Virus record (IMG/VR): IMGVR_UViG_3300025389_001172 | Span: 77,322-141,321 of that record | Source: a virus | Taxonomy: Duplodnaviria; Caudoviricetes | Length of the DNA stretch: 64,000 nucleotides | Direction: 5' to 3' (one strand) | Shown: piece by piece, positions 1-64,000 of the stretch | Numbering within the stretch: the stretch's first letter is position 1 | How the letters are laid out: each line of letters opens with the position of its first letter | Made by a program: the position numbers and the translations under genes | Notes under the pieces: model-generated | Database searches by the model: none | The model's input: only the letters and a program-made list of their open reading frames with translations | What the model was told of the DNA's origin: nothing

Positions 1-202
1 CTAGATCACTGTTGACTATGGCTCTGTAGTAGCCCACTACCTTGCGATCACTGACAGCTATCACGTGATAGGCATCTTGATCCCATTGATCTTCATCTTG
101 TTCAGGATCTATACCAAAAGCTGACTGCATCATCTTGGCTCGGAATTTAAGAGCAGATTCTATATCATCTTCATATCCTAGTATTTTGATCTTTAATGAC
201 AT
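1..202 (-). CDS. GNAT-family acyltransferase (OlsB/Acetyltransf_5-like), partial, runs off the left edge
   Basis: Not in ORF track. ATG at 202 overlaps rimK TAA (TAATG); MSLKIKILGYEDDIESALKFRAKMMQSAFGIDPEQDEDQWDQDAYHVIAVSDRKVVGYYR matches the D-x-D-x-W/F-D..H..VVGxYR pattern. Confidence 0.65.
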   Translation of the reverse strand, partial: MSLKIKILGYEDDIESALKFRAKMMQSAFGIDPEQDEDQWDQDAYHVIAVSDRKVVGYYRAIVNSDL

Positions 203-1086
203 TACTGTATCTTGAACCTTACGTATTCTGTGATAAGGTCAGCTACATCTACATCACAATAGGTTTCAAAACCCTTGAATCCTGGATTTGAGTTGGCTTC
301 GCATACACGGAACCCACGGTCATCGAACAGCAGATCTACACCAGCTATGTCTAGATTAAGAGCTCGGGCGGTTTCACGAGCGATGTAGTCAATTTCATCT
401 GTGATCTCATATCGGCTACCAGTACCGCCACCTGTTATGTTAGCACGGAAATCACCTTCTGGTGCTGTGCGTAGCATGGCCCCCATGACCTTACCACCTA
501 TGACCAACACTCGCAGATCCTCACCTGGGCGATCACCTAGATATTCCTGCACGATCATGGTCTTCTTGTTGCCTAGATTTTCTACGAACTCTACTAATTT
601 CTTGTAGTCTTTCTTACGCTCGCAGAGATGCACGCCTTCGCCATATGAACCTGTTACCACTTTGACCACACAGGGGAATCCTATGTTGTCCGTCACCAGG
701 CGATCTTCTATGGGCCAACGTACCAACATGGTGTTGGGTATGGCTATGCCCGCACGGCTCAGGATCTGGCTACTGCGAAGTTTGTCTTTGACAGTTTCTA
801 TGGCCATACTGCCATTTACACAGGGAACACCTGCCTGTTCGAAATGTCGTATAACAGCCAATTGGAAAGGCAGGATGCCAGCACCTAGCCTGACTAGGAC
901 TAATCGTGGCAGTTCCATGTCCTGACCTTTGTATTTGATACCACTCTTGATGTTGCGATCCACGATGATATCAAAATCATCAGGATGGCAGGCACGAGCT
1001 TCTATACCTTTGGCAGCGAAGCTTTCTATGAGTCTAGTAGACTCATATTCGTTCCGTTCGTTTTTAGTCAAGATCAATACTGTCAT
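202..1086 (-). CDS. rimK: RimK-family ATP-grasp glutamate ligase
   Basis: GSYGEGV, QEY, DLRVLVIGG, FRANITGGG, AGVDLL, EANSNPG motifs. Confidence 0.9.
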   Translation of the reverse strand: MTVLILTKNERNEYESTRLIESFAAKGIEARACHPDDFDIIVDRNIKSGIKYKGQDMELPRLVLVRLGAGILPFQLAVIRHFEQAGVPCVNGSMAIETVKDKLRSSQILSRAGIAIPNTMLVRWPIEDRLVTDNIGFPCVVKVVTGSYGEGVHLCERKKDYKKLVEFVENLGNKKTMIVQEYLGDRPGEDLRVLVIGGKVMGAMLRTAPEGDFRANITGGGTGSRYEITDEIDYIARETARALNLDIAGVDLLFDDRGFRVCEANSNPGFKGFETYCDVDVADLITEYVRFKIQ

Positions 1087-1835
1087 TTACCGCTCCATTC
1101 TATTATTTCCCAGGTGCCATCCCAGTTCTCTACCAAGGCTGTACAGCTCTCAACCCAATCCCCGTCATTCATATAGACAACACCATCTATATCTCGGATC
1201 TCAGCTGTATGTATGTGTCCACATATTATACCATCATAGCCCTTGGTTTTGCAATAGTCTGCGAGTAATTTCTCAAAATTTAATATATAACCCACTGCCT
1301 GTTTGGTGTTCTGTTTTATCCATTTACTGATGCTCCAGTATGGCAGGCCCATACGGCTACGGATCATGGCCCAATAGTCGTTTAGTCTCACTATGAGATC
1401 ATATAACCAATCGCCGACGTGCATCAATAGTCTACCGCTAGATACCTGCATGAGACCATCAAACAGATCTCCGTGTATGATTAGATACCTACGTCCATCT
1501 AATCCGATATAATCCTCACGATTGGAAAATGTTAGACGTCCTAGATTGGGTATGTAGTGTAACCATTTGCGTATAGCTTCATCGTGATTGCCTGCTATAT
1601 AGAATACTCGAGTACCTTTCTTGGCCAGTTTCAGTACCCTGCGAATTACGTCTGAATGACTCTGTGGCCAATACCAATTTTGTTTAAGTCTCCATCCATC
1701 TACTATGTCACCTACTAGGTATAGGTTGTCTGATGAATTACGTTTAAGGAAATCCAGTAGTAGTTCTGCTTTACAGCCTCTCGATCCTAGATGTATGTCG
1801 CTGATAAAAATAGAGCGATAATTTGGCTTTTTCAT
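1083..1835 (-). CDS. UDP-2,3-diacylglucosamine hydrolase-like metallophosphoesterase (LpxH/LpxH2-like)
   Basis: ISDIHLG, GDIVDGW, GNHD, HGDLFD, CGHIH, NDGDWVESCTALVE. Confidence 0.85.
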   Translation of the reverse strand: MKKPNYRSIFISDIHLGSRGCKAELLLDFLKRNSSDNLYLVGDIVDGWRLKQNWYWPQSHSDVIRRVLKLAKKGTRVFYIAGNHDEAIRKWLHYIPNLGRLTFSNREDYIGLDGRRYLIIHGDLFDGLMQVSSGRLLMHVGDWLYDLIVRLNDYWAMIRSRMGLPYWSISKWIKQNTKQAVGYILNFEKLLADYCKTKGYDGIICGHIHTAEIRDIDGVVYMNDGDWVESCTALVENWDGTWEIIEWSGK

Positions 1836-1858
1836 ACCAATATTTATCGCCCTATATA

Positions 1859-1990
1859 TTACTGTACTTTTTCTGTGTGTTTATGATTGAGACTTTTCTT
1901 TAGGATCTTGAACCAGATCTTTTTGACCTTCTCTAGATTGTGTTCAATTTCAGCCTTGTTCAACTTTGTTACTAATTTTTGGATTTTCAT
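1859..1990 (-). CDS. small basic hypothetical protein (43 aa)
   Basis: Below track cutoff; MKIQKLVTKLNKAEIEHNLEKVKKIWFKILKKSLNHKHTEKVQ with AAGGAGG RBS and upstream TATAAATA. Confidence 0.6.
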   Translation of the reverse strand: MKIQKLVTKLNKAEIEHNLEKVKKIWFKILKKSLNHKHTEKVQ

Positions 1991-2078
1991 AATCGGCCCT
2001 CCTTGGATAGATATTTATAATAGAAAAACGGAAACAATATTAAACTATCGTTTCCGTTCTGTTACTGACGCTACAGAT

Positions 2079-4010
2079 TTAGAATGCTATCTGTACTGAA
2101 GCCTGTGCTGAATTGTTAACGAAGCCATTAAATCTTTGGCTGTTGAATCCCAGACGAACCTGTGTACGATCCTTGACATTGGTACTGAGTCCAGCACTGA
2201 CTGTGTTAAGATCCTGTGTATTCCTAGATACTTCAGCATAGACATTGGTACTAGGTAATAGCGGTATGACCTGCTCAACTCTCACACCTGATTCATAGCT
2301 GGTCTGGCTCTGACGTATTGGATCATAGGTCACAGCAGTCATATCACTACCAGCATCGGCTGCACCGTTGGTCTTGGTAAGATCATAGCGTGCTCCAACG
2401 AATGGACGTATGCCACGATAGGCCGGAGCATAGGCACGACCGTTGACCCAAAGATCAACACCGTTAGTGCTGGCACTGTTAGCATAGCCTAATTCAGGTA
2501 AACTGTGTGCTGTGGAATATCTGTTTACAGCACCTGCGACATCTGCTTTGAATAACCAATCTTTATAACTCTTAAGAGCATAAACACCTAGAGCATCTTT
2601 CTGTAGTTGTCCACTGCTGTTATCAGAACTCATGTTGACCTGCACACGATGATACTGTGCTCCGACTGTTAGGTCAGAACTAATACGGTGATCATAGCCC
2701 ACACCAATACGACTTGTGTTGAAACTGGTGCTGTCTGGAGTATTGCTACGACTTCCCTGTACATTTACCCAATCAACTCCGTCACGTCCATTCCAGCCCT
2801 GTGTACCATCAGGGTGACGACCTAGTATGTCGCTGTCTAGTCCATGGTTAAGGGCACCGTTGATCTGTCCTAATTTGGCCAACTGATCGATACGTGTTGT
2901 GTAGTCTTGTGGTACTGCTACTACTCCTGTGGCGCTACCATTGGTAGTAACTGTGACCACATTGTTGGCCACCGAACTAGTCACTACTGGTGTTCCGTTG
3001 GTTACCACTACGCTACCGTCACTGTAGGTATCTGTGGTAACAGGTGTTGTTGTAACTGTAGTTGTAACAGGAGTTGTGGTAACTGTGGTCAATACCCAAG
3101 GAGTCACTGTTGTAGTTGTTGTAGTCCTAGTAACTGTTAGTACCTGAGGTGTTTGACCTCTACGAGCATCAGTGAGAGCCACAGTGCTTGTTGGAGCACC
3201 ATAGGCTGTGCTGTTGGTAACCACCGGGGTACCGTTGACTGAACTCGAACTCACAGAATTAGCAGTAGTTGAACTCACTATAGTTGGAGCTGGAGGTGGA
3301 GGTGGATTGGTATTTCCAGCATTACTACCCACGGCTGGAGTGGCCAACGTGGTAAATCCTGAACCTGCTCTCATGCTACAGTTTGCCGCGGCTATAGTCA
3401 CGTCAGCACAGGCGCCAGCATAGACGCCTATCTGGACCCCACTGTTAACTGTGTTATTACCATAAACACTGAATGACAGTGAATATGTGATTCCAGAAGT
3501 AAGGCTAACACCTTGATAGATACCATCGAAACTACCAACGGCACCGTCGATCCAAGAACCTGCTGTTGAGGTGTTGACTCCTTGTCCACCGTTATAAACC
3601 ACATTCTGCCAATTCTGTCCTGGTGCTTGCCAAGTACCTGCGGCAGCCGGGGTAGTACCATTCTGATACCATACACCCCAATACTGCGGAGCCTGTAGTC
3701 CATTTTGTCCAGGTATCGCTCCACCTGTGGCAAAATTACCATTGGTGACTAGATTACTACCGCCACCTGTGTTGAGTAATACGTTGCCCAGTGTCCAATA
3801 GGCCGGATCCTGTCTAAAAGCAAATCCCACATAGTTAGCACCTGTTGTTGATGGTGAGAATGTGTAGGTATAGTTCTGCCAAGTGTTAGCAGAAGTATAT
3901 GCTATACCTGTGCTACTGCTGATATTGTCTACTGTGGGTAATAGCTGTGCTATACCAGTGGTTGATACAAAGATCAACAAGGCCGCAATGGCCCTTTTGA
4001 TTAATTTCAT
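2079..4010 (-). CDS. autotransporter-like outer-membrane protein
   Basis: Signal peptide, beta-rich N-terminal domain, poly-Pro and Thr/Val-rich stalk, C-terminal amphipathic beta-barrel ending in Phe. Confidence 0.7.
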   Translation of the reverse strand: MKLIKRAIAALLIFVSTTGIAQLLPTVDNISSSTGIAYTSANTWQNYTYTFSPSTTGANYVGFAFRQDPAYWTLGNVLLNTGGGSNLVTNGNFATGGAIPGQNGLQAPQYWGVWYQNGTTPAAAGTWQAPGQNWQNVVYNGGQGVNTSTAGSWIDGAVGSFDGIYQGVSLTSGITYSLSFSVYGNNTVNSGVQIGVYAGACADVTIAAANCSMRAGSGFTTLATPAVGSNAGNTNPPPPPAPTIVSSTTANSVSSSSVNGTPVVTNSTAYGAPTSTVALTDARRGQTPQVLTVTRTTTTTTVTPWVLTTVTTTPVTTTVTTTPVTTDTYSDGSVVVTNGTPVVTSSVANNVVTVTTNGSATGVVAVPQDYTTRIDQLAKLGQINGALNHGLDSDILGRHPDGTQGWNGRDGVDWVNVQGSRSNTPDSTSFNTSRIGVGYDHRISSDLTVGAQYHRVQVNMSSDNSSGQLQKDALGVYALKSYKDWLFKADVAGAVNRYSTAHSLPELGYANSASTNGVDLWVNGRAYAPAYRGIRPFVGARYDLTKTNGAADAGSDMTAVTYDPIRQSQTSYESGVRVEQVIPLLPSTNVYAEVSRNTQDLNTVSAGLSTNVKDRTQVRLGFNSQRFNGFVNNSAQASVQIAF

Positions 4011-4066
4011 ACGTCGCTCCCGTAATGATGTTAGTGTGCTATTATTTACTGCTTATATTATTATAA

Positions 4067-4636
4067 TTAATTGCGTATATAACTCCAGCCCGATCCACAA
4101 GGATTGCACTGTATGTTCATGCCGCCTTGACTGGCCTGTGTGGGATTGGTCTGCTGAATGGTTACACCAGCACCAGTGGCACCATTTAGCCAGAGATTGA
4201 ATGTTTTATCTGCACCGGCACCGCCACTTTGTGTGACATCTACAGTATTGTTATTATTAGTTGTACCTGCAACACCGGTTATGGTCATGCTGTGATTACC
4301 GGCACCGGTCTGCGTGATACCTATGTTGTTGGCCGATCCGTTTAGGTTCTGTATGTTGGCAGTATGATTGCCTGTGCCGTCTTGGAACATGATAACCCCA
4401 TTGTTAATACCCGACGGTATGTCTACTGTGGCAGTTTTAGCACCTGTACCCTGCTGTGTTATGTTTATCGTAGTGTTGTCCGCAGGACTGGTTTTACCTA
4501 AGGTTAATGTTGCTGAATGCCCTGATCCATCTTGCGTGATTGAGATGGTGTTGTTGTCACCTACCTGATCTATGTTAACAGTATTATCTGCTGCCCACAC
4601 ATTGAAACAGACTAGAGCTAATAGAAATCGTTTCAT
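4067..4636 (-). CDS. curlin-repeat protein (CsgA/CsgB-like)
   Basis: Signal peptide then repeated I-x-Q-x-G-x-x-N/H units. Confidence 0.75.
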   Translation of the reverse strand: MKRFLLALVCFNVWAADNTVNIDQVGDNNTISITQDGSGHSATLTLGKTSPADNTTINITQQGTGAKTATVDIPSGINNGVIMFQDGTGNHTANIQNLNGSANNIGITQTGAGNHSMTITGVAGTTNNNNTVDVTQSGGAGADKTFNLWLNGATGAGVTIQQTNPTQASQGGMNIQCNPCGSGWSYIRN

Positions 4637-5745
4637 TTTTGTATTAAGGTAATGGTGGTGTTACTGCCCGAGTTTACTCGGTTCTTAAAATCTAAAGGGC
4701 CCTGTGTCATATAAATGGTGCTGTTTTGATTTTTAGGTACAGTTACACTCATTACGTCACTGCCGTTATCCCGACTTAGAGTTACAGTATTGTCATCTAC
4801 TGTGGCTACTATGCCAGATATAGCAGTATAATCTGGCAATAGTCCTGATTTGGTATTGTTCAGCAGGTCTAGCTGTGCAGCCAACTGTGCATTGATAATG
4901 TCCAAGATATTGGCCAAGAACGTTTGATCCAGGAAATTGCGGCTCAGTGTATCTTTGAATAGGTCTTTTTCCTGTGCATCAAACGCATTAACCAGGCCGG
5001 TTTCTTTTAAGAAGTCTACATCAAGTGCACCTTTAGAGTCTACTCGAACTTGTGTTTTTTCGTTGTTTTGTTGTAGTTGTTTAGGTGGTGCTACTATTAG
5101 CATATTGTTGATAGCATCTTCGCCTATTCGCAACACCACTGGTTTCAATGGCATGACACCGCGAGTTTCTACTTTGGTCGCTTGAAATGCCTGATCTAGC
5201 AGAACTTTACCCACATCGGTTATAACCTCAATCGAGCCAGTTTTACAATCACGTTCTACATCTCGATATCCAGCCGGGCAACTGGGTAATAGTATGATGG
5301 TACTAGCACCTAACTCGTCTACAGTGGCACTGAAATCAGTACCTCGTACAGCAATAGTGGCACTAGGAGTATTGAGAGCAACCTTACTAGGATCGTTTTT
5401 AGCAATAGCACCTGACGCATAACGTACAGTACCCGATGCCATATTAAGCGCCAGCTTGCCTACAGCAGGTCGTTTGGGATCGTAGACAAAATCATCAATG
5501 ACTAACCGGCTGTTTTCGTTTACCTGTACTCGAGTATCATCCTGGAAGGTTATTCCCACCTTGCCCCGGGCTGTCCGTATCGCATCCTGCATCTCCACCC
5601 CCGAGCCCCGAGTTCCCTCCAAGGTCGTCTTCGACCGTTGTATCGAAGGCGGCACATTAACCTGTTCCGTTATGGTCCCTATCGCCGCGATGGTGTCTTG
5701 CGATGAGATCAGCAAGAGTACGCATAATACTTCCTTCCATATCAA
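4633..5745 (-). CDS. FecR-domain secreted protein
   Basis: DAIRT, TFQDDTRVQVNENSRLVID, TPSATIAVRGTDF; start probably TTG 5745 (TTGA overlap with upstream ORF) or ATG 5763/5769 rather than 5877. Confidence 0.8.
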   Translation of the reverse strand: MIWKEVLCVLLLISSQDTIAAIGTITEQVNVPPSIQRSKTTLEGTRGSGVEMQDAIRTARGKVGITFQDDTRVQVNENSRLVIDDFVYDPKRPAVGKLALNMASGTVRYASGAIAKNDPSKVALNTPSATIAVRGTDFSATVDELGASTIILLPSCPAGYRDVERDCKTGSIEVITDVGKVLLDQAFQATKVETRGVMPLKPVVLRIGEDAINNMLIVAPPKQLQQNNEKTQVRVDSKGALDVDFLKETGLVNAFDAQEKDLFKDTLSRNFLDQTFLANILDIINAQLAAQLDLLNNTKSGLLPDYTAISGIVATVDDNTVTLSRDNGSDVMSVTVPKNQNSTIYMTQGPLDFKNRVNSGSNTTITLIQK

Positions 5746-5912
5746 TCTCCTCTTAAAAACCATGAACATTTCTGTAGTTCTTTCATTATCTGATCGGCCG
5801 TGGTACCGTGTACACGAGCTGCCATCTCCACGAAATCTAACCAACGCTGTGCCGCATTGGTCTGTCCGTCGGCCCATTGCTGATACATATTTTTAAGTGT
5901 CCACTGATCCAT
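5742..5912 (-). CDS. small hypothetical protein (56 aa) inside the curli operon
   Basis: MDQWTLKNMYQQWADGQTNAAQRWLDFVEMAARVHGTTADQIMKELQKCSWFLRGD; starts 1 nt after the curlin stop and fills the gap exactly. Confidence 0.6.
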   Translation of the reverse strand: MDQWTLKNMYQQWADGQTNAAQRWLDFVEMAARVHGTTADQIMKELQKCSWFLRGD

Positions 5913-5913
5913 A

Positions 5914-6696
5914 TTAGTGATTGTTTTGATTTATAGTCATACTACCTCCACTGCCAGCGATCTTTAGGTTAGCAATATTATCACCACCAGTACCAGTCTG
6001 TGTAACACCTACAGTATTACCAGAGCCGGTAATATCAATAGTAGATTGATGACCGTTTACTCCACCGGTTTGCAGGACATTGACTGTGTTTGTAGCACCT
6101 GCTATGGTCACAGCACTGGTTCCACCTGGACTCTGTAGATCCATGCTGACAGTATTACCGCCCCCGCCGGTTATAGCCAAGGTACCTGTGATATTATCAC
6201 CTAGAGCACCAATGGTAGCTGAGTTATTGGCTCCACCAGCTGTGTTGACCGTTATAGTGTTGCTAGCACCAATGGATTTAATATCGGCCGAGCTGGCATT
6301 ACCTGATTGTGTCACCCCAATGTTGTTGCCTGAGCTGTTGGTTGTGTTACTACCAAGCTGTATAGTAGCTGAGCTATTCATACTGTTACTAACGCTGTAG
6401 TTAACTGTACTAGCTGCCACTGATGTGTCAGTCTGTATGCCCAGTCGTAGTGTATTACCGCTACCGACCTGACTTACCGATACCTGATTACCATCTCCGT
6501 AGATTTTGGCAGGTGTAGTAGAACTTGTACCTACACCTGGTAGGCCCCTAACCACGTTGCCTGCTCCATCCTGTGATATGGCTACTATGGCGTTATCGCC
6601 GGCCTGATCAATATAGATACTATTGTCTGCGGCCCAACTGTTTATGTTCATAATGGCTAGCATTAGTAGTGTTATTTTAGCTAGTTTTGTTTTCAT
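5914..6696 (-). CDS. curlin-repeat protein (CsgA/CsgB-like)
   Basis: Signal peptide (AWA/SWA-ADN shared with 4067 gene), Q-x-G-x-x-N repeats, G/S/N/T rich. Confidence 0.75.
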   Translation of the reverse strand: MKTKLAKITLLMLAIMNINSWAADNSIYIDQAGDNAIVAISQDGAGNVVRGLPGVGTSSTTPAKIYGDGNQVSVSQVGSGNTLRLGIQTDTSVAASTVNYSVSNSMNSSATIQLGSNTTNSSGNNIGVTQSGNASSADIKSIGASNTITVNTAGGANNSATIGALGDNITGTLAITGGGGNTVSMDLQSPGGTSAVTIAGATNTVNVLQTGGVNGHQSTIDITGSGNTVGVTQTGTGGDNIANLKIAGSGGSMTINQNNH

Positions 6697-6716
6697 TTTG
6701 GTTTCCTTACGGTCTG

Positions 6717-7787
6717 TTAGTTGGCCGCTCTTAATCGCTCTCTTTTTACGAATCCTTTTACTCCTATCGCTATTTCTACTTCTACTACATCCTTCACGTC
6801 TGTGTCTTTAACCGTTGCTACAGTGTTGGCTGGTACTACTACGAAAGGTCCATATAAGGGTCCTTCGAGATTTGATTTACGTTTATAAACTTTGGTATTA
6901 GCCGCAAACACCATCTTTACTATTTTGGGTTCTTCTGCTTTTTTGACTTCTGGAACTACTACTACTGGAGGTGGAGGCGGTGCTACAGGTGCCTGCACAG
7001 ATTCAGGTTTACGATAGTCCCAGATACCCTTGCGCTCACCTTCCTTGATTAGTTCTACCACAGCGGCTTCGATCGTGGCCTTGACAGCTAGCGTACCTGG
7101 TTCGTTTATGGTTAATCCTGCTTCAGCTTCAAATGCCTGTGTACCGTCGTCTAGGAATTTTAACACGGCAAAACTGTCGGCAGTGCTGTACACTATCTTG
7201 GTCACGTGTACAGCCGCCAAGACCTTGCCGGTATTGACACTTATGGCTCGCAAACTGATAGTCACTGTGTCTTTGCTGTACTGTGTCTGTGTGCCTATAC
7301 CCAGGAAACGATGTGCGGCTCCGCCTGATTCAGATCCCGAATCATAACCAATGATACCACCTTCCATGATGATGCCGGCAAACTGCATGGGCATGAGCGG
7401 TTTGGCATTGACACCTTCATAGGCTTCACGCATCTGGCGTATGATTGTGCGTTCTTTGGTTAAAGCATCTATATTGATTCTTTCTACAACATCAAACCAT
7501 TGCCCGTGCCCCACATCCTGTAGGGCCTTGATCAAGAACACTTCGGCCCCTTGTGTGACTGCTGTACTCAGACTAGCAATACCCGATACTGGTTTGCGTT
7601 GTCCGGTTTTATCAGCAAAATTATACACTGCCACGCTGAGCTTTCGCCCCTCTGGTGGTGGTATCGAATCAAACTCTTTTTGCATGCGATTTGGCACCAC
7701 TTCGGGTTGGTATTCAAAACCGGCTTTTTGAACTATAGCACAACCTGCAAGTGCAAGTATCATGACGAGGGATAGAATTTTTTTCAT
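6717..7787 (-). CDS. csgG: curli secretion channel lipoprotein CsgG with C-terminal Pro linker and SH3-like extension
   Basis: Lipobox LAGC; AVYNFADKTGQRKP, STAVTQGA, WFDVVER, LTKERTIIR, EGGIIGYD. Confidence 0.92.
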   Translation of the reverse strand: MKKILSLVMILALAGCAIVQKAGFEYQPEVVPNRMQKEFDSIPPPEGRKLSVAVYNFADKTGQRKPVSGIASLSTAVTQGAEVFLIKALQDVGHGQWFDVVERINIDALTKERTIIRQMREAYEGVNAKPLMPMQFAGIIMEGGIIGYDSGSESGGAAHRFLGIGTQTQYSKDTVTISLRAISVNTGKVLAAVHVTKIVYSTADSFAVLKFLDDGTQAFEAEAGLTINEPGTLAVKATIEAAVVELIKEGERKGIWDYRKPESVQAPVAPPPPPVVVVPEVKKAEEPKIVKMVFAANTKVYKRKSNLEGPLYGPFVVVPANTVATVKDTDVKDVVEVEIAIGVKGFVKRERLRAAN

Positions 7788-7788
7788 A

Positions 7789-8244
7789 TTAAAATTGGAA
7801 TTGTCCTAGAGGTACTGTGACCTGTGTTTGATTGCCCACTGTGTCAGTCACTGTGAGGTATACATTTGAGCTATCTTTGGTCCAGAATATGGTATTGCCT
7901 TCAAAGTTCAATGACCCACTTGTACTACCACCCGATGCAAACATGGCAGTGGCTAGATTCTGGCTGATCTGTGCGTAGATACGGCTTTCTAGATTGTTCA
8001 AGAACTTGGCCAAATTGGTGTTCTGTGCGGCTGCCGCCTGTGCCTGTAGTGCAGCCTGTATGTCTTTGGCTATCTGTTGCTGACGTGTGTATTCCTGGTT
8101 TTCTATGGTCAACACATGACTGCTGTAACCGTTGCCGTTAAAACTAGGACTTTTGAAACTGTAATCAGCCATTGGTGTAGAAACGGCTAGGGGCGTCCAG
8201 GATAGGATACCAGCAGTAAGTAAGATTTTGTATAGTGTATTCAA
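7789..8244 (-). CDS. csgF: curli assembly component CsgF
   Basis: Signal peptide then YSFKSPSFNG, FLNNLESRIYAQIS; directly upstream of csgG; TTG start with AGGAG. Confidence 0.85.
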   Translation of the reverse strand: MNTLYKILLTAGILSWTPLAVSTPMADYSFKSPSFNGNGYSSHVLTIENQEYTRQQQIAKDIQAALQAQAAAAQNTNLAKFLNNLESRIYAQISQNLATAMFASGGSTSGSLNFEGNTIFWTKDSSNVYLTVTDTVGNQTQVTVPLGQFQF

Positions 8245-8261
8245 GGTTTGACTCCTATTAG

Positions 8262-8267
8262 TATTTA
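8262..8267 (-). promoter_or_regulatory. T4-late-like promoter TAAATA heading the curli operon
   Basis: TAAATA upstream of csgF RBS; the same hexamer precedes about 20 genes in the window. Confidence 0.55.
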
Positions 8268-8292
8268 ACAGGAATCTGATGTTTTTATTGTG

Positions 8293-9348
8293 TTAGATTA
8301 TATCTTTGGGTATAGGAAGTTGATTTCCTTCTTGATCTACGTAAATAACATCTTTTGTTCCTGATTTTCCAAATGCTCGTGTAGCAGTAGCCGCGTGTAC
8401 TCCTAATCCTCTAATACCAGTTTTAGATCTATCATTTTGATTTCTGATGGTAAAATACATCATATGACTTTTTGGAACATCTGCTAATTTTGTAATTACA
8501 GCATGACACTCTATTTCTATAAAGTTTCCATTTTGTACAAAATGATGTGGTTGGAAATCTTGTATAACTATACCCCCATGTGGATTGATATCAGTCCCAA
8601 ATATAGTTTTAAGTACATCTTCAGGAGTAGGTTGAACAACAATTTCTCTATCAATCCTGTAAATTGGAACAATCTGACCTTTAATTTCTCTATCTTTAAG
8701 TTTAGACAATTTAACCAAACCGTCGTTTATTAATTTTTTTATAATTGGAAACGCTCTTGGTCCAAATAAAGAATCAGCAGTTTCCCAATTTTCAGCATCG
8801 GTTTGTTTAATAGAAACAGGAATTCTTCTATCTGGACTAAAAAGTGCTACATCACCCTTCAATCCGCCTTGAGTTTTACTTCCAATATGTTCAACTCTGT
8901 TAACTTTTGGAACATCCAAAATTCTTCCTTGATCATCCTTAAATCTCACGTTTACCGAGCCAGATGCATCGATTTCTTTTTGTATTAATTTTGCTAGAGC
9001 TATTTCATTCGCCTTACCACTATGTTTAGTCCCTTGTGTTTTATTATTTTTGTAGGCAATAGTGAACGGGCTACCATCAATAACGATACCCCCTAAACTA
9101 GAAGTATTTTTATTAGGATCAAAATGTGTATTACGACCTAATTCTTTAGCCAATACAGGTACTAATTGTTGCATGGCATTTAATCGCCATTTGTTTTGAT
9201 CCTTATCCGGAAAATCAATTAATGGTAATATTTTGTTGCCATTTTTTTTGATACCTTTAATATCCGGAACAATCCTATTGAGAACTAACTCTAAATCGTT
9301 ATAGGTTAACGAATCTGATATTTCAAAAAGTAAGTCAATTATACGCAT
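8293..9348 (-). CDS. AT-rich putative PD-(D/E)XK-like nuclease with CTS-like leader
   Basis: MRIIDLLFE leader; ANE...KGDVAL...VSIK motif; visibly lower GC than neighbours. Confidence 0.45.
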   Translation of the reverse strand: MRIIDLLFEISDSLTYNDLELVLNRIVPDIKGIKKNGNKILPLIDFPDKDQNKWRLNAMQQLVPVLAKELGRNTHFDPNKNTSSLGGIVIDGSPFTIAYKNNKTQGTKHSGKANEIALAKLIQKEIDASGSVNVRFKDDQGRILDVPKVNRVEHIGSKTQGGLKGDVALFSPDRRIPVSIKQTDAENWETADSLFGPRAFPIIKKLINDGLVKLSKLKDREIKGQIVPIYRIDREIVVQPTPEDVLKTIFGTDINPHGGIVIQDFQPHHFVQNGNFIEIECHAVITKLADVPKSHMMYFTIRNQNDRSKTGIRGLGVHAATATRAFGKSGTKDVIYVDQEGNQLPIPKDII

Positions 9349-9358
9349 AATACGTTAT

Positions 9359-10030
9359 TTACCCAAATTCAGGAAACAGTATCTCATCTACGAATTTGCG
9401 TATTACAGTTTCTTCTACACCCATTGAGACCATACTGCGTACTACATGCGGATTCTGCTTTTGATAACGGCAGTATCGATCTTGCTCCGCACGATAATCC
9501 GCATCTTCTTGCTTATAGCTTCCTATATTGGCCAGATAGTAGTGTAGGCTTTTCATCGCTATATGGCACAGTGATTCTAGTTCTGCTTCTTCATTGACAT
9601 TGCCCGCGGCTATCATGCTAGGACTGAATATGGCTCGGGCCCAATCGGGTAATTCTCTAGGCTTGTTCCACTGTAGATCTTCTGTTTCTTCGGCAAACCA
9701 TGACATCATAGGATGTTGAGGATCCGCAGTAGCTGAGAAATCTAGGAATGTGCCTGTGATCTTGTTTGGACCGCAGACAGCATCAAATCCCCAGATCGGA
9801 CCTGGATCATTTAATTTTGGAAATATAGTGCAGTGTAAGATGTATATTTTATGACTCTGTCGTTTATCTACGATTTCTACGTGGGCTCTACGGTATGAAC
9901 CGCTGTGGAATATGGCATTGTGCCAATCGTACCCTTCGATATGATTATTAAACAGTTTACCTGATGTGGCTAATTTATATTCTATATCTCGGGCTAATTT
10001 TTCTATACGGTCTTGTACATTAACAGTCAT
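9359..10030 (-). CDS. pcyX: ferredoxin-dependent bilin reductase (PcyX/PcyA family)
   Basis: RRAHVEIVD, LHCTIFP, PIWGFD, DFS, RELPDWARAIFSPSMIAAGNV, QKQNPH, LFP; adjacent to heme oxygenase. Confidence 0.88.
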   Translation of the reverse strand: MTVNVQDRIEKLARDIEYKLATSGKLFNNHIEGYDWHNAIFHSGSYRRAHVEIVDKRQSHKIYILHCTIFPKLNDPGPIWGFDAVCGPNKITGTFLDFSATADPQHPMMSWFAEETEDLQWNKPRELPDWARAIFSPSMIAAGNVNEEAELESLCHIAMKSLHYYLANIGSYKQEDADYRAEQDRYCRYQKQNPHVVRSMVSMGVEETVIRKFVDEILFPEFG

Positions 10031-10547
10031 AGGTCCCTAGTATCTTGATAGCCCAATCAAAAGCCACGTTGGCTTCATCAGCCATACTGTCATCTAGCAT
10101 ACCACGCAATACGAACATGAGGTCTTTGCTGTTTTCGAACTCTAGATGACTATGTGGAGCATCTATGATCTTCTTGATCATCTGTCCGCCAAACATATCA
10201 CCCATGTGCCAGGTATACAGGTGTGCCAGCACTGCGTTAGGATCGGTAAGGTCTCTGATATAACCGCAGTAGTCTGTGGTCTCTAGCTTTAAGAAATGTC
10301 GGTCATCTCTGCCCTGCATCATTTCTTCATAGTCTGCCAGTATGAGTTCTGCACGTTCGATGCCTGGGAGATCGTCTAACAGCCCTAGAGCCTGGCAGCG
10401 AATCTCGATACTCTTGTACCAAGAGTATTTTTGATAGGTATAATCGATCCATACCTCCATCGGCAGTGTGTGATCAAATACGGCCTGCATGAATCGAGTA
10501 CTTTCTGCGGCCTTGTGGCGTTCTTGTGTTAGTTCTTTGAGGCTCAT
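10020..10547 (-). CDS. hemO: heme oxygenase
   Basis: LKELTQERHKAAE (proximal His), AHLYTWHMGDMFGGQMIKK, EANVAFDW. Confidence 0.9.
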   Translation of the reverse strand: MSLKELTQERHKAAESTRFMQAVFDHTLPMEVWIDYTYQKYSWYKSIEIRCQALGLLDDLPGIERAELILADYEEMMQGRDDRHFLKLETTDYCGYIRDLTDPNAVLAHLYTWHMGDMFGGQMIKKIIDAPHSHLEFENSKDLMFVLRGMLDDSMADEANVAFDWAIKILGTYDC

Positions 10548-10855
10548 TCTGGTACTGCCTTGATCAATAATGGGAAGTTATTAGCACGGCTTAGCTCAGT
10601 GGCATCTATGACTTTCTGCTCAGCTATTTCGTGCGTGTAGATGCCCGCTACTCCGGAGCCTTCATCGTGTATCTGTTGGGTGATCCTGATCGCCGAATCA
10701 GTGGTATGTCTAAATATTCTAACCAGTAATAGAATTACAAATTCCACGGTTGTATAATCGTCATTGAGGATTACCACTTTATACCTGCTGGGTTCTTTGA
10801 TCCGTTTATCGGTAGTGTTGTCTACGATTACTACTTCTTCTATGTCAGTTGCCAT
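10544..10855 (-). CDS. clpS: ClpAP adaptor ClpS
   Basis: YKVVILNDDYTTVEFV, IHDEGSGVAGIYTHEIAEQK, FPL. Confidence 0.93.
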   Translation of the reverse strand: MATDIEEVVIVDNTTDKRIKEPSRYKVVILNDDYTTVEFVILLLVRIFRHTTDSAIRITQQIHDEGSGVAGIYTHEIAEQKVIDATELSRANNFPLLIKAVPE

Positions 10856-10880
10856 GATCTGTGTCGGTAGATAAAATTAA

Positions 10881-10903
10881 GTTGGGGGAGGATTCCCCCA
10901 ACT
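10881..10903. terminator. GC-rich hairpin after hsp20
   Basis: GTTGGGGGA-GGAT-TCCCCCAAC inverted repeat with A/T flank. Confidence 0.55.
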
Positions 10904-10906
10904 GTG

Positions 10907-11341
10907 TCACTCAGCCTTGATTTTTAATATTCTCGGCTTTAATGCTTCTGGAATAACACGAGTAAGTTCTATGGTCAGCACACCATTTCGTATGCGACCT
11001 TCACCTACTTCCATGTGTTCTGCCAGTGTCCAGCTACGAGTGAAATCACGTGTAGCCAGGCCACGCTGTAGATACACAGTATCTTCATCGTCGGCACCTT
11101 TTCGATGGCCTTTTACAACCAACTGATTTTGATCAACTTCGACTGCAATCTCGTCTGGTTCAAATCCTGTCACAGCGATCTCGATCTCATATGAGTTCTC
11201 ATCGTGTTTCAATATATTGAACGGAGGATAGTTGTTGTTGATTTGATTTGCAAAGCGTGCCTCGAAGTTATCGAATAAGCTGTCAAATCCTAATAGTGCT
11301 CTGTTTAGAGCGTTGGTGTCGAAACGTACTAATTGTGTCAT
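10907..11341 (-). CDS. small heat shock protein Hsp20 (IbpA-like)
   Basis: YPPFNI, IEIAVTGF, YLQRGLATRDFTRSWTLAE, NGVLTI. Confidence 0.93.
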   Translation of the reverse strand: MTQLVRFDTNALNRALLGFDSLFDNFEARFANQINNNYPPFNILKHDENSYEIEIAVTGFEPDEIAVEVDQNQLVVKGHRKGADDEDTVYLQRGLATRDFTRSWTLAEHMEVGEGRIRNGVLTIELTRVIPEALKPRILKIKAE

Positions 11342-11425
11342 TGTTTTCTCCTTGTTTAAGTAAGATATATGTAAGGCCCATTAGGTACCCTACATATATA
11401 TTTATACACTGATTTATTACCCCTG

Positions 11426-13321
11426 TCAATCTTTTTTCACTTCTGTAGCATCCACATCTACTACACCGTCATCTGCGGGCGGAGTATCAGTAGTAGCATC
11501 AGCAGGAGGCTCTTTGGCCTTTTGGATTGGCTGTGCTGCCGCATATAGGTCGCTGGTCTTCTGTGTGATCACTTCTCTGTCTTCACCCTTGACTGCTTCC
11601 TCTACTTCTGCCATGGCCGATTCGATCTTGGTGACTTCATCTGGTGTTAGTTTGTCTTTGACTTCTGCTAGATCAGCTCGGACTGAGTTCAACTGTGACT
11701 CTGCGAAGTTACGGGTTTCGATCAGCTCACGTTGCTTCTTGTCATCCTCGGCATTGGCTTCGGCTTCCTTGATCATGCGATCGATCTCTTCCTTGCTGAG
11801 TCCAGAATCACTCTTGATGGTGATCTTGTTTTCTTTGCCTGTACCCTTGTCCTTGGCACTGATCTTCATGATACCGTTGGCATCGATGTCAAAGGTCACT
11901 TCGATCTGCGGAGTACCACGGCGTGCTGGAGGAATACCAGTTAGGTCGAACTCGCCCAATAACTTGTTATAGTTGGCCAGTTCACGCTCACCTTGGAATA
12001 CCTTGATAGTCACGGCAGGTTGATTGTCTTCAGCTGTGGAGAACACCTGGCTGGTCTTGGTAGGGATAGTGGTGTTCTTCTGGATCACCTTGGTCATGAC
12101 CCCGCCCATGGTCTCGATACCTAGACTCAAAGGAGTCACGTCTAGCAACAGGACATCAGTTCGTCCACCACCTAGTACATCACCTTGGATGGCAGCACCA
12201 GCGGCCACCGCTTCGTCTGGGTTTACATCCTTGCGAGGAGCCTTGCCAAACAGTTTCTCTACGGCTTCCTGTACCTTGGGCATGCGAGTCATACCACCTA
12301 CCAGTATCACTTCGTCGATGTCGTCTGTAGTGACACCTGCATCTGTCATAGCGGTCTTGCATGGTGCTAGGCTTCGTTGGATCAACTCATCAACTAGGCT
12401 TTCCAGTTTGGCACGAGTCAGTTTGATATTAAGATGTTTTGGACCACTGGCATCTGCTGTGATGTAGGGCAGGTTGACATCTGTCTGTGCTGAACTAGAC
12501 AGTTCGATCTTGGCTTTTTCTGCGGCTTCTTTCAAGCGTTGCAGTGCCAATACGTCTTTGGTTAGATCAACACCTGAATCTTTCTTGAATGAGTCAACCA
12601 AGAAGTCCATGATGCGTTGGTCGAAGTCTTCACCGCCGAGGAATGTGTCACCGTTGGTAGACAAGACTTCGATCTGCTTTTCACCTTCCACGTTGGCGAT
12701 CTCGATAATGCTGACATCAAATGTACCACCACCTAGATCATAGACAGCGATCTTGCGATCTTTTTTATCCTGTTTGTCTACACCATAGGCCAAGGCAGCC
12801 GCTGTGGGTTCGTTGATGATACGCAGGACTTCTAAGCCTGCGATCTTTCCTGCATCTTTGGTAGCTTGACGTTGTGAATCATTGAAGTAGGCTGGAACTG
12901 TGATAACCGCCTGATCAACTTCGTAGCCAAGATAGTCTTCAGCGGTCTTTTTCATCTTGCGGAGAACTTCTGCTGAGATCTGCGGAGGTGCTAGTTTTTC
13001 ACCGTTGGCTTCTACCCACGCATCTCCGTTGTCTGCTTGGATGATCTGGTAGGGCATCAAGTCGATGTCTTTCTGTACAGCATCTTCTGTAAATTTACGA
13101 CCGATCAAGCGTTTAGACGCATAGATCGTGTTCTTTGGATTGGTCACTGCCTGGCGTTTAGCTGAGGCACCGACTAGGATTTCATCGTTGGCATAGGCCA
13201 CGATGGATGGCGTTGTACGAGCGCCTTCTGAATTTTCGATTACTTTGGGGATTCCGCCTTCGATAACAGCCACGCAACTATTAGTGGTGCCAAGGTCAAT
13301 TCCGATCACAACTTTACTCAT
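11426..13321 (-). CDS. dnaK: chaperone DnaK (Hsp70)
   Basis: [33 protein letters not shown]; start corrected to MSKVVIG (AAGGAG RBS). Confidence 0.97.
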
Positions 13322-13401
13322 TAGTTTTCTCCTTATTAAGTGAGTATATCCGGGCACTATGCCCATTCGTAGCATCCATTAGGTATACCACACCTTTATT
13401 T

Positions 13402-13430
13402 AGTATACATTTAATCTATCTTTTTGTCAA
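13402..13430 (-). promoter_or_regulatory. sigma70-like promoter for dnaK overlapping a TAAATA element
   Basis: TTGACA-17 bp-TATACT followed by AAATA; hsp20 has the analogous TTGACA-17-TATAAATA. Confidence 0.6.
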
Positions 13431-13719
13431 CCTGATCTTCGTCAATCACATGATCCGCCACTGGTCCAAACCGATCTAGATAGTTTTCTTTGTAGCTCTT
13501 TTTAGATGCTTCAGCATCGTATTCTGCCTGCAATTCGCTATTTTCCTTGATTTTTAACAGCCAAGGATGGAGCAGTTTATCAGTGATCCTGCGACTCAGT
13601 TCTTCTATGACCTGTTCAGCGGGCTCGCCCTGTGCGATACGTTGTAGTGCTATGCCGTACTCATAGATGCGGACACGTTCTACCCACTTTTCATATTCTT
13701 CGTTAGGATCGTATTTCAT
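13411..13719 (-). CDS. stand-alone glutamyl-tRNA reductase (HemA) dimerisation-domain-like protein
   Basis: ERVRIYEYGIALQRIAQGEPAEQVIEELSRRITDKLLHP resembles the HemA C-terminal helical domain; start MKYDP by ATGA overlap. Confidence 0.65.
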   Translation of the reverse strand: MKYDPNEEYEKWVERVRIYEYGIALQRIAQGEPAEQVIEELSRRITDKLLHPWLLKIKENSELQAEYDAEASKKSYKENYLDRFGPVADHVIDEDQVDKKID

Positions 13720-13943
13720 CCGCCCCACCTCAACATAAACATAAGCTGATCCTGTTCTGTCTTGAAAAAATATGTGCTACGATAGTCTGGATCGAATACT
13801 GCCGCCGCGGGATCTTCTCCTAACTTGTACCAAGTTTCATTCCAAGGTCCTATATTTTCTACGCACCACTGCTGTACCTCGGGCCACCGATGTTTGGTAT
13901 AGGCTGTATATATTAATCTTTTGTTAAGTTTAGGATAGGTCAT
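13716..13943 (-). CDS. LRW-family small protein
   Basis: WC..G..W..YFF..EQDQLMFMLRWGG; start by TAATG overlap. Confidence 0.75.
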   Translation of the reverse strand: MTYPKLNKRLIYTAYTKHRWPEVQQWCVENIGPWNETWYKLGEDPAAAVFDPDYRSTYFFKTEQDQLMFMLRWGG

Positions 13944-14158
13944 TATGATCCCCACCTCAATAAGAACATCATATGATCTTGGGCACTGTGGAACTCAAAA
14001 ACACCGTCTCCAATGTACCACCATCCTCGATGGCCAAATCTCTCTTCACACCATTCCAGGCAAGGCTTCCAACCCAGATAACGATGGCCTGATATAGTGT
14101 TTAGTGATTCATATGGTGCAGGTATGCTGGCTATATGTCTTTTTGATATTTCGTTCAT
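13943..14158 (-). CDS. LRW-family small protein
   Basis: MNEISK...WCEERFG...FEFHSAQDHMMFLLRWGS. Confidence 0.75.
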   Translation of the reverse strand: MNEISKRHIASIPAPYESLNTISGHRYLGWKPCLEWCEERFGHRGWWYIGDGVFEFHSAQDHMMFLLRWGS

Positions 14159-14343
14159 TATGAACCCCACCTTAATAAGAACATCATATGATCCTGAGCA
14201 TTGTAGAAATATATACACCTGTTTCTTTCAAACCAAGTCTTGTGTCCAACAGGTCCAAACTGTCGGTAGCACCAGCTTAAAACCTCCAGATCCACCTGAT
14301 TGTTTAACTCAACTATGTGGTATTCGTGACGATCTACCTTCAT
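14158..14343 (-). CDS. LRW-family small protein
   Basis: MKVDRH...WCYRQFGP...YFYNAQDHMMFLLRWGS. Confidence 0.75.
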   Translation of the reverse strand: MKVDRHEYHIVELNNQVDLEVLSWCYRQFGPVGHKTWFERNRCIYFYNAQDHMMFLLRWGS

Positions 14344-14543
14344 AGCCACCTCAACACAAACATTAAATAATCCTGCTCACGATTAAACTCAAATACACCT
14401 TCACCCTGGTACCGCCAACCGGCCTTGACAGTTTGCTCGCACCAGCGTATGCAGGGTGACCATCCTGGATAGGTTAGGCCCATAATTTCCTGCTGACCTG
14501 GAGATGAGACGCTGGCTATATATCTATCTTGTTGACTGTTCAC
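14340..14543 (-). CDS. LRW-family small protein
   Basis: GTG start (GTGA overlap); WCEQTV...FEFNREQDYLMFVLRWL. Confidence 0.75.
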   Translation of the reverse strand: MNSQQDRYIASVSSPGQQEIMGLTYPGWSPCIRWCEQTVKAGWRYQGEGVFEFNREQDYLMFVLRWL

Positions 14544-14854
14544 GACCACCTCAAAATAAACATAGTAGCATCTTTTTCTTTTTCAAAGATAAAGTCTCGG
14601 CCCCGACGCTCGTATGCACCTTTACAATTTTCTTCCAACCAGTACCTGATATCTATGGCGTGTTTGTTATCTACTAGAGTAGGCAACATAACACGAGTCC
14701 ATCCTATACTTTTGAGCATACCCCAAAGTATTTCACGATCAATTTCTTCTTGCATTTCCTTGGCCTTAGCTTCTATCATTTCTTTTTCTAAGATAGTCTG
14801 CTGGTCATTTACCCACGTTTTCATACTGTCTATACATTCTGGACTTAGATTCAT
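14540..14854 (-). CDS. LRW-family small protein
   Basis: MQEEIDREI...WLEENC...FIFEKEKDATMFILRWS. Confidence 0.75.
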   Translation of the reverse strand: MNLSPECIDSMKTWVNDQQTILEKEMIEAKAKEMQEEIDREILWGMLKSIGWTRVMLPTLVDNKHAIDIRYWLEENCKGAYERRGRDFIFEKEKDATMFILRWS

Positions 14855-15099
14855 GCCCACCTCAGGGTAAACAACAAATAATCCCGTTCATCCTGCCACA
14901 CCACCCGGTCAGGATTATACATAATTCTAACACCGGGATTTAGCTCTTCAAACTTACGATCAAATAACCGTTCTCGAGTATGATTATTACAATCTGGATA
15001 ATTTGAACTTATGTAATACACACAGTTTAACAAAGATTTGGGTATCTTTTTCATTCGTTCTTCGTGTGGAAAATCTACAGGAATTACAATTTCTATCAT
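14851..15099 (-). CDS. LRW-family small protein
   Basis: MIEIV...WQDERDYLLFTLRWA. Confidence 0.7.
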   Translation of the reverse strand: MIEIVIPVDFPHEERMKKIPKSLLNCVYYISSNYPDCNNHTRERLFDRKFEELNPGVRIMYNPDRVVWQDERDYLLFTLRWA

Positions 15100-15314
15100 G
15101 ACCACCTCAATAAAAACAATGTGTATAATTTTTTGTCGAGTTGGTAGCATCTCTGGCCGTCCCGGGTCTCCCCTACCGTCCAGGGACCTTGTTGTCTTAT
15201 CCAGATTTCAATTTCTTCTCGATAGACTTCTACCACAACAATATGATGCGTTTTGCCTAAAACTTGAAATCCGGGCATGACCTTACCAAAACAATCAAGG
15301 TATATATATGTCAT
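15096..15314 (-). CDS. LRW-family small protein
   Basis: MTYIY...LYTLFLLRWS. Confidence 0.7.
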   Translation of the reverse strand: MTYIYLDCFGKVMPGFQVLGKTHHIVVVEVYREEIEIWIRQQGPWTVGETRDGQRCYQLDKKLYTLFLLRWS

Positions 15315-15501
15315 AGCCACCTCAGTGCAAATAGTGCGGCTTTTTTTGGACAGTCGAATTCCCACCGTCGGCCCATACCGCGTTCTCGCCTAGATATCGG
15401 CCCAGTCTGAATTTGAGACCCAGAGATTCTATTATTTCCCGGTCAATTTGGTCTTGCATTGCCTTTGCTATTGATGTCATTATTGCATCTTCTGTAATCA
15501 T
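15311..15501 (-). pseudogene. frameshifted LRW-family cassette
   Basis: Frame 0 MITEDA...MQDQIDREI stops at 15322; the -1 frame reads GMGRRWEFDCPKKAALFALRWL* ending at 15311 with the usual ATGA overlap. Confidence 0.65.
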
Positions 15502-15728
15502 AGCCACCTCAACAAGAACATGGCCAGATCTTGTTCTTTCTCGAAACGAAAGATATGATAGGCCATACGAGCGTGATAACCCAGGGTGTCAATACACCAC
15601 TGATTGATCTCATCATAGATCGATTCTGTGAGGGGAACGGCATAATCTACACCAGATAGTTTATACGAGGGTTGATCCCACACCTCGGCTACCCATTTAC
15701 GTCCCTGTCGTCTGTAGTCTATGTCCAT
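15498..15728 (-). CDS. LRW-family small protein
   Basis: WCIDTLG...FRFEKEQDLAMFLLRWL. Confidence 0.75.
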   Translation of the reverse strand: MDIDYRRQGRKWVAEVWDQPSYKLSGVDYAVPLTESIYDEINQWCIDTLGYHARMAYHIFRFEKEQDLAMFLLRWL

Positions 15729-15973
15729 TCTGCGTATTTCATCTTAAACATCAGTATATCCTTGTCATCCCAGAAGTAAAATCCATAACAGACGTCATAC
15801 ATGGGACTGACGTCGCTGGTGTTGACTTCTTCCATCCATAGGAAACTATGGCAGTTCTCTATGGCCCAGTATTTGATATCTTTGATCTTTGGCGGATCTC
15901 CTAACACTATCAGCGTACACTGATCTAGGAGTTCCTGTGGAGGTTCATAGGGAAATAAGTAGTTACTGATCAT
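15719..15973 (-). CDS. LRW-family small protein, divergent end
   Basis: WAIENC...FYFWDDKDILMFKMKY. Confidence 0.65.
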   Translation of the reverse strand: MISNYLFPYEPPQELLDQCTLIVLGDPPKIKDIKYWAIENCHSFLWMEEVNTSDVSPMYDVCYGFYFWDDKDILMFKMKYAEWT

Positions 15974-16230
15974 CTCATCAGGCTCCCTACAAACTCCACG
16001 GTGATCTGAGACTCAGGTATGACATCCCCTCCATGTTCCAATATAAACATAGTAGCATCTTTTTCACTGACAAAATGCCAGTCCATCCAATCTGTATCTA
16101 TATTGGTCATGTATCTATCACCGGGCAGTCCGAACTGTTCAAAGGTGCGTGCCAAGATCTCATTCCACATGACATGCTCGTTGGCAGGATCATTGATCTC
16201 ATTCCAATAGAGTCGCACAGTTGTGGTCAT
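15970..16230 (-). CDS. LRW-family small protein, extended end
   Basis: FGLPGDRY...WHFVSEKDATMFILEHG. Confidence 0.65.
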   Translation of the reverse strand: MTTTVRLYWNEINDPANEHVMWNEILARTFEQFGLPGDRYMTNIDTDWMDWHFVSEKDATMFILEHGGDVIPESQITVEFVGSLMR

Positions 16231-17051
16231 ACAGTAAACGAAAATCCAGGATCAAAATGGTCTGTGGGCTCATAGCCAACATAGCCACGAGGATTACTGA
16301 CAACACGAGTCTCACCGATATAATAACTTACCGGATCGTGCATATGGCCATGTACCCAAGTATGGATGTTGGGATTGTCCAGAATGAACTGATCCATGTT
16401 GCTGGAGTATCCACCATTCATAGTGGTATCATACCGATATTTCTCGTTGACACTCTGGAAGCTGGGAGAGTGATGAGTAATCACAACAAAGGGCTTGTCA
16501 CGGTTCAACTCCAATATGGTCTTGAAATACTGTTTGGTCTTGAAGTGTATCTCAGCAGTACGTTCCGGCGTCAGCTTGTGCCAGACGCTTCTATCAGGAT
16601 AGAATTCTGTGATTGCCCTGTAGTCATTCATCCCCATCTTGAGATGCATGGCCGTGATTGGGTCGCCTCCATTGAGGTCGGTCCATAGGGTAGAGCCCAT
16701 AAACATGACTCCACGATATTCTTCTACCTGATCCTCTAGCAGGGTCACGTTGGCTGGCAAGATCTTTAGGAGTTCATCGTAGGTCTTGTAGAGTTTGCCA
16801 CCATAGTGCTCGTGATTGCCCATGACCATGAATACCTTGTCATATTTGGCGCATTCTACACGGAAGAATTCACTACAGGGAAATTCTCGATTGGGTTCTC
16901 CGGTTGGGTATAGAGTTTTGGTACTGTGGAATTCTGTGGTGAGCCTGCGAGCTTCGCAGACGTCACCGGCGAGAATTAAAACCTCCCCACCTGGGAGTTC
17001 GCAGTATCCACCAACATCTAGATGTAAATCACTTACCAAACTCACCTTCAT
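16227..17051 (-). CDS. calcineurin-like metallophosphoesterase
   Basis: VSDLH, LAGD, GNHEHY, TLWTD, THHSP, HGHMH, NPRGY. Confidence 0.9.
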   Translation of the reverse strand: MKVSLVSDLHLDVGGYCELPGGEVLILAGDVCEARRLTTEFHSTKTLYPTGEPNREFPCSEFFRVECAKYDKVFMVMGNHEHYGGKLYKTYDELLKILPANVTLLEDQVEEYRGVMFMGSTLWTDLNGGDPITAMHLKMGMNDYRAITEFYPDRSVWHKLTPERTAEIHFKTKQYFKTILELNRDKPFVVITHHSPSFQSVNEKYRYDTTMNGGYSSNMDQFILDNPNIHTWVHGHMHDPVSYYIGETRVVSNPRGYVGYEPTDHFDPGFSFTV

Positions 17052-17052
17052 A

Positions 17053-17319
17053 TCAACTCCACCTTAATCCAAAATGTGCGGCTTCTTTTTCAGAGCCAAA
17101 ATAGATACGGATCCTACCGTTGTCGGCACTCATCCACGCCCACAGTGTATTCTTTTTACCAGTTTTATAGTAGTAGTCCAGCTCACAGCTAGGTCCCCAG
17201 GTTTCCCAGCACCACTGTCTGTGTTCTACAAATGTGTCGGCATCTTTATAGATATACTGAACCATATGGGTAAACGTATCTCCACCTGAGTATTGACGTG
17301 TTAGTTTTTTGATCTTCAT
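17053..17319 (-). CDS. LRW-family small protein, first gene of the early operon
   Basis: WCWETWGPS...IYFGSEKEAAHFGLRWS; ATG 6 nt after TATAAT. Confidence 0.75.
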   Translation of the reverse strand: MKIKKLTRQYSGGDTFTHMVQYIYKDADTFVEHRQWCWETWGPSCELDYYYKTGKKNTLWAWMSADNGRIRIYFGSEKEAAHFGLRWS

Positions 17320-17325
17320 ATTATT

Positions 17326-17354
17326 ATTATACAATCTTTTTGGTAAAAAGTCAA
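17326..17354 (-). promoter_or_regulatory. sigma70 early promoter for the LRW array
   Basis: TTGACT-17 bp-TATAAT. Confidence 0.75.
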
Positions 17355-17369
17355 CATATAAATATACTT

Positions 17370-17519
17370 ATGAACAACAATGATGAGTACATTGAACCAC
17401 CTCCAGAACCACTAACACAGGGAGAGTGGATCTTCTTCGGAATAGCACTCACTTTCCTATTTTTCGAACTATACTACATGTGGACATGGTGCCAATGGAT
17501 ATCAAATTGCCCCAGATGA
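17370..17519 (+). CDS. small single-pass membrane protein (49 aa)
   Basis: MNNNDEYIEPPPEPLTQGEWIFFGIALTFLFFELYYMWTWCQWISNCPR; TATAAATA 5 nt upstream; followed by ATGA-coupled 24-aa ORF 17516-17590. Confidence 0.55.
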   Translation: MNNNDEYIEPPPEPLTQGEWIFFGIALTFLFFELYYMWTWCQWISNCPR

Positions 17520-17642
17520 ACAGAGAATTTTGGAAAGAAGCGGTAGATATCTGGACGGAAATACTAGCCGCACTCGCCGAAACTAGATAGTAATACCGGG
17601 AATCTCAACCGGATTTAATTTTTCTTTTTTAATTTTTACCGG

Positions 17643-18209
17643 TTAAACTGGTGGAGGTAAATTCTCAAGTCCTATTTTCTTTTGATGAGCTTCTTTTTTC
17701 TTTTTCTTTTCTTCTAACAGAGCTTGTTTTTCTTGTTTGGCATTTAGTCTTGCTTGACGAGCACGGGCGTTCTCTTCAGTCTTTCTACGTGCGGGTCCCA
17801 TTGGTTTAAAATTATATCCATATTTGAGAGCATCTTTGCATTGTATATTCTGTTCTACAATATGACGTAGATCTTCACGTCCACATAGTAATCTTTCACG
17901 GCATAGATCTACATTATCGATCATTAGGTCAACGCCGTAGATGGTTCGGAGTGCCTGCTCAAACGTACTACCATTTTCCATTTTACGGATTAGTACTTCC
18001 CCTAAAAACTGTCCGTCACCGCAACTCGGGTCAAGGAAGGTCTTTGCGGGATCTGTAAACTGCTCAGCAGGAATTTGTTCCAGCATCTCACGCACCAGTT
18101 CAGTAGGAGTAAAAACCTCACCAGTGGCCTTTACCCTCAGTTTATCACGTTCTACTCCACCCATATAGGCACGGTTGCGAATGTGATCTATAACTTCTTC
18201 AATTTTCAT
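17643..18209 (-). CDS. short N6-adenine DNA methyltransferase-like protein (SAM-binding half only)
   Basis: GEVFTP and FLDPSCGDGQFL, YGVDL; no NPPY/DPPY motif. Confidence 0.8.
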   Translation of the reverse strand: MKIEEVIDHIRNRAYMGGVERDKLRVKATGEVFTPTELVREMLEQIPAEQFTDPAKTFLDPSCGDGQFLGEVLIRKMENGSTFEQALRTIYGVDLMIDNVDLCRERLLCGREDLRHIVEQNIQCKDALKYGYNFKPMGPARRKTEENARARQARLNAKQEKQALLEEKKKKKEAHQKKIGLENLPPPV

Positions 18210-21200
18210 TTATACCAGTTTTTCTTAAAAGACTTAAACATTCCATAATCTGTATAGTAAGTATTCCATTTAGTAGATGCAATTAATCTCTTGCCTTTGT
18301 CACTATTAAGAAACTCTATAATTTCTTCTCCTTCTTCTTCAGAAGAAATAGGAATACCAAATGTAAGTTGACTCATACCGTACTCACCCTTAAAATCGTT
18401 GTAAGGATATTGGAGTTCATTCTGATTTAACAGAACCTTTGCTACACCAAAATGTGTAGTGTCATTTTCTTGTGACTTATCAAAGTATTTTATACCAAGG
18501 CCGGATTTATTAATAGTATGTACAACTTGATACTTGTAATCTTTTGTTTGAACATCACTGTGTTTCTTTTGTGTATGATAGAAGGTATTATACAACACTG
18601 ATGTCCCTTTTCCTAACAATTGAGAAATCTCATCAATTGCATAGTTAGGGAGCCAATCAAAATTGACAAGATCTAAATCATGTGTAACGCCTTCGTGATC
18701 TACTACAATTGTATTTTTGTATTTTGCCTTCTTTTGTAAAATATAATAATCAACACGTACCCCAATACCAAACCAATCTTGATCTCCTTTGCCAGAACTC
18801 ATTACAAGTTTTTCCATCTGGTTATCTTGTGTAAGCAATTTCCAAAAGTCATTTCGGTCTTCAGGTTTACGCCAAGCATTGGGATGGATAAAAGCAAAGT
18901 GTCCGTTATCTTTCAATAGAGAAAGTCCTTTGTTTACAAACTCTGCCCACAACTCAGATGCGCCGCGGCTACCCATTCTACTATCAGATTTAGGTTTTTG
19001 GTAAGGCGGATTGCCTATAATAACGTCAAATTCCATATTAATTTCTTCCCATTTAAAAGTTTCAAAACCTAGTCTTTCTAGGTGACTCCTGAAGTATTCA
19101 AACTGTTCGCCGCACACTATACGAGCAAGTGGGAATCTTTCACGTAGCATCAACGGAATAGTTCCATTTAACGCATTAGGAACAAGAATAGTAACATCTT
19201 CCTTATTATATTTATTTTTAGGAAGATTGTCAACTAATTGTTTAGCTAATTGAAATGGAACATATACTAAACCAATATCTCTTTTGTAATCGTTGTTTAA
19301 AAAGATATCGTCATACACTTCAATTGGTGCTAATCCTTTGTATGCTAACTGTTTGTCATTTAAATTCTTAACAACCATGTCCTTAATAACGGCATCGTTC
19401 TCAATGGTATCAATGACTACGTCAATTTCCTCAGGAAACATTTTAGCCAACACAGGATTGTTTAAAACTACAGAATAATCATAATTGACAATGCTGTAGG
19501 CAATCCACTTAGCCTCAACCATCACCGTTTGAATAGCGTTAGCAATTTGCGTAATAGTGTTTAACTCTTCCTTAGTATAGGGCTTTCCTGTTTTTGGATT
19601 ATCACCTAATTTAGTTTTTACCTTAGAACCATTATCTTTGGTCACGCCCGCCTTAGGAGCAGACTTCTTAAACTTTTTTGTGTCAAGGTCCTCCCACGCA
19701 GAAAGGTCCATTGCTACCAGACGAGTTTCCAACGAGGCCGAAGGAAGTCGATCCTTACTACGATTCTTTAAAAATTCTTGTACTTCTGCTAAAATAGAGT
19801 CTGGATTAATCTTCAGAGGACCACCGGTTGTATATTCAGTAAGTGGAATACATTCAAGCATCTCGTACTCGGTACCACCATTAAGGGCAATAGCATTCAT
19901 CTTGGCCATTCTACCCATAGTAAGGCCAATCTCCATAGCAGGAGCAAAGCAATACATTTTAACTTCATCCTTGCCTGGATACTCGCGGATCATACGACCC
20001 AGCAGTTGTTCAAAGTTAGCAATGTTATTCATCTTGGCCATTAGCACAATATGGCCGAGTGCAGGAATGTCTGTCCCTGTTAGGAACTTGCCACAAGTAA
20101 GGATGACAACACGACCGTGTTGCTTAACCAAAGATTCAATGTACTTGCCAATAGTTGTAGTTTTTGGACATTCTTTCTCTAGTGTATAACTATCAGTGAA
20201 ATATGTCTTACTGTTAGTGTTAAGCAAGGCTGCAAGATCTGGAATGTAATCTGCGGCGCCATCGCCGTCTTGGCCTTCAGGCAGTACCCAAAAGCCGCAA
20301 GTCGTAGCAACATCGCTAAGTTCTTTGTCATTGACAATGCTCAGAGGATTCTTTTTCTTAGAAGAGGTATCGTGATACATTTTGTCACGGATATCTAGCA
20401 GTTCTGCCCTAAGAACAAATTTGTCATTGTTTCGAACAAACAACTTGCGTGGATCAAATCCTTCTTCTTCTGAATACATTGCCGCAATCTTAGAACTTAC
20501 ATTAGATAATGGTGTACTAACAGCATCAATACGGATAGTAGGAAGTTTAGTATACTCTTTATATTTTAAACCCCATAACAAAGTGCGACTAACAATTTGT
20601 TCCCAGTTGTATTTGTCTAATACATTATAAGGAGTAGCAGTAAGGTCAAGCTCATATTCTGCTGTCATATTAGCAAGACGCTGACTAGTTACCTCACCAC
20701 CATACTGTGCGTGACGTTCATCGCGAATCCAAAGATTAACATTACCGCTAAGTGCGTGATATTTGGCACGGAGCTCTTTAGTATCTGCGTCAACCGTGCT
20801 GTTGGCATCTTCGCCATATCGAAGATCTTGTACAGTGAGCACAACAAAAATTAACTCGTCGTTGTCGGCAAGTTGACGTAAATCTGTAACAGAGTGTTTA
20901 GCAAACTCTATACTATCCATATAGGTAACTTTAAGATTACGACTGGCACCAAAGTGGAAGTCGTTAATGTTTTCTTCAAACGATTTTTTAGTGTCTGTAA
21001 TAGGAGTAGTAACTAATACAATACCGCCCCTTTGGCAAAGGCGAAATGCGACTTCAATACTAATTTTCGTCTTGCCTCGGCTAGTATATGCGGCATACAA
21101 ACAAAGACGATGTTGGATAAGACGTTCATAAATCTCTTCAATATCTTCTTCTTGTTTGAAACGCCAAATAATAGGATCTTTGGTATCAAAAGATTCCTTA

Positions 21201-21640
21201 AGATTAAAATATTGTTTAATCACATCTATCAGAATAGACAGATGACCTACTCTATCATATCCGATTAGAGCTTCACTATTTGTATTTTCTTCTTGGATAG
21301 ATCCCACATTGGCTCTAAATGGAATACGATTTTTCTTATATAGATTGTTAATGAGTATCCGTACGCTGTCGTCTTGATCAGAATCAATAGTAGCAGATTT
21401 ATCAAAAACAAAAAGATCATTGGCAATAAAATCAGTTGACATAGCAGACTTCATTCCCCCGTATCTACGTTCAAACGCTTCGGCTGGAGTTAACCCTGCA
21501 TAACTTTCAGCAGTGGCTTTTCCGAGTTTATCTCGGGCCACATATAAGATACCTTGATCTTTTGTAAGGCATCCATTATTATGATTATTAGAAAGCCAGT
21601 GTACTTTGGCCTGGGAACCATCTACTATAACACTCATCAA
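18206..21640 (-). CDS. SF2 helicase-Eco57I-type methyltransferase fusion (Type IIG/ISP-like RM enzyme)
   Basis: TSRGKT, IRDERH, LTATP, GTDIP, QLLGRMIR helicase motifs; FDVIIGNPPYQ, FAFIHP MTase motifs; AT-rich. Confidence 0.75.
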   Translation of the reverse strand: MMSVIVDGSQAKVHWLSNNHNNGCLTKDQGILYVARDKLGKATAESYAGLTPAEAFERRYGGMKSAMSTDFIANDLFVFDKSATIDSDQDDSVRILINNLYKKNRIPFRANVGSIQEENTNSEALIGYDRVGHLSILIDVIKQYFNLKESFDTKDPIIWRFKQEEDIEEIYERLIQHRLCLYAAYTSRGKTKISIEVAFRLCQRGGIVLVTTPITDTKKSFEENINDFHFGASRNLKVTYMDSIEFAKHSVTDLRQLADNDELIFVVLTVQDLRYGEDANSTVDADTKELRAKYHALSGNVNLWIRDERHAQYGGEVTSQRLANMTAEYELDLTATPYNVLDKYNWEQIVSRTLLWGLKYKEYTKLPTIRIDAVSTPLSNVSSKIAAMYSEEEGFDPRKLFVRNNDKFVLRAELLDIRDKMYHDTSSKKKNPLSIVNDKELSDVATTCGFWVLPEGQDGDGAADYIPDLAALLNTNSKTYFTDSYTLEKECPKTTTIGKYIESLVKQHGRVVILTCGKFLTGTDIPALGHIVLMAKMNNIANFEQLLGRMIREYPGKDEVKMYCFAPAMEIGLTMGRMAKMNAIALNGGTEYEMLECIPLTEYTTGGPLKINPDSILAEVQEFLKNRSKDRLPSASLETRLVAMDLSAWEDLDTKKFKKSAPKAGVTKDNGSKVKTKLGDNPKTGKPYTKEELNTITQIANAIQTVMVEAKWIAYSIVNYDYSVVLNNPVLAKMFPEEIDVVIDTIENDAVIKDMVVKNLNDKQLAYKGLAPIEVYDDIFLNNDYKRDIGLVYVPFQLAKQLVDNLPKNKYNKEDVTILVPNALNGTIPLMLRERFPLARIVCGEQFEYFRSHLERLGFETFKWEEINMEFDVIIGNPPYQKPKSDSRMGSRGASELWAEFVNKGLSLLKDNGHFAFIHPNAWRKPEDRNDFWKLLTQDNQMEKLVMSSGKGDQDWFGIGVRVDYYILQKKAKYKNTIVVDHEGVTHDLDLVNFDWLPNYAIDEISQLLGKGTSVLYNTFYHTQKKHSDVQTKDYKYQVVHTINKSGLGIKYFDKSQENDTTHFGVAKVLLNQNELQYPYNDFKGEYGMSQLTFGIPISSEEEGEEIIEFLNSDKGKRLIASTKWNTYYTDYGMFKSFKKNWYK

Positions 21641-21665
21641 ATACCTTTCTTTTTAATGTAATAAT

Positions 21666-21694
21666 ATTATACTATGGTTTTACCACGTAGTCAA
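21666..21694 (-). promoter_or_regulatory. sigma70 promoter
   Basis: TTGACT-17 bp-TATAAT upstream of helicase-MTase. Confidence 0.75.
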
Positions 21695-22225
21695 CTATTT
21701 TGGACGAATCTTTAATTTGGCATATATGTTCTGTACACCAACAGCCTGCCGGATAGCATCTTGTAGAGCATCATGTTTACTAGCCTGCGGCATATCTGGA
21801 TCATAGCCCAAATCAAATATAGTGCGTGTATCACGTATCTGCCAGAACTGCCAAGGCGGAGTCCTTTCCAACTGTCTGTAGATGTCCTCTATGATAGCGA
21901 TATCGAATATGCTACCGTGGCTCCAAAAAGCATCACAGCCCCATGCGAACTTGTGGAATCGATCTATAGCTTCTGCCAGAGGTACCCGATCGTTGGGACT
22001 GAATGCTTCTTCCATGATAGCAGGATCCTGCCGAGCCCACCAGTCCAATGTGTTTGGATCCACTTCACGACCTAGCTTGTCCTGATCGTCTATATCTACT
22101 CGAAAGTAGAGTGTTTCTCCATAGCCATTTCCCCATGGATTGAATTTAACTGCTCCTAGTGTGAGTACCGTGGCTTTTGGTGTAACGGCCATAGTTTCTA
22201 GGTCTACCATTAAGTGTGTTGGCAT
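21695..22225 (-). CDS. DEDD 3'-5' exonuclease (RNase AS/T-like)
   Basis: MVDLET, HGSIFD, IRDTRT, HDALQDA. Confidence 0.85.
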   Translation of the reverse strand: MPTHLMVDLETMAVTPKATVLTLGAVKFNPWGNGYGETLYFRVDIDDQDKLGREVDPNTLDWWARQDPAIMEEAFSPNDRVPLAEAIDRFHKFAWGCDAFWSHGSIFDIAIIEDIYRQLERTPPWQFWQIRDTRTIFDLGYDPDMPQASKHDALQDAIRQAVGVQNIYAKLKIRPK

Positions 22226-22251
22226 AAAATACTTTCTGTATATAAAACTAT

Positions 22252-22280
22252 ATTATACCGGAAAATTTGGTAAATGTCAA
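22252..22280 (-). promoter_or_regulatory. sigma70 promoter
   Basis: TTGACA-17 bp-TATAAT consensus. Confidence 0.8.
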
Positions 22281-22516
22281 TACATCTTTTTGGGTAATTG
22301 TTGATCTCTCAGCTTCTTCTTCCAACGTGCCTTGGCCGCTCCTTTGGCTCTTTTTCTCTTGGTAGTGGGTTTTTCGTAGAACATCTTGGCCTTGACATCT
22401 TCCAATTTTCCACTGTCATCTACCCGCTGTTTGAATTTGCGGAGAGCGGTGTTTATGGGCATGTCACCCACGATGATCTTGATACCGCGTACTGCCTCTT
22501 TGTTATTTCTGCTCAT
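22277..22516 (-). CDS. rpsU: ribosomal protein bS21
   Basis: ALRKFKQRV..SG.L..VK...FYEKPTTKRKRAK; start corrected to MSRNN. Confidence 0.9.
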   Translation of the reverse strand: MSRNNKEAVRGIKIIVGDMPINTALRKFKQRVDDSGKLEDVKAKMFYEKPTTKRKRAKGAAKARWKKKLRDQQLPKKMY

Positions 22517-23735
22517 TAATCTTTGCTTTTTTATCGAATACCATGATGGCCGGACTGCCATTTATCGTATCTTTATTTACTACTATTTTGGTTAAACCAC
22601 GTGCAACTAGGTTTTGAGCGTCAAATTGATAGGGCAACAGGGTCTTTTCTATGATATTTTTTAGTCCACGAGCATTGGTTTTCAACTCTTTGGCACGTTG
22701 GGCTATTTCTTCTAGAGCAGAGTCTTCAAATTCTAGATCTATACCGTCCAGCTCAAAGATGTATTGATACTGTTTTACGATACTGTTTTTGGGTTCCTTG
22801 AGTATCTGTATGAGTTCTGGAATACTTAATTCTTCCACGGTCACAGTCAACCCAAAACGACCAACAAATTCTGGAATAAATCCATATTTGATTATGTCTT
22901 TGGTGGTGGTCATATTATATACATTATCAGTATCGGGTGTTTCTGATACATTGTCCAAAAAACCAATACTGCGTCTGTTGAGTCGTTGCTCTATGATTTT
23001 ATCCAAACCTACAAATGCTCCCCCGCAGATAAACAGGATTCCTTCTGTATTGATCTCCTGCATGTCTGATCCAGGGTGTTTACGTTTACCTGTACTAGGT
23101 ACCCGCATGATAGATCCTTCGATCATTTTTAGCAGAGCCTGCTGTACGCCTTCTCCACTAACGTCTCGGGTGATGCTGACATTCTCACCTTTACGTGCGA
23201 TCTTATCGATTTCATCTATATAGACTATGCCACGTTCGGCCTTGTCTAGATCTCCATCTGCGGCTGAGATCAATCTGTTGAGTATGCTCTCTACATCATC
23301 ACCTACATAGCCCGCTTCGGTTATCCCTGTAGCATCACAGATAGCGAATGGTACATCTAGGTATTCGGCTATCTTGCGGACCATCATGGTCTTGCCACAG
23401 CCTGTAGGGCCCAACATGAGCACGTTAGTCTTTTCTAATCGGATCTTTTTACTGGGATTGTTGATACGTTTGAAATGCTGTGCCACTGCCACACACAGGG
23501 CAATCTTGGCCTCATCCTGTCCTACCACATACTCATCTAGATAATCTTTCAGCTTGGTGGGATTGACGGTGATCTTGTCTGCAGGAAACTTTTTAATTTT
23601 CTCATCTTCCAAGATGTTGACACACAGTACCACACAGTCATTGCAGATACTAGAGTTATCACCCACGATGAGTTTTTCTACATCCTCTTTGCTCTTACCG
23701 CAGAAATGACAGCTATGGTTTAGTTGTTTGCTCAC
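22503..23735 (-). CDS. clpX: ClpX ATPase
   Basis: CHFC..CNDC zinc domain, GPTGCGKT, AGYVGDDVE, IDEIDKI, RDVSGEGVQQALLK, RKH, IGF loop. Confidence 0.96.
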   Translation of the reverse strand: MSKQLNHSCHFCGKSKEDVEKLIVGDNSSICNDCVVLCVNILEDEKIKKFPADKITVNPTKLKDYLDEYVVGQDEAKIALCVAVAQHFKRINNPSKKIRLEKTNVLMLGPTGCGKTMMVRKIAEYLDVPFAICDATGITEAGYVGDDVESILNRLISAADGDLDKAERGIVYIDEIDKIARKGENVSITRDVSGEGVQQALLKMIEGSIMRVPSTGKRKHPGSDMQEINTEGILFICGGAFVGLDKIIEQRLNRRSIGFLDNVSETPDTDNVYNMTTTKDIIKYGFIPEFVGRFGLTVTVEELSIPELIQILKEPKNSIVKQYQYIFELDGIDLEFEDSALEEIAQRAKELKTNARGLKNIIEKTLLPYQFDAQNLVARGLTKIVVNKDTINGSPAIMVFDKKAKINEQK

Positions 23736-24117
23736 CTAACGCTCTTTCTAAAAATTGATCTACAGACGCCACACGATTAGGGTTAATATGACTGTATACC
23801 GCGGCGATGTTTTCATCTCGTGTTTCATAACACACACCACTCTTGCCTATAGCATAGCCCATGATCGCTTGAGAAATATCATTTACCCCGTCTACATTTA
23901 TGTACTTATACTCACATCGATTCAGTGCGTATAAAAACCAACCCATGTTGGCTTCTCCGTTGTAGACATAGATATTGATGTCCTCATCTAAGGCACTGGT
24001 CTTTAACCAACGGCTCACTGCATCTTGTCCAGAGTCATCTAAATGCACGAACAGAATGCTGAGATTACTGTTTTCAAAAATATCAGGTGGGGTTACCAGT
24101 GTTATACTGCCCTGCAT
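23713..24117 (-). CDS. hypothetical protein
   Basis: ORF tightly packed in operon. Confidence 0.7.
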   Translation of the reverse strand: MQGSITLVTPPDIFENSNLSILFVHLDDSGQDAVSRWLKTSALDEDINIYVYNGEANMGWFLYALNRCEYKYINVDGVNDISQAIMGYAIGKSGVCYETRDENIAAVYSHINPNRVASVDQFLERALGEQTTKP

Positions 24118-24118
24118 A

Positions 24119-25432
24119 TTATAAACGAGCCTTGACTCTGTCGACTAGTTCAGCTGGTACTTCGTTCATGTGCATACGGCCCGCACGGATGTTGGCGGCT
24201 AGATATATCACATGGTCCTCATCGTCGGGCAATGGGGCACCTTCTGTGGTGGCGGTGGTCCAGATATTGCTTTCAGTCTGTTCCTCATTCTGCACATAGC
24301 CTTCTGGTTTGGTGGGAGGTGGAAACACCTTCATTTTCACCACACGGGATTCCTCTGTGGCCATGACAGGCTGTGGAGGGGCAGATACAGTCTGTGCAGA
24401 TTCCGCAGATCGATCATTGGCCTTCCAGGTTTTTATGAACTCGTCGGCTGCCTTAAATAGATGTTCTTGGGCGAGGATCTCACCCTGGGCTCTATGCAGT
24501 TCTGCATCTGCTTCTAGGGCACTGATCTGTTCTGGAGTAAGTGGGCCATCGTCCGGCTCGTATGTGAATGCAGGACCAGTCTGAACCCATTCGCCGTTGG
24601 GCATACGCACACCTTCGAAATCCATATGGACAGGTTTACTAGGTTCTGGTTGATATTCTCTAAATCTTTGAAAACTGTATTGGCTGGCCAATAGGAGCAC
24701 GATAGCTAGGGGATCTAGAACCACCACGATCAATATGCTGACCCAGCTGACTGCTTTTTCTAATATGTTAGCGTCTGGATTGCTACCATAGACGAATGAT
24801 GCTATATACTTTATCGGTCCAACCTCAGCTTCCACTTTCCTAACTTCTGCGGCAATTGGCGCTCTTTCTTCGTTAAGAGCGGTAATCCGTTGCTGACTTG
24901 CTGATATGTCCGCAAGCAGGCGAGCACGTTCTTTCTGCTGGCTTCTGCGTATATCGACGGATCTGGCCGCCCCACCTTCCGACGTTGAGCGTGCCATGAC
25001 TTGGTCCACCGCCTCATCCATCTGTTTGAGTGCCTTGCGATCTGCATCTATATTGTCCTTTTCAGTTTTGATCTTTTCATCATATACCGCTATCTTAGCC
25101 TGCACGTCACCTGATACCAGACTTTGATCTGAGTGTGCCTTGCTCAAGAAACCAAACACACCTACTGAGGTAATCAGCATCAGCAAAGCGATAGCTGGTA
25201 GGATATAGGCCTTGAGAAAAGCCGGAGACCAATCCCAGTTCTGCTTGACCCATACTGTGGCTGAAAGTTTGCCAACACCTAATACAGCACCCATGACTAT
25301 GATGGGAATCAGTGCGGCTGGATAGATAGCTATCAGCCCCATTATAGAGTAGAACTCGGCGATACAGCTAATCGCTATGCCACTGACTAATGCTAGCCAG
25401 GCAATGAATTTATCATTGAATGTTGGTTTCAT
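24119..25432 (-). CDS. membrane protein with coiled coil
   Basis: Three N-terminal TM helices, coiled coil, EVGPIKYIA, further TM. Confidence 0.75.
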   Translation of the reverse strand: MKPTFNDKFIAWLALVSGIAISCIAEFYSIMGLIAIYPAALIPIIVMGAVLGVGKLSATVWVKQNWDWSPAFLKAYILPAIALLMLITSVGVFGFLSKAHSDQSLVSGDVQAKIAVYDEKIKTEKDNIDADRKALKQMDEAVDQVMARSTSEGGAARSVDIRRSQQKERARLLADISASQQRITALNEERAPIAAEVRKVEAEVGPIKYIASFVYGSNPDANILEKAVSWVSILIVVVLDPLAIVLLLASQYSFQRFREYQPEPSKPVHMDFEGVRMPNGEWVQTGPAFTYEPDDGPLTPEQISALEADAELHRAQGEILAQEHLFKAADEFIKTWKANDRSAESAQTVSAPPQPVMATEESRVVKMKVFPPPTKPEGYVQNEEQTESNIWTTATTEGAPLPDDEDHVIYLAANIRAGRMHMNEVPAELVDRVKARL

Positions 25433-25440
25433 AGATCTAT

Positions 25441-25974
25441 TTATTGATCTTCTACAAACTCAAATAGTCCTGTTGATTTTAATAATGGAGTTTTTTTACC
25501 GGTAGGTTTTGTTTTATTTCCAAATGGTCGATAACCGTGTTTACGTTGATGTGCATCTGAAAGATCATCTTCGATTCTTTGTAATTCACTCCTAGGATTA
25601 TCTAACTCAAAAGGAGCATTGGTATAGTCTTTAATAGTCACCACTATGTCGTCTTTATCAAATTTACATTTGAAGGTAGTTTCAATATTTTTAATAATTT
25701 CATCCATATCTTTTTTAGTAGATGGACACCTTTTTAAGTTAGGTTTAGTCCATCCTGGCATGTGACCTATTTGTGTATATATTCGTTCACCATAGTCGTT
25801 ACCATTGCCTCCATGCTTATGCTGGATTCCGTATTTTACAGTTTGTCCTTTCCATGATATTTTGTAAACATAAAATCTAATTTTTTGCTTACGACAGAAC
25901 CTCATAATAGAAGTATAGTCATTTATTAAATTTAATGAAATAGTATAAGTTGGCGGGATATAATCTGTTATCAT
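25441..25974 (-). CDS. AT-rich hypothetical protein, possible degenerate GIY-YIG nuclease
   Basis: FYVY...KYG...RI...E...PFGN. Confidence 0.4.
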   Translation of the reverse strand: MITDYIPPTYTISLNLINDYTSIMRFCRKQKIRFYVYKISWKGQTVKYGIQHKHGGNGNDYGERIYTQIGHMPGWTKPNLKRCPSTKKDMDEIIKNIETTFKCKFDKDDIVVTIKDYTNAPFELDNPRSELQRIEDDLSDAHQRKHGYRPFGNKTKPTGKKTPLLKSTGLFEFVEDQ

Positions 25975-26363
25975 CTTCTCATCCTGGAAATATCTACGGC
26001 CTCTTCATCACTGAACACAGGGACAGCGTTGCTCTTGTGCATGGTACCGATACCTTTAATTTTGGTACCTGTGTAGAGAGTGTCGGCTTTTTTAGTGCAG
26101 GCTATGGCACCTGTGTCTCTGCTGGGGATATAGGGAGTCTCACGTCCTGGAGGAACTCTTGGACTGGAAGTTAATACTGCATCAGTAAGAGCACGAGCCT
26201 TCTTGCGAGCTTCTGCTTCTACACCCTGTTTCTTCAGCAGGGCCTTCCAATCTGCTTCTAGTTTCTCAGCCCGGCGTTTGGCTTCAGCTGAAGGCCATTT
26301 ACGTTTACCTTTGGGTTTACCTGTGGTACTGAACATCGGTGGTAGTAGGTGCATCCCGCTCAT
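25971..26363 (-). CDS. conserved basic phage protein
   Basis: YTGTKIKGIGTMHKSNAVPVF motif. Confidence 0.7.
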   Translation of the reverse strand: MSGMHLLPPMFSTTGKPKGKRKWPSAEAKRRAEKLEADWKALLKKQGVEAEARKKARALTDAVLTSSPRVPPGRETPYIPSRDTGAIACTKKADTLYTGTKIKGIGTMHKSNAVPVFSDEEAVDISRMRR

Positions 26364-26764
26364 TCAAATTCCTTTACTATCTGTTTATATCCAGCGACTG
26401 TTGGATGGACGCTATCCGGTGATAGTCCTTTAATGGGTATCACAATATCACCGTATTCTTTGGCTATCTGTCGCACGATGTCCTGTATCTCTGGTTTGAT
26501 CGCAGGTAGAATCCAATAGACACGATCAGCTTTGGTATTGATACGCAGTGTTTCCAATTCACGTTCGGTATTGACACCTATATAGTCATTGCTACCCAAA
26601 CTGATGATCACATGCCGGGCTTCGGGCCTGAGACCGTCTACCATTAGGAACTTCTTGTTCCACTGCCACGAATTCCATCCACCTTTGGCATAGACAGCAC
26701 AGTTTGGTGCAAACTTGGCAGTACCTACGGCGATGCTGTCTCCTAGTATCATACAATCAAGCAT
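26360..26764 (-). CDS. SGNH/GDSL hydrolase-like protein
   Basis: GDSIAVG, SLGSND, DSVHP. Confidence 0.8.
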   Translation of the reverse strand: MLDCMILGDSIAVGTAKFAPNCAVYAKGGWNSWQWNKKFLMVDGLRPEARHVIISLGSNDYIGVNTERELETLRINTKADRVYWILPAIKPEIQDIVRQIAKEYGDIVIPIKGLSPDSVHPTVAGYKQIVKEFE

Positions 26765-27182
26765 GGATTTCCTCTCTTAAATATCGTACCAGTTCTTTAT
26801 CGGTGGGTTCAACGGTGTAGTTCTGCTTGAAGAATATTTCATAGCTGTCACTGCCATACTTGCCGATACCATATAACATTGTAGCATCTCGGCCGTCCCA
26901 TGTCAAGAAATCTCTGCTCATGTCATACAATCTCTTGTAACGCACATTCGCCATGCCCAGGGGCCAGATCACATCCTTGACTTCTTCTTCGGTAGCTCGG
27001 CAGAAATTACCTAGCGTGGGCCAACGGTCCACGAAGATAGGGAATACAGTTTTGACCGGCTTGCGACCAGTTTGGTTGAGCATTATGACTGCTACCATGT
27101 GTTGCCACGCACCCTGCCAATTATCAAGACCAGCCGGTAACTGTTGCTGTACCATTAGGTCATCACGGAGTGGTTCTATCAT
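26757..27182 (-). CDS. HhH-GPD DNA glycosylase, MBD4-like
   Basis: W..MVAVIMLNQT, PLGM, LYGIGKYGSDSYEIF, PTDKEL. Confidence 0.8.
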   Translation of the reverse strand: MIEPLRDDLMVQQQLPAGLDNWQGAWQHMVAVIMLNQTGRKPVKTVFPIFVDRWPTLGNFCRATEEEVKDVIWPLGMANVRYKRLYDMSRDFLTWDGRDATMLYGIGKYGSDSYEIFFKQNYTVEPTDKELVRYLREEIHA

Positions 27183-27499
27183 TATGCCTCTACAGTTTCT
27201 GGCATCATTATCGGTGTGATGACCTGCTGTATGGCCTTTTGTTCTTTTTTGGCTAGTCCAGTGAAACGTAGGATCTCACCAGTTGGAGCGATTTTAATGC
27301 TACCGGCAACTACCCAAATTTCAGTACCCGATGCATCAGTACCTGCCAGTTTTCGGACTACACCGTTGACTGTGCCATCACCTGCTGTTTTTCCACGGTT
27401 CCAAGTGTATGTACCATTCTTGCCCGTCCAGGTGTAGAAATTACCAGAATTCTTTTCACAGTAATCTCCTAATGCTTTTATGGTTGCTTCTGCTGACAT
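27182..27499 (-). CDS. hypothetical protein
   Basis: Start corrected to MSAEAT (AGGAG RBS; TTGCAG-17-TATAAT at 27530-27558). Confidence 0.7.
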   Translation of the reverse strand: MSAEATIKALGDYCEKNSGNFYTWTGKNGTYTWNRGKTAGDGTVNGVVRKLAGTDASGTEIWVVAGSIKIAPTGEILRFTGLAKKEQKAIQQVITPIMMPETVEA

Positions 27500-27572
27500 T
27501 TTACTTCTCCTATGTGTGTAAGTATTACTATTATATGGTACAACCAAAAGATCTGCAACCAGGAATTTTACC

Positions 27573-27598
27573 AAAAAGAAACCCCGCGGTTGGCGGGG
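27573..27598 (-). terminator. Rho-independent terminator
   Basis: CCCCGC hairpin followed by U-rich tract on minus strand. Confidence 0.7.
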
Positions 27599-27614
27599 CT
27601 GTTGTTGATACTGT

Positions 27615-27749
27615 TTATAGGACGTAGTATTCGTCTTTGCCAACTCCACATTCTGGGCAGAGAAAATCTTCTGGAAGGTCTTCCCATTTACCTTCTACTG
27701 CTTCATCATGTTCGTGGCCACATACCACGCATACGTAGGTCTGTTCCAT
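27615..27749 (-). CDS. rubredoxin (44 aa)
   Basis: Missed by track; [44 protein letters not shown], two CxxCG motifs, WEDLP; TAATG-coupled to rubrerythrin. Confidence 0.92.
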
Positions 27750-28216
27750 TATCTTGTCTCCGTTTGTAATAAATCTTGTAATTTTGTTTTATAGGCACGG
27801 GCGTGACGCTCTTCGACTTTCTTCAGTGCGGCGAAACGTTTTTCAGCCTTGCGTAGGACAGCGATAAACTGTTCTGCATGTTCTCGGCTTTCTGCTATCT
27901 GATCCTGCATTTCTTTTTCAGCTTCATGGTTACCTTCCAATACAGCATTCTTTTCAAATTCTGGATACATCGTGGTAAACTCATAGGTCTCGCCTTCGAT
28001 GGCTTTTTCCAAACATTCTTTAGTCGTTGGTTTACCTATCAACAGTTCCAAATGACCCCAAGCGTGTTTGAGTTCTTGATCTGCTGTGTGCTCAAAATGC
28101 TGTGCGATTTCTTCGAATCCTTCTTCACGAGCGATACGGGCGAAGTAACGATACTTGATGTGGGCTTGGCTTTCACCTGCCAGCGCATTCTCTAGATTTT
28201 TAATTGTGATAGACAT
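27749..28216 (-). CDS. rubrerythrin (short, erythrin-type)
   Basis: [40 protein letters not shown]. Confidence 0.92.
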
Positions 28217-28297
28217 TGTTTCTCCTTTATGTGTGTCTGATAATAACAGTCAGTGTTTCTACTGATAAATTATTGTAATAGTATTTAACAATAAGAT

Positions 28298-28357
28298 CTA
28301 TCATTTCTATTGATTTCTTCAATAATTATTTTAATAAGGCCTATAGATTTTTTCAAT
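28298..28357. promoter_or_regulatory. candidate OxyR/LysR-type operator
   Basis: CTAT-7-ATTG-7-CAAT-8-TAAT-7-ATAG-7-CAAT upstream of rubrerythrin. Confidence 0.45.
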
Positions 28358-28360
28358 AAC

Positions 28361-28382
28361 AAAAAACCCGCCGAAGCGGGTT
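28361..28382 (-). terminator. Rho-independent terminator
   Basis: AACCCGC-TTCG-GCGGGTT followed by T tract. Confidence 0.85.
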
Positions 28383-28403
28383 CCCTGTATCACAAAGGTT
28401 AAA

Positions 28404-28952
28404 TTAGAAACCACGTGTATAGATTAAATTTACACTGTGACTTTGGCTGTCGCCGTACTGCTTGTCATAACGTAGACCAAGTTGATCTTTTGGTGTTAGA
28501 TCATATGCCAATGTAGCACGAGCAGTGTTGGTTTTATCAGCGATAGAGCTATCAAATGCTGTACGATAGCGATAGCCTAGTTTTGCTGAAACTCCAGATC
28601 CCAATGCGGCTGTGATACCTGGCTCAACTGAGTAGTAGCCAAAATCTGTAGAGCCTGTAAACTTGTTACCAACAGCTACGCGAGTATAGAGGCCAATCAT
28701 ACCAGCTGGCTGGCTGTAAGTACCACCTACTTCAGCACGAGTGCTGAGACTGTCTGTAGGGCTTACATATTGCGTCACGCCTAGGTCGGCTGTGATATTT
28801 TTAGTTACTGACTCTTTGACAGTGATACCATAATTGTGGCTGTCAGCCGCACCATTGTCTCCACTTTGGAATTGGTCTTCTAATGATACTGACGCCGCGT
28901 TTACTGTGCCTATAAATGCCAGTGAGGCTAAAATTGCAATAATTTTCTTCAT
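28404..28952 (-). CDS. small outer-membrane beta-barrel protein
   Basis: Signal peptide, alternating beta strands, C-terminal YTRGF. Confidence 0.75.
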   Translation of the reverse strand: MKKIIAILASLAFIGTVNAASVSLEDQFQSGDNGAADSHNYGITVKESVTKNITADLGVTQYVSPTDSLSTRAEVGGTYSQPAGMIGLYTRVAVGNKFTGSTDFGYYSVEPGITAALGSGVSAKLGYRYRTAFDSSIADKTNTARATLAYDLTPKDQLGLRYDKQYGDSQSHSVNLIYTRGF

Positions 28953-29036
28953 GATTTAGTTTCCTTTTTGTTATGATACATCTTTTAGATTAAGATATAT
29001 TCTATATTATATATCCTATATGAGATTACACCTATG

Positions 29037-29064
29037 AAAAAGCGGCCATAAATAGCCGCTTTTT
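29037..29064 (-). terminator. terminator after tmRNA
   Basis: AAAAAGCGGC-TATTTATG-GCCGCTTTTT. Confidence 0.8.
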
Positions 29065-29390
29065 GGTTGTTTTGGTTACAAGGTAAGTCCTACCCCGTGA
29101 GGATCATGCCGCTAAGGCATATACCTCATCATTAGATGCGTTAGCATTTATAGATTTGCTTGATTAAGGATCATCGCCTATCCTGTTGCCTTTTTCGCTA
29201 TCTCACCATGTCGAACCCAGGTCAGACCCATCAAAAGAACACTACCCTGTATTACGCCTCAGGCATACCCGATGCTCAGGATTCTTGCTCTACTAGCCAC
29301 CGTGACGGATAGTAATGTTCTTATGGTGGATCTGGTGGGAATCGAACCCACGTCCACAATGCCTTTGCTAGAAAGGAATTACAACAATTC
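29065..29390 (-). ncRNA. ssrA: circularly permuted (two-piece) tmRNA
   Basis: Acceptor piece ends GTGGG-TTCGATT-CCCAC-CAGATCC-A-CCA at 29324; coding piece starts GGGTCTG-ACCTGGGTTCGAC at 29229 (7-bp acceptor stem with G3.U70); tag ANASNDEVYALAA* at 29145-29104; outer ends approximate. Confidence 0.92.
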
Positions 29391-29392
29391 TT

Positions 29393-30007
29393 TTATTGAT
29401 TCCAATACTTAGGAACACCATATACTTCTACAACAACTCTACGATTCTCACTGCGACCTTCAGCTGTTTTATTTGTAGCCACTGGCTCTCTTTCGCCTTT
29501 GGTGTCTGTGTATATACGACCTGCTTCTAGACCTCGACTGATTAAATATTTTTTTACAGCTTCTGCACGACGCTGACCTAACTGTAAATTATAACTGTCT
29601 GTACCAACACTGTCAGTATGACCTACTACGATCGCAATTTCTACTGTCATGGTATTCAATTTCATCACTAATTGATCTAATTCTATTTTACCCGCTGGCT
29701 TGATTACTGATCGATCAAAATCAAATAATGAGTTTGCTAGATAGGTTAATTTACCTGTTACTACAGCTTTAGGAGTCGGTGCTGGATTTACTGCCGGCGC
29801 TTTCGTTGGCACCACTGGCTGTAATGCCCCATCACATCTTGGATCGGCTGAGGCCGGTGTCCATGAGCTATCTCTCCAGCATAGGCCAGAGGAATTGGTC
29901 ACGGGACTACCCTGGCTGGTCCAATTGTCGTTGACCATAGGCTCTGGTAAAAGATTAGCCTGTGCTACGCCTGCGACTGCTAATAATCCAAACAATAATA
30001 CTTTCAT
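29393..30007 (-). CDS. OmpA-family peptidoglycan-binding protein
   Basis: LCWRDSSWTPA, LFDFDRS, GHTDSVG, NLQLGQRRA, NRRV. Confidence 0.9.
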   Translation of the reverse strand: MKVLLFGLLAVAGVAQANLLPEPMVNDNWTSQGSPVTNSSGLCWRDSSWTPASADPRCDGALQPVVPTKAPAVNPAPTPKAVVTGKLTYLANSLFDFDRSVIKPAGKIELDQLVMKLNTMTVEIAIVVGHTDSVGTDSYNLQLGQRRAEAVKKYLISRGLEAGRIYTDTKGEREPVATNKTAEGRSENRRVVVEVYGVPKYWNQ

Positions 30008-30022
30008 GATTTACCTTAAAAT

Positions 30023-30166
30023 TTAATTATAACCCCGTATGACATTATTGTCAATCTTGGGATTACCTTTTGCCAATTCTCGTTCAACCCACTGTTTTCT
30101 TTCCTGTTCCTTACGTTCTTTTTCAGTCTGCACAGGTTGTTTCACAGGTTGTGGTTTTTCTATCAA
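30023..30166 (-). CDS. small hypothetical protein
   Basis: Likely TTG start overlapping upstream TGA (TTGA). Confidence 0.45.
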   Translation of the reverse strand: MIEKPQPVKQPVQTEKERKEQERKQWVERELAKGNPKIDNNVIRGYN

Positions 30167-30483
30167 TTTGGTACCAGTACTGGCCTCTGTTGATTGGTAG
30201 CTGGATCTGTCATCATCTGCCAATGATATCCCACCGGTGGTTCCTGTACGATCTGAGGTTGCTGGATGTATACAGGAGGTTGCTGGATGTATACAGGAGC
30301 AGGTTCGTAGTAATGAGGACGACTCAACTCATAGCCAACAACTCCGCCTATCAGTGCTGGTGCGATCCAACCTCCACCCCAACAACATCTACCACCTCTC
30401 CAATGCGCATCTGCTTGGGTAGCGAACAGTGTGCTCATTGCTAAGATACTGCCAAATACCGCTACATAGATAAGTCTCTTCAT
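30163..30483 (-). CDS. exported Gly/Pro-rich protein
   Basis: Signal peptide, WIAPALIGGVVGY, PVYIQQP repeats. Confidence 0.75.
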   Translation of the reverse strand: MKRLIYVAVFGSILAMSTLFATQADAHWRGGRCCWGGGWIAPALIGGVVGYELSRPHYYEPAPVYIQQPPVYIQQPQIVQEPPVGYHWQMMTDPATNQQRPVLVPN

Positions 30484-30504
30484 GGATGTCTCCAAACGAA
30501 TTAT

Positions 30505-30598
30505 AAAAGTGACGGAATCCTAGGGCTTGATATGTCTCCGTCTAACCACTCTGTGTCTCTCACACAAGCAAGTAGCTATGCCACTTTACCCCTACGGA
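30505..30598 (-). ncRNA. candidate structured leader or small RNA
   Basis: Three nested stems directly after TTGCGA-17-TATAAT/TAAATA (30604-30637). Confidence 0.35.
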
Positions 30599-30638
30599 TA
30601 ATATATTTATTATACTATCGAATCAAAATACTCGCAAC

Positions 30639-31487
30639 CTATGACCTGCTTGGTCTCCAAATTCCTGCTAGGGTGCCGTCACCATTTCCTCTGTAACCAC
30701 TGGGCCACATTATAGATACAGTGCTACGAGAAGGATTATTTCCCCTACCTCCTTGATTACCACCAACAAAGGTCAATGCACCATTTTTATTAGTATAAAC
30801 TAAATTCACATGTCCAAAATTCCAAAGAGCTATGTCACCCGGTTGTGCATCAGCACTGGATACTTTACTAGCACTCCATTTTCCTGGATTATTTCTTATA
30901 GCCCAACTGCTGGCTTCTGGACACCATTTGTATCCATTCTGTTTCAACGCAAAATTTACAAACCCCATACACCATGCAGTTTGATCATTGTTTGCGTAGG
31001 CTGCGATGCCTATGGATTTCCAAATATTGATGATATTGGGGTTGCCGGGATTTACCGGAGCCGCAGGTACAGGGGGACTGCGTCTAGTCCATTGGCCCTG
31101 TTCAGCTTCTTGTAACCTAGCGGCCAGCCAGCTGACTATGTTATCCGATACCGCAGGATCAACAGTGCCTGGAACCGTGGTTATTTCGGTTGTAGGAGTT
31201 CCTTGATAGCCTTGTTCTGGACCACCGTTGTCTACTGCTGTAGCAGGCAATGATTGAGGCTGTAGGCTAGCCAACTCTGTGATAGCCGCTTGATTAAGAT
31301 CCACTTTCGATATCTGAGGTGCCGCTATGTCCACCGCAAAGGCAGAGCTACTCGGCCCTGCCTGAGCATATAAAACTACAGGAACTCCGTTGATGAACAC
31401 ATTAGGTGATTGATACAGATCATCTACGGCAGGGCTATTACTGTTACGCTGTTGCCCATAGTTATTGATCCAAGGTTTAGTAGCCAT
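30639..31487 (-). CDS. CHAP/NlpC-P60-like peptidoglycan peptidase, probably virion-associated
   Basis: TAWCMGFVN, GDIA, GHVNLV, GGNQ. Confidence 0.75.
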   Translation of the reverse strand: MATKPWINNYGQQRNSNSPAVDDLYQSPNVFINGVPVVLYAQAGPSSSAFAVDIAAPQISKVDLNQAAITELASLQPQSLPATAVDNGGPEQGYQGTPTTEITTVPGTVDPAVSDNIVSWLAARLQEAEQGQWTRRSPPVPAAPVNPGNPNIINIWKSIGIAAYANNDQTAWCMGFVNFALKQNGYKWCPEASSWAIRNNPGKWSASKVSSADAQPGDIALWNFGHVNLVYTNKNGALTFVGGNQGGRGNNPSRSTVSIMWPSGYRGNGDGTLAGIWRPSRS

Positions 31488-31490
31488 CTA

Positions 31491-32120
31491 TTAAGTTCCA
31501 GATGATACGCCAGCGGCAGCCGCGACATTTCGGGCTGTGGTTTCTGCACTTTTAACAGCCGGAGTGATGATAGCACTGGCCTGTGCCTTCACATTAGCAA
31601 TGATCTGATCAACTCCCAATGCCTGTTTAGCCCAATCTTCTGCATCTCCAAGGGTGCTGTTTATCTTGTCTTTGACGAAATTTTCTACTTTGGACACTTC
31701 TGAAATTATAGTGCCTTCTTTAAGTTGAGATTTTAATTGCTCAGTGATATTAGGTAGTTGTGGTAATGCCTGTCCATTTTGTGTAAGTGTTTGGCTAACC
31801 ACTTCTGTGTCAAAATTATTTTTCTTGATCACACTGGCAGCCATGGCCTGTTGGGTCACGGCGGCATCACTGACAGCACTACTGGCATTACCTACTGCTT
31901 TTGATACAGATAAAATAGCACCGCTAGAAGCTTTGGCAGTATCGGCAACGGCTCCTACAGCTGAGACCAGGTCAGCTAGAGTGCCCTGTATCTGTTTCAA
32001 TACCACAGTTTGAGCATTGATCGCGGTAGCGATAGCGGTTAACTCAGCGCCATTGTCAATAGCTGTAAAAACGCCAGCACCACCGGTGGCCCCCATTGGG
32101 GTTTGAATTGGAACTCCCAT
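31491..32120 (-). CDS. Ala-rich hypothetical (structural?) protein
   Basis: ORF with TAAATA and AGGAG upstream. Confidence 0.65.
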   Translation of the reverse strand: MGVPIQTPMGATGGAGVFTAIDNGAELTAIATAINAQTVVLKQIQGTLADLVSAVGAVADTAKASSGAILSVSKAVGNASSAVSDAAVTQQAMAASVIKKNNFDTEVVSQTLTQNGQALPQLPNITEQLKSQLKEGTIISEVSKVENFVKDKINSTLGDAEDWAKQALGVDQIIANVKAQASAIITPAVKSAETTARNVAAAAGVSSGT

Positions 32121-32142
32121 TTTATTCTCCTAGATAATAATA

Positions 32143-32433
32143 CTATTTAACCAGGCTGATTCCAGTGGTGTCTTCGATGTACTGTTTGCTGGCCGCCTGT
32201 TTGCTGGCCACGATGAAAAAGGTATTCTTTTTGTCTAGTGTGACCTGCTTGTCCTCGCCTAGGAACACCCAGGGAATTAGTCCTAGCCCCGATCCACTCA
32301 TGGTTATGGCCAACGGTCTACTGATCACTATGGTATCTACAGTTTCTGATTCGAAACGGGCGATTATCTCATCGCCATTTAATAGTTTGATACTTACTAC
32401 ATCTCCTTGGGAGAATCCTTTGTTGATTAACAT
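32143..32433 (-). CDS. Sm-like fold phage protein
   Basis: VVSIKLLNGDEIIAR...LIPW...Y...TTGI. Confidence 0.6.
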   Translation of the reverse strand: MLINKGFSQGDVVSIKLLNGDEIIARFESETVDTIVISRPLAITMSGSGLGLIPWVFLGEDKQVTLDKKNTFFIVASKQAASKQYIEDTTGISLVK

Positions 32434-32440
32434 ATTGTCC

Positions 32441-32950
32441 TTATTTGTCTTCTGGTTTGGGTATTTCGCACAGTGCTTCTAATGTCTTGTAATGATCGTA
32501 GGCTCTTTTGAGAGCTTCGAAGTGTTCTAGCTTCGCAGGATCTGGAACTAAGATAGCCAACCGTTCTTCCATCTTCTCCATGAATTCTTTTAGACTGCGA
32601 CCATTGATCAAGACATCAGCCCCTTCACCTTCTAGTTCCAGCTGACCGCCTGTACTTCCACTACCATTAGAATATGGCATACCTGTCCAAGCGGGATTAG
32701 TATTGTTAGTGGTTATGATGTTCCCACCGTTAAACACAGAGCTAGACAGAGTAGGTATGGTAAAACTCCCATAACTGCCTGTATTTGCTGTGATAGTTAC
32801 ATTGTTAGGCCAACTGAACCCACTCAGCTCACTGGTAGTCAGCTTGCTGAGATCTATGGTGTTGAGATCTACCTCAGCGTCCTCTACGATCTCTGATGGT
32901 TTGACACCTCTCAGGGCATCTTTAATGCGTTCTAATTCTGCGTTATCCAT
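32441..32950 (-). CDS. hypothetical protein
   Basis: ORF packed between glutaredoxin and Sm-like gene. Confidence 0.65.
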   Translation of the reverse strand: MDNAELERIKDALRGVKPSEIVEDAEVDLNTIDLSKLTTSELSGFSWPNNVTITANTGSYGSFTIPTLSSSVFNGGNIITTNNTNPAWTGMPYSNGSGSTGGQLELEGEGADVLINGRSLKEFMEKMEERLAILVPDPAKLEHFEALKRAYDHYKTLEALCEIPKPEDK

Positions 32951-33167
32951 TTAGTCTAGCCCGTAATTCTGTGAATCCACCTACCAGTTCTCCATCTAGG
33001 AATATCTGTGGAACTGTACGTGCATTTGGCACTGCCTCTAACAACTGTTCTTTAGTCCAATCTGTACTGACATTTCTTTCTTCGAACTCAATACCTCTAG
33101 ATTTTAACAGGTTTTTGGCCTGATCACAATAGGGGCACTGATTCCGACTCCATACAATAGCCTTCAT
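32943..33167 (-). CDS. glutaredoxin
   Basis: CPYC, RTVPQIF, GGF. Confidence 0.95.
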   Translation of the reverse strand: MKAIVWSRNQCPYCDQAKNLLKSRGIEFEERNVSTDWTKEQLLEAVPNARTVPQIFLDGELVGGFTELRARLNG

Positions 33168-33178
33168 ATTATTTTCCT

Positions 33179-34282
33179 TTATAGTTCTGGTAATTCTTCA
33201 TAATCAACAGAATCGCTCATGACACCTACGACATAATTGGTCGATTCGGTCTCCTGTAGTGCTGATTGTTTCTTGTTGATGTTGACGTGTCGGTTAAACC
33301 AAGGGATAGGACTAGACTTAGGGTGTTCGCCTTGATACTTGATGCCAATCTCTTTGAGTCGGGTGAATGCTGTGTAGTCTACGAAATCTTTTAAGATAGT
33401 TTCATTAAGTCCGATAACAGGACCTAGTTTGAACAGATATTCAGCCCAGGCCTTTTCTTCCTCTATAACATCCATGTACATCTGATAGACTTCAGCTTCA
33501 CATTCTGCTTTAGCTTCTACAAACCGTTCATCATCTTTGATGACATTGTTGATCAACCAAGCAGTCCATTCTGCGTGCAGGATCTCATCCTGTAGGATCA
33601 GTGAAATGATGTTGCCATTGCCGATATAGATCTTGTTCTCTACCATAGCCAGGCTGGTCGCGAATGACACCATGAAGCGGAATGCTTCTAGAGCATAGCT
33701 GGCGTTGAGTGCCAACCAGATAGCACGGATATGACTCTTTTCTGTTACAGATCCCGGACTGACTTCTTTGAAGCAGTTGATCTGATGTAGGTCTTCATAG
33801 TACTTGCCAATGTTGGCAGCCATTTCTACGATCTCTCGGGTATCGTGTATTTTATTAAATTCGTCTTTAGGAACACCGTAGACATTACGTATGATGTGGC
33901 TGTAGCTTTTTGAATGTATCGCTGTTTCAAAAAAACTCCAGTTGGTCACCAATGCTTCTAGTTCCGGAATAGATATCACAGGAGAGAATACCTGTATAGG
34001 AGCACGGCCTTGGATAGAATCTAATGCTGTCTGACGCAGTAGATTGCTGGTAAAGATATGCTTGACTGCATCGCTGGCATCTTTATGATCCATCTTGTCT
34101 TTGGTTAGGCTGATCTCTTCTGGAACCCAAAAGAAACCACGAGCTGTCTCTTCGTACCTGGCGATCTTGGGATACTTGACTTCCTCGAAACGTTGTACAG
34201 TCACCGGACCTTCTGGATCCAAAAACATCTTACGTTTGAGATAATTTGTTGGTTTTGATAGGTTATATTGTTCTTTACTCAT
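33179..34282 (-). CDS. nrdB: class Ia ribonucleotide reductase beta subunit
   Basis: FFWVPEEI, LDSIQGR, ETAIHSKSY, ALEAFRFMVSF, QDEILH, QETESTNY. Confidence 0.95.
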   Translation of the reverse strand: MSKEQYNLSKPTNYLKRKMFLDPEGPVTVQRFEEVKYPKIARYEETARGFFWVPEEISLTKDKMDHKDASDAVKHIFTSNLLRQTALDSIQGRAPIQVFSPVISIPELEALVTNWSFFETAIHSKSYSHIIRNVYGVPKDEFNKIHDTREIVEMAANIGKYYEDLHQINCFKEVSPGSVTEKSHIRAIWLALNASYALEAFRFMVSFATSLAMVENKIYIGNGNIISLILQDEILHAEWTAWLINNVIKDDERFVEAKAECEAEVYQMYMDVIEEEKAWAEYLFKLGPVIGLNETILKDFVDYTAFTRLKEIGIKYQGEHPKSSPIPWFNRHVNINKKQSALQETESTNYVVGVMSDSVDYEELPEL

Positions 34283-36609
34283 AATTTACAGGCCTCGCAG
34301 TCAGCATCATCTAGCATAGTATCATCACTTGCCAAAGGTACAGAGATTTGGATAGATTGATTAGTCCCGGTTATTTCTGATTTAGCACCAACCTTGTTGA
34401 TCAGGCTATAGTACATGGTCTTGATACCCCACTTGTAGGCCAGCATTAAATTCTTAGCGATCAATGTACCAGGCACCTTACCACCGTAGTTGGCGGGGTT
34501 ATAGAAAGTGTTGGTACTGAGGCTCTGATCTATGTAGGCAGCCAACACAGCGGCTGTCTTGAGATAGTCTACACAATCTGTCTGTTCCCACATAAGTTGG
34601 TAACGATTCTTTAATCTACGATACTCTGGTACTACCTGTACGAATGATCCTGCTTTAGATTCTTTCACAGATATCATCTCCATTGGCATTTCAATACCAT
34701 TAGTAGAGTTTAGAACAACTGAGCTAGATTCAACAGGAGCCACTGCCATAAGTGTAGCATTACGGATTCCATACTGCTTCATACGCTCACGCAGAGGTTC
34801 CCAATCCATACTAGGAGTAAAATCTGTTAATTCATCAACACCAATACTTCTGCGCTCCCAAGGAAACACTCCCTTACCGTAGTGTGTGTATGAGCTACGC
34901 TTACAGGCCCCTCTTTCTTGGGCAAGTTCTACACTCATCTCGGTAAGGAAATAGGCCTGGTGTTCCATCCAACGCTTGACTTCGGCGAGTGCTTCGGATG
35001 TTCCATATTTGAAACTACGCTTGGCGTGCCAATAGGCTAGATTGGTAATACCCACTCCTAGTGGTTCGAAGTCTTCATTAGCCAGCTTGCTCTGTACTGA
35101 CAAAAAATCTTGATACTGTAGTAGATTACTGAGACTGCGTACCAACACACGGCAGGCCTTACGCATCTGCTGTGGATTGTTGAAGGCTCCCCAGTTGATA
35201 GATCCCAGTGTACATAACGCTATGCGTCCCGCCGGATCTTCAATACGTTGGAAAGGTCTGGTTGGTAGTAGGATCTCTTGGCAGAGATTTGATTGGTATA
35301 TAGGATCGGTCGTAGTGTCAAACGGTCCTTGGTTAATAACATTATCGATGTTGACTAGATAGATGCGTCCTGTATCGGTACGCTCTTTCAAGATACCATT
35401 CTTAAACATTTCTTCAGCTGATAAGACTTTCTTTTTGATCTTTGGATCTGCTTCATACTCGAGATATAATTTTTCAAACTCAGCACTGTCTCTATAGTAG
35501 GCTTCATATAGATCCGGTACAGCATGTGGATCGAATAGTGTTATGTTTCCACCTGTGCGGTAACGATTCCAGAACATCTTGTTGACTACTACAGAATAGT
35601 CCATCTGACGAACACGGGTTTCCTCAGTGCCTTGATTATTTTTCAACACAATGAGGTCTTCGAACTGAGCGTGCCAGATGGGAAATGTCACTGTGCATGA
35701 CGCATTACGGATACCACCTTGGCTACATGAGCGTAGATCAGCGAACCATTTCTTCAAGAATGGAATCATACCTGTGTGCTTGATCTCTCCATTGCGTATA
35801 GGGGCGCCGAGAGGACGTATACGGCCAATCTCTAATCCTATGCCAGCACGTTTGCTAGCATACTTGGCCATCATTTCTCCTGCGGCAAATATGCTATCCA
35901 ACGTGTCATCACTAGTAATAAGTACGCAAGAACTAAACTGCTTAGTGGTAGTGCCCAGCCCAGCCAATACCGGTGTTGCAAGAGTAAAATGTCCATCTGA
36001 GGCACACTCGTAATATTCTTTAACATACTTCAATCTCCGATCTTTGGGTTCATTGTGGAAGGCAGTGGCCGCGGCGATGGCATAACGAACCTGTGGTGTT
36101 TCGTATATCTGCCCAGTGGCACGATTCTGTACCAGATATTTCTCTGCCAACTGTGCTATAGCGGCATAGGTATACTCTTCATCCTTGTGGTGATCTATGA
36201 ACAAGTCGATGATGTTCCACTCATCTTCTGTATACCAATCTAATAGCTCAGCGGTATACATACCTGCGGCTACATTGGTCTTGACTATGTCATAGAGCTT
36301 CGGTGGATCATACTCACCATAGACTTCTTTACGCAACATGCTCACACGCTGGCGGCCAGCTACATACTGATAGTTTACGTTGTTGATTTCTGGATTTTCT
36401 GTTTCGTCTATGAGGTCCACCATGGCCTTGAGCAAGAGCTCGTCTATGGTTTTAGTGCTCATGCCATCATGTAGTTCTATCTGGGCCTTGATTTCGATCA
36501 TACTGGGGCTCACTCCATCAATGCCCTTACAATCGTGTGCTACCTGTCTCTGTATTTTGCTGATGTCGAGTGGTACTCGTTCACCATTACGTTTTACAAC
36601 TGTAATCAT
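34279..36609 (-). CDS. nrdA: class Ia ribonucleotide reductase alpha subunit with ATP cone
   Basis: VVKRNG, FSSC, SQGGIR, SNLCQE, TMYY, CEAC; start corrected to MITVVKR. Confidence 0.96.
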   Translation of the reverse strand: MITVVKRNGERVPLDISKIQRQVAHDCKGIDGVSPSMIEIKAQIELHDGMSTKTIDELLLKAMVDLIDETENPEINNVNYQYVAGRQRVSMLRKEVYGEYDPPKLYDIVKTNVAAGMYTAELLDWYTEDEWNIIDLFIDHHKDEEYTYAAIAQLAEKYLVQNRATGQIYETPQVRYAIAAATAFHNEPKDRRLKYVKEYYECASDGHFTLATPVLAGLGTTTKQFSSCVLITSDDTLDSIFAAGEMMAKYASKRAGIGLEIGRIRPLGAPIRNGEIKHTGMIPFLKKWFADLRSCSQGGIRNASCTVTFPIWHAQFEDLIVLKNNQGTEETRVRQMDYSVVVNKMFWNRYRTGGNITLFDPHAVPDLYEAYYRDSAEFEKLYLEYEADPKIKKKVLSAEEMFKNGILKERTDTGRIYLVNIDNVINQGPFDTTTDPIYQSNLCQEILLPTRPFQRIEDPAGRIALCTLGSINWGAFNNPQQMRKACRVLVRSLSNLLQYQDFLSVQSKLANEDFEPLGVGITNLAYWHAKRSFKYGTSEALAEVKRWMEHQAYFLTEMSVELAQERGACKRSSYTHYGKGVFPWERRSIGVDELTDFTPSMDWEPLRERMKQYGIRNATLMAVAPVESSSVVLNSTNGIEMPMEMISVKESKAGSFVQVVPEYRRLKNRYQLMWEQTDCVDYLKTAAVLAAYIDQSLSTNTFYNPANYGGKVPGTLIAKNLMLAYKWGIKTMYYSLINKVGAKSEITGTNQSIQISVPLASDDTMLDDADCEACKL

Positions 36610-36662
36610 CTGACGCCTTATCTGTTTAAGTATTGCTGAAAATATATTGCTGGAATTGATAT

Positions 36663-37097
36663 TTACCTTGGAACTTTCAGTTCGGTAAGATTTTCTATTA
36701 AAAATGAATCTGGCACTTTTTCCAGCAGTTCTGGTCCATTGTCGTTGTAGTTTATAGCCCAGGAATTCTCTACGCATACGATATTATACTGTCTGTTATT
36801 TGCGTTGTCTAGCATGATCCGGACATCTATGGTAGAATCTTGATAGCGTTTGGTCATCTTTAGGCTCCAACCTATCATCAATGCTTTGGTAAAATCATCA
36901 TAGCGATTCTCTGCTATGATTTCCCACGGTGTAGGCCAAGCTCGTTGATGGAATGGATCTACACGATTATTGTAGGGAACAAATGGTGAATCTTTCCAGA
37001 ATTCCCAAACGGTATTGAATGGATCCTCGGAGGTCTCTAATTGATCTCGGAGATCCGCCCAGGCAGATATCCGCTCGTCTACTGATAATGTGAACAT
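36663..37097 (-). CDS. hypothetical protein
   Basis: WPTPWE motif; ORF abuts upstream gene. Confidence 0.65.
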   Translation of the reverse strand: MFTLSVDERISAWADLRDQLETSEDPFNTVWEFWKDSPFVPYNNRVDPFHQRAWPTPWEIIAENRYDDFTKALMIGWSLKMTKRYQDSTIDVRIMLDNANNRQYNIVCVENSWAINYNDNGPELLEKVPDSFLIENLTELKVPR

Positions 37098-38885
37098 CTA
37101 GGATATCTGTTTGATCTGATAGTCTATACGATAAGGACCGTTTTGATTAGGATCTACATCAATTATATCAAATCCTAATATCTGGAGTGTAACATAGTTA
37201 TGACTTCCTGCCTGACTAGAGTCGATATTCCAAACAGCGTCATTCACTCGGTTTATATAAGAATAGTTATAGTAATCGCTGACTGTTCCTATCTGATCTC
37301 CATCCTGATATTCAGTATATGCACCTCTGGGATTGATCCCGATGATGTTAATCAACAGATCTCCTTTCCTAGAATAACCAGTAGTATCATTCCATAATTC
37401 ATAGTGTACGGTAATAGATTGCTCTCCACCGTTCAGAGGAAAGCTAACCAGGTTGTTGGTGACGTCGCTGAGCTCTCTACGATAAACAGATTCATCTTGG
37501 ATACCACCCGGTCCTGCGATATAGGGATTATAATAGAAATCTGGTAAATTTGTCTGTATAGCTATTTGAGCAAAATTTTTACGAACAAAAATATCATTTA
37601 TGGATTTATTTCCTGACGAATTAAACGATATCACCGGAGTTCCTACTCCTGGGGAACTAGGATAATTGTAATCACTGATAGGATTTCCGTCACCACTAAC
37701 ACCATTGCCTACATCCTTGAATGAATTATTCGAGCTAACACTGTAGCCAGGATATGGATATACATTGGTTGTAGCTGTTCCTAATAGAATGGCCTGATTG
37801 CTGATCCTTTCAAATCTACTGCTATCAAATACTCCGCCTATCAGTCCGGGATTGTTAATGTCAGACCACATACTGATACCTGTCTGTAGGTAATCAAATG
37901 AACAGTTACTTACAAAGAATCTGTTGATAGTTCCTACTGTTTGGGTCACAGCAGATCCTAAATTTTGGAATTTACATCTAGATATTTTAATGTTACCTGC
38001 AGGGGCGTTATCTAATAGTTGATCACCTATGATACCACTGCGCAGTCTTATGGCATTACCATAGTTGGTTGATGTGACCAGATCTGCTGTGCCGAAGTTA
38101 ACATTGTGGATCTCTGTATCCACTACCTGATCTAGCGATACTAGGACAGCATTGTAGGCATTGGTAGAGGTGAACAGCAATGACATTCCTTCGATGTGTA
38201 CGTTGCCGGCATTCTGTCCATCATGGATGCTCATATCCATAGAATTGTCATCAAAATTTTGACCTCCAGCATCTACGGTCCTAAACAAAGATTGACCATC
38301 ACCTGATGGAACGAATATGATATTAGTAAGACCTGCTCCTTCTCCTACTAATGAAGCGTAAGGAGGAAGGTCGATGGTTCCAGAAACAAAATATGTGCCG
38401 GCAGGTATGATGAGACGTCTGCGAGCATCTTGTCGAGCAAAGGTATTGTAACCACCAGCGCCATCTTGGAAATATAAATTTTCTATAGCTGAGGTTAGTG
38501 TAAGAGTTATATCGTTGCCCTGTGATTGGTGAAAACTAGGGCTTAGAGATGGATCATAGTCTGTTAAACTGACCCAATTATCCAGTTTGGTTGAGATGGT
38601 AGTTGTAGTAGAATGTACATACTGCGTATCGGCTCTGTATTGATAGCTACTGGTACCTGCTAAATTTCCTGGGGGTTGTATTAGGGAAAAAATATTACTT
38701 AGATCGTTTTCGGTCAATATGCGAGTGTTATTGTCATCCACTGCACCCTCGATGATACGCTTACCTATATAGAGATTTTCAGTATCTTCTGCCCAGCCAA
38801 ATTCTCCAGGATCCAATTGCGGAATACCTGTTTGAAATTCTTGTCCTCTACGTACTTGGATTTTTGAGATTGAAATCTGTGCCAT
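37098..38885 (-). CDS. virion structural protein with beta-helix (pectate-lyase-like) domain
   Basis: KIQVRRG...PGEFGWA N-terminal motif; IPAGTYFV, LVGEG. Confidence 0.7.
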   Translation of the reverse strand: MAQISISKIQVRRGQEFQTGIPQLDPGEFGWAEDTENLYIGKRIIEGAVDDNNTRILTENDLSNIFSLIQPPGNLAGTSSYQYRADTQYVHSTTTTISTKLDNWVSLTDYDPSLSPSFHQSQGNDITLTLTSAIENLYFQDGAGGYNTFARQDARRRLIIPAGTYFVSGTIDLPPYASLVGEGAGLTNIIFVPSGDGQSLFRTVDAGGQNFDDNSMDMSIHDGQNAGNVHIEGMSLLFTSTNAYNAVLVSLDQVVDTEIHNVNFGTADLVTSTNYGNAIRLRSGIIGDQLLDNAPAGNIKISRCKFQNLGSAVTQTVGTINRFFVSNCSFDYLQTGISMWSDINNPGLIGGVFDSSRFERISNQAILLGTATTNVYPYPGYSVSSNNSFKDVGNGVSGDGNPISDYNYPSSPGVGTPVISFNSSGNKSINDIFVRKNFAQIAIQTNLPDFYYNPYIAGPGGIQDESVYRRELSDVTNNLVSFPLNGGEQSITVHYELWNDTTGYSRKGDLLINIIGINPRGAYTEYQDGDQIGTVSDYYNYSYINRVNDAVWNIDSSQAGSHNYVTLQILGFDIIDVDPNQNGPYRIDYQIKQIS

Positions 38886-38926
38886 GTCTGCTCCCTATAT
38901 AGGGTATTTATCAGGTGAGCAGTGGT

Positions 38927-39643
38927 TTATAACCTGTAGTATTCTTCTACTTTGTTGAGCCACTGATCTTCCCAATAGTTAAAATCTTTAGGCAATAGAT
39001 CGAATTGTTGATATGTTTCTCCACCGACTTTAAGACTGTCATCTCCGCGGCTACACATGAATACCACACCGCGGCGGATATCGGTTCCGTAGACCTCGTT
39101 GTGAGCTAGTATATATGCTACTAACTGCATCCGGTAGTCGTCAATCCATTCTGCTTTTTTAGGTTTATTGGTCTGTTTGTGGTCCATAACGGCTGGTTCT
39201 CCGTCATAAACGCCTACTAAATCAGTAGTTCCGCTGTATAATCCGGGAAAATATAAGCTCTGCTCCATGGCCCACACTTCATTAACCTTAGCCAATCCGT
39301 TTATGACTATCTGATCTGCCATGGCATTGGCCTTGATGTGTACAGGATTATTTCCAGGCTGTCGTTGTTCGCCGATTAAGAATCTTTCTAGATTATTGTG
39401 CATGGCTGTTCCCACACCAGCCGCTTCATTGGCTATACGTTGAGCATTGTCATGTCCCACACGATCCTTCCAAGCATTAAGGTGTGTCATGTCTTTGGTG
39501 GCCGAAAGTATAGTAGTTACACTAGGTAGCTTTTCACCATCTGGAGTTTGGTAAACTCTCTTGCGTGTCACTGGATCGTTGATCTGGACGCAGTTTTTAT
39601 ATTGGAATCGTTCTACAAATGGTGGAGGTGTATAAGTTGTCAT
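38927..39643 (-). CDS. PD-(D/E)XK exonuclease
   Basis: PSVTTIL, GTAMH, E..GTTD..DHK, QLVAY; TTGACA-17-TATAAT at 39651-39679. Confidence 0.85.
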   Translation of the reverse strand: MTTYTPPPFVERFQYKNCVQINDPVTRKRVYQTPDGEKLPSVTTILSATKDMTHLNAWKDRVGHDNAQRIANEAAGVGTAMHNNLERFLIGEQRQPGNNPVHIKANAMADQIVINGLAKVNEVWAMEQSLYFPGLYSGTTDLVGVYDGEPAVMDHKQTNKPKKAEWIDDYRMQLVAYILAHNEVYGTDIRRGVVFMCSRGDDSLKVGGETYQQFDLLPKDFNYWEDQWLNKVEEYYRL

Positions 39644-39675
39644 AAACTTAATTATAACAATCCTGTACTACGATG

Positions 39676-40026
39676 TCAAATCTTGGGAGTTAGGCTAGAA
39701 TTGGATTTGGCCATCTGATCCACGCTGGGACCAGTAGCTGGCATATCTTGTCCAGCTTGTTCTGGATCTTTTTCTTTGGTATTGAGTATCACATTGCCCT
39801 TATCATCTTGGCTGATTTTTAACACCTTACCATTGGGATCAGTATCATTGGCAAATTTGATCAGGCCATCTGGAGTGCTAATACCTAGATTGAACGGAGC
39901 GATGGATTTCAATACAGCAGAAAAAGGTAGAGTGCTAGGTTGACCGTCTTTGTCTGCCAAGCCTCTTAGGACACGAAGGACCAGCTCAGCTGATCCCTCT
40001 GATGATGCAAATTCTCTTAATCTCAT
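39676..40026 (-). CDS. hypothetical head-associated protein
   Basis: MRLREF leader. Confidence 0.6.
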   Translation of the reverse strand: MRLREFASSEGSAELVLRVLRGLADKDGQPSTLPFSAVLKSIAPFNLGISTPDGLIKFANDTDPNGKVLKISQDDKGNVILNTKEKDPEQAGQDMPATGPSVDQMAKSNSSLTPKI

Positions 40027-41438
40027 CTAGCTAATTTAGCTATGATCGAGTGTGATTCAGCTAGTTTGCGAGCACGACGTTCTGCACGGCTTTCACGCAT
40101 CTCACGGTTGCTTGAGCTAGCATCAGCGGCTGCGAATTCATCACCTAGATCTGCACCTGCTTCTGGATTCATCTCATCTGGAGCGACAGAATCTAAACCT
40201 GCGTCCATGCCTGCATCCATAGCTGGCTCAGCTCCCATTGGTTCCTCTGGAGCGGCTTCACCTGCTAGTACAGCAACAGCATTAGATACTGCTTCACGTT
40301 GTTGTGTTAGGACTTCTAGTGTGGCTGATAGAGCAGGACCTACTGCGTTCTTGAATGCTTCAGCTTCTGCGGCACCGAAGTCAGCACGGATAGCATCTGC
40401 TAGTTCGATCATAGATTTAGTCTGATATTGACCAACACGTTGCATCCAGCTTGTGTAATCATTTACGATATCACCAGCGGCAGTGATGGCCTTGGCCTTA
40501 CCTTCTTCATCTTCAGCTAGTAGGAACTGTAAACTTTCATTTACAAAACGAACATTGTGTTTGAAATTGCTTTCTTCTAATTTACCTTGCTTGGCTAGTT
40601 TGGCACGTACAGCACCTGCTACACGCTCACCTGCTTCTTTGCTACCATAACGCTTGCCTGCTGACTTGGCAATCTTAGCAAAATTCTTACCTGGTTTACC
40701 TTCGTCTTTGCCTTCCCACATACCCATACATTCTTTGCAATCACAATCTTTATGATGCTTCATGCCTTCGTCTAGGTCGTCATCTTTCTTTTTCTTATTG
40801 TCTGTTTTTTCAGCTTTTTTAGTGTAAACTGTACCTGTTGAAGTTTTCTTTTTGTCAAACTTGCCTGTGGTCTTTTCTTTAGTCTCACCTGGAACTGGGA
40901 AAGCTTCTTTTACTTTCTCGTCTTTGTCTTTGCATCCACATAGATTGATAGGCTTCTTGCAACCGGGACACATTTTCTTGGCAGCTTCTTGGAATGGCTT
41001 ACCTGCTTTGGCAGCGGCTTTAGCACGACTACCCCATACTTCATCTTTAGGACTTTCGATCTTACCATCGCCGTCATAGTCTTTAGTAGCTTTTTTTGAG
41101 CCTGTTGGTTTCTTAACAGCCTTGACACCTTTTTTATTTTCGTTTAGTTGGTCGATCTTGTCACGCAACTGTTTCATTTGTTCGCCTAGCATTTCTTTTA
41201 TCCTCGTGTTTAGCAACTCTAACATTGCTTTGTCTTTTTGGTACGACTCGTTGTTTAATAGATCATTGATCTTCGATGTGCTCTCATGTTGGAAGATACG
41301 TGTACGAAACTTGTTACGTATATCTTCTAACTGCTCGCGATCATACTTTTCTAGATTGACCCTAGATCCGAATTGTTTTTCTAAGTTTTCATGTAACTTA
41401 GCACTGGTTACCGCAATCTTAAAATCTGATGTCTTCAT
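40023..41438 (-). CDS. putative prohead core/scaffold-like protein
   Basis: Charged helical, many (L/V/F/M)xE sites, DYDGDG motif, Cys clusters. Confidence 0.5.
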   Translation of the reverse strand: MKTSDFKIAVTSAKLHENLEKQFGSRVNLEKYDREQLEDIRNKFRTRIFQHESTSKINDLLNNESYQKDKAMLELLNTRIKEMLGEQMKQLRDKIDQLNENKKGVKAVKKPTGSKKATKDYDGDGKIESPKDEVWGSRAKAAAKAGKPFQEAAKKMCPGCKKPINLCGCKDKDEKVKEAFPVPGETKEKTTGKFDKKKTSTGTVYTKKAEKTDNKKKKDDDLDEGMKHHKDCDCKECMGMWEGKDEGKPGKNFAKIAKSAGKRYGSKEAGERVAGAVRAKLAKQGKLEESNFKHNVRFVNESLQFLLAEDEEGKAKAITAAGDIVNDYTSWMQRVGQYQTKSMIELADAIRADFGAAEAEAFKNAVGPALSATLEVLTQQREAVSNAVAVLAGEAAPEEPMGAEPAMDAGMDAGLDSVAPDEMNPEAGADLGDEFAAADASSSNREMRESRAERRARKLAESHSIIAKLAR

Positions 41439-41464
41439 AGCTGGTCCAAAAATTTATATTGTAT

Positions 41465-41929
41465 TTATACCAGTTTGCGGAGTTTTTCAAATCTCTGGAC
41501 TATGCCTCTCTGGAACTGCTCTTTGCGATTTTTAGCGATAGCCTCTTTTATCTTGGATAGTTCATAACTATCGAAATTCAGTTTAGGATCTTTGACTCTG
41601 TGATTGTACAGCGTTTCTTTGAACAGGGCGAATCCGTATTCTCGGTCCTGATTCACTATCCTAGGATCTAGTATCCTGCCTAGTGCTAGATCATTGGCTA
41701 TCAAGGCCGCAGTCTGTGGTAGATTAATACCTTCTACTATGACTTCACCATTTGAATTATATATGGCATAGAATCCTGTGTTTTGATTTACCACACGGAA
41801 ACGTCCTATGTTTATGCTACCATCAGAATTTTTTACAGGTATTACTATTCCTCGTTGGCGAAAGTCGGCTCTGACTTTTTCAGAGACTCTTTCTATCTTT
41901 TCGTACAGGTCATTGGGTATCGGTTTCAT
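41465..41929 (-). CDS. hypothetical protein
   Basis: ORF in operon. Confidence 0.65.
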   Translation of the reverse strand: MKPIPNDLYEKIERVSEKVRADFRQRGIVIPVKNSDGSINIGRFRVVNQNTGFYAIYNSNGEVIVEGINLPQTAALIANDLALGRILDPRIVNQDREYGFALFKETLYNHRVKDPKLNFDSYELSKIKEAIAKNRKEQFQRGIVQRFEKLRKLV

Positions 41930-42122
41930 TTAGGTTCTTCAATAATGTAGTGCTATCATTACTTATTGAATATAAACCCTTGCGGACCATGTTCTGGGCT
42001 AACCACTGCTCATGCTCATCGAGACTGGTGATTTTCACACGATCCTTGTGTGTGCGTATAAATTCTTGCTCTTCATTAGTAACGGCAATGCTCATGCCGG
42101 ATAATAACTGTGCTATTTTCAT
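41910..42122 (-). CDS. hypothetical protein
   Basis: ORF with ATGA coupling. Confidence 0.65.
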   Translation of the reverse strand: MKIAQLLSGMSIAVTNEEQEFIRTHKDRVKITSLDEHEQWLAQNMVRKGLYSISNDSTTLLKNLNETDTQ

Positions 42123-42583
42123 TGTAATTTCTCTAAAGCTTCAGCTAACCGTCTGAGAGACTCTGCCGCTTTTTGATATTGGTCATCGTTGGCCGCCTGT
42201 TGCATTTTTTGTTGAGCGGTAACTCCTGTATTGATTCCAGCTTTGATTTGATTAGCGGCCTGATTATTCTGTAGAGCATCTGCTATACCAGGCAACAGAT
42301 TTTTTAACTGTTGGGCAACACCGGGATTCATCGCCTGTTTTGGATCTGTTAGAGCCCCTGCTATTTTAGAAGTATCTATATTTCCAGTGGCACCTGCGGC
42401 ACCTAGTAGACTTTTTAGATTGTTAAGATTATTTTTAATGTTACTGATATTCTGACCCATCTGTGTACTATTGGTACCTGTATTAGCGGTGTTAGCCACA
42501 GTTGGCTGAGTAGGACCCAAAGGTGCACCTGCTCCGGGAGGAACTGAGCCTACAGTTTGTTCGACTAAATCTCGTATTTTCAT
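42119..42583 (-). CDS. Gln/Asn/Ala-rich putative internal head protein
   Basis: MKIRDLVE leader. Confidence 0.55.
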   Translation of the reverse strand: MKIRDLVEQTVGSVPPGAGAPLGPTQPTVANTANTGTNSTQMGQNISNIKNNLNNLKSLLGAAGATGNIDTSKIAGALTDPKQAMNPGVAQQLKNLLPGIADALQNNQAANQIKAGINTGVTAQQKMQQAANDDQYQKAAESLRRLAEALEKLQ

Positions 42584-42586
42584 ATA

Positions 42587-42820
42587 TTATTTTTGTAATA
42601 GAACTACTAGTATACTAGCCACAGCGGTTATAATAGTTCCAGCTGTGCCGATCAGTATCTTGGTCATATTAGAATGACCATCTTCTATACATTTTTGTAG
42701 TCCACTGACCTTAGTCTCGATTGAAGTCAATCGTAGTTCTATAGCTTCATATCTCTGTGAGCACAGTTCTACGTGTGCTTCTAGATTCTGTTTTTCAATA
42801 TTCGTAGGCTTACCAGCCAT
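42587..42820 (-). CDS. small coiled-coil plus C-terminal TM protein
   Basis: LEAHVELC..RY coiled coil then hydrophobic helix. Confidence 0.65.
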   Translation of the reverse strand: MAGKPTNIEKQNLEAHVELCSQRYEAIELRLTSIETKVSGLQKCIEDGHSNMTKILIGTAGTIITAVASILVVLLQK

Positions 42821-42864
42821 GACATTTCTCCGTTAGGGTTACAAGATGCTACATTGTTACTTGC

Positions 42865-43281
42865 CTAAATTGTGCCTGGTTGTGCCTTGATGATCGTATT
42901 TTTATAAGTGCTATCTTTTAGATCAAAGATTGCCTTGTCAATATTTATCGTTTCTGTTAGATTTATTATCACAGGAATCTGGTCCATATCTGCTATCAAG
43001 AACTCTAGATCGTCTCCATAGACAGCTGGGCGATCTGGAGAGAACCAGAATGTCCATACTGCCTGTTTACCCTTATATCTATTACCGAATCCCATACCTT
43101 TAATATCTACTAGCTCTACAGAGGGATTGCCGTCGTAGAGGATCACTGAACGTATTTCTGCACACTGTCTCAAGGTTGTGAAATTTCTATACTGATTTAG
43201 TTCTAGCTGTGTGCCTTGATTGGGTCTAGTCACATTGGTGTTGGTGATGTCAATCAGGGTCTGTATTTCTATCGTGTCCAT
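42865..43281 (-). CDS. hypothetical protein
   Basis: Start corrected to MDTIE after TATAAATA. Confidence 0.65.
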   Translation of the reverse strand: MDTIEIQTLIDITNTNVTRPNQGTQLELNQYRNFTTLRQCAEIRSVILYDGNPSVELVDIKGMGFGNRYKGKQAVWTFWFSPDRPAVYGDDLEFLIADMDQIPVIINLTETINIDKAIFDLKDSTYKNTIIKAQPGTI

Positions 43282-43322
43282 AATGTACCTATATAAAGTA
43301 TTTATAGACAACGGCAGGGATC

Positions 43323-43351
43323 AAAAAAAATCCCTACCGAAGCAGGGATTT
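43323..43351 (-). terminator. Rho-independent terminator
   Basis: ATCCCTGC-TTCG-GTAGGGAT plus T tract. Confidence 0.8.
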
Positions 43352-43374
43352 TGTAGTTACTTAATACTTATGAA

Positions 43375-43923
43375 TTAAGCTACGTCGATTTTATTCAACA
43401 ATGATGGATCCATTTCGATCAATTCATTCTGCTCAACGCTGCCTGTAGCAAAACCAGTGTATGTTGTGCTTGTGTTAGCTGTGATAGCAGATACGAAATC
43501 ACTTTCTGTCTTCATGAAACCGTCTTGGTTGCCACCGAATAGGTAGTAACGTGTAACAGTAGCCATGTTGCTATTGTCGTTCAATGAAGGAACATTTTGT
43601 AACAATGTTTGTAATGTTACGGCCATTCCGTTGTCACCTGTGAACACTGGAGCGTCTGTGTTTGCTGTGTCTACTGCTAGACCAACAACAAAACGTGACC
43701 AGTTGTCACTTACATATGGTGTACCAATGAACAAGATTTCTGCTTGTAATTGGATCGTCTGGATCGCTAGACGGAATCTCTCTGTATCTAGACGACGATA
43801 TGAATTGTCTTGAGATACGTTAAGATCTACGTGCTTGATTTCATAGAAGCCGATCTGACGACCGATGAAACTACCTGGGTATGCCTTGTAATTTGGGGCA
43901 TTGCTATAACCGATTCCTGCCAT
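43375..43923 (-). CDS. putative abundant structural protein
   Basis: TAAATA, AAGGAG, own terminator. Confidence 0.55.
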   Translation of the reverse strand: MAGIGYSNAPNYKAYPGSFIGRQIGFYEIKHVDLNVSQDNSYRRLDTERFRLAIQTIQLQAEILFIGTPYVSDNWSRFVVGLAVDTANTDAPVFTGDNGMAVTLQTLLQNVPSLNDNSNMATVTRYYLFGGNQDGFMKTESDFVSAITANTSTTYTGFATGSVEQNELIEMDPSLLNKIDVA

Positions 43924-44019
43924 GTTAATTCTCCTTATCTTTTTAGAGCCCCGTTCTGGGACTATTGTAAGAGTATTTAGCGGATTTGGAAAAAAATATA
44001 GAAAATGGTGTGAAAATGA

Positions 44020-44319
44020 TCAATCTTCGTCTTTTAGGTCACCCTCTACTATGTGTAGATGCTGAGCTGTTTCTTTGTTATCACGCAGACGACGTATGCT
44101 ACGTATGAACTTGTTTGGATCCCCACCTTTGATGCTGTTGATGAATCTGCGCTCTAGTTCGTAGGCCTGCTCAGGTTCGAAATTTTCTTTGATCAGATTG
44201 AGTAGGTTGATGGCAGAATCTATAACGTGTGTAGCTCGGCTTTCTATAATAGCTTCACCGTGTTTCTTCTCTGCTATAGAGTTGAGTTCTTCTAATAGAC
44301 TGCGAGTGGCTCTTTTCAA
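44020..44319 (-). CDS. conserved hypothetical phage protein
   Basis: TTG start with AAGGA; TRSLLEEL, IESRA. Confidence 0.65.
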   Translation of the reverse strand: MKRATRSLLEELNSIAEKKHGEAIIESRATHVIDSAINLLNLIKENFEPEQAYELERRFINSIKGGDPNKFIRSIRRLRDNKETAQHLHIVEGDLKDED

Positions 44320-44478
44320 GATATATTTCCTTTTGGTATTTAGTGATATCCACTCATGAGTATAACATAATATTTGGCAAACAACACCTTGATTTTAATC
44401 TTGTAGTAATCATATAAGTATAAATACTGATGTTAGTAGAAACCATGAGTCTCTGCTAAAAACAAAGGAAAACACAAA

Positions 44479-44655
44479 ATGTTAAACACAATCAAAGAAT
44501 TTTTCAAAGATATAACGAGATTTGAAACCTGTAAAAACGCTCAAACAGAAATCGATAGATATATTTCCAGCAAATGTCCACAGACCGTAGCAGATGTTGA
44601 ATACTGGACTCGGGAGTACAATCGCTGTGGTCAATTAAGAGGGATCATAAGATGA
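44479..44655 (+). CDS. small hypothetical protein (58 aa)
   Basis: Missed by track; AAGGA RBS; IDRYISSKCPQTVADVEYWTREY; ATGA-coupled 30-aa ORF 44652-44744 follows. Confidence 0.6.
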   Translation: MLNTIKEFFKDITRFETCKNAQTEIDRYISSKCPQTVADVEYWTREYNRCGQLRGIIR

Positions 44656-44801
44656 AACTCCTAAAAACCATAGTCAAGGCAGTACTTGAAGGACGTGATG
44701 CTTATGTAGCATACAAGATGAAACACTCCGGAGTCATGAAGTAATTAAATAATGTTGCGCCGCAAGGTGCAATAAATACACACATACACATAGGAGTTGT
44801 T

Positions 44802-45218
44802 ATGACAACAAAGTTTTCACACGTCAAAGGTACTGAAGCCGAATTCAAAGGCGGAGGACTGAGAGATTTTTTCGTTTACAAAGATCTAGGAGTAGCGGCG
44901 GCTACCGATGGTCGCGTCCTAGCACACATCACCAAAGCTAACTTACCTCCAGAATCGTCAGGCGGTACAGGATGGCACATACACGTGGCTGAGTTCCAAA
45001 TCGTTTACATGTTGAAAGGTTGGGCCAAGTTCATGTACGAAGACAAGATACATTTAGTGGAAGCAGGCGATTGTGTACAGCAACGTCCGGGTATCGTGCA
45101 TTATCTCTACGACTACTCACCGGACATGGAATACTTGGAAATCATTACTCCAGCAGACTACGGCACAGAGCCTGCAGAAGCGCCTTGCGAAATACCAGAA
45201 CCCGAGGCATGGAAATAG
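44802..45218 (+). CDS. cupin-domain protein
   Basis: GWHIH, YMLKGW, AGDC..Q.PGIVH. Confidence 0.88.
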   Translation: MTTKFSHVKGTEAEFKGGGLRDFFVYKDLGVAAATDGRVLAHITKANLPPESSGGTGWHIHVAEFQIVYMLKGWAKFMYEDKIHLVEAGDCVQQRPGIVHYLYDYSPDMEYLEIITPADYGTEPAEAPCEIPEPEAWK

Positions 45219-45221
45219 CTC

Positions 45222-45797
45222 ATGCGGTTGGTTTACATCCATGGGGCCAGTGCTACCAGCGAAAGCTTCAACTATATAAGAAGCAAGCTGGGCGGACGAG
45301 ATATGACTGTAGACTATGATAGTCGTAATGGATTTGAAAATAATCTAGCGGCCATCAAAGAACAGATTGGCAAGACTCAAGACATATTCTTTGTAGCACA
45401 CAGTCTAGGCGGGATCTATAGTCTACATCTAGCCAATGCTATTCCCAAACAAGTATTAGGAGCTGTTACACTGAGCACACCCTACGGTGGTGCAGAAGTG
45501 GCAGATTTTGCCAAGTTCTTTCTACCCTTCAGCAGATTAATGCGCGACATAGGCCCTAGCTCATGGGCTATGAGACAGGCAGACAAGATCAAGATACAGC
45601 ATCCATGGTGCAACGTGGTCACTGTAAGAGGACAGAGTCCGTTTATGGCAGAAGCCAATGACGGAGTTGTAACCATAGCTAGTATGCGTCATCATGCTGA
45701 TATGGAATTAGTGGAAGTAGATTACAACCACTATGAAGTAGTGCTGAGTGATAAAATTGTAGATATTATTCGAGAACGAACAAAAAAGTTCACATAA
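45222..45797 (+). CDS. alpha/beta hydrolase
   Basis: IHGA, AHSLGG, TPYGG, NDGVV, NH. Confidence 0.85.
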   Translation: MRLVYIHGASATSESFNYIRSKLGGRDMTVDYDSRNGFENNLAAIKEQIGKTQDIFFVAHSLGGIYSLHLANAIPKQVLGAVTLSTPYGGAEVADFAKFFLPFSRLMRDIGPSSWAMRQADKIKIQHPWCNVVTVRGQSPFMAEANDGVVTIASMRHHADMELVEVDYNHYEVVLSDKIVDIIRERTKKFT

Positions 45798-45895
45798 TAG
45801 TTGTTTATTATCATTTAGGCATATATAATAGTACAGTAGAGAAAAACAAGTATCTACTGAGTAGTACACAGACATTACACACAGAGGAGAAAAAT

Positions 45896-46174
45896 ATGTC
45901 AACATCATTTGAAACACCAAAATTACCAGAAGTAAAATTCAACAAGAACGGCTACGAAATACGTTCAGACATTCTTGGAATGGCAAAAAGCCTAGTACAA
46001 GATGACTTTCATGCCAAGTTCCAAGGTTGGGAAATGTCAACTGCTAAAGATCCAAAGACTGGCAAGTTAGTTACCACAGTTGGTATGCCAGAATTTCCAG
46101 GTCTTGACAAAGTATTAGAAACAGCAGAAAAAATGTATGAGTTTGTAAACAAAGGTGTAGCAATAAAGAAATAA
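45896..46174 (+). CDS. conserved hypothetical phage protein
   Basis: KNGYEIRSDIL..AK...AEKMYEFV; GAGGAG RBS. Confidence 0.7.
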   Translation: MSTSFETPKLPEVKFNKNGYEIRSDILGMAKSLVQDDFHAKFQGWEMSTAKDPKTGKLVTTVGMPEFPGLDKVLETAEKMYEFVNKGVAIKK

Positions 46175-46205
46175 TATAATAATTAAAATATTAAGGCATA
46201 GCCAG

Positions 46206-46231
46206 ACCCTGGGGATTCCCGGGGTTTTTTA
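46206..46231 (+). terminator. Rho-independent terminator
   Basis: ACCCTGGG-GATT-CCCGGGGT plus T tract. Confidence 0.75.
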
Positions 46232-47035
46232 TTGGCCCTGTTCTGCCCAATCAGGATCTCCCGGATGTACCTGACTGTACCCACGCTTCCACTCTTTCCT
46301 ATATTGATCGGCTGGTAGGAGATCATCGAAGGTCAGTCCTTTGGCGACTCTATCTTTGATCTGAGGGAATAATTTCTGTATATAGGCTTTATCCTTGCTA
46401 CGTGGACCAATAACTTCGCTGGTACCTGATCCAGTATCATAGGATATCCACCACTCAGTAGGTTCGACACGTTTTGGAGGATTTCCATATGTATAGCCAT
46501 TGCCGCTGATCCGTAGTTTTTTAGGATTAGTATATTCTGTCTGTGGTTGAGGTTTGTTTACCTGAGGTTGTTGGTTGGGATTCTCACCTTGTCTGCGCCA
46601 TGGTTCTACCTTGACACCTAATTTTGCCGCATGGTTTAAGAATGCCTTGGGTATCTTTAAGTTGGGATCAAACTGGATGGCTACCACGAAAGGGGCCTTG
46701 ACCGGAATAGGTTTATATACTCGTTCTTCAGTTTCGTATTTGTAGTGCATCATAGCACCTACCTTGGGTCGGGCTATTATACCCGCACGAGTCAGTGCGT
46801 CTTTATCAACCACGAACTGAGCCACAGCATGTCCATAAGGGAAACGCAGATATTGGCTACGGCTGAGGCTGATATTGTCAGGTTCTGGATTGTCCTCATC
46901 TTGATCAAACTGGAATGGTTCGTGAGGTTTTATGTATCCGCTCTTTAGGATCCTCATCACAGTAGGACCATCTGGTACTCCGTGATATAGGTAGTTGCCG
47001 CCTACCGCTTCTAGGATGAATTCTTCAGCTCTCAT
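46229..47035 (-). CDS. putative ADP-ribosyltransferase-fold internal protein
   Basis: MRAEEFILE leader; YLYHG...ISLSR...ETEE. Confidence 0.45.
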   Translation of the reverse strand: MRAEEFILEAVGGNYLYHGVPDGPTVMRILKSGYIKPHEPFQFDQDEDNPEPDNISLSRSQYLRFPYGHAVAQFVVDKDALTRAGIIARPKVGAMMHYKYETEERVYKPIPVKAPFVVAIQFDPNLKIPKAFLNHAAKLGVKVEPWRRQGENPNQQPQVNKPQPQTEYTNPKKLRISGNGYTYGNPPKRVEPTEWWISYDTGSGTSEVIGPRSKDKAYIQKLFPQIKDRVAKGLTFDDLLPADQYRKEWKRGYSQVHPGDPDWAEQGQ

Positions 47036-48693
47036 TTCTTTTTTGCCTTGGCACGGCCTGCCTTCATATTGGCTAGCCAGTGAGACATCCTGGCCTTTTC
47101 ACCTGTAGAGTGTTTGGCAGTGTTACGTAGGCTAGTGACTGAGGCCTTGGTATTGACTCCCATACGTTTGGCTAGGCCCTTGCGTCCAGGATGCTTGCCA
47201 TCAGCGAAGTTTTCTTCTATGCCTGCGAATGCTTGAATTTTGTATATTGCGAATTGATTTCCATTGACTACTTTGCTGGTCCATCCCGGTAGACTACCAG
47301 CTAACCGCTGTATCATCCTGGTATATAGTTTGGCTCTATTTGGTTCTGAGGCCCAGAAGTACAACATCACAGGCTTGTTCTTTTTGATATACTGTAGCAT
47401 AGCATTAACCACTATACCAAAGACTTCAGCGGCAGCTCCGGTACCTTCGATACCCATTTTATAATCACGAACTGATCTTCCTGTTTGGTTGAACATCACA
47501 TAACGACATCTGTCAAATATGTCGTCTGGGATACCTTCATCAAAGAAATCATCTGGACTTCCGTGATCTGGTTCTTGATATGGATGAGAAAAACTTAAAT
47601 TATATTGGACGCCATTGCTAGCGGTAAAAGTCATCTCAACTGATTCTGGGTCACTATTATCCCATTTTGCTTGTTTACCCGCATTGGTATCGAATATCTC
47701 ATCTAGGCCCTCGGTGATTGGTTTAGATGATAGATATTCTGGATACTGTTTGTTGAAGTGGCGCATTACGATACCAGCGACAGCGTGTGCTTCATTCTCG
47801 ATAGGTGATCCGGTACGACCACTGTCACTATCCAGCTGATGTTCAGTATCCTGTTTATAGTGTGTAAGCTCATGAGCCACGGTGCGCAGGATATCATTAG
47901 GATGTCGATTCATCAGCCCTACATAGAGAACATGCTCACCGTTCTCATACTTGCCAAAGGTAGGCTGTACATCATCATGTATGTGTGCTTCGAACTTCAT
48001 TCTAGGTAAATTCTTGAGACCTATATACTTCATAGCTATAGGAAGGAATTTTTCAAACATCTCTAAGAAGTTGTCTTTATGATCAGATAAGTTTTTACCT
48101 TCTGAGATAGGTTCTGTAGTACCTTCAGGTCCTACATAATAGGCACGGAAATCAATATCTGGGTATTCATTTTTGAGACTGTTGAATACATGTAGATTGC
48201 TATCCGAATCATCATATAGTCGTATGTGATCATACAGACCAGTATCAGCATACTTTCTTACGAACACAGCTTTCTTCTCAGCCGGGATAGCATCACCTGG
48301 TAGATTACCTGCACGATGCACATGTATCTGACTCATGTCTATTCCTAGATCGGTAAACGTCTTTAGGAATAGATCTCGATCATCAAAATCACTCCTAGCT
48401 GTAAGCATTATGACCTTGCTGTTTTCTCCATGTGCTAATATAGTCTTTAGCTTGCGGATCATGGGCCCAATAGGCCGGCTTTCTTTATTAAATTTTTCAG
48501 CTGACCGGAATTCTCCAAAATCAAATTCTTCACCTGGCTTTAGTTGGTACCGATTAAAATCTTGATTGGTCAGTCGTTGGACAATTTTGCCATCTTTGAC
48601 CACAGAAATTTGAGCAGTGGTATGTAATAATGTGTCATCTATGTCAAAGATGATTAGGTCTTTCTTTGAACGGCTAAACTCTCTAGCTCGCAT
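47032..48693 (-). CDS. multi-module protein: HAD phosphatase-like, HExxH metallopeptidase-like, further domain, basic tail
   Basis: FDIDDTL, LTAR, YDD; AHELTH..E; modules separated by ISE/ITE/IEE. Confidence 0.7.
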   Translation of the reverse strand: MRAREFSRSKKDLIIFDIDDTLLHTTAQISVVKDGKIVQRLTNQDFNRYQLKPGEEFDFGEFRSAEKFNKESRPIGPMIRKLKTILAHGENSKVIMLTARSDFDDRDLFLKTFTDLGIDMSQIHVHRAGNLPGDAIPAEKKAVFVRKYADTGLYDHIRLYDDSDSNLHVFNSLKNEYPDIDFRAYYVGPEGTTEPISEGKNLSDHKDNFLEMFEKFLPIAMKYIGLKNLPRMKFEAHIHDDVQPTFGKYENGEHVLYVGLMNRHPNDILRTVAHELTHYKQDTEHQLDSDSGRTGSPIENEAHAVAGIVMRHFNKQYPEYLSSKPITEGLDEIFDTNAGKQAKWDNSDPESVEMTFTASNGVQYNLSFSHPYQEPDHGSPDDFFDEGIPDDIFDRCRYVMFNQTGRSVRDYKMGIEGTGAAAEVFGIVVNAMLQYIKKNKPVMLYFWASEPNRAKLYTRMIQRLAGSLPGWTSKVVNGNQFAIYKIQAFAGIEENFADGKHPGRKGLAKRMGVNTKASVTSLRNTAKHSTGEKARMSHWLANMKAGRAKAKKK

Positions 48694-48695
48694 GA

Positions 48696-49865
48696 TTAGG
48701 CCTCTTTAGAGATTTCGTAGTCCGTCTCTGGATATTGTGGATATTTGTTCCGTAATTTAGATAACAGATGCTCTCGGCTGTCAGCAGGTATATGTGCTGT
48801 GCGATCGCTAGGAATGTGTCTCACTGTCCATGTACCTGGAGTGTTATCAGCATCACCTTCTTCAGCCTCTGGTTCTTGCTCGCCACTGGCATAGGATAGT
48901 GGGAACTTGGTTTTGAGATCATTTATTTCCTTGGATATGTCATAACCTTTACCATTGGTTAGGTCTTTGCTCATCACTGTGATCTGTTCAGCGTGACTGG
49001 CTATGGCATCAACTATTTCTTTCATCAGACCGGGGAACAGTTCTGCGAACTTTTGATCATTCTTAGATAGATTGTGGCGTCCACGATCATCTTGATCAGC
49101 ATTGACCAATTGATCAGTCACCGCATGCATCTGCCACTTGCCATCTTTGTTGTTCATATTGGTTTTATCTAGCACACTGACTATCATACCATCTGGAGCA
49201 TAGCGTGGAAACCATGTGGTACCACTCGATGAGCCTGTACAGAAATTGGCCTGATAGCCCGTTGAGTTGTTGAACACATAACATGAACCGTAGTCAAATG
49301 GTACCGTGACTAGGAAACGATCATTGTCGATCAAGGTAAGATCTTTTTTCTCACGCTTCATCTTTTCTATCTTCTCAGCATCTTTGATGCGTCTCAATTC
49401 GTGGCGATAGTCCGGATCATTGCGTAGTCGCTGTAGCTGTTTGATATTTGAAAACTTGTTGAAATCTTGATCGCGTGGTTTTAATAGGCCACGCTTGCTC
49501 AGTGCCGCCCATATACCTAGAGCATCACCACCTTCGCCATTGATATCTTCATAGTCTGCCTGTCCATTGATATACAGGCGGGTTAACCAATCATCGAATT
49601 TACCACCAGCTGATAGATCACCGTAGTCATTGCGACGGAGTGTGTCGTCGATGAGATCGCTCCATGCCTGTACCACTTGATCATCTGTAGGTTTTGGTCC
49701 CAGGCGAGCTACTATGTTTTTAGGTATAGTATGATCGTGGCGGAAGGCTATGGACAGCATCTTGGTCTGTTTAGGATCTTTAAGGATTTTAGCAGACACA
49801 TTAGCCTCTGTGACTTCAGATTCTTGGATCACATAAGGATGTTCTAGAATATGTGTTAGTTTCAT
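48696..49865 (-). CDS. hypothetical internal head protein
   Basis: MKLTHILE leader; ANFCT...KWQMH. Confidence 0.55.
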   Translation of the reverse strand: MKLTHILEHPYVIQESEVTEANVSAKILKDPKQTKMLSIAFRHDHTIPKNIVARLGPKPTDDQVVQAWSDLIDDTLRRNDYGDLSAGGKFDDWLTRLYINGQADYEDINGEGGDALGIWAALSKRGLLKPRDQDFNKFSNIKQLQRLRNDPDYRHELRRIKDAEKIEKMKREKKDLTLIDNDRFLVTVPFDYGSCYVFNNSTGYQANFCTGSSSGTTWFPRYAPDGMIVSVLDKTNMNNKDGKWQMHAVTDQLVNADQDDRGRHNLSKNDQKFAELFPGLMKEIVDAIASHAEQITVMSKDLTNGKGYDISKEINDLKTKFPLSYASGEQEPEAEEGDADNTPGTWTVRHIPSDRTAHIPADSREHLLSKLRNKYPQYPETDYEISKEA

Positions 49866-50737
49866 TATGATATTAGGCTTCGTTTGAAGAAACTCAGTAT
49901 GGTTCCTAGTTTTTTAGTATCACCGCTGGAGATATCTGCCAGTAGTTTATTTGCACCCTCATCACTACCGGGTCGATACTCTCCTCCATAGGATTTTGTA
50001 ATTTCCCGGGTGTCGTCTGGATAGTAATGGCTAGCGGCCAGTATTACCGCTGTCTTAACAGCTTTATTGAATATGTCAGGAATCCTGTCACTATCTTCGT
50101 TTTCTAGAGTAACTAGGGCATTACTTAAATCTCTCAACTGACTCAGTTTGGTAGATGCCTTGTCAAAACTATCATTCTTGACCATGATGCCTACCATACC
50201 TTTGATATCTGCTATGGCAGCCCTGGCAGCTCTTTCCCAAAGCGGTTTGAATTTAATCACTAACTTACTAGGCGACATAGGACTACCGGCAGCACTTTGT
50301 TTTTGACCAGCACGTTTGGTCTGTATGTCTTTGACAGTGCCTTTTTCATCGCCTGTGTAAAAAGCTGAAGGTTTTCCACCTAGCCGTTCTTTGAGGAAAT
50401 CCATGATGGTGCCACCACGATTATTGCTAAAAGTTTCAACTTCTCCACCAGTACTGGCAAGTGCCATATAGCTGCCATGGGTCTGTTTGATAGCACCAAC
50501 TCCTCGGGGATATTTCATGATGACCCAAGATCCTCGATAGTTGTCTTTGAGATCGCTCCAGCTGATCTTGTCTAGCTTCCTATATGACTGATCGTGACTT
50601 AGCCGTTCTTTTTGGTGTAGATACTTGACCACTTCTTGGCCACCTGGTAGACCTTTAATGAGATCCATGGTAGTGCTGGCTTCGAATATGATGCTTTCAC
50701 AGAGTTGGGCAAATAGCTGATGTGTCTGTAGATTCAT
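49865..50737 (-). CDS. hypothetical virion protein
   Basis: TAAATA 5 nt upstream; LCE/IFE sites. Confidence 0.6.
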   Translation of the reverse strand: MNLQTHQLFAQLCESIIFEASTTMDLIKGLPGGQEVVKYLHQKERLSHDQSYRKLDKISWSDLKDNYRGSWVIMKYPRGVGAIKQTHGSYMALASTGGEVETFSNNRGGTIMDFLKERLGGKPSAFYTGDEKGTVKDIQTKRAGQKQSAAGSPMSPSKLVIKFKPLWERAARAAIADIKGMVGIMVKNDSFDKASTKLSQLRDLSNALVTLENEDSDRIPDIFNKAVKTAVILAASHYYPDDTREITKSYGGEYRPGSDEGANKLLADISSGDTKKLGTILSFFKRSLIS

Positions 50738-50758
50738 ATGGGTATTTATCTAAATTCA

Positions 50759-50831
50759 GTGCTGTTTCTAATCTCCGGGCACGACTCCTTTGACTAGGGT
50801 ACAGCGAACCCACACGGTCCTAAGGCGTGTT
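50759..50831 (-). ncRNA. candidate pseudoknotted small RNA
   Basis: Between TAAATA elements at 50837-50842 and 50743-50748; three stems plus loop-distal complementarity. Confidence 0.4.
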
Positions 50832-50873
50832 CAACTTATTTATCAGTAGATCTGTAGGTACTTAAATACCTGT

Positions 50874-51521
50874 ATGACACAACGAATATACCTACACAAA
50901 GAAGAACTATGGGGAAGACCCGACGTTATCAACTATGTTGATCAATTGAAGTCAAAAACTCCAAATTTTAGCCTATTAGACATCGGTGCTACCCATAATC
51001 CCTTCGATAAACGCTACCTAACTCATACTTTTGACCTACGCCCGGCTGGACGTACAGACGTACAGGAATTCGCAGGCAATCTCAATGTCGCCGAAGATTG
51101 GCAGGCATTGTTTGACCATGTTGAACAGCATGGTAAATTCACATTCTGTAATTGCACTCATACCTTAGAGGACATAGCAGATCCTATGATAGCATTACGA
51201 TACATGCCCATGATAGCAGAACAGGGATTCATCGCTGTGCCCAGCAAATACTATGAGCTACAGCGTAGAGAATCATTTAGAGGTGCCATACATCATCGCT
51301 GGATATGGAACAACCAAGGCGATCGACTCATAGGCTATCCAAAGATAAATCTCATAGAATATATCAGCTATGGAGAGTATGACCGGGTCATACAGGAACA
51401 GAGCGAGACCGAACTACGCTTGTTCTGGAGTGATAGTATAGACTATGAGATCATCAACAACGACTATCTAGGACCTACTAGAGAAGCCGTTATTGATATG
51501 TACGTCAATCTAATCTACTAG
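50874..51521 (+). CDS. SAM-dependent methyltransferase-like protein
   Basis: LLDIGA, CTHTLED, FIAVP, HHRW. Confidence 0.65.
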   Translation: MTQRIYLHKEELWGRPDVINYVDQLKSKTPNFSLLDIGATHNPFDKRYLTHTFDLRPAGRTDVQEFAGNLNVAEDWQALFDHVEQHGKFTFCNCTHTLEDIADPMIALRYMPMIAEQGFIAVPSKYYELQRRESFRGAIHHRWIWNNQGDRLIGYPKINLIEYISYGEYDRVIQEQSETELRLFWSDSIDYEIINNDYLGPTREAVIDMYVNLIY

Positions 51522-54500
51522 ATCCTAGTGAAATGATAGTCACCGTCCGGAGCAGAGTCGTTTGATACTGAAAATCGAGCTGTGACTAAACGGAATCCCA
51601 GACTTTCTACATAGGCTATAACTTCCTCATCTAGAGGAGCTCCTGTGTTGTACTTGATCTTCTGTAGTTCTAGTATCAGGTCTCGACAGCTCTTCAAGGA
51701 TTCTTCAGCGCCTTTTAGTATATCCATCTCTGCTCCCTGTACATCCATCTTGATCAAGTCTGCTGGCGGGAATCCCTTGAGCTTGACCACAGTGTCTAGG
51801 GTGATAGACTGTTTCACTACCTTGTGTGCTTCGCTGAATAGATGTTCGGCAGCAGGGCTAAACTCTTCGTTTTCTCTGTAGTAGCTGTTGCCACCGGGGT
51901 GTTCTGTGTTTTCATAGAATTCAATCACCTTGCCATCTTCATCACTGAGTAGTCCTAGATTGTATTTGAGTCCGGCTTCTTGATATAGGAATTCTGTAGC
52001 GTCCATGGCCTCGCACACACAGAACTCTGCATCGGGCCATATGACCTTGGCCTTGTTGGTCCAATGTAAGACACAGGCTCCTATGTCATATACGACCTTG
52101 GGTTTGACACCCATCTCATCACGCATACGCTGTAGATATTCAACATGCTTCAAGGGCAGAAGATCCCATGATCCTAACTCACGCAGTCTACGCTGTTCGG
52201 GCGGCTCTTGTGATTTCGCAGGCATATCTCGATCCACACGGAAGGTATAACTGCCAGTATGATCACAGATCACATCAGTGTCACACCATATGGTAAATCC
52301 ATGCTCTCGGGCTCGCATACAGAAGAATACATCTTCACTGATGGTATCAGCATGATCTATGGCACTCTTATAGACGAAATGCGGATACGGTATACCCGCG
52401 AATACTTCTTTCTTGATCAGCACACAACCAAAACCACACCCGTCTACGGGAACTAGTCCCTTGCCTTTGATCTCGGCCCAGTCAACGTGTGAGACGCCAC
52501 CCTGTGCATTACTGCGCATGACTTCTATAGTATGTGTGCCGGAAATACGCTGTATGTATACTCCACAGACCATATCTCTATCATGACTTAAAAGCCTTTC
52601 TAGCGTATCGGGTGGGAAACTGATATCACTGTCCACAGCGAATAGGTAATCGAATCCATTGCGTATGGTCCAGTGTGCTATGAGATTACGCACCTGTTCG
52701 ACCTGATATCCCCAGAAGTATTGGAAATGTGTTTCATAACCTTCGGGTACTGTTAGATCGTAGATGCTCTTGAAGGTGTCGGCTTCTATATTGCGATTGG
52801 TAGGGATAGCTATCAATATGCGTTTTTTGGCCCGGGGCTGTGAGCGCCTAGGCTGTGGATTGTCTGAAGGACTCAGTCCCGTAGGTACTACTGCGGCTAT
52901 GGCACGATCCTGCTCTTCACGATTGATCTTGTAGTCATTGTAGGGGCTGGCATCATTATAGTTATAGACTATGTCTGGAACAGCCAACACACGATCAGGA
53001 TCTGCGTTTATGATACCTGCGTAGAACATGGCCAGATCATTACCTGCTTTGAACCAATTACCTTCTGCGTCCTGGAAATCTTTGTCCTGCACGAACATGA
53101 GGAACTTGGCTTTCAAGGTCCTTAGATGTGTGTAGGGTATGTTCCAGTTGAATCTGTAATTTTTATAGGATTTGTTTTCTCGTACTTCTGGCGGATAAGG
53201 TTGTGCTATCAACGGAATACTGTCAACCATACTCCAGCAAGATCCATAGGTAAAATCATAGTCATCATGCAGATGATTATAGTAATCGAACACGTCAGGA
53301 CGATTGACCAAGCTGTCATCGCCGTCTAGCATCATGATGATATCATCTGGGTTCTGTTTACGTAAGGTAGTGACATAGTTGTATCCTGCACCTTGATTTT
53401 CTGTATTACGGATCACACGGAATTTGTTTCTGATATTCTCTGGTAGATCTTCTATCATCCTACGAGCTACTGTATAACTATCATCATCGCTGGCATCATC
53501 TATGAGTATGTGTTCATAGTTATCATAGTCCTGTGCGGCCACAGATGCTATGCAACGAGCTATGAATTGTTCTGCCCTATAGAAAGGACTGATGACCACG
53601 ATCTTTTTCTCCGGACCTTGTTTAGGAGCCAACCATTCTTCCGCACTGCTGTTCCGTCTGTTGAACACGCGATGATATTTGTTCTTGGTGTAGGCCACCT
53701 GTTGGCTTTCTTCTCTGCTGAGATATAGATCTAACTTGTTATAGATGTGCTGTTTCCACTCTAGGGCTGTGACTTCCCAGCCTACTAGATCCTTGATCTC
53801 ATCTAACCTCTCCATACGCTGGCGATGACCTTGAGGATCATTGTAGGCTGCCACTGCCAACTCTACGATCTGATCTGCCTGTTTCTCCGGATCAATGTTG
53901 GGGAATAATCCATTAGGCACTGCGGCATAGTCGATCATGTAGCTGAGATCGGTAGCAGTTTCTTCTATGGCACCAAATCTACAGGTTATCAGAGGTGTAT
54001 TGGCATACAGTGATTCCAGCGTGCTGATGCCATAGGTCTCAGGCAGGGCCGCAGGATAGATGAAATAACTGGCTGAGGCACAGTGTTCTGCTACTTCACT
54101 CTGTGGGATGATACCTGTGAACGTGATAGTAGGATCGCCATAGCTGGCACTGGCTATCTTGTCGAATTCTTCTTTTTCGTTGTCGTGGGCGAAGGCCGAC
54201 CCTAGTTTATAGAATCCACCTATGACTGTTAATCGGGCATCCGGTAAACGTGTTTTTATCTTAGGCCATATACGATTTAGCAGAGGATCTAGTCCTTTGC
54301 TCATATTAGCATTGAATATAAACTTGTTAGGATCCTTGCTGTCAAGATCTACTGAGTCAAAATACTTGACCATGCCGTTGCGGGTAACCCACATCTTGCG
54401 GCGTAGCACTTCGAAACTGCGGAACTGTGGATGGCTACAGGTCATCACATACATGGCATGGAAGTCGCTGAGCGTCCATATCTCATCTATGGCTCCGCCT

Positions 54501-56278
54501 GCTGTTAGGAACTCTAGTGCATCATCTCCCCAGCAGAATGTGTCGTGCATCCAAAATACTTTCAACTTGGCATGCTTACGGATGTATTCGAAATCTCTAT
54601 AGTTAAACTTGCGATTAGTAGTCTGGGGGTAATCGTACCAGTTTTTAGTTATGAAAGGAGTCACACAGCGACTGCTGATGACCACATCGAAACGTTCTGT
54701 ATTGGCGGCTATGTCTGACAATGGTCTATAGATGACATCATCGTAGACTCCGGGACGGTTTCCATCCTCGTCACAGCCGTTGAACACAGTGACATCGAAG
54801 CCCATCTGCTGTAGCTGTTTGCTGACCAATATCACTGCGCTTTCGCTACCACCCATGCCCTTCTTAGCCAGTGTGCTTCCATCATAGGCCATGCCTACGA
54901 TGTCAATGAAGGCCAGCTTGACACGAGGATTAGGCAGACTGGTTAGGCTGTCTGGCTTGACACGATCGACTATTTCTTCTCTGTTGATGTATCTGCGACC
55001 GAAGACCTTATGCACACGATAGTTTATCCAATCAACACGTGCCTGTTCATGATCTGTCAAGGTCATACCGAATCGGCTGAAGAAATGCTGTTTCCACTGT
55101 AGGGCCACTGTATCCCAAGTACTAACATCTTTGGCAGCATTACAGGCATACTGTTTCTGTTGATGCAGGTAGGGATTGTTTTTGATCTGTAGAACCATCT
55201 GGGCATAGGCCTCTGCTTGACGATCTGCATCAATCCAGGGAAATAGGCCATTGGGCTCTATAGCGTAGTCTATGAAATAGCTGGCAGTGTCAGTGGCTGA
55301 CTCTTCCATAGCACCGAATCGTGTGCCTATTACGGGAGTATTATAGTTGATGCTTTCTATTGAACTGATGCCCGATGTCTCTGGGTAGGCGCCTGGATAT
55401 AGGAAAGCCGTGGCCTTGGCCATGATCTCAGCTATTTGGGGTTGCGGTATGATGCCTGTGAACTCTATAGAGGGATCACGTTCTGTGAGTTTCTGCAGTT
55501 CTACGACCTGTTGATTAGCAGGACTCAGTCCAGACTCGTCTCGGAAGCGATAGTAGCCTCCTATGATCTTCAGCTTGGCCTTAGGCTGTGCGGCCTTGAT
55601 CTTGGGCCATATCTTACGGACCAGTGGTTCCATGCCCTTGGTCACTGAAGCATTATAGACAAATAGGTCTGGATCTTTGGCCTTGATATCGACCCAATCT
55701 ATATATCTGTTGATGGCGTTGCGAGTGTGGAATATGCAATTCTTTATAACTTCGAAGTTACGTCGAGGACCGTGTGCGAATGTATTAGCCACATAGCTGA
55801 TATGCCAGTCACTGATCAGGAATACTTCATCTATATAGTGATTGATCAGCAGAGGTTCCATGAGATGATCACCCCAGATGAAGGTGTCCTGCATCCACAG
55901 GATCTTTAACTGTCCGGGACGCTGTAGCTGCCGGAACAGTTCTGGATCGAAATCTCTAGGAGGTGGTTGCTTGACCTGATCGTATAGGTGTATAGGAGTA
56001 AACGGAATCACAGTGCGCTGACTGATCACTATGTTGAACTGATAGTCTCTATCTGCTAGTGCTGTAACAGGATAGTATACTACCCCATCATAGGTTCCGG
56101 GACTGGTTTCGTTAGTGAGGCAGTCATTGAAAACTGACACTTCAAATCCCAGTTTAACCAGTTCTCGGGCTATGGATATGATACTGCTTTCACTGCCTCC
56201 GATGCCTTTTTTACTCAGTGTGGTGCCATCATAGTTTAAGCCAATGATGTCTACTATGGCTATTTTTAGTTTTGTCAT
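51518..56278 (-). CDS. multi-domain glycosyltransferase (2x GT4, GT2, GT-A) with C-terminal FkbM methyltransferase
   Basis: Two GGSES...YP..ET.GIS.LES modules; IDDAS, LDGDD; VDSD..GFGC..SED; YDIGA, IKMDVQGAE. Confidence 0.88.
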   Translation of the reverse strand: MTKLKIAIVDIIGLNYDGTTLSKKGIGGSESSIISIARELVKLGFEVSVFNDCLTNETSPGTYDGVVYYPVTALADRDYQFNIVISQRTVIPFTPIHLYDQVKQPPPRDFDPELFRQLQRPGQLKILWMQDTFIWGDHLMEPLLINHYIDEVFLISDWHISYVANTFAHGPRRNFEVIKNCIFHTRNAINRYIDWVDIKAKDPDLFVYNASVTKGMEPLVRKIWPKIKAAQPKAKLKIIGGYYRFRDESGLSPANQQVVELQKLTERDPSIEFTGIIPQPQIAEIMAKATAFLYPGAYPETSGISSIESINYNTPVIGTRFGAMEESATDTASYFIDYAIEPNGLFPWIDADRQAEAYAQMVLQIKNNPYLHQQKQYACNAAKDVSTWDTVALQWKQHFFSRFGMTLTDHEQARVDWINYRVHKVFGRRYINREEIVDRVKPDSLTSLPNPRVKLAFIDIVGMAYDGSTLAKKGMGGSESAVILVSKQLQQMGFDVTVFNGCDEDGNRPGVYDDVIYRPLSDIAANTERFDVVISSRCVTPFITKNWYDYPQTTNRKFNYRDFEYIRKHAKLKVFWMHDTFCWGDDALEFLTAGGAIDEIWTLSDFHAMYVMTCSHPQFRSFEVLRRKMWVTRNGMVKYFDSVDLDSKDPNKFIFNANMSKGLDPLLNRIWPKIKTRLPDARLTVIGGFYKLGSAFAHDNEKEEFDKIASASYGDPTITFTGIIPQSEVAEHCASASYFIYPAALPETYGISTLESLYANTPLITCRFGAIEETATDLSYMIDYAAVPNGLFPNIDPEKQADQIVELAVAAYNDPQGHRQRMERLDEIKDLVGWEVTALEWKQHIYNKLDLYLSREESQQVAYTKNKYHRVFNRRNSSAEEWLAPKQGPEKKIVVISPFYRAEQFIARCIASVAAQDYDNYEHILIDDASDDDSYTVARRMIEDLPENIRNKFRVIRNTENQGAGYNYVTTLRKQNPDDIIMMLDGDDSLVNRPDVFDYYNHLHDDYDFTYGSCWSMVDSIPLIAQPYPPEVRENKSYKNYRFNWNIPYTHLRTLKAKFLMFVQDKDFQDAEGNWFKAGNDLAMFYAGIINADPDRVLAVPDIVYNYNDASPYNDYKINREEQDRAIAAVVPTGLSPSDNPQPRRSQPRAKKRILIAIPTNRNIEADTFKSIYDLTVPEGYETHFQYFWGYQVEQVRNLIAHWTIRNGFDYLFAVDSDISFPPDTLERLLSHDRDMVCGVYIQRISGTHTIEVMRSNAQGGVSHVDWAEIKGKGLVPVDGCGFGCVLIKKEVFAGIPYPHFVYKSAIDHADTISEDVFFCMRAREHGFTIWCDTDVICDHTGSYTFRVDRDMPAKSQEPPEQRRLRELGSWDLLPLKHVEYLQRMRDEMGVKPKVVYDIGACVLHWTNKAKVIWPDAEFCVCEAMDATEFLYQEAGLKYNLGLLSDEDGKVIEFYENTEHPGGNSYYRENEEFSPAAEHLFSEAHKVVKQSITLDTVVKLKGFPPADLIKMDVQGAEMDILKGAEESLKSCRDLILELQKIKYNTGAPLDEEVIAYVESLGFRLVTARFSVSNDSAPDGDYHFTRI

Positions 56279-56279
56279 A

Positions 56280-56810
56280 TTATTCTAGGTATAATCTCAA
56301 TAGGCTAGTCCCGCGTACTTCTGATCGAGGATATATTTTGCGTATCCAATTATAGTACACGTGCCTGTCTGGCGAGTAATCGTGGATCAGCACAGGTGCA
56401 TGTCTGTTCTTGGCCAGGCCCAACAGCATCAGTGCGATAGTACAGCGTGCTATACCGTCGATGAAATACAGATCGCCTTCTAAGACAAATTCTCCGGGGA
56501 ATATGTAATCATCGAGTCCTATAGGATTTTCTTCTTCTGGTCTACCATATCCGTGATCATAGCAGTTGGGTTTGACTGGCCTATACATATAGTTACAAAG
56601 GATATCGTTATCTGCTAGTAGTTGATTTATCTTGTTAAACCATTCTAGGTTGTGTTCTATAGATGTATAGGTTTTCCCATCAGATAGATCTTTACCAAAT
56701 GTTATTGTACTCCCTCCACTACCCCATTCTATTATCTTAGAGTTGGGTGCTAGTCCGCCTATCAGATCAGTCATGATGGCGATTTCATCAGGGTGCATTA
56801 CTGGAATCAT
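56280..56810 (-). CDS. methyltransferase-like protein
   Basis: IEWGSGGST, SIEH, FIDG..R, IHD. Confidence 0.75.
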   Translation of the reverse strand: MIPVMHPDEIAIMTDLIGGLAPNSKIIEWGSGGSTITFGKDLSDGKTYTSIEHNLEWFNKINQLLADNDILCNYMYRPVKPNCYDHGYGRPEEENPIGLDDYIFPGEFVLEGDLYFIDGIARCTIALMLLGLAKNRHAPVLIHDYSPDRHVYYNWIRKIYPRSEVRGTSLLRLYLE

Positions 56811-56892
56811 TGTGAACCTTTTGTGTTTGTTTATTTAAGCGTGCTCTAGTATAGCATAAAAGAAAACTGACTGTCAATGCAGTCAGCTTTGT

Positions 56893-57066
56893 CTAGTGCG
56901 GTGCGTAGGGATTTACGGGTCGATCTGTATCATCATCTTCAGGATATACCGGATAAGGACGAGTCCATACTATACCTGTCCAGGTGTAGGGTAGTTGGCC
57001 CTCTACCATATAGGTATCTCCTACTTTGGGATCCTTTGGCAAATCGTTGAGGCTATCTACTTTCAT
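56893..57066 (-). CDS. small hypothetical protein
   Basis: MKVDSLNDLPKDPKVGDTY..YTWTG..W. Confidence 0.55.
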   Translation of the reverse strand: MKVDSLNDLPKDPKVGDTYMVEGQLPYTWTGIVWTRPYPVYPEDDDTDRPVNPYAPH

Positions 57067-57084
57067 ATATGAGTATTTAATCGA

Positions 57085-57159
57085 TAAATAAGATGTAGTT
57101 CGCGATACTGGAATATCCAACTACTCTAACGCTATACGGAGCATCAGCAATGATATTTA
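57085..57159. repeat. homing-endonuclease leader element, copy 1
   Basis: TAAATA..GTAGTTCGCGAT-N8-ATCCAACTACTCTAACGCT..GGAGCA.TCAGC-N5-TATTTA; inverted copy at 59067-59144. Confidence 0.85.
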
Positions 57160-57764
57160 ATAGAAAATGTCCGCCAATAGGATTTTATGTATACGCATAT
57201 TTGCGAACCTCTGACCTAACCCCATATTACATAGGTAAGGGAAAGGGTATTAGAGCAATAGAAAGACACAGGGTTACTATTCCTACCGATTCTACCAAAA
57301 TACTTATTCTCGAACAAAATTTAACAGAAATAGGGGCATTCGCTATTGAGCGCAGATTAATTCAATGGTGGGGTAGAAAAGATATAGGTACTGGAATACT
57401 GCTCAACGAAACTAGCGGAGGGGAGGGAGCCTCTGGAAGAGTAGGAAAAAAAGGACATGAATCTCCATTATATGGCAGAAAAAGACCCGAACACTCATTG
57501 TTATTAACTGGCAAAAAACGCCCAGAACATTCAGAAATGATGAAAGGAAAATTTGTTGGAGAGAATAATCCTAGATACGGCAAGCCAGGAACTTTCAAAA
57601 ATAAACAACATACAGAAGAAGCTCTTGCTAAAATGAGAAGACCAACAGGGCCTCATAAGAAAAAAAGAGAGCTATTAGTTTGTCCGCATTGTAAAAAAGC
57701 CAGCGACGCAAGTAATGCGAAACGCTGGCACTTTGACAACTGTAAGTCTAAAATAAATTATTGA
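57150..57764 (+). mobile_element. free-standing GIY-YIG homing endonuclease with NUMOD3-like repeats
   Basis: [26 protein letters not shown]; KRPEHS repeats; CPHC, WHFDNCK. Confidence 0.88.
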
Positions 57765-58477
57765 CCTAGATTAAATCTCATTCCAGTTGCTTTTTCAATC
57801 TCAGTCATAGTGGTCTGGTAGTTCGCCCAACTTGTTGCTGGAGTAATTGGCTCATTTGGTAACAAATATGCTTGTACTTTTTTGCTATTTTTCTCAATGA
57901 TAATTTTATATAAGCGAGTTGGGATGCCTAGACCGTTACCAGTTACTGGATGTCCTGGATCAAAAATACCGCCTGATATAATATAGAAATCTGTGCCCGG
58001 CGCCATAGCCCATTGACGCTCAGCAGTTTCTAGTAAACGCCAGCCGCCTCTATTGTTGTTGGCATTTTGTGCTACCATATTGCTCAAGTTGAAACTTTCA
58101 CTCATGATTTGATCATTTTGTGTATTGTTACCTGCTGGAGCCATGTGTCCACGATCGTGTGTTTTACCTACAGTGGCATAGTCAGCTAGGCTAGCTGAAC
58201 ACTGTGGTGCCACACTGGCGTCTGGGTGGAAGTTGTCTTTGCGTTTGGCTGGGCCAGTCATCGCGGCTGGAGTTAGGTGCTCGAATACTGCTACAGGAGC
58301 CTTCACTGAACAGCGATGGATCACAGCATAGTTCATATGGCAGATCTCTTGATCTCCGGGCTGTGGTTGATACTGTGGTGTGCCGTTGGCTGTGAACTGT
58401 GGACACATTTTATTAATTTGTGCTTGGGCAAATACTGGTAATAAACCAAATACTGCTACTAATAGTAATTTTTTCAT
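57758..58477 (-). CDS. secreted DNA/RNA non-specific endonuclease (NucA/EndoG family)
   Basis: Signal peptide, [30 protein letters not shown]. Confidence 0.92.
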
Positions 58478-58498
58478 TTTGATTCCTTTCTTGACTGT

Positions 58499-59077
58499 TT
58501 ATTTAGCTATTAACTGCTTACATTTATTACCATGGTATTTTTTATGCATACCTATTCCTGTTACAATCTTACATCCAATACAACAAACTTTTAATTGCGA
58601 CGGGTGTGTTCCATTTTCTAATTGCTTGCGTGTAATGTTTGGCCCAAGAAAAGGATTAGTTCCGTCCTCTACTGTTTTAACATTTCTGCGACGAGTTATA
58701 TCACTGCCTAAAAAATGATGTGTTCCTGCTTTTACTCTATCTTTTTGTAGGCTCGATCCATCTGATCTTGTCATAAACGGATGTATACCTTGTTCAACTC
58801 TTTTATAATTTAACTGGCTACAAAGTTTTGACATTTCGTTAGCAGGAATTTTCATACGGCGAGTTAATGCTAAACAAGCCTCCCAATCTTCTTGAGCATA
58901 ATGAATATTATAATGCTCGTTGATTGTTACGAGAGTTAAATTTGTTGGATCGTTATTTGAATGATTACCATCAATATGATGGACTTCCATTCGACGGCCG
59001 GTTGAATCGGTTCCTATAGGGCCGTAGTGATTTTCGTAGATTTTGCGATACTTAGGTGTGCTACAGTAAATACACAT
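58499..59077 (-). mobile_element. free-standing HNH homing endonuclease
   Basis: EVHHIDGNHSNNDPTNL..EH..IH; GTHHF/GTNPF/GTHP repeats. Confidence 0.88.
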
Positions 59078-59144
59078 GCTGATTGCTCCTTCAAAGCGTT
59101 AGAGTAGTTGGATGTTGACGCATCGCGAACTACACCTTTATTTA
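59067..59144. repeat. homing-endonuclease leader element, copy 2 (inverted)
   Basis: Same element as 57085-57159 with a compensatory stem change. Confidence 0.85.
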
Positions 59145-59146
59145 TT

Positions 59147-60073
59147 TTAATATCCGCCAGTCAGCGGACTGCGTTTCCAAGTGTTAGTTGCTGTGCAAAC
59201 ATAGATATAGTCAGCATCCCAACAAATTTGTCCTGGTGTCCCAGTTGCGGTTGATGCTTTAGTAGTTTGAGGTGCTTTTAATATGCCACTCTGTGATCCT
59301 ACATAGCCTGTTTGATCCTGCCATTGTAAAAATGTTGGAGGATCCCCTGCAACTAATACCTGTCCAACAGTAGGAGCTGTCTCAGGGAATACATAATTAG
59401 GGAATTTAACAGAACCGTCGGCATTAAAAGCAACTTCATAAGTGCCGGTTATAATGAATACAAGACTATTGTCGGTATCAAAATAAATGTTGCCTTGCCC
59501 ATTCTGCGATTGAATACTACCAGCCTGACCAACGTTAGGTATAACGATAGATCCGGTTGTAACAAAGCCGGCGGCAGAGACATTGCCCGGAACAGAAAGA
59601 TTGCCATAATTATCTACAGTGACACTAGGTCCACCGTTGACCAATTGAGTTGCATCTGCTGGACTGTATGTAAATATACCTGTGGAGTTATTGTAGATCA
59701 GAGCACCGCCAACGACAGATGTACTTGTCGTAACCACACTCAACGAACTTAATCTAATACCAGTGCTGGAGGATATGGGATATGGACTAGCATCAACCCA
59801 GGTATTTTCATAATAGATATAGAGTTTACCATCATTTGTGTCCCACCATAACTCACCTTCGTGCGGCATAGAAGGAGGTGTAGGACTGGAAAAAGTTAGA
59901 CTAGCTCCACTGAGAGGAAGACCACCCGGAGTCGCACCGTCTGAATACTTCAACACAGGTGCCAGCCCAGTAGCTGTAGTCTGGGTATAGAATAAATGCC
60001 CTGCTTGACCTACGTAGGTATCTGCATTGACATTTAGTGCTCTGCTGGAAAAGATCTTCTGTGTTATGGACAC
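59147..60073 (-). CDS. tail fibre/virion structural protein
   Basis: SDGATPGG, GELWWDT..LYIYY..W, GQICWDADYIYVC..W. Confidence 0.7.
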   Translation of the reverse strand: MSITQKIFSSRALNVNADTYVGQAGHLFYTQTTATGLAPVLKYSDGATPGGLPLSGASLTFSSPTPPSMPHEGELWWDTNDGKLYIYYENTWVDASPYPISSSTGIRLSSLSVVTTSTSVVGGALIYNNSTGIFTYSPADATQLVNGGPSVTVDNYGNLSVPGNVSAAGFVTTGSIVIPNVGQAGSIQSQNGQGNIYFDTDNSLVFIITGTYEVAFNADGSVKFPNYVFPETAPTVGQVLVAGDPPTFLQWQDQTGYVGSQSGILKAPQTTKASTATGTPGQICWDADYIYVCTATNTWKRSPLTGGY

Positions 60074-60083
60074 TTGAGTATCC

Positions 60084-60431
60084 TTAAACGTCTAGTGGTT
60101 CGTCACTACCGGCTTCATCTACTGCCACTGGATTGATACCAGCCATGTGTTTGATACGAGCCAGTTCATCTTCATTGTCACTGCCCTGTCCTGTAAGATC
60201 TTCGTCTGGACCATGCTGATCATAGATACTGTCTACATTAACTGCCTTCTTCAACAGTTCTATCTTGGCCTGTAGTGGCGGTACGAAAGTACCTGATTCT
60301 GTATGATCCACGTTGGGAACTTCTACTGCTGTCATCGTGGCTGCGGTCTGTTGACCCATTTCCTGGCCTTGACCGCCTTCAATGCCTGCTAGCAGTTCTG
60401 CTAGTCCGTGTAAAATTTCTGATGCTTTCAT
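60084..60431 (-). CDS. acidic putative head protein
   Basis: MKASEIL leader, PPLQAKIELLKKA, LARIKHMAG. Confidence 0.55.
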   Translation of the reverse strand: MKASEILHGLAELLAGIEGGQGQEMGQQTAATMTAVEVPNVDHTESGTFVPPLQAKIELLKKAVNVDSIYDQHGPDEDLTGQGSDNEDELARIKHMAGINPVAVDEAGSDEPLDV

Positions 60432-60440
60432 AATCTGTCA

Positions 60441-60746
60441 TTAAGCCACTGGCGTTATAGTTACTAAACCACCACTAGCTGCCTGTAGTATTTTTACTGA
60501 ATTGCTGGAATCTAGTTTGAAGTGTTCTGCTGTGTTGGCTGGTAGCAACATGGTAGCATCTGTAGTAGAGTTCAGAGCGATGAATATGTTCTGTGTAGAG
60601 GCTATACGCACTTTCAGTGCTGGAAGGTGTGCACCGTGATGGTCCTGATAGTTGCCCACGATTGAATCGAATGTTACCACTGTTACAGTCTGAGATGAAC
60701 TGCTGGCTGTTACTACTCTGGTTGGTCCTACGACTTTGGTTAGCAT
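60441..60746 (-). CDS. small beta-rich structural protein
   Basis: ORF with TAAATA upstream. Confidence 0.6.
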   Translation of the reverse strand: MLTKVVGPTRVVTASSSSQTVTVVTFDSIVGNYQDHHGAHLPALKVRIASTQNIFIALNSTTDATMLLPANTAEHFKLDSSNSVKILQAASGGLVTITPVA

Positions 60747-60795
60747 ATTTTTGTCCTTTTGGCGGGCCTGTATTGTCCCTGCACTTGTTTATTTA

Positions 60796-62379
60796 TTACG
60801 GATTGTGTACAGCACTAATAGTCCAGAAATCACTGCTCATACTGGTATTCTGTATTACTTGATATGGCATATAGAAATAGCCATTATCTCCCCAACTTGT
60901 TCCCCAACTATTACGGCAGATAAATCTACCGCCATTAAGGTTGTCATTGTAACCTACTATACACACAGCATGTCCGCCTAGTAGTTGTTCGGTGTTTACC
61001 CTCGGATATGGCATCATACCACTGCCTGCCTGTCCATGTGGTATGTATCCCCAGTTTCCTTCGAAGCTATCGTAAACATTGAAACCTACAATCACAGGAT
61101 TGCCTGCGGCTACAGCATTTTTAACAGCGTTAAAATCTAAACAGCGTTGATATCCGGTAACTTTACGATTTAGGGCATCTGCATAGGCCGCTGTGCTTGG
61201 CCTAACGGCAAACTTATTAACTGTATACGGCCATAGACTTTCTTGTGGAGCACCATATGTATAACAGGCTTTGATGCCGTCACGAATGTATGCACCTGCA
61301 TCTTGTGTTATGGTGCCTTCTAATAGTCGTTCTTGATAGTAGATAAAAAGTCGGCTAACACGAAGTGTTTTATTTTGTGTCTTTTTGTCAATTAGGTCAA
61401 TTGCACCAGCAATAGCGTTACCTGTACATGATCCCAACTGTCCTTGATCATCTATAGGACTAGCGTATGGTCTTAGGTCTACACTGGCGGGTAGAGTTAT
61501 ACCTAGTGTATGTTGATAAATGTGATCTCGAGCATCTGGAGGATCTGGCCTCCAATGATACTTTGGATACGCAGGAGGAAATGGCCCAGGGCCTGGATCC
61601 GGATCAGGACTACCATCTGCTAGTCCACCATCTAACGATCCGCCGTATCTTCCTTTTGTATATACATAGTTGCTATAGATTTCTCTGGCAGTTAGCGCAC
61701 GAGTATAAATCAATGCTTGCCCTATGTTGCCATTTAGTCCTTCACCACCACCGGTATATGTAATACCAACTTGTAGTGTACCATCACTGGTGTTTAGTCC
61801 TGCCGCTTCTCCACCAGCATACAATATACCATTAACATATATATAACGATTGTATCCATCCCAAGTTGCCACTGCATTAAGCCAGGCTGCGGCATTGACA
61901 TTTGAAGTAGCCGAAAGATCATTGGCCCACCAATAGTTAAGAAAGTCGTTAGTACCATCTGTTCTAAATGCGTTTACACCGTTTTGTGCTCCAAATGCAC
62001 TACCAATACTCATAATCCCACCAGTGCCGGGCCAACTGCCCGATGGCCAGCGTACCCAAGCACTTAGAGTATAAGGGTTTGGTCCTGTTGGGAGATTTGA
62101 AGTAGATAGATTATTAAAATACCCGTCATTGGCCAAAGTAAAATAACCACCATTGGATCTTGTATATGTAATATCACCAGCGTTGGCCACCTGCATTGTG
62201 ACATCATTACCTTGACCACTTAAATCATACCAAGTGGTTCCTGTGCCCGGATAACTTGCAGGATTATTAGCATCTAGATACAATGCTAGATTACCCTGGG
62301 CCAGCCTGCCTCCACCATTGAGAGTGGCTGACTTAACACGAACCCCATTCTTTATTATAATGCCTGCTGATAGTGACAT
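60796..62379 (-). CDS. LamG/ConA-like domain fused to papain-family (C1A) cysteine peptidase
   Basis: LYLDA..SYPGTGTTWYDLSG, YTRALT; QGQLGSC, GGHAV, RNSWG.WG. Confidence 0.88.
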   Translation of the reverse strand: MSLSAGIIIKNGVRVKSATLNGGGRLAQGNLALYLDANNPASYPGTGTTWYDLSGQGNDVTMQVANAGDITYTRSNGGYFTLANDGYFNNLSTSNLPTGPNPYTLSAWVRWPSGSWPGTGGIMSIGSAFGAQNGVNAFRTDGTNDFLNYWWANDLSATSNVNAAAWLNAVATWDGYNRYIYVNGILYAGGEAAGLNTSDGTLQVGITYTGGGEGLNGNIGQALIYTRALTAREIYSNYVYTKGRYGGSLDGGLADGSPDPDPGPGPFPPAYPKYHWRPDPPDARDHIYQHTLGITLPASVDLRPYASPIDDQGQLGSCTGNAIAGAIDLIDKKTQNKTLRVSRLFIYYQERLLEGTITQDAGAYIRDGIKACYTYGAPQESLWPYTVNKFAVRPSTAAYADALNRKVTGYQRCLDFNAVKNAVAAGNPVIVGFNVYDSFEGNWGYIPHGQAGSGMMPYPRVNTEQLLGGHAVCIVGYNDNLNGGRFICRNSWGTSWGDNGYFYMPYQVIQNTSMSSDFWTISAVHNP

Positions 62380-62382
62380 ATA

Positions 62383-64000
62383 TTATGCTCCAAAGTAACC
62401 GCCAAACTCTGTGGCATGATAACGATAGAAGGCAGTAGAACTGTCAGCCGCAGTCTGGACTGATACAGTTAAAACACCTCCTGCTACCCCGGCTGTGTAG
62501 GTAGCCGGAGCAAATGCTGTGGTTGTAAGGCTTTGTCCCAACACTACCAGATTGGCTGTGCCACCGGCATTCATGGTTGCCAACAGTTTGGTCAGTTCGG
62601 TATCAGTATCACTGATAGTGCCGTATTGTAGGATCACTGTCAGTTCTACAGCCAAGATGCTGTTATCCGTTCCGCCATAAATCTGATACGGCGTGTTGAC
62701 GCCCACAGGAACATCGGGAAAATAGTTGGTTACCGTATCGGTAGCACCGTGGTTGCCATTGCGTATCACATTGCGATTGATTACCAGATTGCCGGTATCA
62801 TTCAACAAACCAAGACTGAAGTCTACTGAAGTATCTGTAGTTGTAATACCTGGAGCATTAGCATCACCTGGTTGATTGCTGATTAATAAACGACCTACTT
62901 GTACACTGGTGTCTGCGGTGATTTGTCCGCCAGTTTCATACAGGTTGTTGAATACTGAATGTATATTACGGTAAACATTAATACCACCAGTATCGCCACC
63001 GCCCGGGTCTCCCATATTGATATCAAGTGTGGAATCAAAAGTAGTCAAGGTGTTGTTGGCAATCAACAGGCTACCTGCTTTGAAACTTGAAATACCGTTG
63101 ATGCTCAATAGTCCATTGTCGACGGTAAGTTCAGCATTGGTGCCTAGTGAGATATCTTGGATGAACAAACTTCCGGTGCCTACATAGGCACTACGGAATC
63201 GTGTGCTAGTAGATCCTAGATCGTATTGTGCATCAGCATTTGGTATAATACTGCCGGGGGTAGTTAGTGTACCATCTGCGCCAAATATCCATCCAGAACT
63301 TGCTCCGGGAGGTGTAAGAACTGTGGTACTGGGAGTTTCACCTATTGTACTACCTTGCGGTAGTGTCATAATACCGTGCAATGAGTTATCAATACCAAAT
63401 GTCCAATCGGCTGTGGCACCATTGTTCAACGAATTATAGTTGTGTATGACAAATACTGCTGTACCGTCACCGCCGGTTATACCAATCACATCACCGTTCT
63501 GATAACCAGTTCCTGGTTGATTGACTTGAATAGAGTTAACTTGGCCAGGTCCCGAAACATAGATATTAACGGTCATTCCTGTACCAGACCCACCAGTAGT
63601 AGCAATATTAGTACCATTACTATAACCGTGACCGGTACCTGTCATTTCCCAAGAAGTAGCATTGTATGAGTATTGTGCTTCAAGTGTCACTGGATGATTG
63701 GTTGTTGCCGCATATTGTCCAGTAACACCAGATTGTAACTTATTTCCGTTTAGGTTAAGTGTGCCGGACATTGTAGGATTACTATCTTGAACTAAAGACC
63801 AAGTTGTAATGTATCCAACATTATTGCTAAATTGGCCTACATCAGTTGGTGCACCACTTAGGTCACTATAGTTACCACTTGTGGCCACATTGGCCAAATT
63901 TGGAGCACCACTTAGGTCACTATAGTTGCCACTAAACGCACTAGTTAAGTATCCAGCATCATTGGTAAATGCACTTACATTAGTTGGAGCACCACTTAGG
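62383..64000 (-). CDS. tail fibre-like protein, 5' end outside the window
   Basis: Open frame to the edge; SGNYSDLSGAP repeats, PGTGY..GD, YDLGSTSTRF. Confidence 0.7.
   Translation of the reverse strand, partial: LSGAPTNVSAFTNDAGYLTSAFSGNYSDLSGAPNLANVATSGNYSDLSGAPTDVGQFSNNVGYITTWSLVQDSNPTMSGTLNLNGNKLQSGVTGQYAATTNHPVTLEAQYSYNATSWEMTGTGHGYSNGTNIATTGGSGTGMTVNIYVSGPGQVNSIQVNQPGTGYQNGDVIGITGGDGTAVFVIHNYNSLNNGATADWTFGIDNSLHGIMTLPQGSTIGETPSTTVLTPPGASSGWIFGADGTLTTPGSIIPNADAQYDLGSTSTRFRSAYVGTGSLFIQDISLGTNAELTVDNGLLSINGISSFKAGSLLIANNTLTTFDSTLDINMGDPGGGDTGGINVYRNIHSVFNNLYETGGQITADTSVQVGRLLISNQPGDANAPGITTTDTSVDFSLGLLNDTGNLVINRNVIRNGNHGATDTVTNYFPDVPVGVNTPYQIYGGTDNSILAVELTVILQYGTISDTDTELTKLLATMNAGGTANLVVLGQSLTTTAFAPATYTAGVAGGVLTVSVQTAADSSTAFYRYHATEFGGYFGA

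What the first reader, a model, noticed from the sequence alone, without database searches (positions are those of the whole stretch)
13716..17354. Self-chaining gene-cassette array: the Leu-Arg-Trp C-terminus is the next gene's Shine-Dalgarno
Seen: about 11 small diverged paralogues (WC..G..W..FxF..ExD..FxLRW) in one sigma70 early operon. In all nine LRW ends (13716, 13943, 14158, 14340, 14540, 14851, 15096, 15311, 17053) Arg is always AGG, giving (T/C)T(G/A)AGGTGG, followed within 1-2 codons by a stop overlapping or abutting the next start (ATGA, GTGA, TAATG, TGATATG). GAGGTG is complementary to the 16S anti-SD. The two members lacking LRW have longer tails. Inference: each unit brings the RBS for whatever follows and the shared ~30-bp end offers microhomology, so cassettes can be gained, lost or shuffled without breaking expression - an integrase-free, integron-like accordion of early effectors.
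Basis: partly seen in the sequence, partly recalled or inferred. Interest (0 to 1): 0.8.

Follow-up and report, generated by a model that had tools for sequence, protein, structure and literature searches.

The report
Protein tail doubles as ribosome site
In an uncultured freshwater giant phage, a chain of small related genes each ends in Leu-Arg-Trp spelled with a rare arginine codon, so the same bases form the next gene's ribosome-binding site; this is a clean, family-wide case of ordinary translational coupling, not a new gene-capture machine.

Summary
On the minus strand, 17354-13411, one sigma70-like promoter is followed by 11 intact paralogues and one frameshifted one. A metallophosphoesterase gene interrupts the chain.

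- **In the window:** AGG is 7.5% of Arg codons in this genome.
- **The family:** it is virus-only and unnamed, with about 3,000 50%-identity clusters.
- **Across the family:** I analysed 828 members from 130 loci. AGG at this Arg is 81-96% when the next start overlaps the stop, 33% with a 0-5 nt gap, and 26% with no downstream gene. Internal Arg codons are 8.6% AGG. The Leu codon co-varies (TTG), extending the match to GAGGUG. Predicted binding to the anti-SD is about -10 kcal/mol at optimal spacing.

The codon choice is therefore selected for translating the next gene.

The 'integron-like accordion' is only partly supported. Relatives differ by whole-gene gains, losses and reorderings. However, homology-block ends are just as sharply placed at ordinary gene ends in the same contigs. 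No integrase, attC-like or PeSL-like element is present, and about a quarter of overlapping junctions work without AGG.

The scan found this before on other DNA (e1-5318405, e1-5340958, e1-5337245). Protein function is unknown.

The parts
17326..17354 (-). Sigma70-like promoter TTGACT-17 nt-TATAAT. The -10 hexamer ends 6 nt before the ATG of the first gene, so the first cistron is probably leaderless.
   Evidence: 11 of 12 matches. One search shows the same -35/-10/6 nt/ATG layout in relatives L010, L002, L008 and L005.
17053..17319 (-). Member A (88 aa), ends GLRWS with TTA AGG TGG AGT TGA T ATG. The SD here is AAGGTGGAG.
   Evidence: Orthologues P0002-P0017 use AGA in four relatives, where TGGAG supplies GGAG.
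16227..17051 (-). Metallophosphoesterase (274 aa), a non-family gene served by A's junction. Its own end overlaps the start of C (ATGA) without an SD.
   Evidence: PF00149.
15970..16230 (-). Member C (86 aa). It has the family core, but LEH replaces LRW and an 18-residue tail follows.
   Evidence: Orthologues P0018-P0034.
15719..15973 (-). Member D (84 aa). MKY replaces LRW, with tail AEWT. The next start lies 10 nt before its stop.
15498..15728 (-). Member E (76 aa), ends FLLRWL with TTG AGG TGG CTA TGA.
15311..15501 (-). Member F, broken. The N-terminal ORF (59 aa, related to I) stops at the TGA inside CTGAGG. The family C-terminus WEFDCPKKAALFALRWL lies in the -1 frame. The frame change falls near 15372-15364, and an A_AAA_AAG heptamer lies at 15346-15340.
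   Evidence: E = 0.003; repeats D6 and D8.
15096..15314 (-). Member G (72 aa), ends LFLLRWS with TTG AGG TGG TCA TGA.
14851..15099 (-). Member H (82 aa), ends LFTLRWA with CTG AGG TGG GCA TGA.
   Evidence: Orthologues P0010, P0028, P0029, P0033.
14540..14854 (-). Member I (104 aa), ends MFILRWS with TTG AGG TGG TCG TGA. The next start is GTG.
14340..14543 (-). Member J (67 aa, GTG start), ends MFVLRWL with TTG AGG TGG CTA TGA.
   Evidence: Orthologue P0003.
14158..14343 (-). Member K (61 aa), ends MFLLRWGS with TTA AGG TGG GGT TCA TAATG.
13943..14158 (-). Member L (71 aa), ends MFLLRWGS with TTG AGG TGG GGA TCA TAATG. This is the member whose structure was predicted.
   Evidence: pLDDT 83.5, pTM 0.72.
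13716..13943 (-). Member M (75 aa), ends MFMLRWGG with TTG AGG TGG GGC GGA TGA. Its junction serves the non-family gene that follows.
13411..13719 (-). GlutR-dimerisation-like protein (102 aa), the last cistron. It is a recurrent terminal gene of these arrays.
   Evidence: PF00745 in 3 of 30 downstream genes scanned.

Best explanation
This is a tandem array of an old, diverged, virus-only family of small proteins. The predicted fold is a two-layer alpha/beta domain, and its last helix ends ...D..MF.LRW one or two residues before the stop. The genes are packed into one operon behind a host-type promoter.

The amino-acid motif is a property of the protein. Its spelling is a property of the mRNA. 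Leu-Arg-Trp is written TTG-AGG-TGG, which gives GAGGUGG. This strong Shine-Dalgarno site has its GAGG core 5 nt before an AUG that overlaps the stop (NNA-TGA). A terminating ribosome, or a fresh 30S subunit, is thereby held in place to start the next cistron. This is termination-reinitiation or SD-assisted coupling repeated down the chain.

Selection on the two synonymous positions (Arg AGG, Leu third base G) is maintained only while a gene follows at that geometry. The arrays grow, shrink and reorder by whole genes, as accessory regions of large phages usually do.

Shown: the sequence layout, the codon statistics and their dependence on downstream geometry, and the variability of the arrays.

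Inferred: that the site works as an SD in the host (probably a freshwater Burkholderiales), that translation is coupled, that the operon is early, and any role of the junction in recombination.
For: - **Window:** 10 of 10 LRW ends use AGG, against 7.5% genome-wide.
- **Family-wide:** the search patterns did not include the LRW codons. They gave 828 unique members in 130 loci, of which 653 end [LIM][RK]W within 6 residues of the stop and 567 have a one-residue tail.
- **AGG share at this Arg:** 81% with a -4 overlap (n=342), 96% with a -1 overlap (n=71), 33% with a 0-5 nt gap, about 17% with a 6-25 nt gap, and 26% with no downstream gene (n=38). Internal Arg codons of the same genes are 8.6% AGG. 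Fisher p = 1.8e-9.
- **After collapsing relatedness:** in 330 clusters at 55% identity the shares are 0.85, 0.41 and 0.30.
- **Leu codon:** the Leu before AGG is TTG in 72% and G-ending in 85%, against 37% G-ending internally and 43% beside non-AGG codons. This fits pairing to the anti-SD rather than a rare-codon effect.
- **Predicted duplex with the canonical 16S tail:** median -10.4 kcal/mol for AGG junctions, -4.8 for other Arg codons, -4.2 for Lys, and -2.4 at random positions.
- **Natural controls in close relatives:** the terminal gene of the L002 array, followed by a convergent gene, uses CGT. A-type genes whose TGG-AGT supplies GGAG use AGA.
- **SD use by the phage:** AAGGAG-type sites precede many other genes.
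- **Likely host:** the phage DnaK is 73-80% identical to Comamonadaceae and other Burkholderiales, a group that uses SD.
- **Literature:** intragenic SDs are typical of ATGA/TGATG overlaps, and removing them cut reinitiation by 60-90% in 3 of 5 E. coli gene pairs and abolished it in a fourth (PMC6728339).
Against: - There is no expression or ribosome data for this phage or host, and the host is inferred.
- About 19% of ATGA-type junctions use other Arg codons, and about 20% of members have Lys. These have weak predicted SD yet overlapping starts, so the SD is not required for chaining.
- The within-cluster contrast (the same orthologue with and without an overlapping downstream gene) goes the right way, but only 12 against 4 (p = 0.08).
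- AGG is still 26% where I saw no downstream gene. This could be inertia, or small genes I missed.
Confidence: 0.8

Rival explanations
1. Self-chaining cassette system. The shared junction is a recombination substrate that lets cassettes be gained, lost, shuffled and captured without an integrase, making the array an integron-like accordion.
For: - Close relatives differ by whole genes. The window has F*, G, H, I, J, K between E and L, where L010 has none. L010 has K' and I' after M. The alignments break inside the junction motif.
- Copy number is 3-24 in complete 340-374 kb genomes.
- Within arrays, 49% of homology-block ends lie within 20 nt of a junction, against 11% for random positions.
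- Junctions are breakpoints about twice as often as ordinary gene ends (46% against 23%).
- Unrelated genes sit behind LRW junctions.
Against: - Ordinary gene ends outside the arrays collect homology-block ends just as sharply: 32% within 10 nt against 35% at junctions. The pattern is therefore what selection for intact genes gives anywhere in these phages.
- The twofold per-boundary excess may reflect dispensability, or false ORFs in the control set.
- Exact shared sequence at junctions is only about 9-15 nt. Longer similarity follows from amino-acid conservation, with synonymous sites differing (and direct reading).
- The metallophosphoesterase does not carry the junction at its own 3' end.
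- No recombinase, hairpins or inverted repeats were found.
Confidence: 0.25
2. The uniform AGG is identity by descent from recent tandem duplication, not selection.
For: The genes are paralogues in tandem. K and L share 23 of 25 nt at their ends.
Against: - The paralogues are 14-30% identical, and neighbouring synonymous sites differ: Leu TTG/TTA/CTG and Phe TTC/TTT.
- AGG tracks downstream geometry across 225 independent clusters.
- AGG is replaced by CGT or AGA exactly where the SD is not needed.
Confidence: 0.03
3. The LRW motif itself exists because of the RNA signal. The protein tail is a by-product of needing GAGGUGG before the next start, and has no structural role.
For: The motif sits at a fixed distance from the stop in 87% of members. 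Trp has only one codon, which supplies the UGG.
Against: - LKW members keep the basic residue and the Trp but lose the SD.
- Members with no downstream gene keep LRW with other codons.
- The preceding F and L are the most conserved columns, with varied codons.
- The model puts the motif in the last helix of a confidently predicted domain.
Confidence: 0.07
4. AGG is kept as a rare, slowly read codon that pauses the ribosome just before termination, for example to time reinitiation or folding, rather than as an SD.
For: AGG is the second-rarest Arg codon here (7.5%). Its enrichment is tied to overlapping stop/start geometry, which a pause model could also use.
Against: - The Leu codon's third base co-varies to G only beside AGG, extending complementarity to the anti-SD.
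- CGG, which is rarer still (4.6%), is not favoured.
- The spacing, with the GAGG core 5 nt before AUG, is that of an SD.
Confidence: 0.05

Closest known systems
Translational coupling at -4/-1 stop-start overlaps with an intragenic Shine-Dalgarno site (termination-reinitiation; Huber et al. 2019, PMC6728339)
   Same: Co-directional genes overlap as ATGA or TAATG, with an SD inside the 3' end of the upstream gene at working distance. The SD helps but is not always essential.
   Different: Here the SD is written into a conserved three-residue protein motif of one large family. The coupling module is therefore inherited with the gene and repeated 10 times in a row here, and up to about 24 times in relatives. 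It gives a measurable family-wide codon signature of 81-96% AGG.
PeSL (promoter-early stem-loop) cassettes in hyperplastic regions of T4-type phages (Arbiol et al. 2010, PMC2839356; Comeau et al. 2014, PMC4122927)
   Same: A short repeated expression signal flanks small, variable, mostly unknown genes in an accessory region of a large phage. Whole-gene insertions, deletions and replacements between relatives occur at those repeats.
   Different: PeSLs are intergenic promoter-plus-terminator units with hairpins, and they form mini-circles. Here there is no intergenic DNA, no internal promoter or hairpin, and the repeat is coding sequence plus SD plus stop/start. Recombination at the repeat is not shown here.
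Integron gene-cassette arrays
   Same: One upstream promoter drives a variable chain of small promoterless genes. Expression of a cassette can depend on translation of what precedes it.
   Different: There is no IntI integrase and no attC or attI. The cassettes are mostly paralogues of one family rather than unrelated genes. There is no evidence of excision or insertion.
Synonymous-site constraint from a downstream gene's SD (e.g. ccdA-ccdB, PMC9555053; short spacers adapted to the SD, PMC2784483)
   Same: Codons at the 3' end of an upstream gene are constrained because they form the next gene's ribosome-binding site.
   Different: Those are single operons or genome-wide averages, not a protein family that carries the constraint with it.

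Membership tests
SD-assisted translational coupling at overlapping gene pairs | Co-directional genes with -4 (ATGA/GTGA) or -1 (TAATG/TGATG) stop-start overlap or a very short spacer | tested here: met
   Nine of the ten LRW junctions in the window overlap in this way. The tenth (17053) has a 1-nt spacer. Family-wide, 413 of 487 coupled Arg junctions overlap by -4 or -1.
SD-assisted translational coupling at overlapping gene pairs | SD complementary to the 16S 3' end within about 12 nt upstream of the downstream start, inside the upstream gene | tested here: met
   GAGGTGG lies 2 or 5 nt before the start. Predicted duplex energy is -8 to -13.8 kcal/mol in the window and median -10.4 family-wide, against -2.4 at random positions. 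The canonical anti-SD was assumed; the host 16S was not examined.
SD-assisted translational coupling at overlapping gene pairs | Translation of the downstream gene depends on translation of the upstream gene and/or on the SD | not testable with these tools
   This needs reporter or ribosome-profiling data. Only the evolutionary signature of selection is shown.
Integron | IntI-type tyrosine recombinase next to the array | tested here: not met
   There is no PF00589 match in the 141-kb record, and the controls were positive. The record is only 39% complete, so absence from the whole phage is not proven.
Integron | attC-type imperfect inverted repeats between cassettes | tested here: not met
   The genes overlap, so no intergenic DNA exists. 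There are no inverted repeats of 12 nt or more within 60 nt, apart from one palindrome inside a gene. There is no Rfam match.
PeSL regulatory cassettes | Strong sigma70-like promoter plus terminator stem-loop between the small genes | tested here: not met
   Only the promoter at 17354 and the one at 13430 reach 11 of 12 matches. There are no terminator-like hairpins between members.
Any named protein family (Pfam, PHROGs, PDB folds) | Significant profile or fold match | tested here: inconclusive
   - No Pfam or PHROG match for 10 window members or 10 distant members.
- Foldseek against the PDB gave nothing at E <= 0.001.
- VIA-align gave best Z 5.4, with generic ferredoxin/KH/ACT/RRM-like sandwiches.
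- BFVD and Atlas matches are only uncharacterised phage proteins.

The most novel reading that the evidence does not exclude
The LRW-x-stop junction is a heritable plug-and-play unit that does two jobs. It couples translation, so that a whole chain is read as a relay from one leaderless start. It is also the preferred crossover point, letting giant phages lengthen, shorten and reorder the chain and capture unrelated genes behind it (phosphoesterase, carboxypeptidase, GlutR-dimer protein). That would be a recombinase-free gene-capture architecture carried by a protein family.
Probability: 0.2. Interest if true: 0.8.

Novelty: new variant of a known kind. Interest (0 to 1): 0.55.

Why it matters
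- It is an unusually clean natural demonstration that selection for a downstream ribosome-binding site fixes synonymous codons. The built-in controls are the same residue with and without a following gene.
- The constraint is carried by a whole protein family rather than by one operon.
- It defines a large family (about 3,000 clusters at 50% identity), virus-only, that is absent from Pfam and PHROGs. The family makes up arrays of 3-24 genes in freshwater giant phages.
- It offers a compact 15-nt coupling linker (TTGAGGTGGNNATGA) that could be tested for polycistronic design.
- It tempers the attractive 'integron without integrase' idea with a control showing that breakpoints at gene ends are the rule in these genomes anyway.

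Tried and rejected
- **Megablast and tblastn against GenBank phage records:** no match.
- **Pfam and PHROGs:** nothing on window members or on distant members.
- **The search for related loci with the 11-paralogue alignment:** failed because no stretch was conserved enough. Three subfamily alignments replaced it.
- **Fold searches (PDB Foldseek, VIA wide, BFVD, Atlas) and the protein-atlas look-up:** no functional lead.
- **P0036:** the top hit of the deep search, 1307 aa with 17 weak stretches not covering LRW. It looks like a low-complexity artefact and was dropped.
- **Integron and PeSL readings:** rejected on missing defining parts.
- **Identity by descent as the cause of AGG:** rejected.
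- **Gene conversion between 3' ends:** apparent tracts (K/L 23 of 25 nt; C/I 24 of 27 nt) are largely explained by amino-acid identity with one- or two-codon residues. I do not claim conversion.
- **Junction-specific recombination:** the enrichment of homology-block ends lost its special status once the same measure was applied to ordinary gene ends.
- **Literature searches:** no paper describes this family or motif.

Full report
**What is there**

The window is the last 64 kb of a 141-kb IMG/VR virus record. CheckV puts it at 39% complete, so the phage is in the 350-kb class. It has no relative among GenBank phage records.

The finding lies on the minus strand. A sigma70-like promoter, TTGACT-17-TATAAT at 17354-17326, matches 11 of 12 positions. 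Its -10 hexamer ends 6 nt before the ATG of the first gene. The same layout is kept in four related contigs, so the first cistron is probably leaderless.

The genes then follow without any intergenic DNA:
- A (17319-17053)
- a metallophosphoesterase (17051-16227)
- C, D, E
- a broken gene F
- G, H, I, J, K, L, M
- a GlutR-dimerisation-like gene (13719-13411)

A second strong promoter-like site at 13430 precedes dnaK.

The eleven intact small proteins (61-104 aa) align with 14-30% identity. They share W[C]xExxG ... FxFxxExDxxMFxLRW.

The 9-mer (T/C)T(G/A)AGGTGG occurs ten times on this strand of the window, all at the ends of these genes. In every case Arg is AGG, against 7.5% AGG among Arg codons of long ORFs in this genome.

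The stop overlaps or abuts the next start exactly as described (ATGA, GTGA, TAATG, TGATATG). The two members without LRW (C, D) have longer tails.

The 15311 end belongs to a broken gene. Its N-terminal ORF, which is related to I, stops at the TGA inside CTGAGG. The family C-terminus WEFDCPKKAALFALRWL is in the -1 frame, and the frame change lies near 15372-15364.

**The family**

It has no Pfam or PHROG model. A profile of 43 members finds 3,038 representatives of 50%-identity clusters at E <= 0.001. Nearly all are 55-140 aa, with the domain at the extreme C-terminus ending LRW or LKW plus one to three residues.

AlphaFold2 on member L gives a confident small alpha/beta domain: three strands, a helix, two strands, and a helix (pLDDT 83.5, pTM 0.72). 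The motif lies in the last helix.
- Foldseek finds nothing in the PDB.
- VIA-align gives only generic two-layer sandwiches at Z about 5.
- BFVD and the ESM Atlas return only uncharacterised phage proteins.

The function is unknown.

**Is AGG selected for the next gene's ribosome site?**

I fetched 148 IMG/VR loci with three subfamily alignments. Their search peptides did not include the LRW codons. I also used ten metagenomic contigs of close relatives.

An iterated HMM found 828 unique members in 130 loci. Of these, 653 end [LIM][RK]W within six residues of the stop, and 567 have a one-residue tail.

| Downstream geometry | AGG share at the Arg | n |
|---|---|---|
| Next start overlaps by 4 nt (ATGA) | 81% | 342 |
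| Next start overlaps by 1 nt | 96% | 71 |
| Gap of 0-5 nt | 33% | 43 |
| Gap of 6-25 nt | about 17% | 23 |
| No downstream gene seen | 26% | 38 |
| Internal Arg codons of the same genes | 8.6% | |

Fisher p = 1.8e-9 for coupled against uncoupled. Collapsing to 330 clusters at 55% identity gives 0.85, 0.41 and 0.30. Within clusters that contain both states, the contrast goes the expected way 12 to 4 (p = 0.08).

The preceding Leu codon co-varies. Beside AGG it is TTG in 72% and G-ending in 85%, against 37% G-ending internally. This extends the pairing to GAGGUG and argues for the anti-SD rather than a rare-codon pause.

Predicted duplex energy with the canonical 16S tail has these medians:
- AGG junctions: -10.4 kcal/mol
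- other Arg codons: -4.8
- Lys: -4.2
- random positions: -2.4

With a one-residue tail, the GAGG core lies 5 nt before the AUG, which is the usual optimum.

Close relatives supply neat controls. The last gene of the L002 array faces a convergent gene and uses CGT. A-type genes, whose TGG-AGT supplies GGAG, use AGA in four relatives.

The phage uses AAGGAG-type sites before many other genes. Its DnaK is 73-80% identical to those of Comamonadaceae and other Burkholderiales, and its tmRNA tag ends YALAA. The likely host is therefore an SD-using freshwater betaproteobacterium.

All this matches what is known of overlapping gene pairs. An SD inside the upstream gene is typical. Removing it cut reinitiation by 60-90% in 3 of 5 E. 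coli pairs, abolished it in a fourth, and had no effect in the fifth (PMC6728339).

**Limits of that reading**

About one in five ATGA junctions uses another Arg codon, and about 20% of members have Lys. These junctions have weak predicted SDs yet the same overlaps. The site boosts chaining but is not a condition for it. No expression data exist.

**Is it a self-assembling cassette system?**

Arrays are not static. Gene orders are:

| Contig | Order |
|---|---|
| Window | A-MPE-C-D-E-F*-G-H-I-J-K-L-M |
| L010 | A-MPE-C-D-E-L-M-K-I' |
| L008 | A-MPE-x-C-D-E-L-K-n1-n2 |
| L002 | A-MPE-C-D-E-L-K |

In L002 the whole array is inverted relative to the dnaK module. DNA alignments between the window and L010 break inside the junction motif. 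Five complete 340-374 kb genomes carry 3, 5, 11, 23 and 24 copies in one or two arrays.

LRW junctions also serve unrelated genes: the metallophosphoesterase, GlutR-dimer-like proteins, and a D-Ala-D-Ala carboxypeptidase. About half of the 'non-family' followers look like distant members that the HMM missed.

Within arrays, 35% of internal ends of homology blocks between contigs lie within 10 nt of a junction, against 6% expected. The same measure at ordinary gene ends outside the arrays gives 32% against 3%. That sharpness is therefore the general mosaic pattern of these phages and not a property of the motif.

Per boundary, junctions carry a block end about twice as often (46% against 23%). 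This fits a hyperplastic accessory region but does not single out microhomology as the cause.

Several other points weigh against a cassette system:
- Exact shared sequence at junctions is only 9-15 nt.
- There is no tyrosine recombinase in the record.
- There are no inverted repeats or hairpins between genes.
- There is no Rfam match.
- There are no internal promoter-terminator units of the PeSL kind (PMC2839356).

**Verdict**

The mechanism is ordinary SD-assisted coupling at overlapping genes, made unusual because the signal is written into a conserved protein tail and so travels with every copy. The 'integron-like accordion' goes beyond the evidence.

Earlier follow-ups in this scan reached similar conclusions on three other genomes. 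My added points are the geometry-resolved codon table, the cluster-level control, the Leu co-variation, and the gene-end control for breakpoints.

Noticed in passing
window 15311-15501 (-): Member F is broken by what looks like a 1-nt loss near 15372-15364 (GAC GGT GGG AAT TC). In the resulting frame, the A7 run reads CA A_AAA_AAG (15346-15340), the classic -1 slippery heptamer. A -1 slip there would restore the ...AALFALRWL frame. This could be a pseudogene, an assembly error in a G run, or an adventitious 'saviour' frameshift. No intact orthologue was found in the fetched loci.
   Followed up: partly
window 17317-17354 (-); L010, L002, L008, L005 near 6940-7003: The -10 hexamer of the array promoter ends 6 nt before the ATG of gene A in all five related phages. 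The first cistron is therefore probably translated from a leaderless mRNA, and every later cistron takes its SD from the gene before it.
   Followed up: partly
window 13411-13719 (-); L010:9649-9957; L008:9809-10120; L154:5666-5950: A stand-alone glutamyl-tRNA-reductase dimerisation-like protein of about 100 aa recurs as the last gene of these arrays, coupled to an LRW/AGG junction.
   Followed up: partly
window 11426-13375 (-) and 29013-29416 (-): The phage DnaK is 73-80% identical to DnaK of Limnohabitans, Rhodoferax, Rubrivivax, Hydrogenophaga and other Burkholderiales. The phage tmRNA has the tag ANASNDEVYALAA. Together these point to a freshwater betaproteobacterial host.
   Followed up: partly
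L002-L004: In one group of relatives the whole array is inverted relative to the GlutR-like/dnaK/hsp20/clpS/heme oxygenase/bilin reductase/csgF-csgG block, and ends against a convergent gene. The terminal member there has lost AGG (CGT).
   Followed up: yes
G000:C1:53699-53872 (-), outside the window: This is a solitary family member ending FALKWAE (Lys AAA), with no overlapping downstream start. Another LRW member with AGA lies near C1:53400. Dispersed copies lack the AGG spelling.
   Followed up: partly
L010 versus window, along the array: Protein identity to the closest relative falls steadily along the operon: A 85%, C 85%, D 93%, E 75%, L 66%, M 64%, K 58%, I 38%. The promoter-distal half is both the reshuffled and the faster-evolving part.
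   Followed up: no
L002:11111-11350, L005:2447-2686, L008:4288-4527, L010:4134-4373: A phage-encoded ribosomal protein bS21, overlapping clpX, lies a few kb from the array in all relatives. bS21 sits next to the anti-SD on the 30S subunit, so it might bear on how these SD-rich chains are read. This is pure speculation here.
   Followed up: no
L152:678-1481: A 268-aa D-alanyl-D-alanine carboxypeptidase (Peptidase_S11, E = 2e-29) is coupled directly behind an LRW/AGG junction in another giant-phage contig.
   Followed up: no

Follow-up and report, generated by a model that had tools for sequence, protein, structure and literature searches.

Homing endonucleases are classic selfish genes of phages. 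To our knowledge, explanations of how these genes are restrained have so far invoked promoter choice, hairpins that mask the ribosome-binding site (RBS) and autorepression. The genes for I-TevI, for I-TevII and for I-TevIII, as well as segB and Aeh1 mobE, combine a late promoter with an RBS-sequestering hairpin. In the T4 systems the promoter is located inside the hairpin, and therefore only read-through RNAs mask the RBS (PMC2988022). An RNA antisense to a homing endonuclease gene was detected experimentally in the T4-like cyanophage S-PM2. This RNA, CfrI, is about 225 nt long and links the endonuclease gene to psbA; its function is unknown (PMC2984593). Dassa et al. (2009) described hairpins in the 5' UTRs of metagenomic free-standing homing endonuclease genes that reside in 'fractured genes'. 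In aquatic metagenomes, GIY-YIG and Vsr-like genes are preceded by two conserved motifs that complement each other and by a T4-like late promoter, and one of the loci has lost its endonuclease gene (PMC2677866). T4-like phages also carry PeSLs, mobile early-promoter/stem-loop cassettes that are repeated in the genome and tied to modular gene shuffling; in hyperplastic regions they sit next to assorted ORFan genes (PMC4122927).

A different type of control operates in the transposon IS10/Tn10. Two convergent promoters, pIN and pOUT, are found there, and pOUT lies inside the 5' end of the transposase gene. RNA-OUT is a 69-nt stable stem-loop RNA whose sequence complements the translation initiation region. 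Because it works in trans, inhibition increases with copy number (PMC5006887).

The window, that is, the whole stretch of 64,000 nucleotides analysed here, comes from one uncultured large phage in which the same leader of about 75 nt heads two unrelated homing endonuclease genes (Table 1). Both copies are located where the initial annotation had placed them, and its coordinates are exact. The elements are arranged in the order TAAATA, a 5-nt spacer, hairpin A, hairpin B with the Shine-Dalgarno sequence (SD) in its loop, ATG and TATTTA; in copy 1 the spacer is 4 nt rather than 5 nt. Hairpin A of copy 1 is comprised of a lower stem GTAGTT/AACTAC, an internal loop CGC x C and a top stem GATA/TATC, and is foldable on both strands. 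Upstream of copy 2 lies the gene 59147-60073, and the outer TAAATA of this copy begins 5 nt past its stop codon (59147-59149). The window contains two matches to the 39-nt core pattern, against 0 in 100 shuffles, and a search of the 141-kb IMG/VR record for more cassettes returned only the two copies. A partial match at 21618 of the window was tried as a third copy and rejected, as its 3 mismatches are at chance level.

Table 1. Positions of the two cassette copies and of the genes they head (window coordinates)
Feature	Position	Strand	Remarks
GIY-YIG gene, SegE-like	57150-57764	+	204 aa; headed by copy 1
HNH gene, I-TevIII-like	58499-59077	-	192 aa; headed by copy 2
Copy 1 outer hexamer TAAATA	57085-57090	+	inward (sense), late-promoter type; 4 nt before hairpin A
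Copy 1 hairpin A	57095-57124		GTAGTT-CGC-GATA/TATC-C-AACTAC; selection seen on antisense (-)
Copy 1 hairpin B	57126-57147	-	8-bp helix on antisense strand only; antisense loop is complement of SD GGAG, 57138-57141 (+)
Copy 1 ATG	57150	+	
Copy 1 inner hexamer	57154-57159		TATTTA on +, outward TAAATA on -; within GIY-YIG codons 2-4
Copy 1 predicted antisense +1	57148	-	G
Copy 1 predicted antisense RNA	57081-57148	-	hairpin B', hairpin A', U-rich tail; 3' end provisional
Copy 2 outer hexamer TAAATA	59144-59139	-	inward, late-promoter type; 5 nt before hairpin A
Copy 2 hairpin A	59133-59104		top stem GATG/CATC; antisense strand is +
Copy 2 hairpin B	59102-59079	+	antisense-strand helix with one bulged U; SD GGAG 59086-59089 (-)
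Copy 2 ATG	59077	-	
Copy 2 inner TAAATA	59067-59072	+	outward; within HNH codons 2-4
Copy 2 predicted antisense +1	59078	+	G
Copy 2 predicted antisense RNA	59078-59150	+	3' end provisional

The GIY-YIG protein matches PHROG homing endonuclease families, with a weak match to NUMOD3, and carries a CxxC...RWHFxNC motif at its C terminus. It belongs to an N-terminal cluster of 29 cassette-headed nucleases. The HNH protein matches Pfam HNH_3 (E 7.5e-11) and phrog_12324, an 'intron-like DNA endonuclease', and is 32-33% identical to I-TevIII of T-even phages.

The cassette is widespread among uncultured phages. The initial annotation, which knew of two copies, had proposed a portable module with interchangeable nuclease cargo and had called for a scan for further nuclease-linked copies and for an Rfam check. 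The proposal is now supported by more than 100 copies and by unrelated nuclease clusters: the cassette was found on at least 119 IMG/VR contigs (94 unique copies), where every classifiable ORF downstream of it is a homing endonuclease of the HNH, GIY-YIG, SegE or NUMOD3 families. This cargo spans at least 8 unrelated N-terminal clusters. Conversely, the leader is present at 14 of 16 HNH homologues collected by protein alone, and one complete 329-kb phage genome contains nine copies. The leader shared by the two window genes is not a local duplication. The Rfam 15 covariance-model scan of positions 56000-60500 on both strands gave nothing at E <= 1; with no counterpart in Rfam, the cassette would qualify as a candidate for a new RNA family. 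Among the cultured phages of INPHARED, megablast with the 4.5-kb region gave no real match, and blastn with two leaders as queries, run on 50,697 phage records, yielded chance-level partial matches only, with no similarity to the S-PM2 locus. Exact 12- and 14-mers of the element found no match in a literature search.

Both hairpins covary, and their fold is specific to the strand opposite the nuclease gene. In the core of hairpin A, 10 of 11 pairs covary (109 unique rows; the copies were collected with an exact-match pattern, which contributes part of the sequence conservation of this hairpin). The compensatory change noted initially between the two window copies thus extends to nearly every pair across the family. 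The same rows contain 11 A.C combinations on the sense strand, equivalent to G.U on the antisense strand, and 0 sense G.U. Hairpin B of copy 1 forms 8 uninterrupted pairs on the antisense strand, including two G.U, and lacks the full helix on the sense strand. This antisense-only pairing, also recognized in the initial annotation, holds across the family: the antisense hairpin is the more stable one in 65 of 66 variants, with a mean minimum free energy (MFE) of -7.0 kcal/mol versus -2.7 kcal/mol for the sense strand, and its pairs comprise 430 Watson-Crick and 114 G.U, with 0 A.C. The RNAalifold consensus of 40 diverse copies has an energy of -20.71 kcal/mol on the antisense strand, where 15 of the 19 pairs show double changes, and of -11.92 kcal/mol on the sense strand, where hairpin B is reduced to 3 bp. 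The MFE of the antisense RNA is -17.4 kcal/mol versus -9.3 kcal/mol for the sense leader in copy 1, and -15.0 versus -11.9 kcal/mol in copy 2. Single-sequence folding z-scores of the antisense strand are modest (-1.6 and -1.1), and therefore the evidence for structure comes from the comparison of copies and not from thermodynamics.

The cassette resembles T-even control in that a late promoter lies directly upstream of a homing endonuclease gene and the leader is structured; the HNH cargo is, moreover, an I-TevIII homologue. In contrast to T4, the cassette promoter is located outside the hairpins, the SD is in a loop and selection acts on the fold of the other strand. Occlusion in read-through RNA, in which the outer TAAATA and the inner TATTTA would pair in the manner of T4 gene e and I-TevI, was considered and rejected, since the probability of this helix averages 0.24 and accessibility is unchanged. 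The unpaired probabilities of SD and AUG are 0.53 and 0.44 in the read-through RNA versus 0.56 and 0.44 in the late RNA. The absence of read-through masking on folding agrees with the initial distinction of the element from the I-TevI RBS mask. The hairpins of Dassa et al., compared here by description, differ from the cassette in that they include the promoter and were read as sense translational hairpins, with no antisense reading.

The strand asymmetry already disfavours a sense-only 5' UTR, in which hairpin A would stabilise the 5' end of the late mRNA while hairpin B and the AU-rich TATTTA would tune translation initiation. Hairpin A does fold on the sense strand as well, starting at the predicted sense +1, and such a leader would have its counterparts in the late promoter and RBS hairpin used by T4-family homing endonuclease genes (PMC2988022) and in the conserved hairpins reported before metagenomic ones (PMC2677866). 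However, when read on the sense strand the non-Watson-Crick pairs of both hairpins are all A.C, with no G.U among them, and the sense hairpin B amounts to the weak 3-bp stem mentioned above. The promoter is outside the hairpins, and SD and AUG are equally accessible in read-through and late RNA. We consider a sense-only leader quite improbable.

Covariation bears equally on the idea that the leader is conserved only as DNA, either as a homology patch for the swapping of cargo or as the operator of a protein, for which the C-terminal zinc-knuckle shared by many cassette nucleases could be the binder. One leader does head 8 unrelated nuclease clusters, a C-terminal CxxC...(R/K)(W/Y)H..C motif is common to 23 of 75 cassette nucleases, and autorepression of I-TevI via an operator provides a precedent (PMC2988022). 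Operators and patches, however, keep a sequence; they do not keep pairing through compensatory changes with G.U on one strand. A role purely at the DNA level therefore appears highly improbable.

The two hexamers are conserved along with the hairpins. The outer TAAATA is present in 105 of 109 copies at a distance of 3-5 nt from hairpin A, most often 5 nt (80 copies) or 3 nt (20 copies). The inner TATTTA was retained by 96 of the 109 copies, and a further 8 have TACTTA; it is situated 4-6 nt from hairpin B. Its offset from the start codon is 5, 3 or 4 nt, which puts it in all three codon phases, and it must therefore be kept as DNA. Such conservation had been proposed initially from the two window copies, where exactly 5 nt separate the hexamer from TCAGC although the codon phases differ (M-I-F versus M-C-I-Y), and it is confirmed by the three phases and the fixed distance from the helix. 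A G variant, TAAGTA, is found at the outer and inner positions alike. In the genome of the window phage, 46 of 88 TAAATA fall in the 9% that is intergenic. Seven long ORFs of this genome start with TAAATA-N5-ATG/GTG, which backs the N5 rule used in the initial annotation to place the antisense transcript start. Cassette-carrying phages encode late sigma factors of the gp55 type (phrog_12791, E 4e-84 and 4e-79); a search for a gp55 match on the window phage contig, which is 39% complete, found none. On these sequence features, TAAATA behaves as a late promoter of the cassette-carrying phages, and the motif, spacing and conservation of the inner hexamer make it a putative outward late promoter. 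For T4-type late transcription in T4-infected E. coli, the cassette hexamers would need adjusting to TATAAATA.

The position of the inner hexamer also limits a PeSL-like reading, in which the antisense hairpins would serve to terminate or process read-through RNA of the host strand that runs backwards across the nuclease gene, and TATTTA would be conserved for another reason. A U-rich tail comes after the strand-specific hairpins, the orientation bias described below would fit, and the PeSLs of T4-like phages set a precedent for mobile modules built of a promoter and a stem-loop (PMC4122927). Nevertheless, such a role leaves unexplained why the hexamer stays 4-6 nt ahead of the helix whichever of the three codon phases it is in. 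The stem is interrupted and AU-rich, and hairpin A' plus tail, with a mean of 5.7 U in 10 nt, is not called by a simple terminator scan. Stopping before the next host gene would, in addition, carry a high cost in the context that occurs most often. In our opinion, a terminator or processing site is unlikely. The cassette resembles PeSLs as a small mobile module of promoter and stem-loop; unlike PeSLs, which have an early, sigma-70-type promoter and accompany diverse non-endonuclease ORFs, it has two TAAATA hexamers of the late-promoter type and is found only with homing endonuclease genes.

The conserved fold on the strand opposite the nuclease gene indicates that a small antisense RNA is probably made. 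On balance, we favour the interpretation that the cassette encodes a cis-antisense RNA similar to RNA-OUT of IS10, which probably restrains nuclease output. The cassette would then be a mobile control module of about 75 nt that accompanies free-standing homing endonuclease genes, with two convergent, putative late promoters of the T4 type. From the outer promoter, the nuclease mRNA would begin at the base of hairpin A. The inner promoter, in nuclease codons 2-4, would fire outward, and its transcript would start at the foot of hairpin B'. The predicted RNA, about 55-70 nt long, would consist of a 5' hairpin with an anti-Shine-Dalgarno loop, hairpin A' and a U-rich tail, the latter being the complement of the outer promoter. 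By position, it spans the SD and extends to 1 nt before the start codon. As this RNA would be complementary to the 5' UTR and SD of the nuclease mRNA, it would most likely block ribosome binding and/or trigger cleavage of the duplex. Nuclease output would thereby stay low, just as RNA-OUT limits that of the IS10 transposase. Since hairpin A and the anti-SD loop are common to the copies, the RNAs of the cassettes of one genome could cross-act on each other's mRNAs. Nothing supports a partnership of the RNA with the nuclease protein, which the initial annotation had offered as an alternative to control.

The covarying, strand-specific fold over the translation initiation region corresponds to the folded antisense product of the IS10 type. 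Both elements are selfish, and the predicted promoters of the cassette match the layout of pIN and pOUT; the predicted RNA is close in length to RNA-OUT, and up to 9 cassettes occur per genome. They have, however, no sequence relationship, the cargo of the cassette is a homing endonuclease and not a transposase, and its predicted promoters are of the T4 late type. The predicted cassette RNA, unlike RNA-OUT, would contain two hairpins and span the entire 5' UTR. CfrI differs from the cassette in being a single locus that is not portable.

The cassettes are inserted with a strong orientation bias. Both neighbours are opposite in strand to the nuclease gene at 40 of 67 loci and on the same strand at 8 of 67. 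Counted per insertion-site cluster, 28 of 50 are antisense to both neighbours versus 6 on the same strand (binomial p = 2e-4). At most loci a divergent ORF starts 10-120 nt beyond hairpin A, usually without a TAAATA of its own; the start of a host gene is often located 20-120 nt past the hairpin. Because most cassettes are antisense to both neighbours, the outward promoter and structured leader might instead serve the flanking host phage gene, any antisense effect on the nuclease being a by-product. With most cassettes placed antisense in an array of co-directional genes, the inner TAAATA would restart late transcription on the strand of the host genes, just ahead of the next one, and hairpins B'/A' would be a 5' stabiliser or insulator. 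Such a function would account for the backward insertion, for the divergent ORFs that lack a TAAATA and for selection of the fold on the antisense strand. On the other hand, retention of the inner hexamer is independent of neighbour orientation: it is kept equally with a co-oriented upstream gene (18 of 22) and otherwise (46 of 57), and copy 2, whose upstream gene is co-oriented with the nuclease gene, has it too. The gene flanking copy 1 has its own TAAATA-N7-ATG. The U-rich tract directly after hairpin A' would impede read-through, and a 5' stabiliser has no need of two covarying hairpins with a looped anti-SD. Service to the host gene is possible, yet we find it rather doubtful.

The bias to backward insertion suggests a rule for how nuclease genes avoid harming the host phage. 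It also enters a tentative extension of the antisense-RNA interpretation, in which the cassettes may form a trans-acting network. One RNA-OUT-like pool would cap the total nuclease load across families and could silence the incoming endonuclease genes of co-infecting phages. The outward promoter would allow backward insertion into host operons without polar damage. The cap would tighten with cassette copy number, and the network would be a dual-purpose 'good citizen' module of a kind not described for homing endonucleases. If the cis-antisense RNA is real, a portable antisense-RNA gene placed over unrelated nuclease families would constitute a new regulatory layer, parallel to the copy-number control of transposons, and would explain the exchange of one leader among cargoes.

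In the genomes of uncultured phages, the cassette is a practical marker of free-standing homing endonuclease genes and of the sites where they are inserted. The carriers are uncultured, apparently freshwater phages of the T4-like and jumbo types. A scan of GTDB genomes gave one match; the 6-kb contig concerned had been binned with a Polynucleobacter MAG, which is only a weak hint on the host.

The virus record, of which the window is the final 64 kb of 141 kb, has an estimated completeness of 39% and contains only two copies of the leader, one before the GIY-YIG gene (copy 1) and one before the HNH gene (copy 2). The two leaders align over an identical core; the 39-nt core pattern has two matches in the window and none across 100 shuffles. 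The coordinates in the initial annotation, both inner hexamers included, are all exact, and the position of these hexamers 5 nt from TCAGC in both copies, in differing codon phases, is borne out. The HNH protein shares 32-33% identity with I-TevIII of T-even phages.

The leader is a widespread cassette of constant layout. At least 119 IMG/VR stretches match the arms of hairpin A in an exact-match scan, and the matches listed comprise 122 matches and 94 unique copies. First comes [A/C/G]TAAATA, then after 3-5 nt hairpin A and, one base on, hairpin B, which has GGAG in or adjoining its loop; CAGC, 0-3 nt, the start codon, 0-3 nt and TATTTA complete the order. Every classifiable ORF behind the cassette is a homing endonuclease. 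Among 75 cassette-borne proteins the Pfam matches are HNH_3 (7), HNH (6) and HNH_5 (6), counted in two lists that may overlap, and SegE_GIY-YIG (4), GIY-YIG (4) and NUMOD3 (19); most of the 75 match homing or HNH endonuclease families of PHROG. Residues 9-110 of the nucleases form 8 clusters that are mutually unrelated at blastp E < 1e-4. When 16 full-length homologues of the window HNH protein were collected by protein alone, independently of the leader, 14 had it directly upstream. Nine copies are found in one complete 329-kb genome with terminal repeats, where two divergent cassettes (loci L166 and L162, G001:C1:69109-69199(-) and 69486-69576(+)) lie ~290 bp apart with their outward promoters pointing at each other. 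The leader was not found in the cultured phages of INPHARED, has no Rfam match, and its core 12-mer and 14-mer were not found in a literature search. The sole match among 185,579 prokaryote species genomes (L122, JBBAKF010000115.1, 4408-4501) is on a 6-kb contig assigned to a Polynucleobacter MAG, a weak hint of a freshwater betaproteobacterial host or else a binning artefact.

The fold of the cassette belongs to the antisense strand. In 65 of 66 unique variants hairpin B is stabler when read antisense (mean MFE -7.0 kcal/mol versus -2.7 for sense), with an uninterrupted stem of 8-9 bp. The antisense reading has 430 Watson-Crick and 114 G.U pairs, broken by six 1x1 mismatches only and by no A.C or C.A; the 114 G.U cells are A.C mismatches on the sense strand. 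In the sense alignment helix 3 is just 73% paired and one position is unpaired in 82 of 83 sequences. Copies with a diverged hairpin A were recovered with a covariance model, and in 109 unique rows 10 of the 11 core pairs of this hairpin covary, both in the lower stem (GTAGTT/AACTAC, GTGAGT/ACTCAC, GTCGAT/ATCGAC, GTGGTC/GACCAC, GCTAGT/ACTAGC) and in the top stem (GATA/TATC, GGGA/TCCC, GAGG/CCTC, GGAA/TTCC). Its non-Watson-Crick cells are 11 sense A.C, which are antisense G.U, and one other mismatch, with no sense G.U. For 40 diverse copies RNAalifold gives -20.71 kcal/mol and 19 pairs antisense, including 15 that have double compensatory changes, against -11.92 kcal/mol and 14 pairs in sense, where hairpin B is down to 3 bp. 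Copies 1 and 2 fold at -17.4 and -15.0 kcal/mol antisense versus -9.3 and -11.9 in sense; their shuffle z-scores are modest, so the case for structure rests on comparing copies and not on thermodynamics.

The hexamer after the start codon looks like a promoter. Of 109 copies, 96 have TATTTA there and another 8 have TACTTA; the gap to the end of hairpin B is 5 nt in 58 copies, 4 nt in 20 and 6 nt in 13. The outer TAAATA, which 105 of the 109 possess, has a mirrored arrangement, with a gap to hairpin A of 5 nt in 80 copies and 3 nt in 20. The minor variant TAAGTA is seen at both positions. The inner hexamer is offset from the start codon by 5, 3 or 4 nt in 29, 24 and 16 copies and occupies all three reading phases (M-x-I-Y, M-Y-L and M-I-F are among the resulting N termini); it is therefore conserved at the nucleotide level. 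TAAATA is scarcer in the genome than expected (88 copies versus ~147), with 46 of the 88 within the intergenic 9% and 16 antisense inside genes. The whole record has seven long ORFs that lack a Shine-Dalgarno sequence and whose start codon lies exactly 5 nt past TAAATA, which suggests that the phage makes leaderless late mRNAs. These starts calibrate +1 at the sixth base, and by this rule the outward RNA is predicted to begin at the G just before the stem of hairpin B' (hairpin B read antisense). Large cassette-bearing phages encode gp55-type late sigma factors (phrog_12791, E 4e-84 and 4e-79); the window's contig, which is incomplete, has no match to one.

Features of the window discussed in the text
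Feature	Position	Strand	Basis or remark
SegE-like GIY-YIG ORF	57150-57764	+	PHROG homing-endonuclease families and NUMOD3; SegE-like by N terminus and cluster
HNH ORF	58499-59077	-	Pfam HNH_3, E 7.5e-11
Predicted outward RNA +1 (G), copy 1	57148	-	N5 rule
Predicted outward RNA +1 (G), copy 2	59078	+	N5 rule
ORF start 5 nt past TAAATA	1835	-	
ORF start 5 nt past TAAATA	25432	-	
ORF start 5 nt past TAAATA	50737	-	
ORF start 5 nt past TAAATA	50874	+	
Divergent 57-aa ORF beside copy 1	57066-56893		TAAATA-N7-ATG
Back-to-back late promoter hexamers	57074-57090		TATTTA-ATCGA-TAAATA
Terminator-like bidirectional hairpin	56863-56890		after the 57-aa ORF
TAAATA(A) overlapping HNH stop codon	58499-58505	-	
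Secreted-type non-specific nuclease gene, downstream of HNH gene	57758-58477		ATG 58477; Pfam Endonuclease_NS, E 4e-39
C-terminal zinc-knuckle-like motif, GIY-YIG gene	57680-57764		gene end
C-terminal zinc-knuckle-like motif, HNH gene	58499-58585		gene end

Starting at the base of hairpin B', the outward RNA would pass through hairpin A' and on into a U-rich tail that complements the outer promoter; the first 10 nt of the tail sequence contain 5.7 U on average. The loop of hairpin B' would display the complement of the SD, and the RNA would be complementary to the entire nuclease mRNA leader and SD, stopping 1 nt short of the start codon. The same architecture is known from IS10, in which ribosome binding is blocked by a 69-nt antisense RNA whose promoter lies within the transposase gene (PMC5006887). 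RNA-OUT of IS10 works in trans, and inhibition increases with copy number (PMC5006887). Because of this match the cassette is, by analogy, somewhat likely to act as a brake on the expression of homing endonucleases in the manner of RNA-OUT. The comparative evidence supports the initial annotation, which had proposed a cis-antisense RNA module on the two nuclease genes; the transcription, 3' end and function of the outward RNA we infer.

Other systems resemble the cassette in part. In T4 a late promoter lies within an RBS-masking hairpin, so that only read-through RNAs are masked (PMC2988022). Such a mask was rejected here: the cassette's promoter is outside the hairpins, the helix between outer TAAATA and inner TATTTA has a mean probability of just 0.24, and SD and AUG are equally accessible in read-through and late RNAs. 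In one T4-like phage, S-PM2, an antisense RNA of unknown function, CfrI, has been detected on the strand opposite such an endonuclease gene (PMC2984593). Hairpins conserved in the leaders of metagenomic homing endonuclease genes, possibly the same motif as the cassette, were read as sense-strand structures by Dassa et al. 2009 (PMC2677866).

Cassette-bearing genes are mostly inserted backwards. Of the 67 loci for which both flanks are available, 40 have both neighbours on the other strand from the nuclease gene and 8 have both co-oriented with it (28 versus 6 insertion-site clusters, p = 2e-4). The start of a host gene often lies 10-120 nt past hairpin A on the antisense side, usually without a TAAATA of its own. 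Given this bias and these starts, the outward promoter and structured leader could mainly serve or insulate the flanking gene. As the sole role this is opposed by the inner hexamer, kept equally where the upstream gene is co-oriented (18/22 versus 46/57), by the U-rich tract after hairpin A', and by both window copies: copy 2 has the same orientation as its neighbours, and at copy 1, which is a backward insertion, the flanking gene has its own TAAATA-N7-ATG. The flanking-gene role and the brake on the nuclease are compatible. The bias may also reflect the absence of an RBS mask, since backward insertion avoids read-through expression.

Beside copy 1, the back-to-back hexamers serve the GIY-YIG gene and the divergent 57-aa ORF, which is followed by the terminator-like hairpin. 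The TAAATA(A) at the HNH stop codon is 22 nt before the ATG of the Endonuclease_NS gene; the next gene may therefore receive a late promoter from the 3' end of the cassette. Some cassettes are decayed. At L006:713-796(-), L030, L080:414-497(-), L111 and L103:2780-2884(-) a remnant made up of the outer promoter, hairpin A and the hairpin B 5' arm is fused directly to the last ~15 codons of the nuclease (the RWHFENC part), and at L065 a truncated ORF stands behind the cassette instead; such loci resemble the outcome of internal deletions in the endonuclease gene. A C-terminal zinc-knuckle-like motif, CxxC...(R/K)(W/Y)H(F/G)xNC(K/R), which has no Pfam match, occurs in 23 of the 75 proteins, in all three major nuclease families; it is a shared 3' module of the cassettes and could serve to bind DNA or RNA, or as a patch for recombination.
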